A DNA stretch of 64,000 nt, from positions 1 through 64,000 of the forward strand of contig MCFE01000027.1 of the NCBI GenBank assembly GCA_002104905.1. Reading direction: 5' to 3'. The translations under genes and the position numbers were made by a program. This document shows positions 1 to 64,000 of this stretch, piece by piece. A model generated the notes under the pieces. The model did no database searches, was not told the DNA's origin, and saw nothing but the letters and a program-made list of their open reading frames with translations. This DNA is from Basidiobolus meristosporus CBS 931.73. Taxonomy: Eukaryota; Fungi; Basidiobolomycota. Each line of letters starts with the position of its first letter. The first letter of the stretch is position 1.

Positions 1-1141
1 TAGGTAGAATACTTCGGCTAGTTGGAGGTACTTGTCCTCGGGATGGTCAAAGCTACGGCGATGGCGGAAAAGTAGCCATTGCGAATGTTGTTGAGGATGG
101 ATGGGCTGTAGCCTCCAGAGACATCAGTACCAAGGCCAACCTTCTGACCTTCAGTCATCATTTGACGGATCTTAGCGATGCCACTGCGAAGACTCAAGTT
201 GGAGTTAGGACAGTGGGATATACCGGCTCCTCGTTTCTTCAATAATTGACGCTCAGCGTCTGTCGGGTACACCACATGAGCCATGATCGAACGATTGGTC
301 AATAGCCCGTGGGAATCGTAGACTGAGGTGTAGTCTGGTTGGTCAGGGTGAAGCTCCTTGACCCAGGCAATCTCATCAAGATTTTCATCAAGATGCGACT
401 GGATAGGAACGTTGTACTTGGTTGCTAAGCCGCTGAGACCCTTCATCAACTCGCTTGTGCATGATGGAACGAAGCGGGGGGTGACAATGGGGGTGATCCG
501 AGAGTTCTTCTTCCCGAGAACGTATTGGATGAATGCCTCGGTGTCCTTGAGACTCTGAGCAGTGGTCTCGATCAGGTAGTCAGGTGAGTTTCGATCCATA
601 TTGACCTTTCCAACAAACGCACGCTGGCCCTTAGCTTCCACAATATCCGCAAGCGCCTTGGAGGCATCCAGGTGGATGGTAGCGTAGTAGCTGGCTGCTG
701 TGGTACCGCTTCGGATCACTCGGTCCACGACCTTACTGTAGGCATCCTTGGCATAGTTGGTGTTGTTGAATCGGGACTCACGGGGGAAGGTGAATGTGTT
801 CAGCCAGTCAAGTAGCTGTAAGTCCATACCAGAGCCAGTGAACACATACTGTGGAGCATGGATATGGGTGTCAATCAATCCTGGCATGAGGAACTTCTGG
901 CTGCCAAGTGGGAATAGGCTAACACCATACTTGCTGGCGATCTGTTTGGCCTGGCTCTCATTGACATTGCTCTCCACCTGCACGATCTTACCACTCTTGT
1001 CAACTGCGATGACTCCATTGGTGACATGCTCCAAAGGAGGTGGCATTGACTCGAGTGAACAAAGCTGCCATAGAATACATTCTGAGCGGAGATAGCACTG
1101 ATGAGTGCGGTAGAGATGAATGCTAAAGATGAAAGGTACAT
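1..1141 (-). CDS. GUD1: Guanine deaminase (amidohydrolase family), 3' end runs off the window; N-terminal signal-peptide-like segment; two apparent 1-nt frameshifts (~1047 and ~50)
   Basis: Motifs PGLIDTHIHAPQY, TPRFVPSC, SHLDEN, HCPNSN and GLGTDVSGG are in ORF 18..1046. The N-terminus MYLSSLAFISTALISAISAQNVFYGSFVHS lies in another frame from ATG 1141. The C-terminal continuation FDHPEDKYLQLAEVFYL lies in another frame at 1-51. Confidence 0.9.
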
Positions 1142-2907
1142 GGCTTGCTTTGCTGTTGTTGAATGTGGCACGTCAAGGGTCATTTTTATATGCACTTCGA
1201 TTTCTGGAGTTTTCGGAGCACTGAATTGCTTTTGGGCGCAAAATATTCGCACATGGGACTCTGCATTCAACGTTATAGTGTTGATGAATAGCGATCCTCA
1301 ATTAATTAGTTTGTGCACGAGAACAAAACCAATTACGGTGACGATGCACTACTGTTGACGCACATCCTCATTATCATTCATGGTGGTGGCGGTGGTAACG
1401 GTGGTAGGTAATGTTAAGCCTTGCAACTAGGTAGCTTTTGCCGTTATAATTGGAATAGACATATCTGTTGATAATGCACACGCATCTATCTGCATCGATG
1501 CCTCCACCCGGAGATCCTAGATCTAACTTAATCGAGTATTCTGAAACATATCAGATTTGCTTATAAACTCACACATATCTGGTGGATAAACTTGACCCAA
1601 CATAATGTGCACTTCAAAAGAGAACATACAGAGGACTTCGACACCAATCCCGGTGTTTCATTACCACAAGACCCAGCTCACCAAGTTACCACAAGGACAG
1701 TATTGCGTAATCAACTTCTGAGTCACTATGAATAATATACTACTGTGTAGGAAGTGGCTCTCTGACTACAATATTAATGTTAGGTAGTGTACAATGGTCA
1801 GGGCGTATGCAGTATAGGTAAATAAACCATAAATATCTATACCTTGGTGCAGTCAGCGCCTCTGTTGTGCTGCAGAGCAGTGATGATGTAATCATTGATG
1901 AAATACGTTTACACCAAGCAAGAAACAGGAGTCAAGATGTGCTGTCTGTACATTGGCTAAGCGGCATTATAAACTCCAATCAAGAAATAGTAAGCAACAT
2001 CTCCAGTACCAGGAGCTTTTGAAGCATAGGCTTATATTATTAACCTTAAGCCATGTGAAATGTAATCATATACGAAGTTCATTCCGAGGATCAATTGATA
2101 AAAAGGGACTCGTCTAGAAACATGAAATCTCTCAAACAGGTAGGATTGTACTTGATAGCGTATCAACTCTATTCTTAAAGCTTCCAATAAATTACTTTGA
2201 TGCTGTGGCCAGCCATCGATGCATGGAGTGAGCACTACAACTCGTGTGCCGCTCAGTTGTACTTGTCAGCATAGTGTAATCACAATTGAGTAGCCAATGC
2301 TTAGTATGGTAAGTAAGAAATGATCCTTCCCGTTCTTTAATAACTGCAAAGAGTGATGCTTTGGTTATACAGGATTCCTGACGGATAGTAATTATTGATG
2401 TGATTGAGCGTAACCGATGTCGCTTTTTCCAACCTATTCGATCAGTCATTACGGCATAAATAAACTTGCGGGAGGAAGTATCAAAACCAGTTTGTTAAAG
2501 CATGTTTTCAGAAATAATTCATGATAATTTTTGTGGCAAAGAGAAATGAAGACACAAGGCTAGTGAGTAAGTCGATGAGTATTGCTCATCATGTACAGCT
2601 CTATATCAGCGCTGATTTGTTTTGTAAAGCCTACCCTCCTAGAGTCTGAAAGAATATAACCCTGTGCTAGTTTGGAGATTGAGAGGCATTGGCCACCAAC
2701 ACATTCCGGCAAGTAGTTACACATTTCCCTAGTAAACTGAACAATATCCATTGACTATGTTGTAGGAGGTGTAGCCTTCATTTGTCTAGTGGCAATACCT
2801 CAGGAAGCCACAAGTTGTCGTTGGTTCCATGTTGTGCTTTAAATTTATAGGTCTTCAGTTGTGAGAAACTCCGGATATAATAGGCTTGATAAGATCTGCA
2901 AAACATT

Positions 2908-2979
2908 GAGCTCAACCGGGAATTGAACCCGGGACCTCCTCGACCCGAACGAGGAATCATACTACTAGACCATTGAGCC
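2908..2979 (-). tRNA. tRNA-Pro(CGG), intronless, 72 nt
   Basis: Minus strand reads GGCTCAATGGTCTAGTAGTATGATTCCTCGTTCGGGTCGAGGAGGTCCCGGGTTCAATTCCCGGTTGAGCTC. Acceptor stem GGCTCAA/TTGAGCT, anticodon stem CCTCG/CGAGG with loop TTCGGGT, T-loop GTTCAAT. Confidence 0.95.
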
Positions 2980-4115
2980 AAGGATGATGTTTGTTATGAA
3001 ATCCAGGCCAGTTCCTGTCCTTCTGTTTGGTGTAACAAGGTCTATCCTTTATTTTAGCGTAGGATCTACTTTTTATACATTTCTCGATCATTTGCATAAA
3101 ACTTGTCTTACTTTAGCCCATCTGTCTTTGATCATCTTTGATGATTTTTGATGTTGACGCATCTCTATATGCGACAACTTGCTGCTTGTTCTGGTCGGGA
3201 TTCAGACTTTCATAACATGTTACAGAGTAAAGAGTCACTCGATGTTAAGTGACATCAACGCATACAAAGACGACTTAGTAGCCAGGGAAAAGCAAATCAA
3301 AGACAAATCACCAGACTCACAATAAGGTATAAATACCAAACAAGCAACTAAATAAAAAGGGAGTTTTTGGTTATAGCCAGAAAAGCGTAGTAGGAACGAA
3401 TATTAGCTTGAATATATTTCTACAAAGTCACCACCCCAACCTTTTAAAGAGATATTCTTACACTACCCCGTCGAATCTACAAGATAACATACACGTTATC
3501 CCTTTTCGTACTCTCTAAAGGACATTGCTCTTTAAGTACGTAACAATGACGAGTTGTAAATCAAAGATAAGTGAAGAAAAAAAATAGGTTATTCAACAAG
3601 ATTCGGAGAAGATATCTGGAGGGTTGGTAAACTGGTGAAAGTTTGATACTTTATTGATAATGGTTAGAAGGGCAAGCTTCCCAAAGGAGGGTCCGGGATG
3701 TATCAAATAATGTGTTATCATTGAGAGTGATTGATCGTCAGTGTGCGATTTCAAAGTGATCGATCAGTAGTGTTGAAATGATCGATAATGACCAGCTATG
3801 ATTAAAATCATAACAACGTCTCCTCTCAAGGTGAAGTTTACTATCAGAATAAACTTTGTCACATGTGATGCGTCACCACCAGTGCTCATCTATACCCATG
3901 TGAAGCTTATCATCCCAGAAATAAATTTCAGTAGATATTTTTAAACGAGAGGTGATTAGCACAATTTAGCTAGTAGAGGAAAAATCTCACCAATTCCCTA
4001 GTTCAGTTACAATATCATGAATCCGATTATTTGTAGTAATAGCAGATTGATATAGTAGTTGTTACTCTGAGCAATTTGCGGATCAGTAACGCATTGCACA
4101 ATTTTAACCTAGATC

Positions 4116-4163
4116 ATTCATTTGCTGACCTGACATATTCATTCATTTGCTGACCTGACATAT
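4116..4163. repeat. 25-bp tandem duplication (2 copies)
   Basis: ATTCATTTGCTGACCTGACATATTC is followed directly by ATTCATTTGCTGACCTGACATAT. Confidence 0.9.
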
Positions 4164-4538
4164 CATATTGAAGGATTTACTGACAAGCCTTGGCTGCATT
4201 GTGTCAGCTGCGATAGGCAGGTAGAAAGTTGTAAATAGTCGTGACTGGCAAATATGCTAAGAATTCCCCAGAAGATATGATGTGTCTCAAGGGCTGGGAT
4301 CCATGATGAAGCCTTCATAATCAATGATAGGCTTAGCTAGAAACATATATCATGCATCCTATAACGCACAAGCAAGGCCACATCAATCAATATATCATTA
4401 CAACGCTTGAATATTTACTTTTCGAACGGTGAGTATATTCATGCGTCCTATGAGAGAGTTGTGAATGCAAGCCCACCTCAGGATAAAAGCTGAGCAACGC
4501 ACCAGAGTAAGAACATCAAACTTCAGCTACAAACAATC

Positions 4539-7509
4539 ATGACCATCTCCAAGCTTAGCGGATCATCCTTCTACGGAGTTCGGGGCATAAGGAAGGCTTC
4601 AGTGCAAGAGTGTAAGGAGACTATTGATGCACACAACTTGATCACCAAAACTTACCACCTCACCCTAGTCACAGCCCGTGAAAGAGCAAACAGAATTCAA
4701 AATAGCAATCTCGTCCGGTTGGTAGAGGCATATCGCACCTACGGCCATAAGTGTGCCAAGATTGATCCATTGGATATGTGGCGCCAAGAGTATGTTCAAT
4801 CCTCTTGTAATCAAAAAAGCGGTAACTAACAAGAAGCACATTCAGTCGTGAGCCATCCCTAAACCCGGCCATGTATGGCTTGGTCAATCCGGATACTGTA
4901 TACTACCTTGAAGGTATAGACTGCTTGACATCTTTATTTATACACGCACTAACCGCCCTCTCAGGTGTTTTGGAGATGAAAGGGCTTAAACGTGCAACAC
5001 TTGCCCAGATCATTGATCACTTGGAGCACACTTACTGTGGCCATATTTCATTCGAGTTTATGCACATAGCAGTAAGTTGTATACACTGCGCTTTGTTGTG
5101 AGCCTCGCTAATTTTCGATTCCAGGATGATCACTTACGAAAGTGGTTTGCCCGTCAAGCGGAAACCTACAATGATATCAGATTCTCCAAGGAAGAAAAGT
5201 CCAAATTCTTGGAGTTGATCACAAAATCGGAGACTTTTGATCATTTCATGATGCGTGAGTGTGGCCACCAAAAGCAGTTCAGTCTTGAAGGTTCAGAAAG
5301 CGCGATTGTTGCCCTGCAGCAGGTTTTGGAGCTGTCCAGCAAATACGGAGTGTTGGAAGTCGTGATGTGCTTGACACATCGCTGCCGTATGCAGATCATG
5401 ATGGAGTTGCTGGGTGTGCCCAAGGACTCATTGTTCCGGAAATTCCAAGGGCTCTCCGAGTTTCCAGAGGAGACACCCTCTCACATAATTGGGGACCTTG
5501 TCTATAACTCCCAAGCCTCCGTAGACCTGAACCTGGGTGGGAAACGTCCGCTGCACGTGTCTGTAGTTCCTAACCCCTGCCACTTGGAACTTGTTAACCC
5601 TGTTGCGCTTGGCAAGGTACGAGCCAAACAGGAAGACTATTTATCCCAGGAAACAGACGACTATAAAGTGGAAGATATGGTGATGAGCGTTCAGATGCAT
5701 GGCGATGGTGGCTTCACCGGTCAAGGAGTGGTCACTGAAACATTTGGTTTAACCAATCTCCCACACTTTACTACTGGAGGGACTGTTCACATCGTACTCA
5801 ACAATCAAGTCAGCGTCACCACCGACTCTACGAATGGGCGGTCAACCAGATATTCGTCAGATATTGGTAAAGTCGTAGAGACCCCCGTCATCCACGTAAA
5901 CGGTGATTACCCCGAACTAGCGGCAATTGCTGGACGAATTGCGGTCGACTACCGCAAAACCTTTGGAAAGGATATCATCATAGACATGATCACATATCGT
6001 CGCCATGGGCATCACGAAGCAGAGGATCCATTTTGCGCACAACCCTTAATGTACAAGGAGATCAAGACGCACAACAGTGTGATCGACCTATACACCTCGC
6101 AACTGGTACAAGAGAAAATGATCGATTCCACTCAAGTCATGGCTGATATAAAGGCGAAGCATGACGTTCACATCATGAGCTGCTATCGTAACGCACCAAA
6201 GTATAAGGTCCAACCGACCCATATGCTTGGGAAATGGAAGTCGATGACTGTTCCACTGCAGACTATTTGCAAGATGGATACTGGAGTGGAGCCTAATCTT
6301 CTGCGTAAAATCGGAGTACAGTCGGTCACAGTGGCGAAAGATCTTGTCTTGAATGAAAAGATGAAAAAGCTCAATATTGAGCCCCGCTTGGCGCAAATGG
6401 AGGAAGGAAAACACATTGGATACGCTGCTGCTGAAGCCATGGCTATTGGCTCACTCCTTCTTGAAGGATATAACGCTCGTATTTGCGGCCAGGACGTGGC
6501 ACGTGGCGTATTTATTCCTAGGCACGCCATGATTAACTGCCAAAAGACCAATACCAAGCACACTCCTCTGAACACTCTCTCCTCTTCTCAAGGAAAGCTA
6601 GAGCTAGTGGACAGCCCACTTGGAGAGTTGGCAGTGATGAGTTATGAGTACGGTATGTCCTTGGAGACACCAAATCGATTAAACATATGGGAGGCTCAAC
6701 TTGGGGATTTTTTCAACTCCGCACAAGAGGTGATCGACAGTTTCATCTCAGGGGGGGAAGAGAAGTGGCTACGACAATCGGGATTAGTCCTCGTACTCCC
6801 CCATGGTTATGAAGGAGCGGGCCCTGAGCATACCTCCTGTCGCATAGAGCGCTTCCTCCAACTCTCCAGTGACCGGTTCAATGTGACCGATCCAAACATT
6901 AGCAACAATGTCAACTGGCATGTTGTCAATTGCTCTACGCCCGCTCAATACTTCCACGTCCTACGCCGTCAAATGAAGCGGAATTTCCGCAAACCTCTGA
7001 TTGTTGTTGGACCAAAAAGGCTCACACGTATACCAAAGGCAGTGTCTGATCTAGATGACTTTGCACCAGGCACTTCGTTCCAACCAGTGATCCCGGATAC
7101 CGAGGCCAATAGACTTATGGTACGCCGAGTGATATTCGTCTCTGGAAAACTATACTATGAATTGCTAGAGGAAAGATCCAAGAGAGGTTTGTCAGACATG
7201 ATAGCTCTAGTAAGAGTGGAAGAATTCTCCCCGTTTCCCAAGGAAGATTTGGAGAAGGAAATATCAAAGTATTCCGAGGCTTGCGAGTTTGTGTGGTGTC
7301 AAGAAGAAACCCAAAATGGCGGGGCATGGTTCTTTATGGAATCAAGATTCAATCAAATCCTCCCAGCCCAACGTCAACTTCGATATGTTGGAAGGAGCAC
7401 ATGTGCCGCCCCTGCAAATGGTATTTATGTAAAGCACCTAGATGAACAAAAACGAATTTACGAAGATGCACTCACATTGCCTCCAACTGAGCATCAATTA
7501 TCAACTTAA
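4539..7509 (+). CDS. 2-oxoglutarate/2-oxoadipate dehydrogenase E1 family protein (DHTKD1-like), divergent; 3 short introns near the 5' end
   Basis: Exon 1 has LVEAYRTYGHKCAKIDPL. The long exon has NPCHLE, HGDGGFTGQGVV, NNQ, YRRHGH, WEAQLGDF and PHGYEGAGPEHTSCRIERFLQ. Introns include GTATGT(4790)..TTCAG(4845). Confidence 0.9.
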
Positions 7510-7829
7510 TAAATATTTGTATTATATCCGCATCAACATTGAGTTATCACATAAAATATTGCGGTCTAGTCTCCGCGACAAAACCATTATTGTGCAAGAC
7601 TCCACATATTTAGATTAGCCCCATAAGTTGGCTAATGTTGTTTGGCGGGCGTTATTACAAGTAGTTTTGGAATTCTGTAGTGTGCTTTGTTTCCAGTGAG
7701 ACTAGGTAAATGATTTTATTTTCAGGACAACAATCAAGGAATTATCTCTTAATCACACTGAATAAATTAAACCATGGGACTTGATTTGAATTTCGGTGAG
7801 CTGAATAGATCCCTATGAAAAATATCAAG

Positions 7830-8640
7830 CTTGGATTTCATATGGTATTCAGATGGCAATTTTCGGTCAATTTCTCAAGTGTCAATACCTCTGGAGTTAG
7901 TAAGCCGACTCTTACCGTATTCGGTATGAAGATCGCCCAGGCACAACACTCTCCAGGGCCTCTGGTATTGATTGTTGTAACTTCAAGGGAAATTGGATTT
8001 CTGCTGGCATTATGCTGATTTTTAGTAAGTATTTCTCATGTTATGACGCAGTAGTGAGGAAGATGGCTATTTTCTTAGCGCAGGTACTACCAGAGTAGAA
8101 AACCCTGGTAACATACTAAGATACTCTCCATTGGTCATGCACTGCCTTATAAATGGTGGGAATACCAAAGGGGAAGTCATCAGCTTCCTCTATATGCTTT
8201 GATGCAATCACTGGAATATTTGGAACAAGTAGGACATGCATCTTGTCAAGCACCTCTTAGATAGAGTCTAGTCCCCCAGGGAGGTTAACACTTTTATGTT
8301 GCCTACCTTCTTAACATCCTGCTTGAAGGCAAGAGCAGACTTACAGAGGTGATGATCAATGGAGTAAATTATGACAAGGATGATCTCCGCTTTTGAGAAG
8401 CCATGATTCAAATATGTAGCGGCAGTAGTAGTGGGAGGTGAGCTACATGATTGATAGTGCTTGGTAATGCTTCAAGAGCACTGTTAATAACTTCATAGCT
8501 CAAGTCAACATTGTGCGTGATTGACTACTCTATAAACATGTATTCAGATGCAGTTGTGACAGCCATCTCATTGAGTATTTTCCTTAGGAAATTAGTGGCT
8601 TGAAGAGAGGAGAAATTCTCTAATTAGCTGAAGCATCTCT
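7830..8640 (-). pseudogene. Possible decayed coding remnant of unknown origin
   Basis: Protein-like stretches (for example EVLDKMHVLLVPNIPVIASKHIEEADDFPFGIPTIYKAVHDQW) are broken by stops and frame changes. No family recognised. Confidence 0.25.
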
Positions 8641-9181
8641 AAGGAAATACCAAGGTTAGGGTAGGCTACTGATCCAATCAACTAAACGATCGGGCGATTA
8701 GAAGTAATGATCAGTAGTGAAGGCCATGCTACAGTAGAAATGAATGATTCTCACAACTTGCTAGTACTGAGCAAGCTACAATTGGCTATATTTTTCATTC
8801 GAGCAAGGAGTTCCTAACAAAATCATGCCTTCCTACGACATGCGTAATGGATTTTCAGCACCAGAATATGCTCCAGAACCAGTCATCGGCCCACAGGCAT
8901 TCTGGCAATTAATGATTGGATCCTGTGTGATATGATCATTAGCATGTTATTCAGACACGTGTTGGAGACCACAATAAATCATCGAGATCGAGTAGCTGGA
9001 CTATGATTGCCTAAAGCATAAGTAAAACTGGTGGGCAAAATTGACCCCAATAGGGTAGTAGGAATCCAACCTTGTGCCCGAGAAATGCTACTGCTTTTGA
9101 TAAACCTATTATTTATTATTGTGTTGTTATCTAACCTGCACTTAACTCTCTCTAATAAACCACCCTTCCTTAAACTCTCCG

Positions 9182-10067
9182 ATGGACGTTCCCAACCAAG
9201 AGAACTTGGTTCGTATTTCCCCCAAGGAATTTGCGTTCGCCGGTCAGTTCACGAAGCTTGGGTTTGCAGTGGTGTTCGACATGCTCATTTTTATCTGATT
9301 GTAGCAACTGCAGGGGCTAGTGGAGCACGTATCAGTCGTTTAAGCGTTAAAAATCTCCAATCTAGCCCGGTCGGATTTAAATTCAAAACCAACGCCCCAC
9401 TCCGGTACTCTGTAAGGCCGGTATACGGCGTTCTGGAAAGCTTTAACAGCATAGCAGAAGTCTATGGTAAATATACAGTGGCCGATAACGTAGGAGAGTG
9501 CTCTAACCGGTATTTTACAGTTCGTTGCGAATCTGAAGTTCAGTCATCTGATCGGTTTCTCATACAAACGGCCCTACTGACCGAAAAAGAAGCAGAAAAT
9601 ATGGGCCCAAATCTGGTATTGAACCCAAACAAACACTAACGTTCGACAGATCAATAACCCATTTTTTATTCAGTGGAAGTCGCTAGATCGAAAGCGGATT
9701 CTGGAGCATTTCATAAATTGCAAGGTGGTGGAGAACTCGGTGTATACTTCCCACTCTCGGTCTTCCTCCAACGACTCCTTACTGGATAATAAGGGGTTTT
9801 CGACTGTGAATGCAAAAGTAAGCGCTATATATAATCTCCCTACGAAGATCTGTTGCTGACCGCCTGTAGCGTATGGAACCTTTAACCAAAAGCACCAAAA
9901 GGTCACATCTGGAGCCGCTTAAGGAAGACAACGACACCTCCGCCTCCAAAGATAGAACGCTCACGGGAATACGATTTAGCCGGCAAGAGCTGTTCCTGAT
10001 CTCGTTTGTCTTCTTGATGCTAGGAATCTTTGTACCAGTCAGACAAGTTCTTCAACTCCTTACGTAG
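9182..10067 (+). CDS. MSP (major sperm protein) domain protein with C-terminal membrane anchor, VAP/Scs2-like
   Basis: Spliced MDVPNQENLVRISPKEFAF...VKNLQSSPVGFKFKTNAPLRYSVRP. C-terminal hydrophobic segment LFLISFVFLMLGIFVPV. Confidence 0.8.
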
Positions 10068-10237
10068 ACTGGCGTTCGTTGTTGCTCTTGCATCCCAACC
10101 ATCATCATAGCTACTAATCATGTTTATTAATTTCCCACCGTTCAATCAGCGTGTAAATATAGTTCCATATTCCCTATCCCTTACGTGCCTTGGTCGAGCG
10201 TAATAATAAAACTGTGCTTTATTAACGAGCCTTCTTT

Positions 10238-11065
10238 TTAATCGATCGACACCAATTCTACCTCAAAAATCAGCGTGGCATTGGGGGGAATGCTGCGAGC
10301 GATTGTTAGTATTTCATTTGTCTGCGATGCGTAAAGATGTGCTTACCCAGCCTCCGGAACTCCCTTACGTCCGTAAGCCCATTCTGGCTCAATGGTAAGT
10401 CTGGCCTTTTCACCCTTGCACATGGTGAGCAACCCTTCGTCCCAGCCACGAATCACGCGGCCAGTGCCAACCTTGAATCTGAGTGGATTCTTCTTCTTCT
10501 GCTTTCCATCTCCTTTGTTGCTATCGAATATCTTTCCATCCTCAAGTCTACCGGTATACCAAACTGAGACCATGTCTCCCTTCTTGGGAACACGTTCTTT
10601 GTCACCTTTCCCAAGGGTGATCTTTTTGAATTTTGGCTCTTCAACTACAACCTCAGCAGGCTTGACTTCAACTTCCTTGGTGACGCCGGCGTTGGCACGA
10701 AGTAAAGTAGGGTCACTTTCATCCGGTTGACTGGGGAGCACGGGTCAGAGAACTTCGTTCGGTACACTGGCTGGCTCAACAAGCGCGAGAACTTACCGGA
10801 AGGCCTGGGTTGCGAATAGCTGTTCGTAGGCGTTGGCCAAGGCATCCTTTTTGCCTGCCTTGGCTACGTTCTGGAGTTTACCGTTTAATTTGTGTTCCAA
10901 CAAAAACTGGAACCATGTTAGCCTTACCAAAAGAAAGTAGCATGGGAACGCTCACATATGTACCTGATTCGAGGCATTTTGGTGCAGGAATTGCACGATA
11001 TCCTTCTTTGAGATGTCGTCGGAAAGAAGTTGCTCAAGAGTCCAGGTACGTTCGGGAGCTGACAT
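10238..11065 (-). CDS. FKBP3: FKBP25/FKBP3-type peptidyl-prolyl isomerase (N-terminal basic helical bundle plus FKBP domain)
   Basis: N-terminus WTLEQLLSDDISKKDIVQFLHQNAS. FKBP domain WYTGRLEDGKIFDS, basic loop KQKKKNP, VIRGWDEGLLTMCKGEKARLTIEPEWAYG, ending LELVSID*. Confidence 0.9.
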
Positions 11066-11396
11066 GGCTGGCAAGTAGTATAAACTCTCAGAAAAAAGCC
11101 AACCCACTGAGGCTATATATTTATTTGGTGGTTTTTTCTTTTTGATCAGTCGAGACCGAAATGATGCTGATGGAATAAAAAATAAACTAAACCCTATGCC
11201 ATGCATTCAAGTGATGAAAGCCCGTTTCAAACCACGTTTTAATTAACCAATGGATTTGTTACTTGTGGAGAGTTGGCACGCAGTTGAGTCTGGAACCAAC
11301 TTCAGTTCTTTCATTGAATCCTTTGCGAGTTAAAAGCCCAAGTGAGCAGGTTACTTTACCTTGAACCAAGCCTGATTTTCTGCTCGTAATCCCTTC

Positions 11397-12128
11397 ATGC
11401 TTCGTGGCACCCGGTTGGCCATTCTAGTTCTGGTCTTGTTGGCCTTTGTGTTGACGTTGAGTACATTTTTGAGCGACAAATACAATCCCTTTCACGATGC
11501 GCAGATGAATCGCTTGAGCGCTCCTGAACTCGATTCACGTCCAATCCCTGCTACTCTGGAAAACCTTGGCTCAATCAAATTTGGGGACGCAGAGGTGATC
11601 ATGGGTAAGCTAGGAAACGCCACGGCTAGGTATGTCTTTCAAGTTGGAGTGAACAGCAACCTTTCAGAAGTTTAATTTCCAGCCACAATACTTCGTAGAG
11701 CTGAGCTTGGAAGAGCTACATGGCATCTGGTGCATACGATGGCTGCTAGATTCCCTGAATACCCTACGCAACAGCAACAGCAAAGTTTGCTCCAATTCTT
11801 CCATCTACTCTCTACCTTGTATCCTTGCGGCGATTGGTAAGTTTTCCTTGCAGTGTTCGCGAAGAATGTGAAACTCATCTGTCCATAGCGCCGAAGAATT
11901 CCAAAAACTACTGAAACAGAATCCTCCACAGGTAAGCGAGGTTGGGACGGCGATTATCCGGAATTCGCCTATTAACACGAGCCCCCTTTCTTTTAGGTGA
12001 GCTCCAGAGAGGCCGCGTCTCAGTGGGCTTGTGGTATCCACAACCTAGTCAACAAGCGGCTAAGGAAGCCGCAATTCGATTGTAGCACAGTGGCAGAACG
12101 CTGGAAGTGCGGATGTACCGACGAGTAG
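11397..12128 (+). CDS. ERV2: ERV/ALR FAD-linked sulfhydryl oxidase, ER type (Erv2-like); 3 introns
   Basis: N-terminal hydrophobic anchor, AELGRATWHLVHTMAARFP, YPCGDC, HNLVNKRL, FDC and terminal KCGC. Confidence 0.9.
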
Positions 12129-12348
12129 CAAAGCCCACTCAGTTGGATTGCTTTCGAGAGATCTCTTTATTGGTTCATAAAGTTTGGAATTGGAATAAAG
12201 TGATTGGCAAAAGACATTCATGTCTCGTTTTGGGGTGAGGAGATAGGAAGAGGTGAAAGAAGGGGGTCAGCCGAAGGAGAAGTTCGAATGCATTATTTGT
12301 GGAGTGCGAAAAGATGATGGGATTTATGGTTCTCTTTACGAAGGAATC

Positions 12349-14144
12349 TTAATTTTGGGGTCCCATGAGCTTATCCTATAGGCATGGAGGAATGGTTAGC
12401 ATGTGCCACGACACTTGGCGATGTATTCAACGTACCAAGGATCTAACTCCTTGTTCTTCCCACTCCTCCTTGGATATCCAGGAGTATGGTCTGTCCTTCA
12501 GAACTTGAGCCAACACGGCACCACCAAGGAAGACCATGTGCTTACGGCGTGGAGGATCATCAATTTGAAGCTTGAATTTCTATGGTGGATGCGTTAGTCC
12601 TAGCCGAGTGGCTACTAGAATGATGCTACTGACACTTAATCTGGACACATCCCCGTTGAGTGTCTTGGACAGGTACAGCTGCTTGACCTCCTTCTCAAGT
12701 CTAGATGGCAATCCTGGATACATGGAAGAACCACCAGATAACACGACATGCTTGTACAGCTCCGAACGGATGTCGATATCAGCGGCCTGGATAGTGTTGT
12801 ATAGCATCTCTAAAGGTTGAGAGGTTTGGTCAACAAAGGCTCTCCGAGGGATTTCTCGTAGCAGGTTTCTTACCGGCAACACCGGGCGATTCGACATCAA
12901 TAAGATGTGGCTGGAATAGACATTCGGGGGCTTCAAACCGCTCAGAGCCGACCTTGAACACTCTTCCATCAGGGAGCTAGAGCAATGGATACGGTGAGTC
13001 TCGATAAGGTAACCATTGGGGCCTCGGGTCACTTACAGTATAGCTTTCCACTAAAACGGTGGTTTCGGTAGCCAGCTTTTTGTCCAAATCCAAATCATAA
13101 CTAGCCATGTGCGTCAGCATTGAGGGTAACTGAAGCGATTCCTAAGCATATCCAATTACCTGACATAGCATAGCTTCTCCTTGATCTGGCGAGCCGTTTC
13201 AAAATCAGCAGTTCTGTTGAGATTGTATCCGCGGTGTTGTAGGAGCTTGATCAGATATCTAGTAACATCTCTACCGGCGACATCCAAACGATGCGTCAAA
13301 TGAGGTAGAGAGTAACCTTGGTAGACTGGGATAATATGGGTGACACCGTCACCAGAGTCGACAACCACACCGGTAAGGAGACCTAAGGTATATCTGTTAG
13401 CACGCCTTGCTAGCTGCCAACGGAAGCAGAATAGCTCTACCTTGAGCATACAGGGTCAAAACAGCCTGAATGGCGACATATATGCTCTGGAAACCATATT
13501 CCTCGAACATCACTTCGGCCATCTTCTCGCGATTAGCCTTAGGGTTCATAGGGGGCTCCGTCAATAGGATACGGCAATCCTTGGGGTCCACCTTGAGTTT
13601 CTCGTAGAAGGTGTAATCCCACAAGTGTCTCATATCTTCCCAGTTACGGATGATTCCGTTCTCCAGAGGATACGACATTTGCAAGATGGAACGAAGTTCA
13701 GTGGCTTCATCTCCCACCATAATATCCTTGACCTCAACGTCGCCGACCTTTTCTTCAGCACGAAGAATAGGTCTTCCGACTACAGAGGGGAATACATGTT
13801 CAGGGAAGTTCGAACCGGCATAGCCGACTTTGGCAAACTAAGCGAATAATAGTTGGTTAATAAAGTCCAGGAATGTATGTGGAGAAGGATCCTGAAGGTT
13901 TTGAGGAATGACGGGTAAAGTGGTATTGTTATATACGAGAACGCGCCAAGCTACCGCCCACAAATTACTAACTAGTTGATTTAGATGAAGAAGCATCCAA
14001 GTGGGAGCCACTCGAACTCATTTGTGCAACAGCTTATCCGAGAAATGGTGGTGACCAGGTGAAGGGGCAGATGGCCAGTCTTGACCAGATTACGAAACTT
14101 ACCCCGGTACCGTTATCAACAACGAGAATTTTCGATGCGTCCAT
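12349..14144 (-). CDS. ARP2: Actin-related protein 2 (Arp2/3 complex)
   Basis: [74 protein letters not shown], ending DKLMGPQN*. Confidence 0.97.
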
Positions 14145-14544
14145 GAAGTATTGATTACTCTTTCTAACAAAAAAAGCAAAGCGCTATGATGTAAGAGAAC
14201 TATCGAAGAGCCAGGGAGAACGATGTTTAAAATACTTGGCAAAAGTATGAAGTGTAGTACTTACTCTTCGCTAACGTTCGAATGCTATAGCGATTCCACG
14301 CAATACGTCAACTCTATCAACAACTCATACCAGGGGTATTCCAGATCATCGAGCCATCCAATTAATTTGCAACAATCCAACAATTTTTGAAGTTCATTTC
14401 CCGGCTATCTTAATCACAAACCACTAAGTGCATGAGTAAAGTGTATCATGAACTGATTCAGGTTTATTGGTAGCGAGCTTTGTCTTTCAGTGTAACTTAA
14501 AAGCGAAATACAGAGTATTCAGAAGAAAGATTCATGCTTCGGAA

Positions 14545-17308
14545 TCATTTAGCAAAATGGAAATCCCACGAGTCCAGCCACTTTCTAGCCAGCACTTGAT
14601 CAACGTCAAGTCCCACATGTCCGTAAGTCAATGGAGCAAAGAATACGAACAAACCGACTTGGGCGCCGATGATCAAAAGAGCCGCCAAGTAGGCAACCCA
14701 ACCAGCTCTTGGCCTATAAACAGGGACAAGATCTCCCTTGGCAGGCAAAGATATAGGATATTCAATACCCTTAATAAAGATGAACTGGAACAACACACCA
14801 ACAACCATGTAGTTCAACACGATGGCTGGGAGATAATGGTGAAGGAACAAAGAGCGTCCCATCAAGAAGAATGGGAAATAGTGAAGTGCCCATCCCAGCA
14901 AGAGGTAGCCGCCAACATTGTGAAGACGCTTTCTAAGGACTATTAAAGTGTTAGGTAAACTTGACATTCAAATGCGGGCCGACTTGAGAAACACTTACTT
15001 GGATCAATCAAATGGAAGTTTCTTCTTAAAGCAAGCTGATCAGCAAAAAGTACACCGATAAAGGCAGTGAGCGCAAGGTATCCAAACACCCAACCAAATG
15101 GATTGGGCAGGAAGTAGATTTGGCTACGGTCCGATCCCCTGGTCCAGAATGAGATACCGCGGATGACGAATGGCCAAGAGATGGGCTGGGATTGGAACGG
15201 ATGAGTGGCGACAAGTTGAGAGTTTTGAGCAATCATCTTCTTTTGCAATTCCCAGAATTTAACAAAGAAATTCAGATGCTGCACTGGACGTGGCACAAAC
15301 GTCTCGTCTGTTGTGTCTTTGCCAATGATCTCATCAATTGTCCAAATGTTCGTGTTGTCCTTGGGATTCTTATTTCCATTCACCTCTTGTTGGCCAGAGG
15401 CCCAGTCAGGTAAGGCCTCACCGTGTGTCCACAGGGCAACGCCGGTGTCCAGGTGGATGAATTTGACGCCGCTCGACTTGGTCTTTAAGGTAGCATCATC
15501 AGAAACACCATCCTCGATAGAGATCCTGAAAAGAGTCTCGTTGAAACGGGAAGTGTCATCGATAGGGATGGTGGTGAACTCAGTGTTGGTAGGCATCAAA
15601 GGCGAAGCAACATCGTGGGTAAGAAGGATCGAGCCAGTTCCGATATGCACTAGTTGGATGATGTCGCCATTCTTGACCTTGGGCATTTCATCCTCATAAT
15701 CCTCCTCGAATAGCTCTCTGCCAGGTCTGATTGTCCAATGGTTGTTGGGGTCTTCTTTGTGAGGATATCCAGTCACTTGCTGGCCTTGGCTACTAATTCT
15801 TCCGTCATCATATCTAAGAGGGTATCTTAGTGGATGCGAGTGAAGATACACCTTGGTGCCTTTGTGCAGGAGAGTGATGTTATCGAAATATCTGACATCT
15901 AAATGCATGTCGGTTAAAACAGAGTTCACTCAGAACAGGGCAGATGTTAGGAGATTTACCCATGCTATTTGCGTGCATGTCGTTTCCTTCTAAAGTAGCT
16001 TGGAAAGAATTGCTCATGAAAGCGTCCCCAGTACCACTCTTTGTTAAGATAGCAAAGTGAATGTAGAAGAAAGATAGATAGATGATCACAGGTACAACGA
16101 TCAAGCTAAGAGCACGGGCCATGAAATGCTTGCCCACTTGACCCTGAAATGACGATCACACGTTAGTGGCCGATCTACATGAACATACAGACAAAAGGAC
16201 ACGAACCAGAGTCAGTCCACGGCGAACATCGAGGAGTCTCCACAAATCCATCAACACACAGATTCCAATCAGACCTACAACAAATAAGCCAACCATCTTT
16301 ACGCTGTGCGCACGGTTTGAGATTAGCTTTTCGAAGTCACGCTGATAATCGAACGAAGATGTTACCTGGTGGTGAGAGCGATATTCACACCAGTGGCCAA
16401 GAGCCAGAACCACCATTCACCGGAGAAGGATCTACATGACGGATATAGTTAGGTACGGGATAGGTGTACACAAAATGACCAAATTGACAATACCTATTGC
16501 GGAGTTTGTAAAATCTGACATAGGAGTAGATGGCAAGAGCCATGAACAAGATCAAAATACTATCCAGTAGGATAAGTCGAGATTGTGTGACCAAGGTGTT
16601 ATCTTATGGTAGCGAACTCGTTAGGTTGGTGAAATGACAGTATCCGACAAGGGCGACACCTACCAAAGATAACCAAGCAAGCGCACACGGTACAGGCGAC
16701 GATGGAGAACCCACACTCACGAAGAGTTTCATACACCACGGGGACGAGAAGAGAGCCGAATACAGCGAGAAGACTTCTCAAAGGAATGTAGGGAACATTT
16801 TCTGTTTGATAGCTGTTTCCAATCTCTTCAAACAAGAAATGTCCGTCAAAACCCACGAACCAGCCCATCGCGGCGATGAGTAACTTTGCAAGCGGAGGGT
16901 GAACGTCAAAGAAATATTCACGGCGCAAGTAGTAGCTACCGAATTTTCCGAAATGAACCTCATCAAAACTACACAGAGTCAGTAAATCAACGTCTACACT
17001 TGGAGGAATGTGCGCGGGAAAACTACTGACACTACTTCATTGGGCTCGTGAATCTTGTAAAAGCGGGTGGCGAATGCTAGCACTGTCAACACCGCTAGCA
17101 CGATGCAGGAATTTCTTTTTGTGCTGGAGGAGCCTGTTTGCTAAATGAAGACGAGTCAATTATCGGAAAGATGAGGAAGTTATGAGATCCGAGAATATAC
17201 CTTAAACTTGGACTCTTCAGCAGTTTGGGATGCCAGATCATTGGTTTTCAGCGACTTTTCGCCTTCAACTGCTCTACGGCGTAGAGAGCTCTCGCCAGTC
17301 GATGTCAT
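14545..17308 (-). CDS. PMT4: Dolichyl-phosphate-mannose:protein O-mannosyltransferase, PMT4 subfamily
   Basis: FDEVHFGKF, REYFFDVHPPLAKLL, MIR-domain exon (LHSHPLRYP...QQVTGY), HYFPFFLMGRSLFLHHYLPA, C-terminus WDFHFAK*. Confidence 0.92.
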
Positions 17309-18255
17309 CTCGTACAGCTACTTGGTGCTACGAGGTGAACAATATAAAGACTGACCCATTGTGCTTTACTCCCCTAGAAGCAAATTTGACCAATGGCCAG
17401 GCTCCATCGCATCGAATTCCACATAGGCCCGATCTTGTGTAAACAAAAGACACGCTTAACAAATCGAACAAAAAGGCAATGATGTCCATAATTCTAGATT
17501 GTCTGATATGGCGAATCAACACATGGGGAAGCAGCGAGTCTTCGTCTAGCGCGCTAAAAAAACCCGACCCTGAGTTATAACTGGAGGAGTGGATCTGATC
17601 CTGCAGTGGTGGATGATGGTTGTGGTTTCAATGAAATTTCCGAGGGACTTCTCCGAGGGACTTGATCAAACTGGTCTCATTGCATCAGCGATATCGTTTG
17701 GGATGGCCAAGAAGACCAGGAATCTGTTGACTACGCGTATGCCCAATATGGTATTAACTCTGATTCAGGAGGAATCTGGTGGCGCCAAGACATTAAGTAT
17801 CCCTTAACATGATTCCCTTTCTCATCATCCCAAGCGCAAGCATAAGCACTAATATGAGCCAGAATGAATGAGCTTCTCTACGTCGAAGACCTCTTGTTGA
17901 AACGAGCCTGCCACCAAGCCAAGCAATGTGGAGAGACTGCTCAGTCTGCACTGACACCAAAGCTACGTCATAACGGTGGCCAGCTTCCAAATGAGGTAAG
18001 CTTATTTACGTGCACTTGTTGAAGTTTAATCTCACCAGCACCAGCAGCACCATGATTCAGTGATTTGCCGGGGTCAGGGCCATAATATTTCCAAATGAAT
18101 AGCAAACACACCATTGCTCAATGCAGTGAGATACATGGGGTATGCCGGACAATGTGCTGGACAGCGCTTGGATTTGGAATACTGGACAGAACACAATCGA
18201 AAAATACGCCTGAGATAGACAAGTAATAGATAACAAGAAACAAATATGGACACCT

Positions 18256-18349
18256 GCAATAGGGATGGACAAGAAATATAGGATCTATGGCAATAGGGAT
18301 ATACAAGAAATATAGGATCCATGGCAACGGAGATAGACAAGAACTATGC
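18256..18349. repeat. 34-bp tandem repeat, about 2.7 copies
   Basis: Units similar to GCAATAGGGATGGACAAGAAATATAGGATCTATG start at 18256, 18290 and 18324. Confidence 0.85.
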
Positions 18350-18545
18350 GGCAATCATACTGGAGGCTAAATTCACAGATGCATACTCATTTATGCTGGT
18401 ATTGTCTCAATCATTCGAATCGTTGGGTTGTGAGTCAAGGTCAGTTGGGATCAGCAGCAATGCTGTAGCCAACTGCCGTACCCCTCTTCAATTAAATACA
18501 AATCTGACTCAATATTCTCGCCGTTAATGATGATGACCCTAACCT

Positions 18546-18585
18546 TCAATTTCCCTCAATTTCCCTCAATTTCCCTCAACTTCCC
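18546..18585. repeat. 10-bp minisatellite (TCAATTTCCC)x4
   Basis: Three perfect copies and one imperfect copy, read directly. Confidence 0.9.
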
Positions 18586-19025
18586 CTACCTCGCTAATAT
18601 TACAATAGTGGTTTCTTTTTTTAGACAGCTAGGTGGTAATTGTTTTAGTCCTTGTCTGATTAAGAAAACCAGAGTGTCTCAGTCAGTTAGGGCAATAAGC
18701 GATTCCTCGTTAACGATGTTTAATCTGGCCACGATGTCTCCTAAATCAACATTACGGTGTGTGGAGAGGGAGTTTGGGGAATTGCCATCATTAACCTTGT
18801 TGAATCACGAGAAAGGGGCTTCTTTTTGCTCATTATCCAAGTTTCAGTAGATTTCCAACTGGCTGGGGCGGGATACGCTGCAGTACTTATATCTCCATCA
18901 TTCGCAGATCTAGCACTCGACTACTTATCTTCTCAGGATTAACTTTCAACCACTCCGCCGCTTTACTCCACACCCGCATTTTCGAGCACACGAACCAACC
19001 CATAGATCAAGCCAAGATCCTGGTC

Positions 19026-20498
19026 ATGAATTTTGGATACCCTTTGTCAAGCCCTTCCCCGTACGACCACGCCTCCAACATCCCCATGTTCGAAACGTTC
19101 CACCAATCCCCACACGGTGAATTTCGCACCTCATTTTACAACCCTTTCGAAGTGAAAACACGCAAGCGGACCAAAAAGAGCCAGTTCAAGGTGCTGGAGC
19201 GCACTTTCCACGAGAACCCGAAGCCCAACAGCGTCTTGAGGAAGCAGCTGGCCCAGGAGCTGGGGATGACTCCACGGGGGGTGCAAGTATGGTTTCAGAA
19301 TCGACGTGCCAAAGCTAAGAACCAACGCATGAGTGGCGAGGCAAACAATGTGACTTCTGATCTTCAAGCTGATGATGCGAGAGATGCCGCGATGAACGGG
19401 CCCAATCAGCCTTCCAAAAATGGAACCGACTGCGAACCTAGCACGCCAAATGGAACCGATGCAAGCCATTCAAGCATCCATATGGAGAAGGTCCCACAGC
19501 CGTCAGATCGCACCCGGGACTCGGTTCTACTCTCTGCGTTCGACCTCAATAATGCCTACTTCGCCACTCAAGAGAACCCCAAAGGATCAGACAACTATCA
19601 TTTCTCGAGCCCCCCACGAGAGACCGCTCGCAAGCCAAGGCAAAGGCCGAACCCAGAGGCATTGAAGATCGCCTCCACCCCGGAGCAGTACGAAATGATG
19701 CTGCATCAGCACCAGGCCCGTCGAGAGCAGCAAAAGATGCTTCAGCACAAAAAGTCCCTAGAGTCACAGCTCTATTATCAGCAACAGAACTACGGCCACC
19801 TGGGTGAGGTTGATAATCGCATGCAAGAGCTCCGTCATCGCAGCCATTCACTTGTAGGCCACAAGTCGGAGTACAATCACTACGGTCCACTGTCAGCAAG
19901 CGATGCCTCTGAATACTCCACTGATTTGTTCAGCCCAATGTCCGGAATCATGAACAACTCTGAGCCGGCGCCACTGACTCCTATGACTGCGGCCTCCATG
20001 CCAGAGCATCTCCACAGTTATATGAACCCTTTTAGTCCAGGCTATCATACACCGAACGAGTCAGGGGAGAATTTCCAGACGATGACCACCAGACGCAACT
20101 CCTGCCCACCAGAGTTTATGGCGGCGTTTGCGGATATGCACTACATGCCCGAAGAAAAGCCACACCTCGCCACGATAGTGGAGGATGAAGCTAACGCTGG
20201 GCTTCAAACAGAACTCGGTGATGGGGAACACAGATTTCCGAACCAATCTAGGTATGTGCTTGAGGTGAATTCGTATCCACGGTCAGGTGCCGCCTCTTCA
20301 TCCATGCAATCGGAATCGAACCCAGCTGAGGCTGACTACGAACGACTTAATGCGCGGCGGCAATCCGAACCACGTATGAATAGACTGCACACACAATTCC
20401 ACCACTCTGCGCCCACAAACCCTACCGCAAGCCTGCTTCGCGGCCACAGTTTTGACTCGACCATGTGGCAGCATGGAAGAGATTTGCGAAGATATTGA
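19026..20498 (+). CDS. Homeodomain transcription factor, single exon
   Basis: YNPFEVKTRKRTKKSQFKVLERTF...MTPRGVQVWFQNRRAK, followed by a long Ser/Pro/Gln-rich tail. Confidence 0.93.
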   Translation: MNFGYPLSSPSPYDHASNIPMFETFHQSPHGEFRTSFYNPFEVKTRKRTKKSQFKVLERTFHENPKPNSVLRKQLAQELGMTPRGVQVWFQNRRAKAKNQRMSGEANNVTSDLQADDARDAAMNGPNQPSKNGTDCEPSTPNGTDASHSSIHMEKVPQPSDRTRDSVLLSAFDLNNAYFATQENPKGSDNYHFSSPPRETARKPRQRPNPEALKIASTPEQYEMMLHQHQARREQQKMLQHKKSLESQLYYQQQNYGHLGEVDNRMQELRHRSHSLVGHKSEYNHYGPLSASDASEYSTDLFSPMSGIMNNSEPAPLTPMTAASMPEHLHSYMNPFSPGYHTPNESGENFQTMTTRRNSCPPEFMAAFADMHYMPEEKPHLATIVEDEANAGLQTELGDGEHRFPNQSRYVLEVNSYPRSGAASSSMQSESNPAEADYERLNARRQSEPRMNRLHTQFHHSAPTNPTASLLRGHSFDSTMWQHGRDLRRY

Positions 20499-20600
20499 TT
20501 GGCGTTCTCTACGACAATGACAAAGCAGTGAAGCTTTCTGGGGACGCGCAAGCCCTCATTGACATTTTGGTAATTTATTTAATCTTTCGCTGCCAGCCAT

Positions 20601-20656
20601 CTGGAGTGTGCAACTGCTTTGTGATCTTGCTGGAGTGTGCAACTGCTTTGTGATCT
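20601..20656. repeat. 29-bp tandem duplication downstream of the homeobox gene
   Basis: CTGGAGTGTGCAACTGCTTTGTGATCT occurs at 20601 and 20630. Confidence 0.9.
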
Positions 20657-21081
20657 CGCATCACATATTATCTTCACATATATCATCGATTCGTATCGTC
20701 GCACTCCCGGCGTTGATTATCATTCTTGCTATCTCCACCCTATGTCCTCTGGGAGATCAGCTGGCTTTATCACTACTTGATCGTGAAACGCAACCACATA
20801 TCTGTGGCACATCATGGCGAGCTCCATCAAATTTAGAATAGTGAAACAATAAAGCGCATGTGACTAATTGATTTGGTGGGATTGGCGTGGAGGGATATGG
20901 TTGTTATCTTAAACACGATTCCCCTGAGAGTGTTTCACAGCCACCCTGGTCTGTGTCAGGAGGTTGTGTTGCTCGCCGGATCAGGGGGATATTAGGCGGC
21001 TTTATTATTGTGCGGACTTGTGGGGGTAAGGGTGGAGGCAGGTGCAAGGTATATGTTACATTTTAAATGCGGGATGTTGGA

Positions 21082-22161
21082 TTAGATCCCCTCACGTGGG
21101 GTCATCCATCCGAGCTTGTCCTCGATAATCCCGTTTTGGATATCTCGTACAGCTTGGTACAATCTTTGGAAGCCAACGTCCAACTCCTCCTTTTCGCTGG
21201 TAACGATAACCTTACTGCCGCGGACAACGGTCTTGATGGGAGTAACCACCACCGCGGTGCCGCATGCAGCAATCTCCTGGAACTTACCGTCCTCGATCTC
21301 CTGGAACGCTACGGGACGAACCTCAACACGCCATCCAAAAGACTTGGCAAGCTCGCACAGAGATTGGCGGGTGATGGATTGCAGAATAGAGGCCGAGTCG
21401 GGAGTAACCAGAGTGAATTTTTCTCCATCCGAGTCATCATGAGTAATAGCCACGAAGTTGGAGGTGGCGAACTCCTCGACGTAGCTGTGGGATTTCGCGT
21501 CCAAAAAGAGCGTGATCGGGAACCCTTGCTTGTATGCTTCGATGTTGGAAATGATACAGGGTGCGTAGTTTCCACCCACCTTGGCCGAGCCAACCCCTTG
21601 GGGCGCAGTACGGTCGAAGTCCTCAACCACAAACGCTGGCACTGGCTTGATGCCGCCTTTGTAGTAATCTCCAACAGGGACACAGAACACAATGAATGTA
21701 TACTCCTCAGCTGGTCGGATGCCAACCTGGGGGCCGGATCCGATGAGGAGTGGGCGAATGTAAAGGGAGCCACCACATCCGAAGGGAGGGACATAGGCAA
21801 TGTTTTCCTTCACAACGCGTTCGACTGCCTCCACGAACATATCCACGGAGGGGGCCTGCATGGTAGTAGCTTTCGCCGAGTGTTGCATACGTTCAGCGTT
21901 GGCCTTGGCACGGAAGATGCGCACCTTGCCATCTTTACCACGGAAGGCCTTTAATCCTTCAAAGCACTCCTGCCCGTAGTGGAGAGCGGTGGCGGCGATG
22001 TGAAGGGTGATGTAAGGCTCGAAAACGGACTCGCCTTGGCACCATTCGCCGTTGCGCCAGATATACTTGACATGGCACCTTGTCGGGCGATAGCTAAAAT
22101 CCAAATTCGCCCAGTCCAAGTCAACTACCTCATTCGCTTGGTTCAGCTCCTCGACAGCCAT
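21082..22161 (-). CDS. Branched-chain amino acid aminotransferase (PLP fold IV), intronless, bacterial/plant-like N-terminus
   Basis: LDWANLDFSY, ALHYGQECFEGLKAFRGKDGKVRIFR, LYIRPLLIG, AKVGGNYA (catalytic Lys), EEFATSN, ILQSITR, ACGTAVVVTPI. Start taken at MAVEEL. Confidence 0.93.
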   Translation of the reverse strand: MAVEELNQANEVVDLDWANLDFSYRPTRCHVKYIWRNGEWCQGESVFEPYITLHIAATALHYGQECFEGLKAFRGKDGKVRIFRAKANAERMQHSAKATTMQAPSVDMFVEAVERVVKENIAYVPPFGCGGSLYIRPLLIGSGPQVGIRPAEEYTFIVFCVPVGDYYKGGIKPVPAFVVEDFDRTAPQGVGSAKVGGNYAPCIISNIEAYKQGFPITLFLDAKSHSYVEEFATSNFVAITHDDSDGEKFTLVTPDSASILQSITRQSLCELAKSFGWRVEVRPVAFQEIEDGKFQEIAACGTAVVVTPIKTVVRGSKVIVTSEKEELDVGFQRLYQAVRDIQNGIIEDKLGWMTPREGI

Positions 22162-22911
22162 CTTGATGTTTGTTCCCTGGTGCCTCCACTCCAATTTATA
22201 ATGAGGCCGATGCGGAACATGTCGGATGATGGATCTAATCGATGCTGTCTACCTTATTTGGGCCTAAAAGTGGTAGTGCTGTTATCAATGAAACGAGTCC
22301 AACTACCGACCTCGTAACCAATGGTGTTGTGCATTTGTCACCTTTACTACTGATGAGTTGCTCATTTCTGCCGAATTTTCCAATTTTGGTACGAGATTGA
22401 GTGCGCGACGGGTGGAGCTGAGCCTTCGAGCTAATATACCGGATATGTCAATCTATCCATCCCCTCCAATCTGATAGGGTGAGCAAACCCAAACCATAGG
22501 AAATGGGAGGATTCCGGCCAAGATCAGCATTTTCTCCCAAGAAAGTCCAAATAGACTATCTGCTTGAAACACACAATGCGCATCCAGTCGCAATATTAAC
22601 TTATTGTTGGCCTGGTGGTAACTTATTCCCCTTGCATGTAGCTTTACAATCCTGTCATGAAATTCTCCGAGCCTAACAGATCTATTAAGCTCCCTGCTTA
22701 ATATCTCTACAATCACAAGTGCATTGTAATGAGCGCGTGAAGTATAAAACCTACAGTTCAGTTTCGAGTTTCTTCAGCATCTCTTCACTGCTCCAGTAGT
22801 CCATTCGCCTCACTTAACCCCGTCGGCAAGATATTCTTCAGATTCGGTAGCTCCCGCCTCAACCACTCGTCGATAAGGAAACATATTCGCGATTCTAGAA
22901 ACTTGTCTATC

Positions 22912-24228
22912 ATGCGTTCCTCCGTTACAATTGGAAGTCTGTTGGTATTATTGGGTGCGCCTCTTGGTGTTTTCCCCCAGGCCTGTAGGCAGATTGCCGA
23001 ACGTCGGGAAGTGCGTGCCTTGAATCAAACCGAACTGCAAGCTTTTATCAGTGCAGTCCAAGAGTTTCATTCGGGCCCTTCTCCAACAGGGTATGATCGG
23101 TTCGCGAATCTACATGCAACCTACTTCAGTGCAGCCCATAACAACGCAGCCTTTTTTCCTTGGCACCGCAAGTTTTTAAAGGACTTCGAAGCGGCTTTGC
23201 AGAATATAAATCCTAGTGTTCAGCTACCTTATTGGGTGGGTACCGCTTTTGAGTTAGTGCGTCTTCAATGTTGTTAACATGTTGGTTAGGATTGGAGTTT
23301 GGACTCGCAGTCACCGGCGGAGAGTCAAATATTCAGTGGGGAATATTTTGGTGGGGATGGCGATGCGAGCAATGGCTACTGTGTGAGCGATGGTCCGTTC
23401 TCGAACTGGATCATGAGATACCCGAATGTTCACTGTTTACGACGACAGTTCAATGGAGCCGATGCGAATACGATAGGGGCATTTTATTCCCCGGAAGCCT
23501 TGAGAAGTATCACTGGGAGATCAAGGAGCTATGACGCCTTGCGAAGAAACATCGAGTCTCCTCCTCATGGGGCGGTTCATGTCGGGATTGGTGGAAGGAA
23601 TGGTGATATGGCGTTTGCAACAAGCACCAATGAGTAAGTGGTCATGTTGGTAACGATGAGCGGTCTCATACTAATCATGGGCTCAAGCCCGCTATTTTGG
23701 CTTCATCACGCCTTTGTGGACAAAATATGGGCTGATTGGCAAAAATCAGACCCTTCTCGGTTTAATGACTATGGTGGTGTAGGCCCTGGCAACACCCAGG
23801 CTAGACTAACAGACTCTATGCGACCATTTCAGGTAACAGTGAGCTCAATGATGGATACCACCAAGCCTGGATTGTGCTACCGCTATGTCGACCCGAGCCC
23901 AGATACCCCATCTCGCCCTTTGCGAAGACGTGCAAATTCCAAGCCAGTTGCTGAGCTGAAGAAATATCATGGCCTTCAGGAAGATTCAGCTCAGCACTGG
24001 TACAAGCTTCATCTTCCGAAGCCCTTGCCTGAGGAATACATCGCCATGATGGGCATGAATGTAGCAGAGGTGCGAGACATTGAAAAGCAATGGATTGATG
24101 CTACACTAAGCTTCAACATGGATCCCTCATATATCTCACCTGTCTGTTTGGCGAAGAAGAATGAGACTCTAAGCAAATACTTCCATTTTTCATATCGAAC
24201 AAACGTTAAATCCTCTCAATCGGTTTGA
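22912..24228 (+). CDS. Secreted tyrosinase-like di-copper (type 3) oxidase; 2 introns
   Basis: Signal peptide, ERREVRAL, CuA region H(ATYFSAA)H...FFPWHR, PYWDW across intron 1, CuB region HGAVH...DPLFWLHHAFVDKIW, CYRY motif. Confidence 0.92.
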
Positions 24229-24396
24229 ATCACTCAAGCATCTTAGATCTCCGAGTAACCAGCAATTAGCTGACACGAACGATACCACAATGGTTTGGAA
24301 TAAACAAACATTCGTGAATAGGATAATACTGATGATAGTTTATTGTGGGAAATATGGCAAGAATGATAGGGAGTATGATTGATTGTTGTTCAATGC

Positions 24397-25382
24397 TTAG
24401 TTACTGCCAACACCCTTCCATTTGGAACCATCAGTCAGGTACACATCGTTCTGACCCAGAGCAGGCTCTCCGTGTTCATGAATGTCAACTTGCAGAAGCT
24501 TGTCCCAATATAAGGTTACCTGATCAGGATTTAACTGAGAGATATCGCTATATTCTTTGAGGAAGTGCTCCCAAAACTGGTTTTCCTCATCCTTGTTGTG
24601 CCAGGTTCCGTTATCTTTAGCCACCGTGCGCAGAAGTAGCACCTTTCGGACCATGTGCAACTTGACCGGCATGTGATCGGGTACGATCTCTCTGGTCAGT
24701 GAAACGATGTCGAACCCTCTATGCTTGCGCATGCTCATGAAAATACCAAGGACTTTCTTGCGGATGGCTGCTCTCTCTACTGTGAAGGTGGTACGCATCC
24801 AGGTCACCAATTTGCGAGTGGAGTCGTCACTGGCGAAAACGATATCCGGTAAGATGTCCCATTGACGAACAATCTCGACCAATTTAGCATCATCTTCTGG
24901 AAGGAAAAAGTTGGACTCCGGGGCAAACAAATACTCCTGCAGGCACTTCTTCAACTCGTTCGACCTTGGGTCAACTTGCACACTCCAATGCTCGGGAACC
25001 ACTGGCTGGGCTTGGCCTCCGCTAGAGATCTCCACTGCTTCAACGATCTTCTTGTGTGTGTCCAGCAAAGCTTCATACAATGCCATAGCACGCTCATTAT
25101 CGCTTAAAGCCTGGGTTGGAATAGGTTACCACTTGGACAATTGTTGTTGATCACGGTGTCACTTACGTTTTCGAACTCCTCCTTGGAAGGCAGTTTTGAC
25201 TCTGGCTCGTCTTGTTTTTCTTGAGCCGTGGTGTCTATTGCTTGGCCTTGAGAGATTGTGATGGGTTTGTCGAAGACAGAGGGCGGATGGACCGCCTCTT
25301 TATCCATGGGATGGTCCTTGACGATGGTTTCTTTGATGTCCGATAACGAGAGACGGTGGTTTTGCTGTTGAGTTTGCATCAT
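24397..25382 (-). CDS. Hypothetical protein (about 310 aa), 2 exons
   Basis: ORFs 25104..25382 and 24397..25086 can be joined by a short GTAACC..TTTAAG intron. Amino-acid composition looks natural. No named family. Confidence 0.7.
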
Positions 25383-26262
25383 TGTATGGGTTGTTGGAGA
25401 CCAGGAAGGGTGGCGGGTATTTATACAAGTTTATAGCAAAATAGGTTGGCCCCAGGTACCACTGCTTCCATCAAAAAGAGGTGTGGAGTATGACTGCGAA
25501 GCGTGGACTTGGCGCATCTACTATACTAAACCCACTACATATTTCCCATTCGGGTGATGCAATATAATCGGATCTTGTAGTTTCCATGCCGACAATTGGA
25601 TAGTAACTTGGTCCGTGATTCACTAGTGGAGGGATTGGCAAACTTTGACACTGTGATGTAGCATCTACCGTTAAAAGAAGCAATACTAACGCAGGTCTTC
25701 CAATGGTTCGTGACGGTGCCACAACGATAATCAGTCTGCTGTCATCAAGAGATTTGGACACTAGTGCTAGATATAGTCACGAACCCTACTACTTGCATGT
25801 CTAAGACGATCGACTCCTGCCAAACACATATAGATGAAATCAGTGTTACTTCGTCGTGTAATTGGTGACATCTTCCGTTACACATGGTACCAGTGTCATC
25901 TCCAATTGGCATTCCCACTGGCATATTTATCCTATTTGCCCAACAAGCTTGGCAATTAATGTCTGGCGTACAAATTTTCAGTTGCCATTAACCTTCACGC
26001 TGGATAAACAGTCTTTTAACTAAAATTAACCACTGATTCTATTATTACATTCGGATTTCATGACTCCTCCATTTATAGCTTCTCTACCCCCAGAATTCAA
26101 GCCCCTTAGCTAATTAAATTCCGTTGCTTTTTTATCGTTTTTTCGTCTGTTTTGTTCTCATCTCTCAACCGTTCGACTTCATCCAGATTTTAGAGTAAGT
26201 TGAAGGCCGGTGCCTTGAACCACTCGAGGCTATACATCTGCTCACAACCTTCCCCTTTGTAG

Positions 26263-27382
26263 ATGGGTAACAAGTCAGAAGCAATCCCGGCCCCTGTGAC
26301 CGCCAAAACCCAGCATCGCCAGCATGCTGCCTCAGTTATCTTCGCTGTTGTTGCCTTTTACTGGTTTTCCTCTCTTTCGGTGGTATTTTTAAACAAGTAC
26401 ATCCTGAGCAGTCCAGAATACAAGTTTTCCTATCCCTTATTCGTAACCTGGTATCAACTTGTTGTGGCCTTGGTGCTCCTAGTTGTGTGGGGTCAGCTCG
26501 GCAAGAGGTAAGAATACCCATCGATGTTATCCCAGAGGCTCATAATTAATATTCTCTCTATCTTCACTACAGCATCTCCTTCTTTTCTACCATCCCACCT
26601 TTTGAATTCGACCTTAGAATTGCCAAGCGAGTGGCACCCTTAACCATCATTTACGTGTTGATGTTGGCGTTGAATAACCTTTGCCTGAAATATGTTGAAG
26701 TAACCTTTTACCAGGTAAGATGTCCAACCAAATATTTTTCCTTAGGCCTTTCCGTGTTAATCATAACCACATCTAGGTCGCTCGCTCTCTAAGCATTCTC
26801 TTCAATATCGTGTTCACCTACACTTTGCTTGGCCAAAAGACCTCCATGCAGGCCATGGTTGGCTGCTCAATTGTATTTGTCGGATTTGTCGTTGGCTCTT
26901 ATGGAGAGGTCAACTTCTCCTGGGCAGGAATTTTCTACGGTGTCAGCTCCAGTGCCTTTGTCGCGCTATATGGTATCTACGTTAAAAAGACTCTGGCCGT
27001 CGTGGACAACAACCAATGGAGACTCCTCCACTACAACACCGCCATTTCCATCATGATCCTGAGTCCCATCGTCATCTTCTCTGGCGAGCTTAGCGATATC
27101 AACCATGAGGTTCTCTTCCTCGATGATTCGAAATTCTGGTTCTTGATGACCGTCACTGGTGTCACCGGGTTCCTGATCAACACTGCCATGTTCCTTCAGA
27201 TCAAGTTTACCACACCATTGACAAACACCATCTCAGGAACCGCCAAGGCCTGCGTTCAAACCCTTCTTGCCGCCATCTTCTTCCAAAACCCCATCTCCTT
27301 CATGAATGGAACCGGCATCTTCATGGCATTGTTCGGCTCGGGCTACTACTCATTTGTTCGATATAACGAGATGAAGAAGTAA
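26263..27382 (+). CDS. GDP-fucose transporter-like nucleotide-sugar transporter (SLC35C1 type)
   Basis: YWFSSLSVVFLNK, PLFVTWYQ, NNLCLKYVEVTFYQVARSL, WRLLHYN, QIKFTTPLTNTISGTAKACVQT. A probable 5'UTR intron (26195-26262) ends right before the ATG. Confidence 0.85.
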
Positions 27383-27646
27383 AACCGGTAAATCCGTGGG
27401 CATGGACCAAGTGGAGTTCTTTATTTTGAATTCCTCACCGTTTACTACCAAACCTCAATCCGAATCCTCCCTTCGTCACGTGAACGACCCCCAAGCCTAA
27501 ATGAAAAAGTTTTCTTATGTTTGAATGTAAACTAGCATTTATCTCAATATTCAATAAATTCAACCTAGCCTGTCACGTGATGCCGAGCTCTTATCCTATT
27601 TTTATTGCATTAGAATAGTGATGATGAGAGTAGCTTGCATCTGTTC

Positions 27647-28450
27647 ATGGAGTATTTACGAAGAGCAGGTTGGGTAATACAGTTTGGTTGTTGCGTGCAT
27701 TTATTTAATGAGTATCTAGTCGAAGTTACCCAGGTATGTGTATCGTTCGAGTGGCCGAATGGTATTCCATCCTCTTCTCCAGACGACAATTGACTAAACT
27801 CCTTTTGAACCAGTGCATGGGTCCTTCTATGCTCCCCACTCTCAACGTTGTTGGAGATTTCGTGGCCATGGAACATGCAAGCCCTCGACTTGGTCGTCTA
27901 AAGACCGGTGATGTGGTTGTTGCCGTGTCACCCAACAACCCTGATCGGGCGGTGTGCAAGCGTATTCTAGGAATGGTGGGTTCTCCTTAATTTCCCTCTC
28001 CGGGCCTTTCTTCATTACCGTGCATGTTTGGCCTAACCACCCTCTAGCCAGGTGACCACATTTGCGTAGATCCCTCACAGTACCCAAGACAGTTTATCAC
28101 GGTAAAGCTGAACGAATTTTTTCCTCGCAGAGAGGACGTTGCCTGGTTGGTTACTCAACCCTTAAAATCAATTAAACCCGTTTAGGTTCCACCTGGACAT
28201 GTATGGCTACAGGGAGACAACATGAGCAACTCTACGGACTCTAGAGCCTACGGACCAGTGCCTTACGGCTTGATCAAAGGAAAGGTGTTCGCTAGGGTAA
28301 GAACCGAATTCAATCAAGACCCCCCTCCCCCACTGAAAACAGAGCACTCAAGCCAGCTTTATACTCTAGGTATGGCCAAATCCGACCTGGATAACCAACG
28401 GATTGAAGCCAATCACAATGGTCCAGGAGGAAGAGAAACGAATCTCGTAG
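27647..28450 (+). CDS. IMP1: Mitochondrial inner-membrane peptidase subunit 1 (S26 family)
   Basis: Spliced [11 protein letters not shown] (catalytic Ser), GDVVVAVSP...VCKRILGM (catalytic Lys), [26 protein letters not shown]. Confidence 0.92.
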
Positions 28451-28865
28451 TCAATTTAGAACACAACATCACTCATTCTCTCGGTTGACGAGTCCACATT
28501 TCACTCCTCCACCTCAGACACTCATCCCCTTATCCCCACCACCTCCAAAACCCCTTTCCATCAAGCCACTTCACCGAAGGAAGCTAGTGAAAATGCCGTT
28601 ATAATCCCAACCCCACCAAATGAACCCGAACTGATATGATTTTACTAAAGCACCCAGCATTTGCATCGCTGGCATAGATCAATATAGCATGAACCCATCA
28701 AGCTTTTAGATTCCAGAATGAGCTACACCCCACGCTGGCCATTCGGAATAGCCGAGCTGACAATCTCAGAATCTGGCATAAACCTAAGCCATCTTCTAAG
28801 CGGGAATAAATTAGAGTCATGTGAAGGTAGTGAGTTTACTTGTTAAAGCATCGCTCGACAGTTAA

Positions 28866-29650
28866 TCAGAATGGTAAGCGGGTTTCCCAACTTGGGAGCA
28901 GCAAACCTAGAGTAACTTTTCGCTTATCATTTTGGCATTGGCCAAATCGAACGGTGGCAGATATGGAGATCCCCTCAAGATACAGCAATGAGCCTGCATG
29001 GGTAGTGTATCCGGGGGGTGGAGAGTCATCCAAGGGTTTTTCCAGCGATGGACAAATCGAGATAGGCACCACCCACTGGAGGTTGGCTGGGAGATTAGCG
29101 AGATCGAAAACTAATTCCCGCTCATTCGTGATAGAGTTTAGAGGCACGATGTATCTCGAATCATCCAACTCATTGTCCGTTTTTGGGAAATCGCCCACGA
29201 TTCCCAGAGTATATTTAGCACGAGTGTTGTTTGTTGCGAAGTCAAAAATGACCCAGATATTCCGTAATGTCGGGTAAGAAATTTCGCCTCAGCCATATGT
29301 TGACCCATATGGGTATCGAATTCCAGAATTAAGGAGAGCCTCGCCGGAAAAGGAGATTATTAATCTATCCAGCTCCAATGGTATGCTCTCCTTCTCAGCC
29401 AACCGAATCGCTTGGATAAAATCGCAAAAACGTTCAGGACCTATTCCCAATATGGCCACAGCGATTGTACTTAAGTGTCCCGCATCGATCAAGAAACTTC
29501 CTGATTTCTCTAAATAGCGGATGGTTCGGTTCTTCTGCGAAAACTAACCCAAAGAGTGGAAGGTTCGGTTCTTCTGCGGAAACAAGACCAAATAGGGGAA
29601 GGTTCAGTTCTTCTGAGGAAACCAGGGTTCGATTGTTGAATGGTATTTCA
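28866..29650 (-). pseudogene. Interrupted ORF of unknown function (one in-frame TGA at 29289-29291 plus an upstream frame change)
   Basis: ORFs 29289..29492 and 28866..29198 are in the same frame and separated only by one TGA and 30 sense codons. The 13-aa repeat lies upstream in another frame. Confidence 0.45.
29523..29626. repeat. 39-bp tandem repeat, about 2.7 copies
   Basis: Units starting GGTTCGGTTCTTCTGCG.. at 29523, 29562 and 29601. On the minus strand they read LVxxEExNxPLFx three times. Confidence 0.9.
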
Positions 29651-29905
29651 GTGAATTGCTTGAATGTCGCATTGCGGGTGGTTGAGTGGTGTTTTAGTGG
29701 GTTTATTCAATGCTGTATGTGTGGTGGTTCAATGGATGTTGCATGGCAGGTAATTGTGTTGCATTTCAATGGATTTATTCAATGTTGGATTCTATATGGG
29801 TAATGGGAGGTTGGGTAAATACATGAACACTATGAACAAGACACGGCAGTAACTCGCATTATTTACAAGCTCAAATGGGATATCTGAAAATACGATGCCT
29901 CAGAC

Positions 29906-30772
29906 CTAGAAATTCAATACACCTTCGCGAATGCCGAGCGCATAGGTTGGGTTAAAGGACTTTGCCTGCAAAATCGAGAGAGGTGGGAGCGTCAGGGTTG
30001 GTTGGCTGTCACCATGAGAGCATGAGATACAGTTTCTGCCAACCATATCTCGGATGGGTGGTAATTGGCAGCAGGCACTCATCTCATAAGGCTCTGAAGT
30101 ACTATTGGATCCCCTGGAATGTGAATCGTCATAGGAGCTTGTGGATTCGGATAGTGGTGAGCCTGGCAAGTGGGAGCTCTCATGGATCAAAGAGGCAGCA
30201 CTCAACGAAAGTGGAGGAAGTTTCTCCGAGCTGAAGGTAGAATTGGGTGGAGTCAGAGGCGGCGAGAGTTTGACCCTTTTGGGCCCGTCGTTTTCTTTGG
30301 ATGTGGTGACGGGCTGGGTCTTGATGAATATACTCTTGGTTTCATAATGCCATGACAGCTGGGACCGCTTTGCGGTGCGGCAGTTCAATTTAAGAACGGT
30401 GAAATTGCGCTTTCTTTTCTGCTCGCTGCTTTCGCTCTCAATGTCAAGCTCATGAGGGACGATCAGCGGCTCGTACTTTTTCTTTTTCAATGATTGGCGA
30501 CGGTTTTGGAACCAAATCTGAACTGTACGAAGGTTCATGTTGAGCTGCCGGGCAAGCTGTTCCTTAATCTCGCTGCTGGGGCGATGGTTCACTTGGAATG
30601 CTTCCTCAAGAATGGCTTGCTCCTCTTTGTTGGTCCTTCTACGAGGTTTGCGTGAATTTACCATTGGCTTGATATTACAAGCGAACTCCTCGGGTTTGGT
30701 GTTCACCCAGTCAGTTGGCGAGGGGAAACTAGAGGAGACAGCCTTGCAATTATTATCAACCCTAGCCATCAT
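29906..30772 (-). CDS. Homeodomain transcription factor, single exon
   Basis: KPRRRTNKEEQAILEEAF...LNMNLRTVQIWFQNRRQSLKK. Confidence 0.92.
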   Translation of the reverse strand: MMARVDNNCKAVSSSFPSPTDWVNTKPEEFACNIKPMVNSRKPRRRTNKEEQAILEEAFQVNHRPSSEIKEQLARQLNMNLRTVQIWFQNRRQSLKKKKYEPLIVPHELDIESESSEQKRKRNFTVLKLNCRTAKRSQLSWHYETKSIFIKTQPVTTSKENDGPKRVKLSPPLTPPNSTFSSEKLPPLSLSAASLIHESSHLPGSPLSESTSSYDDSHSRGSNSTSEPYEMSACCQLPPIRDMVGRNCISCSHGDSQPTLTLPPLSILQAKSFNPTYALGIREGVLNF

Positions 30773-30996
30773 TGTATTCGTGCTATGGGATCGCGATATG
30801 TTACAGGAGGGATAGAGTAGAAATCAAAGAGACAACATCGCTCCCGGAGCTACGGGTAGGTTATATATAGCCGCTGGCCAGGAAATCAAGAAATATCAGC
30901 CGTTGATATTGATACGACATCACTGATCCCCATTCGTACTGATATGGTCCAGTGCCTGGTTTATTCGATGAACCTCGCATTTGGCAACCGACTAGA

Positions 30997-31075
30997 CAAT
31001 TCAGTTCACAGCTTGTATACCCAATTCAGTACACAGCTAGTATGCCCAATTCAGTACACAGCTAGTATGCCCAAT
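30997..31075. repeat. 25-bp tandem repeat, 3 copies, upstream of the homeobox gene
   Basis: Units similar to CAATTCAGTACACAGCTAGTATGCC at 30997, 31022 and 31047. Confidence 0.9.
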
Positions 31076-32907
31076 AAAGCAATTTCAGAGTTCGAGTCTA
31101 GATCACTTGGAAAATAGATGTGATGATGCAAGTCAGTGAACGCATAAAGCATTCATGCAGGCGGTGTGATTGCTGTCTCCCCCCTCGAGCCCCATTGCAA
31201 CGCCGTCTCTCCTTCATGCTCCATACGCCCATGTCATGGTCATCGCAGAGCACCCGAGACACATAGCAAGTGCAAGGGTAACTTTAACACAAAAGTTCAG
31301 TTTGGTGATGGGATAGCCAAAACGAGAAATTAAACTAGTCGAGCGAGCTTATGGAAAGCGCATCAATACAGAGTCACAGGAAAACAGGGTTTGAACATTT
31401 CCCAAATCGGCTCGATATATCGATCCAACTGATTTTCCCAAAAATGAAGCTTGAAGTCATGTTGATCGAGGTTCCTTAATAGGGGGAAGTGCTTGCGCGA
31501 ATCACCTCTCGCGAAGCCGGCGCAGATATCTCGGATCAATCAAAAAAAGTTAATAAACAAATAATGGCTTTGAAAATCAACTGGAAATGGAGTTCCCCTG
31601 TTAGGTCACTGATTTTCTATACTGGTCCATACCGAGAGTGGTCAACAACATGCTGCGTTCACTATTATCCGGATATCTTCGATGCCACTTTGCCATGTTC
31701 TCTCAATGACGTTATGAGTAACACCGTGGGATACACCCAAGATATCTACGAATCTGGCAACCAGGTTCCCAAGTTTAACATCACCACATATGTGCTCCAT
31801 TCAACTTGAGCGTCGAACATGCACCCAGATCGAAATGGATTGATTCAATACTAATCCATATTCCCAAGGTCGAGTGGCATTCTAATTCCAGATAGGTGTG
31901 CCGCTAGAACATTTTTCATGCGCTGTCTTTCCTTGTAGCTTGAATCCCACTGCTCTTGGATGGTTCCATGAATTCATCCGATTCGGAAACTGCGATAACT
32001 CTCCTGTCTTGCTACATGCCGGTGCTTTATTCAGTTAAAGACACCCCCGAATAGGTGATCGATGGAACCAACGAACGCGAAGTGAGTTAAACATTTATGA
32101 GCTTATAGACCCGACACTTCTTGGGATTTTCGTTTTAGCGAACGTTACTGTTGCGCGCTTTTGAGCGGGAAGTTTGCGTGTGTGTGCGTGTGCCGTAGAG
32201 ATTCTCAAAAGCTGCATCGACTCCTCACTCTAGGTAGGCTATGCGATACAGAAAGAGAAAGGTCGACTTGGAGAGGGTGTCAGTGCAGGTAGAACACGCT
32301 TGGTATTTCAGGTAAGACATTATACTAATGTAGAGGTCGCCATAATAGACGATCATTGGCCGCATTCGATATAAAGTCCCAAGTAGGAACAACGAACCTA
32401 CTCGCTGAATATGGCATTGTTCGTGAAATCCCGGTGATAGCATCCTCTGAGGGAGAAATGCCTCTTTGAGTTTTGTGAACATACCTTAGATGGAAGCAAT
32501 ACATTTCTTTAAGGGATTTGTGGTTGCCGATAATGTCTTTTTAAGCCAGATGTCGTGACTTCCCGGTGCGGAGCGAATCAGAGATTATTCCGCAACCGTA
32601 CCCAAATGAATCTCCTTCTGAAGAACGTTTGGTCAGCCCTCCCATTCATTGCTTGAAATTTTTCCCATTTTCTCTGGCATGGATGTCATGTCACGTGGCT
32701 TGAGGTGGTCTTCCCTGGACCTGCACACCAAACGATGGTTGTTTACACACCTCCCCTGAGCTTCAGCGGATTCCTCCAGTTATTTCATATTTCTTCATTG
32801 TAGAACGAATGGATGGATGAAGGCGAGCTTAGGGAAAGCGTTAATGCACACTAGTAGTGTTCATTAGCGCCACTCGAATCCATTTTTTTCTGTGTTTACT
32901 GGGGTCT

Positions 32908-33064
32908 TCATTTTTTCCATATTTACTGGTCGAGTAGTGGTTCACAATGTGATCCCTTTTTCTATATCTACTGGCTGAGTGGTGGTTCACAATAGGATCT
33001 CTTTTTCTATTTCCACTGGCTGAGTGGTGGTTCATCAATGAGATCGCTTCTATATTTACCGGTC
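32908..33064. repeat. 45-bp tandem repeat, about 3.5 copies
   Basis: A GAGTGGTGGTTCA core recurs at 32932, 32977 and 33022. The minus-strand frame reads NHHSASxxRKRDxIV repeats. Confidence 0.85.
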
Positions 33065-33593
33065 GCTTCAGGAAAGCGATTCAACCACATGGGAGAGGAG
33101 AGGTAGAAAATCTGGGTTTCGCTAGGCTGCATTGAACCCGATTACAAATCACCCCAGTGGCCATTGGTTCGCATGATTTGCCGTGGATTGATTGGTAATT
33201 TCTCTTTTACGGAAGAGGAGGTGTAGGTTGGGACCCATTCGTGGGGAGGCGAGGTGCAAAACCCCCAGACGACTACGAGGAGAGTACGCCGGAGATGCCT
33301 TCAACTCTGATCAGATGCTGAAAATTCCCCGGCTATACTACCCTTGTCTGGCCTGATAGCCTCAGCAAGAAATCAATGCATTACTAAGCGATGCTACAGG
33401 CGAGGGAAAATGTCGACAGGAAATTTATTGACCTGAACAGGTTGAGGCTCGGTTGAAGCATGTTATTTGCTGATTATACATGTGAGGGGACCAAGGAAGT
33501 CCGTAGGAATATACACGAAATCCAGAGATAGCTCTCCGAGTGATATTTAGTGAAGCGTGCAGGGGGAGTGATTAAATGGTGAGAATGCTTTGA

Positions 33594-34884
33594 TCAGTTG
33601 TGGCAGAATAGCTTACGCAAGAGCGTGTGCTTCTTGGCGTACCCGTTCAAGATCTTCTTGTTGACCGTCGACTCAAACTTCTTGGCCTCGGCCAGGATGT
33701 CGCCAAGAGATCCGGAGAACGGCTCGCACAGTCTAGCGCTCAACACCTTCATGATGTCTTCGAACTGATCTAGCTGCAAAAGACGTGGTTCATTCCGTTT
33801 CAGCAAGGCCAGCGAGACCCTCAGCAGTGTCACATCGATCCCATCCAAGAACATGACGTCATATATCCTCTGCACCAACGGCAGTGGGAAACAGCACCCG
33901 AAAATGGTCAAGAACCATTGCGTGGAATACATACCGGTCTTGACGTTGTAGGCATCCAGGTGATCCAACAGTCTCGGAAGGTGCGTGGACATCAGGGATC
34001 GCAGCTGATAGATCCTCAGCTCGAGGCCAATCATGTTGTGCGAGTATGTGGTGCGCAGATTGTAACTCTCCATCATCCTAAACATTATCATCAGCACAAT
34101 GGCCCTGGGATTGCATTCCAATGGGGACCACCAACCTTACAAACACGCAGAACGCCTCGCATTCCTCCAGCTGCATCAACAAGATCCCAACGATGTGGCC
34201 AAAGCCCTGGCAGTAGCCAACCTGGGCATCGTAAGTGGAATACACCCGCAGAATGTTTCTCATCCCCGTCTGACCTGGCCCATCTTTGTCCTGGAACATC
34301 TCCAGCCTTGGGAAGGTGCGCGGTAGATCCAGGGCGATATCACAGTCATGAGGGGATGCCTCGTGTGCCAACTGCGAGTAGAGCGTTTCCAAGAAGGTCC
34401 GGTCCCCCTTGCTCATGATCTTCCACAGACGGCCACGATACACCGAGGGTATCCCCATGTAAAGTTTCTCCCGGACCAGCTCCGGCGCTTCCTTGTACAC
34501 CTGTCCGAAGTTGTTGGCCAAATCCTCCCAGAAAGTATAGTTGATTTGTGGAGCAAGCTCTGTGTAAACGGTGGTTAGCTGGGCTGGCTGGAATGGAGCT
34601 TTTAGCAAGACTGGGGATGGGTAACTAAGCTGATCTAGCTCTAGGTCTATGGAGATGGTGGACACCTCGGAGCTGGTCAGCGGACTGGCGTCCAACCCGA
34701 AGGGGGCAATGGTGTCAAAGGAGTCGTGGTTGTAGGCATTCTCAGGAAGCGAGCTGATGAGATGATATTCGACCGATGGGGATTGGGCTGTGGAGTCTCG
34801 TGATAGGCGATGAAGTAACTTTGGGTCAAGAATGATGTCTTCCTTCTCTGTCGAGATAGGGTAAAAAGCGGCGACTGTAGTCAT
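33594..34884 (-). CDS. TBC-domain Rab GTPase-activating protein (EVI5/Gyp5-like); 1 intron
   Basis: GIPSVYRGRLW, IALDLPRTFP (Arg finger), GYCQG (Gln finger), MYSTQWFLTIF, RIYDVMF. Confidence 0.92.
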
Positions 34885-35462
34885 CGTAGTATCTTCCAGG
34901 GAGCCTTGACTATCAAGTAGCCTGAGGGAGGGAGTCGTTGGGGTTGGGTTTTATATGGACACTGGGCCTTGTTAACAAAGGAGAACTGGGAAAGAGCCAA
35001 GCCTAAGCGAATTAAGTTTGGGCTTAAAAATGTCGAAATGTCCAGGAAGGCTTGGCTTAGGTGACTAATAAACATTTGGCCAAAATGGGACTTGCTAAAT
35101 TTGCCGATAGGAGTAATTACTCGAGTTTGGGAAGTCAGATCCCCTGCGATCATTGGCCCGTTCGTGCGTACATGAAGAGGATGGAATGAAACGGTGGGTA
35201 GAGGACTGACACTCGAGACATCGAGTGAAAATAGGGGCGAGCCGCACCCACAAAACATGCCTCGTCACATTGAAACACTGCCTGATTTCGCCTCATCACA
35301 GGAAGCTAAATCTAGTTTTCCTGTCCGAATCCAACTGGGATTCGATGTTGGAATGAAAATTTTCTGCTTCCCAAACTGGGCAATGTCTGATCTTAGTAAA
35401 CAGAAAGTAACCGAAGCCACGATTTTTCATTCGCTTCTGCTTGCCCAACGCTCCCAAGAGCC

Positions 35463-35996
35463 ATGTCCAACATCGTGCCCACAGAAAAACGCCAATTAAG
35501 AGCTTGCCTGCTATGCTCCCTGGTCAAGGTTCACAGTCATTCCCATACCATCCGTCCTATTGCAATGATAACCAACCGACCTTGATTATGTAGAACGCTG
35601 CTCAGTTTCGACAGACGGGTTGTGAGAATTGCGAGGAGATCTTGCGTATGCGTGGAAGTAACGATCGCGTGATGGAATGTACTAGTTCTACTTTTGACGG
35701 GTACCCTTTTTGTTTCTTTCCACTTTACGTTGAGCCCTGGCTTACAGTTGGTGTCCTTGTAGTTGTATAGCCATGATGAAGCCGGATGAAAGCTGGGTTG
35801 CGCGCTGGCAACGCATCGGTAAGCCACTATTTAGCGTCCGGCCAGAATCATTGACTGATCCTTTGCCTATAAAGATAAATTCACCAAGGGGCTCTACGCG
35901 GTTCGTGTCTCTGGCCGTATACCTGAGTATGTAGAGGATGAATTGGATCGACGCGGCATTAAGTATAGACCTCGTGATGGTTCTTCAAAAGACTAA
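35463..35996 (+). CDS. SPT4: Transcription elongation factor Spt4; 3 introns
   Basis: Spliced LRACLLCSLVK...GCENC...CTSSTFDG...SWVARWQRI...GLYAVRVSGRIP. Confidence 0.95.
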
Positions 35997-36234
35997 TACC
36001 GATTTCGATGGATTGTATATATAAAAACCAGAAATTCTTCTTATTGAGACGTGTTCACCTAACCGACAATGGATGCTTATATGGCTGCGCATTATTTATT
36101 GGATATTATAGCTTTTGTTTGGCTCAATGAAGTGTAACAAAGTGCGTCGAGTATGCGTGGAAAATGGAATACGAATTGGATTGTCGAGATACATATGTGA
36201 ATGCAACAATGATGTATTATGGCTTTTGGTACAG

Positions 36235-40797
<4,563 letters not shown>

Positions 40798-41287
40798 TCC
40801 AAAGATACTATAAGATTCCCTGAGTGTTATGATTAAAGCCCAATTAAGACAGTTAGGTGGACTTACTTTTAAAGTAGAGTGAGAGGTTTGAGTCGAAAGT
40901 TATAGTAGGTGTTTGTCCGTAAGTACCAGAAGTAATTTACAAGGAAACTATGAGACGTACAAGGTATAAGTTCGAAGCACTGGGCCATATAACCCAAAGG
41001 TGTTCTTGATTCAAGATAGTTCGAAGATTACTGATTATCAAGCCAATATCCAAAAATGACTGAATGTCTTGAAAATGTTACTCGAAAGATTATAGTAGTG
41101 TGAATATATGCTCAGAGAGTGGATCTATCTTAAGCATGGTTTTAAACCTAATCTAGATGTGACGTGATATTGATCAGCATTTCAAAGCCGCATTCTGCTA
41201 TCTTGCTTGCTGTAATATCTGCTTAATTGAACACAATTCCATCAGTTCTCTAAGAGCGTTTCACCTTAGCATTACGATCTATCAACC

Positions 41288-43404
41288 ATGTCTGACGATG
41301 ATTTTATGATGGAAGAGGAGGATGAGGAATACGACTTCGACTATGAAGATGATGAACAAGAAGAGCCTGATGTAGATCTTGAAAATAAATATTATAATGC
41401 CAAAGGTTGGTCTGGAAGTTTACCTTCTTCAATAGTGAATGTAAGCCTAAGTTCCCCTTTTCCCAACCTTCTTTCAAACTATGAATAGGCCGGAAAGAAG
41501 ACGATCCGGAGGGCGCCATCGAAGAATTTCAGAACGTTGTAGATTCGGAAGAAGAGAAGGGAGAGTGGTGAGTCATTTTGAAAATAGACATCGAAAAAGT
41601 GAGCAGTTGTATTTAAAGGAATAACTCTAGGGGCTTCAAGGCACTCAAACAAATGGTGAAATTATCATTCAAGGCTAACGATTACGACTCGGTAAAATTA
41701 GCGTTAAAACTAGTATATAGGCAACTCACTGATACCGGTAGCTATTCATTATAGACGCTGAAATTCTATGAGCAACTCTTGACGTTCATCAAGTCTGCCG
41801 TCACTCGTAATTATAGCGAGAAGAGCATTAACAACATTCTTGACTACATATCAACTTCAACCGATATGGCCTTCATGGAGAAATTCTATTCCACGACACT
41901 GCATGCCTTAGAAGAAGCTAAAAATGAGGTATTTCAGAATTTACTTCGAGTACATTAGCCTTCAAATGCTTAAACAATCCTGATGGCAATATTCATTAGC
42001 GGTTGTGGGTCAAAACCAACCTCAAACTAGCGAAATTATGGTTAGACCGCCAGGAGTACAATCGCTTAGCCAAGGTAATCCCAGGTACTATCACAATTAC
42101 CAATCTAATGTGAGAGCTAACAGCGGATGTAGATTCTTCGTCAGCTACATACCTCGTGCCAGAGAGACGACGGTACTGATGACCAGAGGAAAGGGACACA
42201 GCTTCTGGAAATATTTGCTCTTGAAATTCAGATGTACACTCAGACCAAGAATAACAACAAACTCAAGGTTCGGCCAAGTGTCTATTATAATTTCTTACAC
42301 ATCAATGCTTACTTTTCAATCCAGGCACTTTATCAGCAATGTTTGCATGTAAAATCAGCAATTCCTCATCCACGGATCATGGGTGTTATTCGTGAATGTG
42401 GTGGCAAAATGCATATGAGTGAAAGTAATTGAGTTTCTTAGTCGATTTCTGTAGCATTGGAAATTAACTCAATCTCTTGTCAATAACAGAGGAATGGGAG
42501 AAGGCTCAGACAGATTTCTTCGAGTCCTTTAGAAATTACGATGAAGCAGGGAGCCCACAACGCATTCAAGTTCTCAAGTAGGGCTCAAGCAATATGTTTA
42601 TTGGATCGGCTTGGTTACTTAAATCGCATTTTAGATATTTGGTTCTAGCTAATATGCTTACCGACTCCCAGATTAACCCGTTCGATTCACAAGAGACTAA
42701 ACCGTATTTATCAGCTAAAAGCATCAAGTATCTCAAGTGACACTTTGCTCACGCGATTTGAATATAGCTACAAAAATGATCCACAAATTGTCGCCATGAC
42801 CAACCTAGTAAGTGCATATCAGCACAAGGAAATCCATGAATTTGAGAAGATTCTAAGAGGTACTTGCTTCAACAAATCCACTTACCAACGACCATTATCA
42901 CCTGAACCTTCATTGCTCTTTTTGATTAGAGAACCGGAGCACTATTATGGATGATCCATTTATTCGCACCTATATTGACGATGTGTTGCGCAATATTCGT
43001 ACCCAAGTGTTGATAAAGCTGATCAAGCCGTACACTCGTATTGAAATCCCGTTCATTTCAAAGGTTCTTACCACTGTGCTGTTGTTGCATAACCCTCGTT
43101 ACTAACACATGGGTTGACACGCCAACCAGCAACTGAACATTCCCGAGCAGGATGTTGAAGATCTGTTAGTGGCACTGATCCTGGACAATAGGATTTCTGG
43201 ACGCATCGATCAAATCAACCAACGCTTGGAGCTGTATAAGGAGTAATACTATATTATTTTTCAACAATTCCCCAAGCACGTGTCGTTAACCAAGTTCCTA
43301 CACCCTCTTGTAGATCGTCTGACACACTGCGCTATAACTCTATTGAGAAATGGTCCAACAACGTAGAGAGCTTGTACAAAACATGTATAAGCAAGGTCAT
43401 GTAA
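41288..43404 (+). CDS. CSN2: COP9 signalosome subunit 2; many introns
   Basis: [83 protein letters not shown]-domain C-terminus. Confidence 0.96.
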
Positions 43405-43678
43405 ACTACGTAATACTCGAAGGATTCTTACGGCCAATAATGGCAGCCTTCCTGGTTCCATTTCACCGATCACATATGCTTGGTCCTCGGGACGGGATAT
43501 ACAATAAAGACATTTGTCGAATCATCTAAGATTTACTCGGCATTGAAATCAAAGCCTGCTTGAATGGCTAATGAATATTGCGGAATTAAGTACAAGTCTA
43601 TAGCAACCATCATTATCGATTGTCCACAGGGAAAACTGATACACAGACAATGTTGGTATATGGCCAACGGACATCGCA

Positions 43679-45184
43679 TTACTGCTTCAGCGCCTCTCCG
43701 TTCAGCAGCTCCATCTGTAATTTGCTCTCAAGTTCTGGTGGTAATTGAGTGTATAAAAATGGATCGGTTGATGGGGCATTAGCATCAGGCTGCTCTTGAG
43801 GAACGTACTCTTCAGCTTCTGGCTCTAACACAGGAGTAGGGGCATCATCGTACATGTAATCATTGGTGAACTGCTCGTAACACGAGCTTGAGCTCTGATA
43901 GTCGATACCAAAGCTTTTCAGGTAAGACTCGAGCATAGGGTTTTCTGCCTTCACCTCCAATGTGGATAGGTTATCAGGAATTTGAGGAGCGGAGTTAAAG
44001 ACTTTGCGTGCTTCGATGTAGCTGAAGTTCGATGTCGGTTGATTTTTCACGTGCTTAAGTATTTCCTCAATTGAGCCATGCTTCTTGATCAAGCTCAGCC
44101 CTTTTACAGCACCAATTCCCTTGAGTTTGCCCGAGAAGTCGGTTCCGCAAAGAATACACAGGTCTACAAATTGCTCTCGAGACAATGCAAGCTCCTCGCG
44201 AGCCTTGATAACGTTGATCTGAATGACTGGGGCACCTTGGAAAAAGTATTGGCGAAGCACTGGACCATCGCCAAAAAGAACTGCATCGGTGTCCTCGCTA
44301 GCGGTAGCATCAGTCAATCCATGGGTGGTGAATGAGGCGCACATGGCTTCCGCCTCGTGGTGGTCAGCCACGACGTAAGAGATCCCCATATATTCTAGCA
44401 GTTCCATTGTTTCTTCTTTCATTTTTTCAGTGACTCTGACAACCCTGTTGGTCAATGAAAGCAGCATGTTGTGGTTGTAATTCTGCAGTTGGTCAATGCT
44501 ATCTAACAGGTGGCGTTGATCAAAGGCTACGTTTGACATTGCGAGTTTTCGAAATAGGTTTATTTCTTCCGATGTGATAAAATTACTGTAGTTCAGTGCT
44601 GAATGTCGAGCTCCTTTCCCTTGGGTATGCGAGATTTGGCTAACCATGAGCTCCAATTCCTCTCTGAGCTTCTCATCTTCCAACAGGGGAGCTCCTTGAG
44701 CAACAGCTGTTGGTGGCGACTCTGTGACCGGTACGACAGTATCTATAAGCCCTGAATTGGCTAAGCTTCCTGTTAAATATCTAGACATCTGCGCGCGAAG
44801 ATTGTCAGAAGAGTCGGAGCAATTCTTCACGAGTTCTCTTGCTCTGCTAAGCCGGCTTTTTCTCTGCTCTTCTAGCGTGAGACGAGATACGTTGGAAGAG
44901 CGTAGCTGAGCTCTTCGGTTGGTCTCATGGACTTTCTGTTTGTTTCGAGCCTTTCCGTCGAACACGAAAACTGGAGTAATATTCATTTGCTTCAGATAAT
45001 TTCCAAACTGGTAGAAGCCCTGGACATGTCGTGGTTGTGGCAGCTGGGGACTAGCTATGAATCGGTACAGATAGACACTCGCATCTAGAGCGAGGTTTAT
45101 GTTACGAAAGTCGGAAGTAGCATGCGTGGTCAACGAGCCAGGAGCGAATCTTTTCAGCAAGGGCGTCAAATGCGCGATACCCAT
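43679..45184 (-). CDS. XPG/FEN1-family 5' nuclease with long internal insertion, single exon
   Basis: MGIAHL, DASVYLYRF, PVFVFDGK, EAEAMCA, SEDTDAVLFG, ILCGTDF and the H3TH motif GIGAVKGLSLIKKHGSIE. Confidence 0.9.
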   Translation of the reverse strand: MGIAHLTPLLKRFAPGSLTTHATSDFRNINLALDASVYLYRFIASPQLPQPRHVQGFYQFGNYLKQMNITPVFVFDGKARNKQKVHETNRRAQLRSSNVSRLTLEEQRKSRLSRARELVKNCSDSSDNLRAQMSRYLTGSLANSGLIDTVVPVTESPPTAVAQGAPLLEDEKLREELELMVSQISHTQGKGARHSALNYSNFITSEEINLFRKLAMSNVAFDQRHLLDSIDQLQNYNHNMLLSLTNRVVRVTEKMKEETMELLEYMGISYVVADHHEAEAMCASFTTHGLTDATASEDTDAVLFGDGPVLRQYFFQGAPVIQINVIKAREELALSREQFVDLCILCGTDFSGKLKGIGAVKGLSLIKKHGSIEEILKHVKNQPTSNFSYIEARKVFNSAPQIPDNLSTLEVKAENPMLESYLKSFGIDYQSSSSCYEQFTNDYMYDDAPTPVLEPEAEEYVPQEQPDANAPSTDPFLYTQLPPELESKLQMELLNGEALKQ

Positions 45185-45301
45185 GGATGACAGCCAAAAT
45201 ATCAAGTAGGAGAGGAAGCCTATCAAGGGACGATTTCGAATGAAATTTTCAAATTTATTCTGAACTAACGCAGCAGGTCAGCAAGATTCGTAGGATGTTT
45301 A

Positions 45302-45925
45302 TTATTCTAAATGGCATGACTCAGCTTTATCAGGAATTAGATGATTCAGTAGCAAATTGATGCGACAATGAGCAGTCTTGACTAGCTCTTCACCAGAGAG
45401 CTCGCTACAAGTACGTTTGTTTGCAAAAACCGCCTCCCAGGACCAAACAGGGCGACTGGTGCGCCCCTGGTATTCCAGGGAATCCCAGAACTGATCCTTC
45501 AGTGTGTCTGGATAGCTGGTGTCAAGAGGGTCCTTTTGTCGCCGTTCATTAGCCATATTGGTGAAGTACTCGTCGCTCCATTCTTCACGGAATTCCTCCT
45601 CTTCGAGCGAGTGGCTATTGATCTCCGGCATTGTGCTGGGTTTATCTGACCCTTGCTCTAGGAAGTCTTGAGTCCATGGCGTGGTGTCACAAGGGTTCTG
45701 GCTGGTAATGTTATTTTTTACCTCAAAGAACGGAGTACAAGATCTATCCCAGCTGTGTTCGAAGGCAAGCAATTCATGGCTCTCTGCAAGATCTCTCGTG
45801 GAGGTTAGAGAACCTCTCGAAAAGGGATTTCTATTTCTATTGAGGTCGGCGAGCGGCAAGTAGGCGACTTCCTTGTTTTGTTCCAAGAGGTTGCGATACG
45901 ATGTAACAGCTCCTCGACTCTTCAT
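45302..45925 (-). CDS. Hypothetical protein with several WxxxF/Y motifs (start uncertain; an upstream exon is possible)
   Basis: Open 224-codon frame containing WTQDF, WSDEY, WEAVF and AFEHSW. First in-frame ATG at 45925. Confidence 0.65.
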   Translation of the reverse strand: MKSRGAVTSYRNLLEQNKEVAYLPLADLNRNRNPFSRGSLTSTRDLAESHELLAFEHSWDRSCTPFFEVKNNITSQNPCDTTPWTQDFLEQGSDKPSTMPEINSHSLEEEEFREEWSDEYFTNMANERRQKDPLDTSYPDTLKDQFWDSLEYQGRTSRPVWSWEAVFANKRTCSELSGEELVKTAHCRINLLLNHLIPDKAESCHLE

Positions 45926-46490
45926 GTTCGGTAAGGGGGATGGCCAAATATCAAGAGCGTACTGTTGTAGAGGCAAGGTGATAGGAGCACCATTTTACTT
46001 TTAAGGTTCATCGGAAAGCAATAATGTAAGATACGGTATCTGTGCCTGACTAGGACAGTGGCCAATATCTATGAGACAAGAGCCAATCTTGGTCGAACAT
46101 ACGCGATCCTTTGTCCAATCGTCACCCAATATACCAACCCTTCCGTGACGTCGGGAAAGTAATATCACATGTTAGTATGGCGCTTAGTCAACAACAGCAT
46201 GATAGCATGTTGAAGATCGATGTCGATGCAGCAGCGGATGTAGAGCGTCGTGGACGTCAATAGCTCCCCTACACTATAGTATAGGAACCGGCGCTAGATA
46301 TACAGATTGTCTTTATTGACCGGGTTCAACAACCAGTAAAAAACAAACCACTTCATGAAGCAAAAAATACTGGTTACGAGATGCTACGTTGGGTGTATAA
46401 AGATTAAAAAGCTTATTTTAAGTGAACAACTAAAAATAGTAGAAAACATAGATTATATTGAATCCAAAGAGGGGGCAGCCTAAGGTAGCT

Positions 46491-47352
46491 TTACAAAATC
46501 ATGCACTTCTTCTGTTTCGTTGGTGGTTTCTGGGGTGTCAAGACCGCGCGAATCGCATCGTCAAACACGTTCTTTAATCCCTTTTGGGTCAGGGCTGAAC
46601 ATTCCAGATAGCGAACAGCGCGTACATCTTTCGCCATCTGCAAACCCTGTGGATAGCTGATAGGAGCCATGCGTTTTTCCTTGAGCTTTTCGATGGTTTC
46701 CCGGTCTTCACGAAGATCCAACTTTGTTCCCACCAAGATAATCGGGGTATTGGGCGCATGGTGATTGATCTCGGGATACCACTGAGAGTGAACAACATGG
46801 TTAATATGCCGCTCGGATTCCCGGCTGAGACGCTACTTACCTTCGTCTTCACGTTTTCAAAAGAAGGCGGGCTAACCAAAGAGAAACATATGAGGAATAC
46901 ATCCGTTTGTGGATATGACAGAGGTCTGAGGCGATCGTAGTCCTCTTGTCCGGCAGTATCCCATAAACCGAGGTTAATAGGCTTTCCATCCACCATAACA
47001 TTCGCCGAGTAATTATCGAAGCTAAGAAAGCCACAGATGAGTGGAAAGGGCAACGCACGCTGGGAATATCAAAGATACTTACACTGTAGGGATGTACTCC
47101 CCAGGGAAAGCGTTTGTGGTATAGCTAATAAGCAAACAGGTTTTACCTACGGCACTGGATGCAAAAGGTTAAAAGGCTGCGAAGTGGTATTTGCTAGGGA
47201 TTTTATTTTCTAGAACGAGGGCAGTGAGTCCCAACTTCACGACAAGAAAGATGGCCGCGTGGATGCTCAAAGCCCATTGAATCTAGAAACTTCAGGTAGA
47301 ATTAAACCAGCACATACCCATCGCCGACTACAACACATTTGATCGCTTGCAT
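46491..47352 (-). CDS. RAC1: Rho-family GTPase Rac1; 3 introns
   Basis: [69 protein letters not shown] ending CMIL*. Confidence 0.97.
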
Positions 47353-47806
47353 TTAATGGGTGGTACAGTGTTTGTGGGAAACTCTTCTGTGGGCAAATCT
47401 TACGGTAGATAAAGCAAGCAAATAAAGTAGAGGATAAGGGGGCAAACAGAAGGAGAGCAGGGAGGTGAGTGGGAAAGGGAGGCAGGGGCACGTCAGAGCT
47501 TGGTATTTCTAAAATGGATTGTTTGATGAGAAATAATCAGGTCACCCATATGGGAACACACATATACTAGATCACTCAAACTCTGCCAATCATCAAGTTG
47601 AGGCAAAATTGGCATTAACATTGTTATCAATACAAATGGTGTGAACAAGTGTCGTGATGGTTGTCAGGCCAGACAAGGAACCCATATGTTGGAGAAACCG
47701 AAACTTATCTTCATATGGAAAGTGGTCAGATGACGGAAACTGTGATTTTAATAGAAATTCAGTTGGATTTTACAAGAAAATACATTGTAGCATATTGATA
47801 GCATGG

Positions 47807-49394
47807 CTATTCTTCATCAGACTCTTCGTCATCGCTATCCTGGAGCTTCTCAATCAATGGTTCCAACTGCTTTTTGAATACAGTCTTGGCCGAGTTTTGG
47901 TGCCAGTAAAGAATAGCATCAGCAGATAATACATCATTATTGTACAAAACGACTAGCAATTGACGGAAATGCTTGGTGAGCTTCGCGTTCTCATAGAAGT
48001 ACACTTGAGCTCTGTTCAGAAGGGCAAGGTTGGCTTTGGCGGCAGCGGTCTTCTGCGCCTTGGTGGCGGGCTGGTCCTCAGGAATATTGCAGTACACCTC
48101 GAGAAGTGGTGAATATTGGTGGATCATCTTCAAGAATTGTTCATTGAAGTTTTCCTCACGACCGTTCCAGTCAATGCCAGCCATCAAACCCTCCCAGACA
48201 ATCTGAACCGATTCGGTATCTTCCATTCCGTTGTCTCTCAATTGTTGACGCAGACTAATAGAGGCCTCTTTAGCGGGCTGGCCTTCTTGAACAAGCTCTT
48301 GGATGTCCTCGACAAATTTATCTTTACGGTGGGAGAGTTGTCGGCGATTGTGATAATCGACAAGCTCCTTCATGTCCTCAGCTTCAAAGTGACGGGCAAA
48401 ACAGTCCTCGTCTCTCTTGTTGGGAGGGAAGAACTCCATAAGCTTACTCTCGAGATCAGCTTTACGCAGCATGATTCCAAGAGAGTCAACGCCATGGTCA
48501 ACCAAATAGGACTTGAAGACGGCAGTTACAAACTGAAGGGACTCTCCTAAAAGAGATAAAGCGCATCAATAGCCAGTACAGTGCAGTGAGGGTCAGACGG
48601 TGCCAAACCTTTCTTGACCAAGTGATCCTTCAACAACACAGAGAGAACGCCGATGTTGATCAATTGCGTGGCAACAAAGATCCCAATAGCAACAGCAAGC
48701 TTGTTGTTTTGCTCAGGGGTCCATTTGTTAATGTTTTGCAAAATGTTCTTCAAGGTATCCTCGAAAGGTCTTTGAAGGTACTTGTAACGACGCATAAGTT
48801 TGGTGAAGACATCCACATATTTCTTGATAGTTTGGCGATCATCTTCGACAGAGAAGATACTGAATGGGCTTGGCTCAGTTTCATCATCAATATTACCACC
48901 AGGAACTAGAATGGTATGGTTAGTGTGGATCCGTTGCCGCTGGAGAAATCCAATTTACCTGAGATATTGCCAGTTATGAGGATTTCGAAAACACTTTCTG
49001 CGTATTTTTTATAGTCAAGAGTCTTTCCGGCAGTATCAAGCTTGATTGATAAATCCTCCAAGTCTCCAGGTTTAGCAGAGTTTATAACAGTTAAAAAATT
49101 ATCGCGAAAGACTAAACAAAGCAAGTGGGTTAGGAGAGCAGTTGAGAGGCAAAAAAGTTGGGAGGATATTACTTTCGGGCTCGAATTTAGCCTGGGCTGA
49201 TTGTACTCTCTTTGGAATTGGGAGTTAATACAGGAGGAAGAGCGGAAAGGCGAACAAACATCTGTACCTTTCTTGTTTTAATCTTAACACCATGCAAAAC
49301 AGGCTACACCAAGCAAATCGAGTTAAAGGAATGCCAAACTGGATCGTAGTAAAGTGAAAGCAACCTTAGTATTACCGCTTCGTGCCGCACTCAT
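47807..49394 (-). CDS. BZW: eIF5-mimic protein (5MP/BZW, W2 domain)
   Basis: Spliced KPVLHGVKIKTRKR, LDYKKYAESVFEILITG, RRYKYLQRPFE, KLMEFFPPNKR, acidic aromatic C-terminus ending DSDDEESDEE. Confidence 0.9.
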
Positions 49395-50015
49395 AAACTT
49401 GGTCTTGGGAAATAAGAATCGAACTTAAAATTGACGATAGGGTGGGAAAGTTGCTCGACCTTAAAGAGAAAAACAACGTACTGAGGTAAGATATAAGCTG
49501 CTTTGCTTCTAGACCAAGCTCTGATAAAGACAACCCATTTACAGGGGCTAGGGGATACCGTAATCATTCCGATCACGAGGCTGATAGAGAGCATACTGAC
49601 AATACTACTGGGGTTAAGGCACTGAAAATAAACCATAGCAGCTGGCTAATGCATTTGATGAAAATTTTATCAACGAAGCAAGCCAACATTTATACGGGTG
49701 TAGATTAGTCGTCAATATGAAAGCATTGCGACCACTGGGTCATTGTTCCTATCAGTAGGATATACTAAATATAGTACCATTCTCCTGCAGCCAATCAACC
49801 TCCATCGCTCACATTATCTTCAGTGTTTGTCGTGTTACATATTCACACAATCTAATTAGCTGTTTCAAACACTTCCTTCATCATGTTACGAATCATCAGG
49901 TGGTGAAATGTAAGTTGCAATTTTTTCAGTTTGGCATCTGATGTGAGAGCAGCCATCAAACACACAATTTTTTGTTTAGCGTGATATACAGAACTCTCCT
50001 TGTACTTTAACAGGG

Positions 50016-51650
50016 ATGTACGGCATTCGTAGAGTCAGCTCTCAAAGGTTGCAACAACTGAGTTTCAACCACACGAATTTTGTTAGCAGACGTCAACTAG
50101 CTCAGACCACTGCACTCTATGTCGGCCGTTCTCGTAAAGATAAAACCCCGACACAGGGTGATAAAGGCATTGGCAGTATAGAGGTCGAATCTCTCGAAAG
50201 CCCTCCGACTGCTGATGATAGCCCGAATTTCGAAAGCTTCTTCCCACCTTCACGTAGAAGCCAGCGTCGGGAAGCGTTGAACTTGGAAAAAAAGGCCAAG
50301 AAAATACCAGTCCCTCTTTCCTGGTTAGGCACGGATTCTGACTGGGACGAATCCACTAGCGCTGAAGAATCGTTTCAGAGAGGAACCCCTGAGGGAGAGT
50401 TTGGAAGAAATCGGATTGGTGCTGTGGTGCTTCCTAACGAGCTTTCCACTGCAATTGACGAAGTATTACATGATAAGGATAAGCAGTTACTTCGTGTTGA
50501 TGCGATTCGTATATTCGATTCGTTGCGCTCTACTTCAGCCGTAACACGTAAAGAGTCGACAAAGCGTGAGGGTGAAAGAGGCTCTAGACGATCAACAGAG
50601 GATGAAGATAGCAAGCCTAAACCTGTGGCTGTGCCTGCACCGGAGGTCCAGCCTTACTACCTCCAATATGGGATGCGAGAGACTTGGGGATATTTGGCGG
50701 CAAGAATGCCAACGACGTATGCGTCAATCTGTTTTGTCTTCCAGGAGCTTTGCAAGAGGTTACCAGACTTCAAGCCCATCAATGCGCTAGATTTTGGGAC
50801 AGGTCCTGGAACAGCCATTTGGGCAGCCCGGGAGTATTTTGGGAAATCCGTCAAGAGGTATCACGGTGTGGATATTTCGGATTCTATGCTGACCGCTGCC
50901 GAGGCCCTAATAGAGAAATCAACCATTCCTAATGTCACATTCGAGAGATACTTCTCCTATAATCCGAAGGAGGGAAAGTCCGATCTGGTGATCAGTGCCT
51001 TTTCATTGTCCGAGCTACCAAACGATGGGATCCGGCAATCCACCCTCGAGGCGTTGTGGAACAAGACAGCAGATGTGCTTGTTCTTGTGGAGCGCGGAAC
51101 ACCCGAAGGCTTTCGCATCATCTCATTCGCCCGACAGCATCTCCTCAGCCGAGCCAACAAAGTCTACGAGCCAGGGGTTTCGCAGAAATCGGGCAGGGAG
51201 GGTCAGTCAACAGGTGCCCACGTCGTTGCTCCATGTCCCCATGATGGCGTTTGCCCTATGGTCAACTCCTCTACGTGGTGTCACTATTCCCAAAGGCTCC
51301 AACGTCCCCGAGTCTTGATGAAGACAAAGCATGCAAAAACCAACATCGAGGACGTTCATTTCTCCTATGTCGTGCTTCGTAAAGGACCCAGGCCCGAGAT
51401 GCAGAGTACAGGTACAAAAGACATCGTCAAGGACGCATACCATTGGCCGCGTCTGGTTCGTGCCCCGCTTAAACGTGGAGGACATGTTGTGATGGATCTC
51501 TGTAGCTCCAGTAAATTCATAGAGCGTATGATTATTCCGAAATCCCAGGGGAAACTTGAATATCGCGACGCACGCAAGGCGTCTTGGGGAGATATATTTC
51601 CTCATTGTTCCAAGAAGCCAACACAACGCAAGCCGATCCCCGACGTATAA
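50016..51650 (+). CDS. RSM22: Mitoribosome small-subunit assembly factor Rsm22/METTL17, single exon
   Basis: Basic presequence-like N-terminus, YLAARMP, LDFGTGPGTAIWA, LVLVERGTPEGF, VAPCPHDGVCP, WCHYSQR, KRGGHVVMDLC, ARKASWGD. Confidence 0.93.
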   Translation: MYGIRRVSSQRLQQLSFNHTNFVSRRQLAQTTALYVGRSRKDKTPTQGDKGIGSIEVESLESPPTADDSPNFESFFPPSRRSQRREALNLEKKAKKIPVPLSWLGTDSDWDESTSAEESFQRGTPEGEFGRNRIGAVVLPNELSTAIDEVLHDKDKQLLRVDAIRIFDSLRSTSAVTRKESTKREGERGSRRSTEDEDSKPKPVAVPAPEVQPYYLQYGMRETWGYLAARMPTTYASICFVFQELCKRLPDFKPINALDFGTGPGTAIWAAREYFGKSVKRYHGVDISDSMLTAAEALIEKSTIPNVTFERYFSYNPKEGKSDLVISAFSLSELPNDGIRQSTLEALWNKTADVLVLVERGTPEGFRIISFARQHLLSRANKVYEPGVSQKSGREGQSTGAHVVAPCPHDGVCPMVNSSTWCHYSQRLQRPRVLMKTKHAKTNIEDVHFSYVVLRKGPRPEMQSTGTKDIVKDAYHWPRLVRAPLKRGGHVVMDLCSSSKFIERMIIPKSQGKLEYRDARKASWGDIFPHCSKKPTQRKPIPDV

Positions 51651-52465
51651 TGTAGTAGCATAATGCATAGCCATCTTTTATTTAGAGCAACAACATGTAA
51701 TTTAGCACACCAAATAGTAGAATATGCATGATGGATACAAACACCTGTGCAAGTATTGAGTTTCCTCTACGAGACTACAGGACCGTGGCAATCAGAAGCC
51801 TTGTAGCCGCTCCTCTGTTTTCGTTAAGCACCAGTTCACCTGACAAATAAATTCCAGTCTACTAAAACGCTTTGAGTATATTGTGGGTATATTACGGGTA
51901 TGTTTATAGAGTTACGTACACATATAATGTCAAACCTCCGCATGAAATCAGCAATGGCCGTAGAGTGAAGCATTGTATGAAAAGATGGACTCTTCGTACT
52001 CCACCAAATAGAAAATATGTGTGCCTTGCAATGCATTGTCTTGCTACGCTTGCTGCTACATGTACTTCCCTCATGTTGCCGTGGAAACTGGTATCATGCG
52101 ATCACTGAAATATATTAAATAATCTCACCATTTATTGTTATTCTTCCTACACTATACTAATCAATTGGCATTCTTCTAATTACATGGAGGTAACAGCTTT
52201 CGATCAGTGCATGCTGCTTTCATCCCTTTTTCATGTCTGCTCTGCTTTTAGTTCCTTCTTTTAATTCATGATACGTGGCCGCGACCTTGTTTTCTGAGTT
52301 ACATATTACCGCGAAGATATCCACCATACAACTTGTACTTGTCGGCAGTCCTAAATATCTTTTCTAATACCTCCCTTTCTCTTGACCGTTACTGCTAAAG
52401 CTCTATTACCTACTTCTACCTAGATATCTGGGTAGCCTAAACCTGTGTTGGTGCGACGTTGAACG

Positions 52466-55400
52466 ATGTTCAAAGCTCCAAAAAACTCTTCCAAAAGAAA
52501 GTCTTTTGCTGCTACTTCGACGAATACTTCTTCAACTCGAGAAGGCATTGTTTCAGATAGTAATATAGACACTCGCCGATTTTCAGTACCACATCCCCCG
52601 GAACGCTTTTCACTCACTTCAGTACCCTTTCAAAACAAGACTCCCAATGAGCTGGTGCAGTCAAAGTCGGCGAACAACCGATATTCTCTTCCGGCTCCCA
52701 AATCGAGCAGTAGACCCTCACCTCTGTTAAGCGATATCTCTCCGCCATTGAGTAGTTCAGCTTCAGACAAATCAACCAGTTCTTCTTCCTCTCTTCTCTC
52801 GTCCAAGAGGAATTCCATCAATATATCTCCACCAAAGCTCACTGCTTCTGGGCTACAAATTGGTGACAGAGTTCATGTTGAATCTGCGAATCTATCCGGA
52901 ACACTTCGATTTCTTGGTAGTACTAAATTTAAACCGGGGATTTGGGCCGGCGTTGAGCTCGACAACGAAGGAACGGGGAAGAACGATGGTGTTGTAGATG
53001 GGTAAGGGCTATATCTTGGTTTTCATCAGATAGACTTTAAACTAACGGTGCTTTTGTGCAGTGTAAGGTACTTCTCCTGCGCTCCCAAGTCAGGCCTTTT
53101 TATTCTGTCCCACAAAATATCGAAGCTATCATATTCCAGATCCTACAGCCAATGTACTCCTATTAGTGAGTCCGCTTCTGAGATATCAGAGGATTGCTAT
53201 GTCCCTTCCAAAGCAGTCAAACAAAGTAGCATTTCATCCACACCTACCGATATCTCTAGTAAGCGAAGCTCCTCTGGATTTCGAGACCAGAATTTCACGC
53301 ACACTTTCGGAATGTCGCCTTATCAGACAGGCTTTTCCTCTCCATCTCCCAACGTTCCCATAAAATCCCTACCAACGTCTAAACGTTTCAGCACTGTCTC
53401 GGAGCAAACGCAACTAGAAGAATTGGGTGCTGATTCTTTTATGCACAGATCCACTCTTGACTGTGACGAAGCATTTTGCGACATGGGCGGTGGACTTGAG
53501 GCAAATGATACCCGCCAATTACATCTCAAGCTGGAGATTCTGAGAACAGAAAACGAGTTCCTCAAGCTTGAGGCTAAGCAAACAAAATCTAATTCAGAGT
53601 TTGTTATTCTGAAAACTGAAATAGAGAACCTGCGTCGGCAGAAGCAAGATTGGGAGCGAGCGAAAGTAGCAAAGGCCAAACAATACGATCTATTAAGACC
53701 GGAGATAAATGCTCTTAATGCTCAGCTTAATGGGTTGAACTTGGGAGGTTCAATTACAGATTCTATAGAGCATTCTACGGATACCGAGGTGGAGGAGTTG
53801 CTTACCCTTATGAAAGGAGTCAAGGAGGCATTGAGCATCAAAGATGTGGTTGAGAAAGAGCTACGAGACCATATAATGCGTCTTGAAGCGTCAAACAATG
53901 GGGAATTGTCATCGGATGATCTGATTGTATCACTGCGTGCCGAGCTTGAGGAAAGAAGCGCGCAAGTAGCAAAATTAACCGCTCGACTAAAGAGCATACA
54001 GACCGACTTTGACACCGAGAATCAAACGAAAAGCGAGAATTTGGAATTAGTCAATCGAGGCCTGAACGGCATTCCGACTATGGGCAATGGCAAGCAAGAT
54101 ATTGACAGTTTAACGAGGAAAGTCCATCAATGCGAGCTGACAATTAAATCTCAAGAGAAGTTGCTTCGTGACTTCAAAGCTGCAGGTGCTGAAGCCTTTG
54201 ATCACTACGAGAGAACCCTACAATCGATCAAGAATGAAAATTCATCACTCAAACTGCAAGCAGAGAATGTTGTCAATGCCTGTAAACAGCTGGAGTCCGA
54301 CGCCAATACCCTACGTTTTGAGCTGGAGAGAGCCCAAGCAAGGGAGGAGGAATTGATGAAGGAATCGATATCATTGCAGGAAACGGTTGATAACTATCAG
54401 CTCAGCAACGCCAAGCGTAAAGAGGAGATTCAAAAGCTGAGGCAGGAGCTTCAAAAACAAAGCGACCAGATACTTGATTTGGCCAAAAGTCGGGAGTCGG
54501 GGCTAACCAACTCGGACTTTGATGATGAGAAAAACAGACTTTTATCTCAGATAGACGAACTTCTATCTTCGGTTAAATCGCTAGAAACCGAGAAACTTAA
54601 TATAGTCAAATCTCATCAAGAGCTCCTAGATAGTCACGCCACTGCCAAATCAGAAATGGCTAATCTACGAGTCATGTTCGAGCAATTTGACACGGAGCGA
54701 CAGACTTGGTCAAATCAACAGACAATCCTTCATCAACAGATCGCCGAGTTTACGGAGCTCATTGAAGAAAAAGATCGAGAGCTTCAGGCTAGTAAGGTAA
54801 CTAAGATCTGGTTCATGTCTCAATTGAGATACTGCTTGACCATTCCATACTTTTTCTAGGAAGAGCTAAACAAGCTGAACCAGTCGTTGAAAGAAAGAGA
54901 TGCGGTGATAAAATCTCTAAGAACCAAGGTTGAGGAGCTGGAGTCAAGAGAGGGTTTGGATGCACAGGCTCAGTCACAGGGTGCGGACCATGCGGTGGAG
55001 ATTACGCAATTGAAGGTCTCTTTGGATCGCTTACAGAAGGATTACTCTTCTGTTCTCGAGGAAAATGCAAAACTTCAAGATGAGCATGTCGAGTTGATGG
55101 AGGCCCAGGAGAAGCTTCTAGAGGCGCACACTCTTATGGAGAATGAATGCCTAAAACTCATGGAGGAAGTCGAAACCCTGCATAGCGACAATGCAGTTTT
55201 ATTCTCTCCCAGCAAGACTCATCCCGATACAAACGAGGACATCAATTGTCAAGGGCCAGCATGTCTCTCCCCTGAGAATCAGGATGGTCTATCTTCTTTA
55301 AAGCAACGGCATACTGCAGAAATTCGCGAGATGCAAAAGAAGATAATGGACTTGGAATTGTCCAAGCAGCATGAACTTGACCTTCAAGCTAAAAATATGG

Positions 55401-55937
55401 GTGAATTGGAAGCATTGGTCGAGGACAAAGTTTTCCGAGAGACTGAGTTGGAAGAACAAATAATAGAGCTCCAACAGAGAATTGTTTGGTTGGAGAAGCA
55501 GTTGGCGGACAAGTGTAATGGCTCGCCAATGCCACCCGGCAATAATCTAGAGGTTGACGACCTGTATGACGCAAATTTCCTTCAAGAGTCGAAGCTTAAT
55601 TCCTTGAGAGATCGGATATTGTCTTCACCAGTAGATGAAGAGCCATTCTGTGAGCTCTGTGAGCAGAACGGTCACGATATTCTTTCCTGCACGGAGTATA
55701 CGTTTACCAGCCAAGCATTAAATGGAGGCGATTCGGAAGATTCGACGGTATTTAGCTTTCAATGAATCACTTTCCTTGGTGACATGCCCTAACATTTAAT
55801 TAGTATTGTGAAAACTGTGAGGAATTTGGGGATCATTGGACCCACGACTGTCCAAATCAAGATGAGGTTAGTAAGGCAGAAGGTATCGGTTGCAGTTGTG
55901 GTTGTTCTAAAGCTTTTATCCCTCTTAGACTTTCTAG
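52466..55937 (+). CDS. CLIP-170/Bik1-like microtubule plus-end tracking protein (CAP-Gly, coiled coil, two zinc knuckles, terminal ETF)
   Basis: GIWAGVELDNEGTGKNDGVVDG, long heptad exons, FCELCEQNGHDILSC, YCENCEEFGDHWTHDCP. A micro-exon at 55929-55937 completes QDETF*. Confidence 0.9.
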
Positions 55938-56328
55938 TTGGCGACAACTCCACACACCTTGCTTACATTGGCATCGTCACGATTTTTGGATTCCCTTTAT
56001 TAACCCGTAATTGTAGAAATAACCCCAACATTCTATATATTGACCCACTTACTTTTGCTGCTTATCTATATGTTTTTGTTACTTTGTGTAATTGAATACC
56101 TCTTTCATTTCCTTTGCAAAGAAGTGATGCTAACTGCTTTATAAATCCCATATCCTCCTAGAGAATAAACCCAAATTTCTAATCAGCATTGCGGATGAAT
56201 ATCCCACTTCTCACCCAATCCTCGCTTACTCCCTTTTCAATCCGATTTTTCAAATGGGCGGTCAGGTGATTAGGATGTCGCCTAAATGCTATGGGTTTTG
56301 GTACCGCAATTTCATATTACCTGGAAGT

Positions 56329-57384
56329 ATGTTTGCTCTACGAACGACGGGTGTTCCACAGATTCTAAAGCGTAGTACACTCTTGGCCACTGCCAGGGCT
56401 TACACGGTACAATATTTCATAGCAGGCCTCAGTCCTTTTTTTCTTTCCATGTTTTTATTCATGTTTTGCTTAGACCTACCAATCAGGTACAAGCACCGGT
56501 ACCAGCACCAGCACAAGCGCTGGTACAGGTGAAGGTGTAAAGTATACACCTAGAACCGCAGTCAGGTCAACTTACCAGGCCCGGTCTGCAAGTGCTCCTC
56601 GTGCCGAGGTAGCTCGCGGTAGTATTAATCCAAAGATCAACCCAGAAGACGCTTTCCCTGAAGCCGAAGCCTTCAATCAGGGAACCACCGAGATTGGCGA
56701 AAGCTGGAGTAACTCTTTCGAGGGGATTTCTTCAAAGCCGTTCCCACCCGAAGTTGCTGACATTCTATTAGCCGATATCGACCTCAAGGATATCCAAATC
56801 AAACCAGGCAAGTGTACATGGTGTTCCGGAGCTGTCGTCGCGTCGCGTACTGACCATTCTGCTTAGATGGGATTGTTTATCTGCCGGAAATCAAATACCG
56901 GAGAATCTTGAACAGAGCTTTCGGACCTGGAGGTAAGAGCCCCCGCGCCTGTTGTGCATAACATCTTGTTCTAACTTCCGGCGTAGGTTGGGGACTTGTT
57001 CCCAGAGGATCGCACAGCCTTTCAGATAAGACCATCTCTCGGGAGTGGGCGCTTGTCTGTCTTGGGCAATTTGTCTCCCAAGCCCGCGGAGAGCAAGATT
57101 TCTTCGATCCCACCGGTCTTCCTACCGCTTCTGAAGGGTGCAAATCAAATGCGTTAATGAGATGCTGTAAAGACCTGGGAATTGCCAGTGAGCTATGGTT
57201 GGTTGGATACGAATCTTGCACCATCAATTATGACTAATCGACTCCTAGGGATCCACAATTTGTCTCCAAATTCAAGCGTGAGCACTGCATAGAGGTCTGG
57301 GCAACGAATGTTGAGCGTGGCAACAAGAAAAAACTCTGGAAACGCAAAGATCTTCCATTAATGTATCCATGGCAAGCAAGCTAG
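56329..57384 (+). CDS. MGM101: Mitochondrial genome maintenance protein Mgm101 (Rad52-related ssDNA-annealing protein)
   Basis: Spliced [64 protein letters not shown]. Confidence 0.95.
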
Positions 57385-58230
57385 ATCAGGATGATTTTTC
57401 ATGGTGTTTGTAGTGTAGAATACAATGCCGATAGGATTGAATAAATTGCTTTAGTCAGATGAAGGGGACCCAATTCGTCCGCAAGCGAGACCTTGCCCGT
57501 TATTCTTGATTCAACTCGACTCTGCTTCAATCAATGCCCAGGGTGAGCATAGCCGATTTCAAGTTATTCATCAACTCCACTTGGTGGCTGCCAGCCTGCG
57601 ATTGGATTCACAAGGCAGATGCAGTCTAAGATAAGAAAGCCCAGTAGGCAACCCGGTTTGCCACAGGCTCTGATCATAGACATGGCTCAGAGGATGAGAA
57701 AGTGGGACAGAGTGAATAAGATAAAGTGCCAGGAACCAAAATCTCCCGTGGAGGTATGGCCACCAAGCGGCTCTCTTCGCCAGAAGTGAGTTGTGTGGAT
57801 TCCATTTAGCAAGCTGCTCTCTTCACCAGAAGCACGCGATTGTGTGGACACTATTTTGACAACAACCACTTGGTCAAACCTGATTAATCCAGCGTCTTGC
57901 TCATTCTGGATGATTTTCCTTGTGCGCACCTGGTGGTTCTGGGATTGAGTTGGTGAATAGGATCCACTTCTACCACACTCATGTCAAAATAGAAATATTG
58001 GATCATTCTTGTTTAATCAATCAGTAGAACCGAGCACATCCTTTATTATGATACTGATCATCCAAGAAGGACGGTTAAGAGGCTTTATTGAGGTTGATAA
58101 TGGCCATTATTCAAATCGAGTGTGAAACTGAAGTAGAGCGTATGTACAGTATATCAGATGAAAACAAAGGGCGGGGTTCCGGGTGCTTATATATAGGCCA
58201 AATCCGTCCCATTCTCCACCAAACTCCGAG

Positions 58231-58749
58231 ATGGATTCTCACTGTACGTTCCACACCTCTATTCTGTCAACAAACCAAATAGATCCCAGTCATGGCTGCG
58301 CGCCAGCTTTCTTCCACAACCACGACATGTTCAACGTCCCCAAAGACCTCATATTACCTCCCATCAACCCCAACAACATCCATCCAAGAGTGCACCCCCT
58401 TTCATCCGCCCTGCCAGGGATCCAGAACATACTCACCGGAACAATGTACGCCCTTGACCACCCACACCAGACCCAAACCCAAGCACAAACCGCGGTCTCG
58501 GACGAGGAGTACTTTCAAGGACATGTGCACTTCATCAAGCTACCCCAGCCGACGTCCTTGCACGGACGAAACAAGCGACACATTTGTAGCGTATGCCAAA
58601 AGAGATTCACGAGGCCGAGCTCGCTGAGAATCCACATCCTCTCCCACACCGGGGAGAAGCCATACGAGTGCGATGTGTCCGGATGTAGCAAGAAATTCTC
58701 TGTCCTGTCAAACTTGCGTCGCCATCACAAAACTCACTTCTCAAGCTGA
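58231..58749 (+). CDS. C2H2 zinc-finger transcription factor (two C-terminal fingers)
   Basis: HICSVCQKRFTRPSSLRIHILSHTGEKPYECDVSGCSKKFSVLSNLRRHHKTH. Confidence 0.93.
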   Translation: MDSHCTFHTSILSTNQIDPSHGCAPAFFHNHDMFNVPKDLILPPINPNNIHPRVHPLSSALPGIQNILTGTMYALDHPHQTQTQAQTAVSDEEYFQGHVHFIKLPQPTSLHGRNKRHICSVCQKRFTRPSSLRIHILSHTGEKPYECDVSGCSKKFSVLSNLRRHHKTHFSS

Positions 58750-59375
58750 TTTTAGACCCATTCTCTATGCTCAGCATCTGAGCTGATGTAGTTTGTATGT
58801 ACAGAAATTGTACCATTTATCCTACATAAAGGATCATGCTGAACCTGTATCACTAGTCTTGGTATGAGTATGCTTCCGAATCACTTGCCCTCCTGAAACA
58901 ACATCATCCCCACACCTCAACATCTTGGTACAGATAGCCGATTTCGGATTGGAACTAGCGGGTGTAGCATGCGCCTTTTCTTCCTGTGTACTGGCGAGGA
59001 AAGGAAGCAATCCTTCCTTTAATTGACCAGATGCTGTGCCAGAAGGGGTTTCATTCACCGATGATACGCGATGATATTTGTTGATCAGCCGATGTTGGAC
59101 CCGATGTTGGACCCGATGGATACCAGTTCTACCAATATACCCGAGTTACATAGTAGTCAGTGCCCAAAACCGAATAGCCTGGGTTGCTCTTTGTACGATT
59201 GGCCCCTTAAACTAGATTATGCTAATTCAACTTTTGGTTGTTGATTTGGTGTGCACGGTTACAGCATGATTTGCCACTTTTTGTCTAGAAAATCGATTCT
59301 CTGATGTACACAATTAGAGTGTTATCTGGACTCACTTCGAGGCCTCTACACGTCCGTTCCACCCCGTTAATTCCA

Positions 59376-60335
59376 ATGGAGATTGAAATAAAAATCCGCT
59401 TCCAGTCTGCCAAGGAGCTCCAGAGATTTGAGTCTTGTTTAGGAAAACCGCCGAAGGCCATAGAGCAGCAGGAGAATTACTACTTCGATGGCAGCGAGCA
59501 TGAACTGTAAGCAACCTCTCGATTCTCCTTCCTATCGACAGTAGCCTTTTCTCATGCAGCCTGGACATGTTGCTTTAGTGAACAGCAGCGTACGGTTTTC
59601 CGTCTCCGAAAGATTTCAAAGAGTTCCCCCGAGGAGCCAACCAAGCAGACCAAAGCCAAGATTACTTTGAAAGGAAACGCGGTATTGGAGGCGGGCATTT
59701 CCCGGGTTCAAGAGGTTGGTTCCTCTGTTTATGGTTCTTTTAGCCCCCCCCCCTCCTCCGATTGACAGTGTCTACGTTTATTCCAGACCGAGGAACCTTT
59801 CGATTACGAGTTGGTGGATGGAATCGTGAAGGATCCTGATTCCCTACGTTTACACTCCACAAAGTATTGTTATTCCTTGCTCTTGAAATGATTTCTTTGG
59901 GCTAAGACTCGCACTGACTGTAGGAGTCCACTCCTGGAGAGTATTGTGAAAAACTATCCAGTCGATTCTTACAAGCTGGTTGGATACTACAACACATTGA
60001 GAAAGCTATACGAGTGGGAGAACTATATTTTAGCTGTCGATGATACAGAGGTACTGTACTTCTACTTCGTTGTGGGTACATTTGGCAGTTGCTGATATGT
60101 CATTAGTTCCCCTTCGGCAGAGGTTATGAGGTAGAATTGGAATCGGAAGATGCGGAAGTTGCCAAAGCCAAGCTGTAAGTAACCCATCATGACTTCACCC
60201 TTGATCAAGGACGGATTCTTATGATTGGGTTTCCTCTTTCCCTGTAGGGTTTCGTTTTTGCAAGACAACGATATTCAATATAGCTTCAGTAAGCGCAACA
60301 AATTCGTCAATATGCGAATGGGAGAAATCCTTTAG
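59376..60335 (+). CDS. CYTH / triphosphate tunnel metalloenzyme, resembling plant TTM3; 5 introns
   Basis: N-terminal ExExK (MEIEIK), QENYYFDG, FRLR, ITLKGNAVLEAGISRVQE, VDDTE, YEVELES, NKFVNM. Confidence 0.88.
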
Positions 60336-60497
60336 GTACCACAATCTATGTATTACGCTGTGGTGGTTTTATTGACGTAGTTAATGGCGGTCGATTTGAG
60401 CGTATTTCTCCTTATTTACAGTGCATATCAATACTAAAGTGTTGGAGGGATTCTCAATCTCTATGATACATATCATCTTTTGGGCCCCGAGGCTTGC

Positions 60498-62352
60498 TTA
60501 TGGCTGTGGTATTTTAGACGGTGACTGTAAATACGGATGTAACGGCTTAAACTTGTGTCTTCTCGATAATCCAACTCTGGCTGGTCCACCAGAAATTACC
60601 GGGCTGCGAGAACTAGATTCTACAAGGATAACAAATTAGTGCCAAAGTTACAATTCTAAATGAAACATGGATGGATTTACGAGCGCTGTCGTTTGCTGGA
60701 ACTGTCGGCTTGGTTACTAAAAGTGGTTTGAGTGAGCTTGAAACCTTCAGCCCTACGGAAGGAGTCCTGTTGATCGTATTGTTGGTAGTTGGGCAATTTG
60801 GGGTTGCATTACGTGACTTGGGGGTTCGGGTAGCTTTTGGAGTATTGGGTGTAGCATCCTCCACATTTTGTTGGACATTTGATTCCATTGTGTCACTTTC
60901 TTTACCAACTGAGTCAGAATCTGTTGTTTCTTCGGTTTTGCTGACTTTGGGTGCTGCCAATTTCTTCCTTTTAGGCTTCATTGGTGACTTGACTTTCCTT
61001 TTGGATTTCAACGTCTCTTCAAATTCACTTCCACTCTCATCTTCACTGACCAAGCTGTCCACACGAGGAATCGGGTTAGCTGATCCTCTAGATGCTCGCT
61101 TTGGTTTTGCGTTTCCTTCGGAATGCTCAAACTCATTGTCACTCGATCTCGAACTACTGGCTGGCTTTTTCCGCGCTGTGCGTGGGGAAACCCGCTTAGG
61201 TGTTGTGATTTCGTCATCTATTACAATGCTCACATCCTCACTTGGGGCTGTCTTCAATGAAACTTTTGGAATCACGATATTCACTTCAGTCATTGCAGAA
61301 GCGGTTGCCAAGCTTGGATGTGTATCCTCCTCTGAAGATGATGCTTGTTTGTGCTCCTCTTTCTGCTTTACAATCCGCTTTCTCGTATCTTGATTAGGTG
61401 TAGATTGAGGCTTTGTCCTGGGTCTTCCATGGGGGATTAATGCCATTTCATCATCACTTAAAATATCTTTTGTATCACTCAAATCGCCATCGTCAAATAA
61501 ATCTTCGATTTCTATACAGGTCAAAGATCAGCTTCAATCAAACCTTCTAAACATTCATAAACCATCAATTCACCTTTCGGACTAGGTACTTGCTTGGAGT
61601 TCTTCGCTTCCGAGTGACCCTCTTTTACTTTTACTGAAGGGGTCTCAACAGGCCCCGAAGGTGTTGATGTATTTGATGAGGGTTCAGCCTTCTCTTGAGA
61701 CACTATCCGTTGCTGTTCTTGAGGAATTGGCTCAGGAGCTGTATTATTATTGGGAAGCAGTCGTTCTTTACGTCGAGAAGTAGGACGCTCTTGGTTACCA
61801 AAAAAATTTGGATCAGCCCAAATATCCTTAACGACAGTACGGTCGACTCTACCCATATCTATACAATCCTCCTCTACCAAGGAAAGCTCGAGAGCTTTCT
61901 TGATATCGGCCTGCTCTCTCCTCTCTGTGGCGGAGAGGCGAGAACGCTTCGATTCTCTACGTTAACCAAGAGTGTTGGTATGACATCGAACTTTAACTAA
62001 CTAATATGATAGAGGATACCTGTAGCTGCTTTCGGGACCCTCTTTACTAACTGAATCGACGATCTTTTTACGCTCGGTTCCCGCTAAACGAAAATCATCA
62101 AAATCATCTAAAAGAAAGGAAACGAGGTTAACTTTCTTATGTTGATGTGTCTATGGAAAGAGCCTGATAAACAACCTGTCAGATCCTCAAATTTTGGCTT
62201 GGGTTGAAATAGTGGATCGACTTCTGGGTTTACAGCGTAATCGACGTGTTTCTTGGGTCTATTGGAACAAATGGTGGTTGGGCTAAGTCAACAGTCAGTC
62301 AGGTGGGATGCTATACTGGCAGACAGTACCTCGAAGATCTTCTCGCCTCCAT
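60498..62352 (-). CDS. RAD51AP1-like disordered protein with UIM-like helix and C-terminal RAD51-interaction-like motif; about 5 introns
   Basis: N-terminal RPKKHVDY and DDFDDF, EQADIKKALELSL, Lys/Ser/acidic disordered middle. The last exon after a 61-nt GT-AG intron reads ARVGLSRRHKFKPLHPYL. Confidence 0.75.
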
Positions 62353-62559
62353 TCTACAAATGAGACTATGGGTAGCAAAAAATGAGGCAGCCGCTTGTTA
62401 TGAGTGATTCACTTGATTAACGATCGAATTATGACGGGAACGAATCTCTCAACTCCGTTAAAAGGAGCACGTGAATGCGATATCAACAAGTGATGTGTTT
62501 TGATTGACCTAGATTGCGGCTCCTATGGCTGAAAAGCAATTCTATTGGACAACTTTAAT

Positions 62560-63990
62560 ATAAGGCATACTTTGTCAAGTCACAGCATGAGCATTTAAGC
62601 AACAACATAATGAAGATTACATCTGGCAATCCAATTTGAATAAATAATTTCATAAAGCTAAGTCATAACCCTTTGGACGACTCATGCTGGCACCATTGAA
62701 GCCAAAATGCGCTCAACTTGTATTCGTACACGGTCATTCTAGACTCGTTGATTGACTTGTCTGGTTGACCTGTGAAGCAGAAGGTATGATCGGAGCAAAG
62801 ATACTCCTTAGGTCCACTGAGCGCACCACCACCCATAGCCTTGCTGGCGAATGCTGCACATAATTGAATGCTAGAGATGTATCCAAGGAAAGACCTCTCG
62901 CAAGAGCTATTGATGTGATTGAAACGCAGCCCCAATTGGGATCATTTCATGGGTTACCAGATACTCGGGAACAAGTATGAAAGCCGGTTAGGTAGAGTCC
63001 TGAAACCTGAATCAGGCACGTAGACTGGTTTGGAAAAACCTCAGGTAACACCAATATGATAACATGCCAGCATCACATTTGTTGCATAGCCTTCAATGGA
63101 TTGAATTGAAGCCATGTATTCCTGATTGATATTTCAAATGACATTCATCGCCCGTTGCATACTGCACTTGTATGGCGATCTGGAGATCGCAATCCAATGA
63201 TTTATAAAGTGCCTAAGAACCCAATGCACCATGCATGGATCGTAAATATAACATCCGGCCACCCCTACCGACTTCATTTAGGAGAGTAGAGGCGCGCATC
63301 CAAACACAATTCTCAGCCAAGGGACACGGTTTCTCGTCACTGCTCTCCAGCACATTTGGAGTTAATCAGTACTCTCTGGGGAGCATACAGGGAGTGGATT
63401 GGCTTGAACAGATTTTAATCGAAAAATTTTCGACCGCCAATAAGGAGCCAGGCCGTTGAAGACTCCGCCTTAAAGAATTATCGGGACCCATCAGATATCG
63501 CCATTATCGCTCAAGCGGCAGTACTTAACCCAAATTGGAGAATTCGAGAATTATTTCCCGGCCAATTGATATATTTGGGCAAGATCTTAATTGCACGATA
63601 GCATTCGGCCAGTCACTCGGAGACTCTTACAACCCAAATCATCCAGACAACAAGAATATTTGCATTCACCAACCCAAATCATTAAGAAGAATATTGCATT
63701 CACCGACCCAAATAAGATGACTATTGCGGGTGGATGTAGTGGCCATTCACGATAGTTTAAATAATATTGGGGGAAATGCGTGTATAAACCCAACCTATGG
63801 GATAGGTGGATGCGGAAAATCAAAGTTTAATGGAATCATCCGATCAAACTTGACGAGATACAGTTACTGCAGCTAACTTCCCCCATGGCCACTGGACAAT
63901 CAAGGGACCATATGAATCTGCCAATACCACACTTTCATTACAGTTGCTGGAGCGATATACGGGATAGAGCATTCTGCCATTGGACTCAGC
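62560..63990 (-). mobile_element. Possible heavily decayed non-LTR retroelement 3' region
   Basis: Stop-riddled frames give AISDGS (RNase H-like start), RTLPNRLSYLFPSIW and LYEIIYSNWIARC, which resemble LINE C-terminal regions. Weak evidence. Confidence 0.3.
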
Positions 63991-64000
63991 ATAAATCATT

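Follow-up and report, generated by a model that had tools for sequence, protein, structure and literature searches.

A RAD51AP1-like C-terminal tail on the short last exon of a Basidiobolus meristosporus gene

Results

A six-exon gene with a conserved terminal exon

The window analysed here is a 64,000-nucleotide stretch of the Basidiobolus meristosporus CBS 931.73 genome (contig MCFE01000027.1, positions 1 to 64,000). On its minus strand lies a predicted gene of six exons, whose features are collected in Table 1. The joined exons form a 1530-nt coding sequence with one stop, the terminal one, and the five introns are all GT..AG and 61-71 nt long. The last intron has the borders GCTC/GTAAAT...TTGTAG/AATCT and a branch-like CTAAT about 20 nt 5' of the AG. 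This splice, first proposed in a sequence-only reading of the window, was reproduced and leaves the frame open to its single stop, and the positions given there for the tail motif and the UIM-like helix were likewise recovered. Retention of intron 5 would stop the frame at 60613 after 22 additional residues. The terminal exon encodes 39 amino acids, including GGPARVGLSRRHKFKPLHPYLQ. Because its frame contains no ATG, GTG or TTG, mechanically called ORFs all miss the tail motif. The same reading had described the motif as hidden, which is accurate for a naive ORF list but not for the public protein ORY05227.1 (P0001, named 'hypothetical protein K493DRAFT_333619'), whose C-terminus is identical to that of the spliced model.

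Table 1. Coordinates of the gene and its features in the window.
Feature	Position	Strand	Description
Whole gene	60498..62352	minus	Start to stop codon; 6 exons, 509 aa; public locus K493DRAFT_333619
Exon 1	62330..62352	minus	MEARRSS plus 2 bases of an R codon; 87% identical to B. ranarum
Exon 2	62176..62258	minus	With the split R codon gives the basic motif RPKKHVDY (about 62237-62258)
Exon 3	62020..62107	minus	Acidic-aromatic block (D)DFDDFRL at 62084-62107, then AGTERKKIVDSV
Exon 4	61574..61956	minus	ESKRxRLSATERxEQADxKKALELSxVEEDC...VKDIWADPNFFGNQER; holds the most conserved block of the protein
UIM-like helix	61878..61916	minus	EQADIKKALELSL; conserved in ortholog and paralog
Exon 5	60681..61511	minus	Long Ser/Lys/Pro/acidic middle with conserved islands
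Acidic block	61438-61509	minus	IEDLFDDGDLSD...SDDEMAL; conserved island, exon 5
TEVNIVIPK	61264-61290	minus	Conserved island, exon 5
TTPKRxSPRxARKK	61165-61206	minus	Conserved island, exon 5
SEFEE	61015-61035	minus	Conserved island, exon 5
Basic patch	60946-61008	minus	KSKRKVKSPMKPKRKKLAAPK; conserved island, exon 5
Degenerate upstream copy of tail motif	60718..60759	minus	SVGLKVSSSLKPLL; VGL-x7-KPL, spacing as in RVGLSRRHKFKPLH; some 35 aa N-terminal to the tail motif
Intron 5	60620..60680	minus	61 nt, phase 1, GTAAAT...CTAAT...TTGTAG; sets the tail exon apart from the remaining gene
Exon 6, terminal	60498..60619	minus	122 nt; (Q)SSSRSPVISGGPARVGLSRRHKFKPLHPYLQSPSKIPQP plus stop codon
Tail motif	60534-60578	minus	RVGLSRRHKFKPLHP; aligned to human RAD51AP1 RLGLSRLARVKPLHP
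ARVGLSR	60561..60581	minus	Counterpart of human Site-M (LRLGLSR); V for L334, with R, G, L, S and R unchanged
KPLHP	60534..60548	minus	Equivalent of human Site-C (L345/H346)
YLQ after KPLHP	60525-60533	minus	Resembles Y-L-K after the RAD51AP2 motif

Basidiobolus ranarum carries a counterpart, K7432_007943 (UniProt A0ABR2VZD7, P0002), of 533 aa and 56% identity, with the same six-exon structure and a CYTH-domain neighbour common to both loci; by these comparisons it is a true ortholog. A second, diverged copy (P0003 and P0004) is also present in B. ranarum. Exon 6 is 78% identical between the two species, against 33% for intron 5. Its differences fall 8/1/17 at codon positions 1/2/3, giving a dN/dS of 0.069 at a dS of 1.2, and the first 52 codons of exon 4 differ 7/3/31. 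The tail is the best-conserved segment in the three Basidiobolus sequences, the diverged paralog among them. Judged by these patterns, the gene model is sound and its terminal exon is under strong purifying selection; cross-species comparison backs the predicted B. meristosporus splice sites, including those of the last intron.

The N-terminus differs between the gene models. Exon 2 of ORY05227.1 begins at 62282, 24 nt upstream of the start used here, which adds SPTTICSN, and the same protein omits 24 nt of exon 3 (62084-62107), the DDFDDFRL block. B. ranarum matches this stretch at 23/24 positions, and its annotation treats the stretch as coding. Both RPKKHVDY and DDFDDF result from the splice choices of the sequence-only reading, and that version of the N-terminus agrees with B. 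ranarum. The public B. meristosporus model probably mis-splices the N-terminus and would need its splice sites there corrected. The basic motif RPKKHVDY corresponds to MESRRSSRPKKQVDY in the B. ranarum ortholog and to RTKKKPDY in the paralog P0004, and the paralog counterpart of the acidic-aromatic block is DDLEDFRLEG.

The tail aligns with the RAD51-binding segment of human RAD51AP1

RAD51 binding by human RAD51AP1 is lost on mutating R316, L319, L328 or H329 in the old numbering (PMC1636435), and a 2025 cryo-EM structure defined Site-M, RxGLSR, and Site-C as RAD51 contact sites (PMC12704761). The equivalents of all four residues are kept in the Basidiobolus tail, as are Site-M and Site-C, with a spacer of 4 residues between the two sites in B. 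meristosporus and in human RAD51AP1. By alignment, no position with a known role in RAD51 binding differs between the tail and the human protein. Between the end of the motif and the stop lie 11 residues.

A search with Pfam PF15696 (RAD51_interact; gathering cutoff 25 bits), the model that the sequence-only reading had proposed for a check, scored exon 6 alone at 26.9 bits (E 5.4e-6). Exons and the public proteins P0001 and P0002 served as queries, and the joined translation was used to verify the frame and for comparison with P0001. Tail segments scored 25.8 bits (ORY05227.1 residues 465-509) and 28.6 bits (B. ranarum ortholog 480-533), the whole proteins 22.8 and 24.1 bits, slightly below the cutoff, and the paralog tail 19-20 bits. 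The tail is thus a statistically sound match to the motif as profiled, borderline at the cutoff and below it in whole proteins, and the gene is by sequence a new fungal carrier of the known RAD51_interact motif family. The automatic UniProt name of A0ABR2VZD7, 'RAD51 interacting motif domain-containing protein', already records the motif for the B. ranarum ortholog; we found no study in the literature describing that protein. Against PDB sequences, the orthologous tail returned only two matches at E<=10, the human RAD51AP1 chains 9qnc_B and 9qn8_B, with weak phmmer E-values of 0.07-1.2.

The degenerate copy upstream of the tail motif does not vary in the ortholog, and the paralog version (SIGLKASSSVKPLL) is almost the same. 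It has no Pfam match, and HMMER pairs the Basidiobolus tail weakly with a similar human segment, KKVSLSSDTTRKPLE. WVPP, or Site-N, is the contact of human RAD51AP1 with DMC1 and a second RAD51 (PMC12704761). A scan of the whole protein found no W/F-x-P-P upstream of the tail; TKPTVPA (60694-60714) occupies a comparable place.

A complex with a surrogate recombinase was also modelled. A degenerate Walker-A pattern was used to draw RAD51-type genes from metagenome contigs, and the surrogate chosen among them (L107:398-1402:-) has bit scores of 621 to human RAD51 and 353 to DMC1 and keeps all pocket residues named in PMC12704761. Two copies folded with the exon-6 peptide gave ipSAE values of 0.02 and 0.13, where the mark is 0.34; with a recombinase that is not from Basidiobolus, these values speak neither for nor against binding.

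The remainder of the protein

With a pLDDT of 0.40, the ESM Atlas model for the B. ranarum ortholog indicates a disordered protein. The helix in exon 4 was previously described as UIM-like, a fair label for a predicted element: it has the consensus residues acidic-x3-L-x2-A-L-x-L-S, and these are conserved, but scores to the Pfam UIM (PF02809) are 12-15 bits (E 0.02-0.2), below the cutoff of 21, so that UIM membership is unproven. The conserved acidic-hydrophobic block at the start of exon 5 could act as the UAF1-binding SIM of the RAD51AP1 family. That family also has two Lys/Arg-rich regions that bind DNA; in Basidiobolus two basic patches, TTPKRVSPRTARKK and KSKRKVKSPMKPKRKKLAAPK, are conserved, but a basic composition is not by itself evidence of DNA binding. 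Residues 335-425 of the B. ranarum ortholog had zero matches among PDB sequences.

Relationship to RAD51AP1 outside the tail

A Basidiobolus profile run with hmmsearch against 1.84 billion proteins retrieved only Basidiobolus relatives at E<=1e-3, and when the exon-5 ORF, the tail region or the N-terminal region served as query in word-based protein searches, the two Basidiobolus proteins were the only matches. N-terminal queries, as single sequences and as a profile in HMMER, missed the human RAD51AP1 chain 9qn8_B at E<=10; the PDB includes this chain at full length, and the test is insensitive to islands of 8-13 residues. The whole B. ranarum ortholog and its residues 1-62 had zero matches in the PDB. 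Matches to uS19 and CD2, obtained with ortholog residues 1-135 and the N-terminal profile against the PDB, were set aside as chance. The best match of the extended C-terminal profiles was the Oct-1 POU linker (E 0.0085 and 5.6e-4), which we take to be spurious. Because this obviously unrelated linker beat RAD51AP1 at E 5.6e-4, weak E-values on such sequence are untrustworthy.

We also considered feature-level resemblance. An ESM Atlas search with the whole protein placed chordate RAD51AP1 clusters at rank 2-3 of 7.7 million clusters, and residues 1-135, without the tail, brought up a chordate RAD51AP1 cluster in third place (score 0.75). Because the scores are 0.75-0.79, these clusters are leads only. 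Structure-based ESM Atlas matches (TM 0.1-0.4) were discarded as meaningless for a disordered protein.

Human RAD51AP1 starts RHKKPVNY...DSDDDF and has RDLEVALALS. When the Basidiobolus sequence was shuffled, the RPKKQVDY match at the N-terminus (positional) arose in 0.065% of shuffles, a UIM-like match to RDLEVALALS in 0.7% and the third N-side match, the acidic-Phe block, in 7.5%; all three in order arose in 0/20,000. The N-terminal and UIM-like matches are scarcer than expected from composition, a rarity inflated by motifs picked post hoc. The language-model look-alikes and the shuffle test weakly favour a genuine N-terminal resemblance.

Discussion

Taken together, our results lead us to favour, with a fair degree of confidence, a disordered nuclear-type Rad51 accessory factor of the RAD51AP1 kind, most likely sharing an ancestor with RAD51AP1/NUCKS1. 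If the human cryo-EM structure is a guide, KPLH would anchor the tail in a shallow groove of the Rad51 ATPase domain and RVGLSR would enter a hydrophobic pocket beneath the Rad51 N-terminal domain. The tail would then stiffen the protomer interface and the L2 loop, and as a result Rad51-ssDNA filaments would be stabilised and strand invasion stimulated. The Lys/Arg-rich patches might supply DNA binding, and the UIM-like helix and acidic blocks might recruit the protein to modified chromatin or partners.

The sequence-only reading had suggested a true RAD51AP1 ortholog. The RAD51_interact match of the tail is supported, but true orthology is not shown: the N-terminal HMMER searches missed RAD51AP1 and WVPP is missing; nor is the tail private to RAD51AP1, being common to RAD51AP2, a protein with no further likeness to RAD51AP1, which goes halfway to the refutation that the reading itself had set out. 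Descent of the whole gene from RAD51AP1 appears likely, with orthology only partly supported, and we give an ancestral gene shared with RAD51AP1/NUCKS1 roughly even to slightly better chances. Only short islands would survive such descent, because disordered sequence evolves fast. A broader version, in which the gene descends from the RAD51AP1/NUCKS1 ancestor and the Site-C/Site-M grip goes back to the ancestor of opisthokonts and has since disappeared from yeasts and other Dikarya, falls somewhat short of even. The earlier proposal that the whole architecture is ancestral to opisthokonts gained no support from the profile search of 1.84 billion proteins: because this exhaustive search found relatives only in Basidiobolus, no intermediate lineages back an ancestral origin.

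The protein could instead be a lineage-specific disordered nuclear protein that acquired its Rad51-binding motif by convergence or terminal-exon movement and is not a RAD51AP1 ortholog, which we consider unlikely but the most serious of the alternatives. It would then act like RAD51AP1 and still bind Rad51. RAD51AP2 is the precedent: it resembles RAD51AP1 in the tail only, and in both human proteins the motif sits on a short last exon (PMC1636435). The Y-L after HP in Basidiobolus is typical of RAD51AP2, not RAD51AP1, HMMER finds nothing outside the tail, relatives are confined to Basidiobolus, and the protein differs from RAD51AP1 in length and in the missing WVPP. However, the N-terminal 135 aa alone rank a RAD51AP1 cluster third among 7.7 million, the basic motif lies at residues 8-15 as in human and is rare in shuffles, and the elements follow the same order as in RAD51AP1.

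That the tail resembles the RAD51-binding motif by chance, or acts on some other partner, with the protein a chromatin- or ubiquitin-binding factor outside recombination, is improbable. At about 15-20 residues the motif is short, whole-protein Pfam scores fall under the cutoff, the Oct-1 match at E 5.6e-4 shows how misleading weak matches can be for such sequences, and the UIM-like helix suggests ubiquitin binding. Yet the Pfam E of 5e-6 is still significant after whole-proteome correction, the experimentally critical residues and the spacer are all kept, no part is more strongly conserved across paralogs than the tail (dN/dS 0.07), and the short tail query matches only RAD51AP1 chains in the PDB. 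Horizontal transfer from an animal host is very improbable. What speaks for it is circumstantial: amphibian and reptile guts are a habitat of Basidiobolus, other descriptions of the family are from vertebrates, and the profile search turned up no further fungal relatives. Against it, five short introns of fungal type interrupt the gene, its synteny is conserved between two Basidiobolus species and it has a diverged paralog; any transfer must be ancient because the likeness to vertebrate RAD51AP1 is motif-level only.

RAD51AP1 and RAD51AP2 are still called vertebrate-specific (PMC1636435 and reviews), and our literature search found no paper placing either in fungi or discussing them with opisthokonts. 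Because a fungal terminal exon carries the human RAD51AP1 motif, the RAD51-binding motif is not vertebrate-only. An intact Site-M/Site-C tail in a fungus would mean that this RAD51-binding mode predates vertebrates or arose twice, and either origin bears on the evolution of recombinase accessory factors. The practical weight is limited, as secure similarity stops at a short motif and the B. ranarum ortholog already bears a UniProt name that points to it. The tail peptide and the Rad51 of Basidiobolus make a directly testable pair, and if the ancestral reading is true, Basidiobolus could be a fungal model for animal-type Rad51 regulation.

Comparison with known systems

The closest known system is human RAD51AP1 (PIR51; 9QN8, 9QNC; Kuhlen et al. 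2025, PMC12704761), which has the same RxGLSR-x4-KPLHP tail at its extreme C-terminus and on its own short exon. Both proteins are largely disordered and of Lys/Ser/acidic composition. The Basidiobolus protein is longer, 509 aa vs 335-352 aa, is without the WVPP of Site-N, has V in place of L334 and shows zero HMMER-detectable similarity outside the tail. The conserved VKDIWADPNFFGNQER block has no known counterpart in human RAD51AP1. Judged by eye, the two also appear to share, in matching order, R-x-KK-x-V-(D/N)-Y, an acidic-Phe block and a DLxxALxLS helix, elements conserved in the ortholog and paralog too; the basic motif is at residues 8-15 in each.

NUCKS1 is a disordered, acidic and basic nuclear protein like that of Basidiobolus, and it has an N-terminal basic motif of RAD51AP1 type. 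This paralog of RAD51AP1 is without the RAD51-binding tail that the Basidiobolus protein has (PMC4787752). Human RAD51AP2 shares with Basidiobolus the RAD51-binding tail on a short terminal exon (PMC1636435) and a Tyr-Leu two residues past the His, like the Basidiobolus HPYL and unlike RAD51AP1. It is a meiosis-specific protein of 1159 aa without the N-terminal elements. Its tail binds neither yeast Rad51 nor DMC1, and binding therefore depends on the recombinase surface.

Gene structure and the terminal exon

Reading of the region 60300-62600 located the junctions of six minus-strand exons, separated by five GT..AG introns of 61-71 nt. The summed exons (1530 nt) contain a sole, terminal stop and encode 509 aa, among which Ser, Pro, Lys, Glu, Arg, Thr and Asp are prominent. 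The last intron proposed by a sequence-only reading, GCTC/GTAAAT...TTGTAG/AATCT, was reproduced exactly, and the tail motif RVGLSRRHKFKPLHP and the UIM-like helix EQADIKKALELSL lie where that reading had placed them. The terminal exon translates as (Q)SSSRSPVISGGPARVGLSRRHKFKPLHPYLQSPSKIPQP followed by the stop. ATG, GTG and TTG are all absent from its frame, and the motif is therefore inside no mechanical ORF.

Support for the last exon comes from comparison of two Basidiobolus species. In B. ranarum the gene (L001:6001-7944) is likewise laid out in six exons, the last of 39 aa, and its CYTH-domain neighbour is syntenic (L001:8158-9227). Identity between the species is 78% in exon 6 and 33% in intron 5. 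Differences in exon 6 by codon position are 8/1/17, with a dN/dS of 0.069 (dS 1.2), and the 28-codon core differs at 18 of its 84 bases yet at a single amino acid. By this comparison, exon 6 is coding, in the frame of the model, and strongly constrained.

Coordinates of the gene, its motifs and other features of the window
Feature	Position	Strand	Remark
Exon 1	62352-62330	minus
Exon 2	62258-62176	minus
Exon 3	62107-62020	minus
Exon 4	61956-61574	minus
Exon 5	61511-60681	minus
Exon 6	60619-60498	minus	terminal
Segment added in ORY05227.1	62259-62282		intron-1 acceptor
Segment lost in ORY05227.1	62084-62107		intron-2 acceptor
UIM-like helix	61878-61916
Degenerate tail copy	60718-60759		upstream of tail
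Tail motif	60534-60578
CYTH-domain gene	59300-60335	minus-strand side	adjoins downstream end
Amidohydrolase ORF	18-1046		ordinary housekeeping
2-oxoglutarate dehydrogenase E1 ORF	5077-7509		ordinary housekeeping
Protein O-mannosyltransferase fragment ORF	14943-15929		ordinary housekeeping
Homeodomain ORF	19026-20498	plus	Pfam E 6e-19
Homeodomain ORF	29906-30772	minus	Pfam E 4e-15
RabGAP-TBC ORF	34078-34884		ordinary housekeeping
Rad2/XPG-family ORF	43679-45226	minus	XPG_N + XPG_I
Mitochondrial Rsm22 ORF	50016-51650		ordinary housekeeping

Elsewhere in the window, two homeodomain ORFs on opposite strands are separated by roughly 10 kb. Another ORF carries XPG_N and XPG_I domains with about 170 residues between them, which identifies it as a Rad2/XPG-family nuclease, a further DNA-repair gene.

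Public annotation and the N-terminal splice choice

The exon-5 ORF used as query matched one protein, ORY05227.1 ("hypothetical protein K493DRAFT_333619", Basidiobolus meristosporus CBS 931.73). Its C-terminus is identical to that of the six-exon model, so the terminal exon is already in the public model. The N-terminus differs. An intron-1 acceptor 24 nt upstream adds SPTTICSN and an intron-2 acceptor 24 nt downstream removes DDFDDFRL, the length coincidentally being 509 aa again. The B. ranarum ortholog (K7432_007943, 533 aa) begins MESRRSSRPKKQVDY...DDFDDFRLEG, in agreement with the sequence-only reading, and a diverged paralog in that species carries DDLEDFRLEG. The 24 nt coding for DDFDDFRL are identical at 23 positions between the species, whereas introns are 31-45% identical. 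Because ortholog, paralog and nucleotide conservation agree, the earlier N-terminal model is better than the public one, whose N-terminus probably reflects mis-splicing or an alternative isoform.

The paralog is split across contigs of 4.4 and 4.7 kb, with KAK9686952.1 covering the N-terminal part and KAK9686387.1 the C-terminal half. In the latter model the last intron is read through in frame (YIFSLLLSLYMYYLMYLNL), followed by the conserved tail GGPARVGLTRKHKSKPLHPYLQS.

A RAD51_interact motif in the tail

Against the Pfam RAD51_interact cutoff of 25 bits, exon 6 alone scores 26.9 bits (E 5.4e-6), the ortholog's residues 480-533 score 28.6 and residues 465-509 of ORY05227.1 score 25.8. However, the whole proteins fall below the cutoff (22.8 bits for ORY05227.1, 24.1 for the ortholog), as does the paralog tail (19-20 bits). 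Searched against PDB sequences at E<=10, the 44-aa B. ranarum tail found only two matches, both human RAD51AP1 (9qnc_B, E 0.14; 9qn8_B, E 1.2), through parvglsrkhkfkplhp and SLRLGLSRLARVKPLHP.

Upstream of the tail, a degenerate copy, SVGLKVSSSLKPLL, repeats its VGL-x7-KPL spacing and is conserved in the gene, ortholog and paralog. It has no Pfam match. In HMMER the tail aligns weakly with a human segment, KKVSLSSDTTRKPLE, which is similar to this copy. The copy may contact the recombinase too, as a second and weaker site. Conservation also extends to an acidic block that opens exon 5, to TEVNIVIPK, to a pair of basic patches and to VKDIWADPNFFGNQER, for which no counterpart is known.

Relation of the whole gene to RAD51AP1

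The gene had been proposed as a true RAD51AP1 ortholog. Several results speak against this or are uninformative. Searches by word matching retrieved Basidiobolus proteins alone. When the full-length profile of the two species was compared exhaustively with 1.84 billion representatives by hmmsearch (E<=0.001), it returned four matches, namely ORY05227.1, the ortholog and the two paralog fragments, with other fungi, animals and protists all absent. The full-length human RAD51AP1 chain in PDB was not reached at E<=10 by queries from the N-terminal region, by a profile of three N-terminal sequences or by the acidic/basic middle, and the human WVPP contact site (Site-N) is absent.

For the extended C-terminal profiles, the top PDB match was the Oct-1 POU linker. 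The 78-column profile aligned 58 columns of 1gt0_C (Oct-1 POU-specific domain and linker) at E 5.6e-4 (...KPLL...SSDSS.SP...GLSRrrK). We take this as chance, a notably good false positive, and weak E-values on such sequence are therefore not to be trusted.

Two further results speak for orthology. In ESM Atlas feature searches, the whole protein retrieved chordate RAD51AP1 clusters as its second and third matches, and residues 1-135, which exclude the tail, retrieved one at rank 3; at scores of 0.75-0.79, these look-alikes are leads only. Rank 1 in both was a cluster of unnamed arthropod proteins (255 aa, 171 members, scores 0.79-0.80), which might be an invertebrate RAD51AP1/NUCKS-like family bridging fungi and vertebrates.

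In 20,000 composition-preserving shuffles of the ortholog, scored against the four quoted human strings, the observed score was reached by 2.2% for RPKKQVDY anywhere (0.065% at the N-terminus), 7.5% for DDFDDF, 0.7% for ADLKKALELS, and none for the tail or for the three N-side matches in order; these shares overstate the case, since the motifs were picked post hoc and the human N-terminal strings were taken as quoted. The four elements coincide with islands conserved between ortholog and diverged paralog, and are thus functional. Taken together, the sequence evidence for the whole gene as a RAD51AP1 ortholog is thin. Shared ancestry with RAD51AP1/NUCKS1 is close to an even call, and a motif held in common without common ancestry is rather unlikely.

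Comparison with RAD51AP1 and RAD51AP2

In human RAD51AP1, R316A, L319Q, L328A and H329A abolish RAD51 binding, and likewise in RAD51AP2 (PMC1636435). By 2025 cryo-EM, RAD51AP1 332-LRLGLSR-338 (Site-M) enters a hydrophobic pocket beneath the RAD51 N-terminal domain, Site-C (L345 and H346) occupies a groove of the ATPase domain, and binding stabilises the filament and L2 loop (PMC12704761). The Basidiobolus ARVGLSR-RHKF-KPLHP keeps all of these binding residues, with V replacing L334, and the Site-M to Site-C spacer is four residues in both. By analogy, the tail would, on balance, bind Basidiobolus Rad51 much as RAD51AP1 binds its partner, and filament stability and strand invasion would be promoted by the protein. 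That the match is functionally irrelevant seems improbable, and transfer of the gene from an animal is highly improbable.

The literature searched describes RAD51AP1 and RAD51AP2 as vertebrate-specific and places them nowhere in fungi, and the B. ranarum ortholog already bears the automatic UniProt name "RAD51 interacting motif domain-containing protein". The gene thus adds a fungal member, new and undescribed, to a known motif family and is not a new kind of system. HPYL matches, in register, the post-motif Tyr-Leu of RAD51AP2, and in both human genes, as in Basidiobolus, the motif sits on a short last exon.
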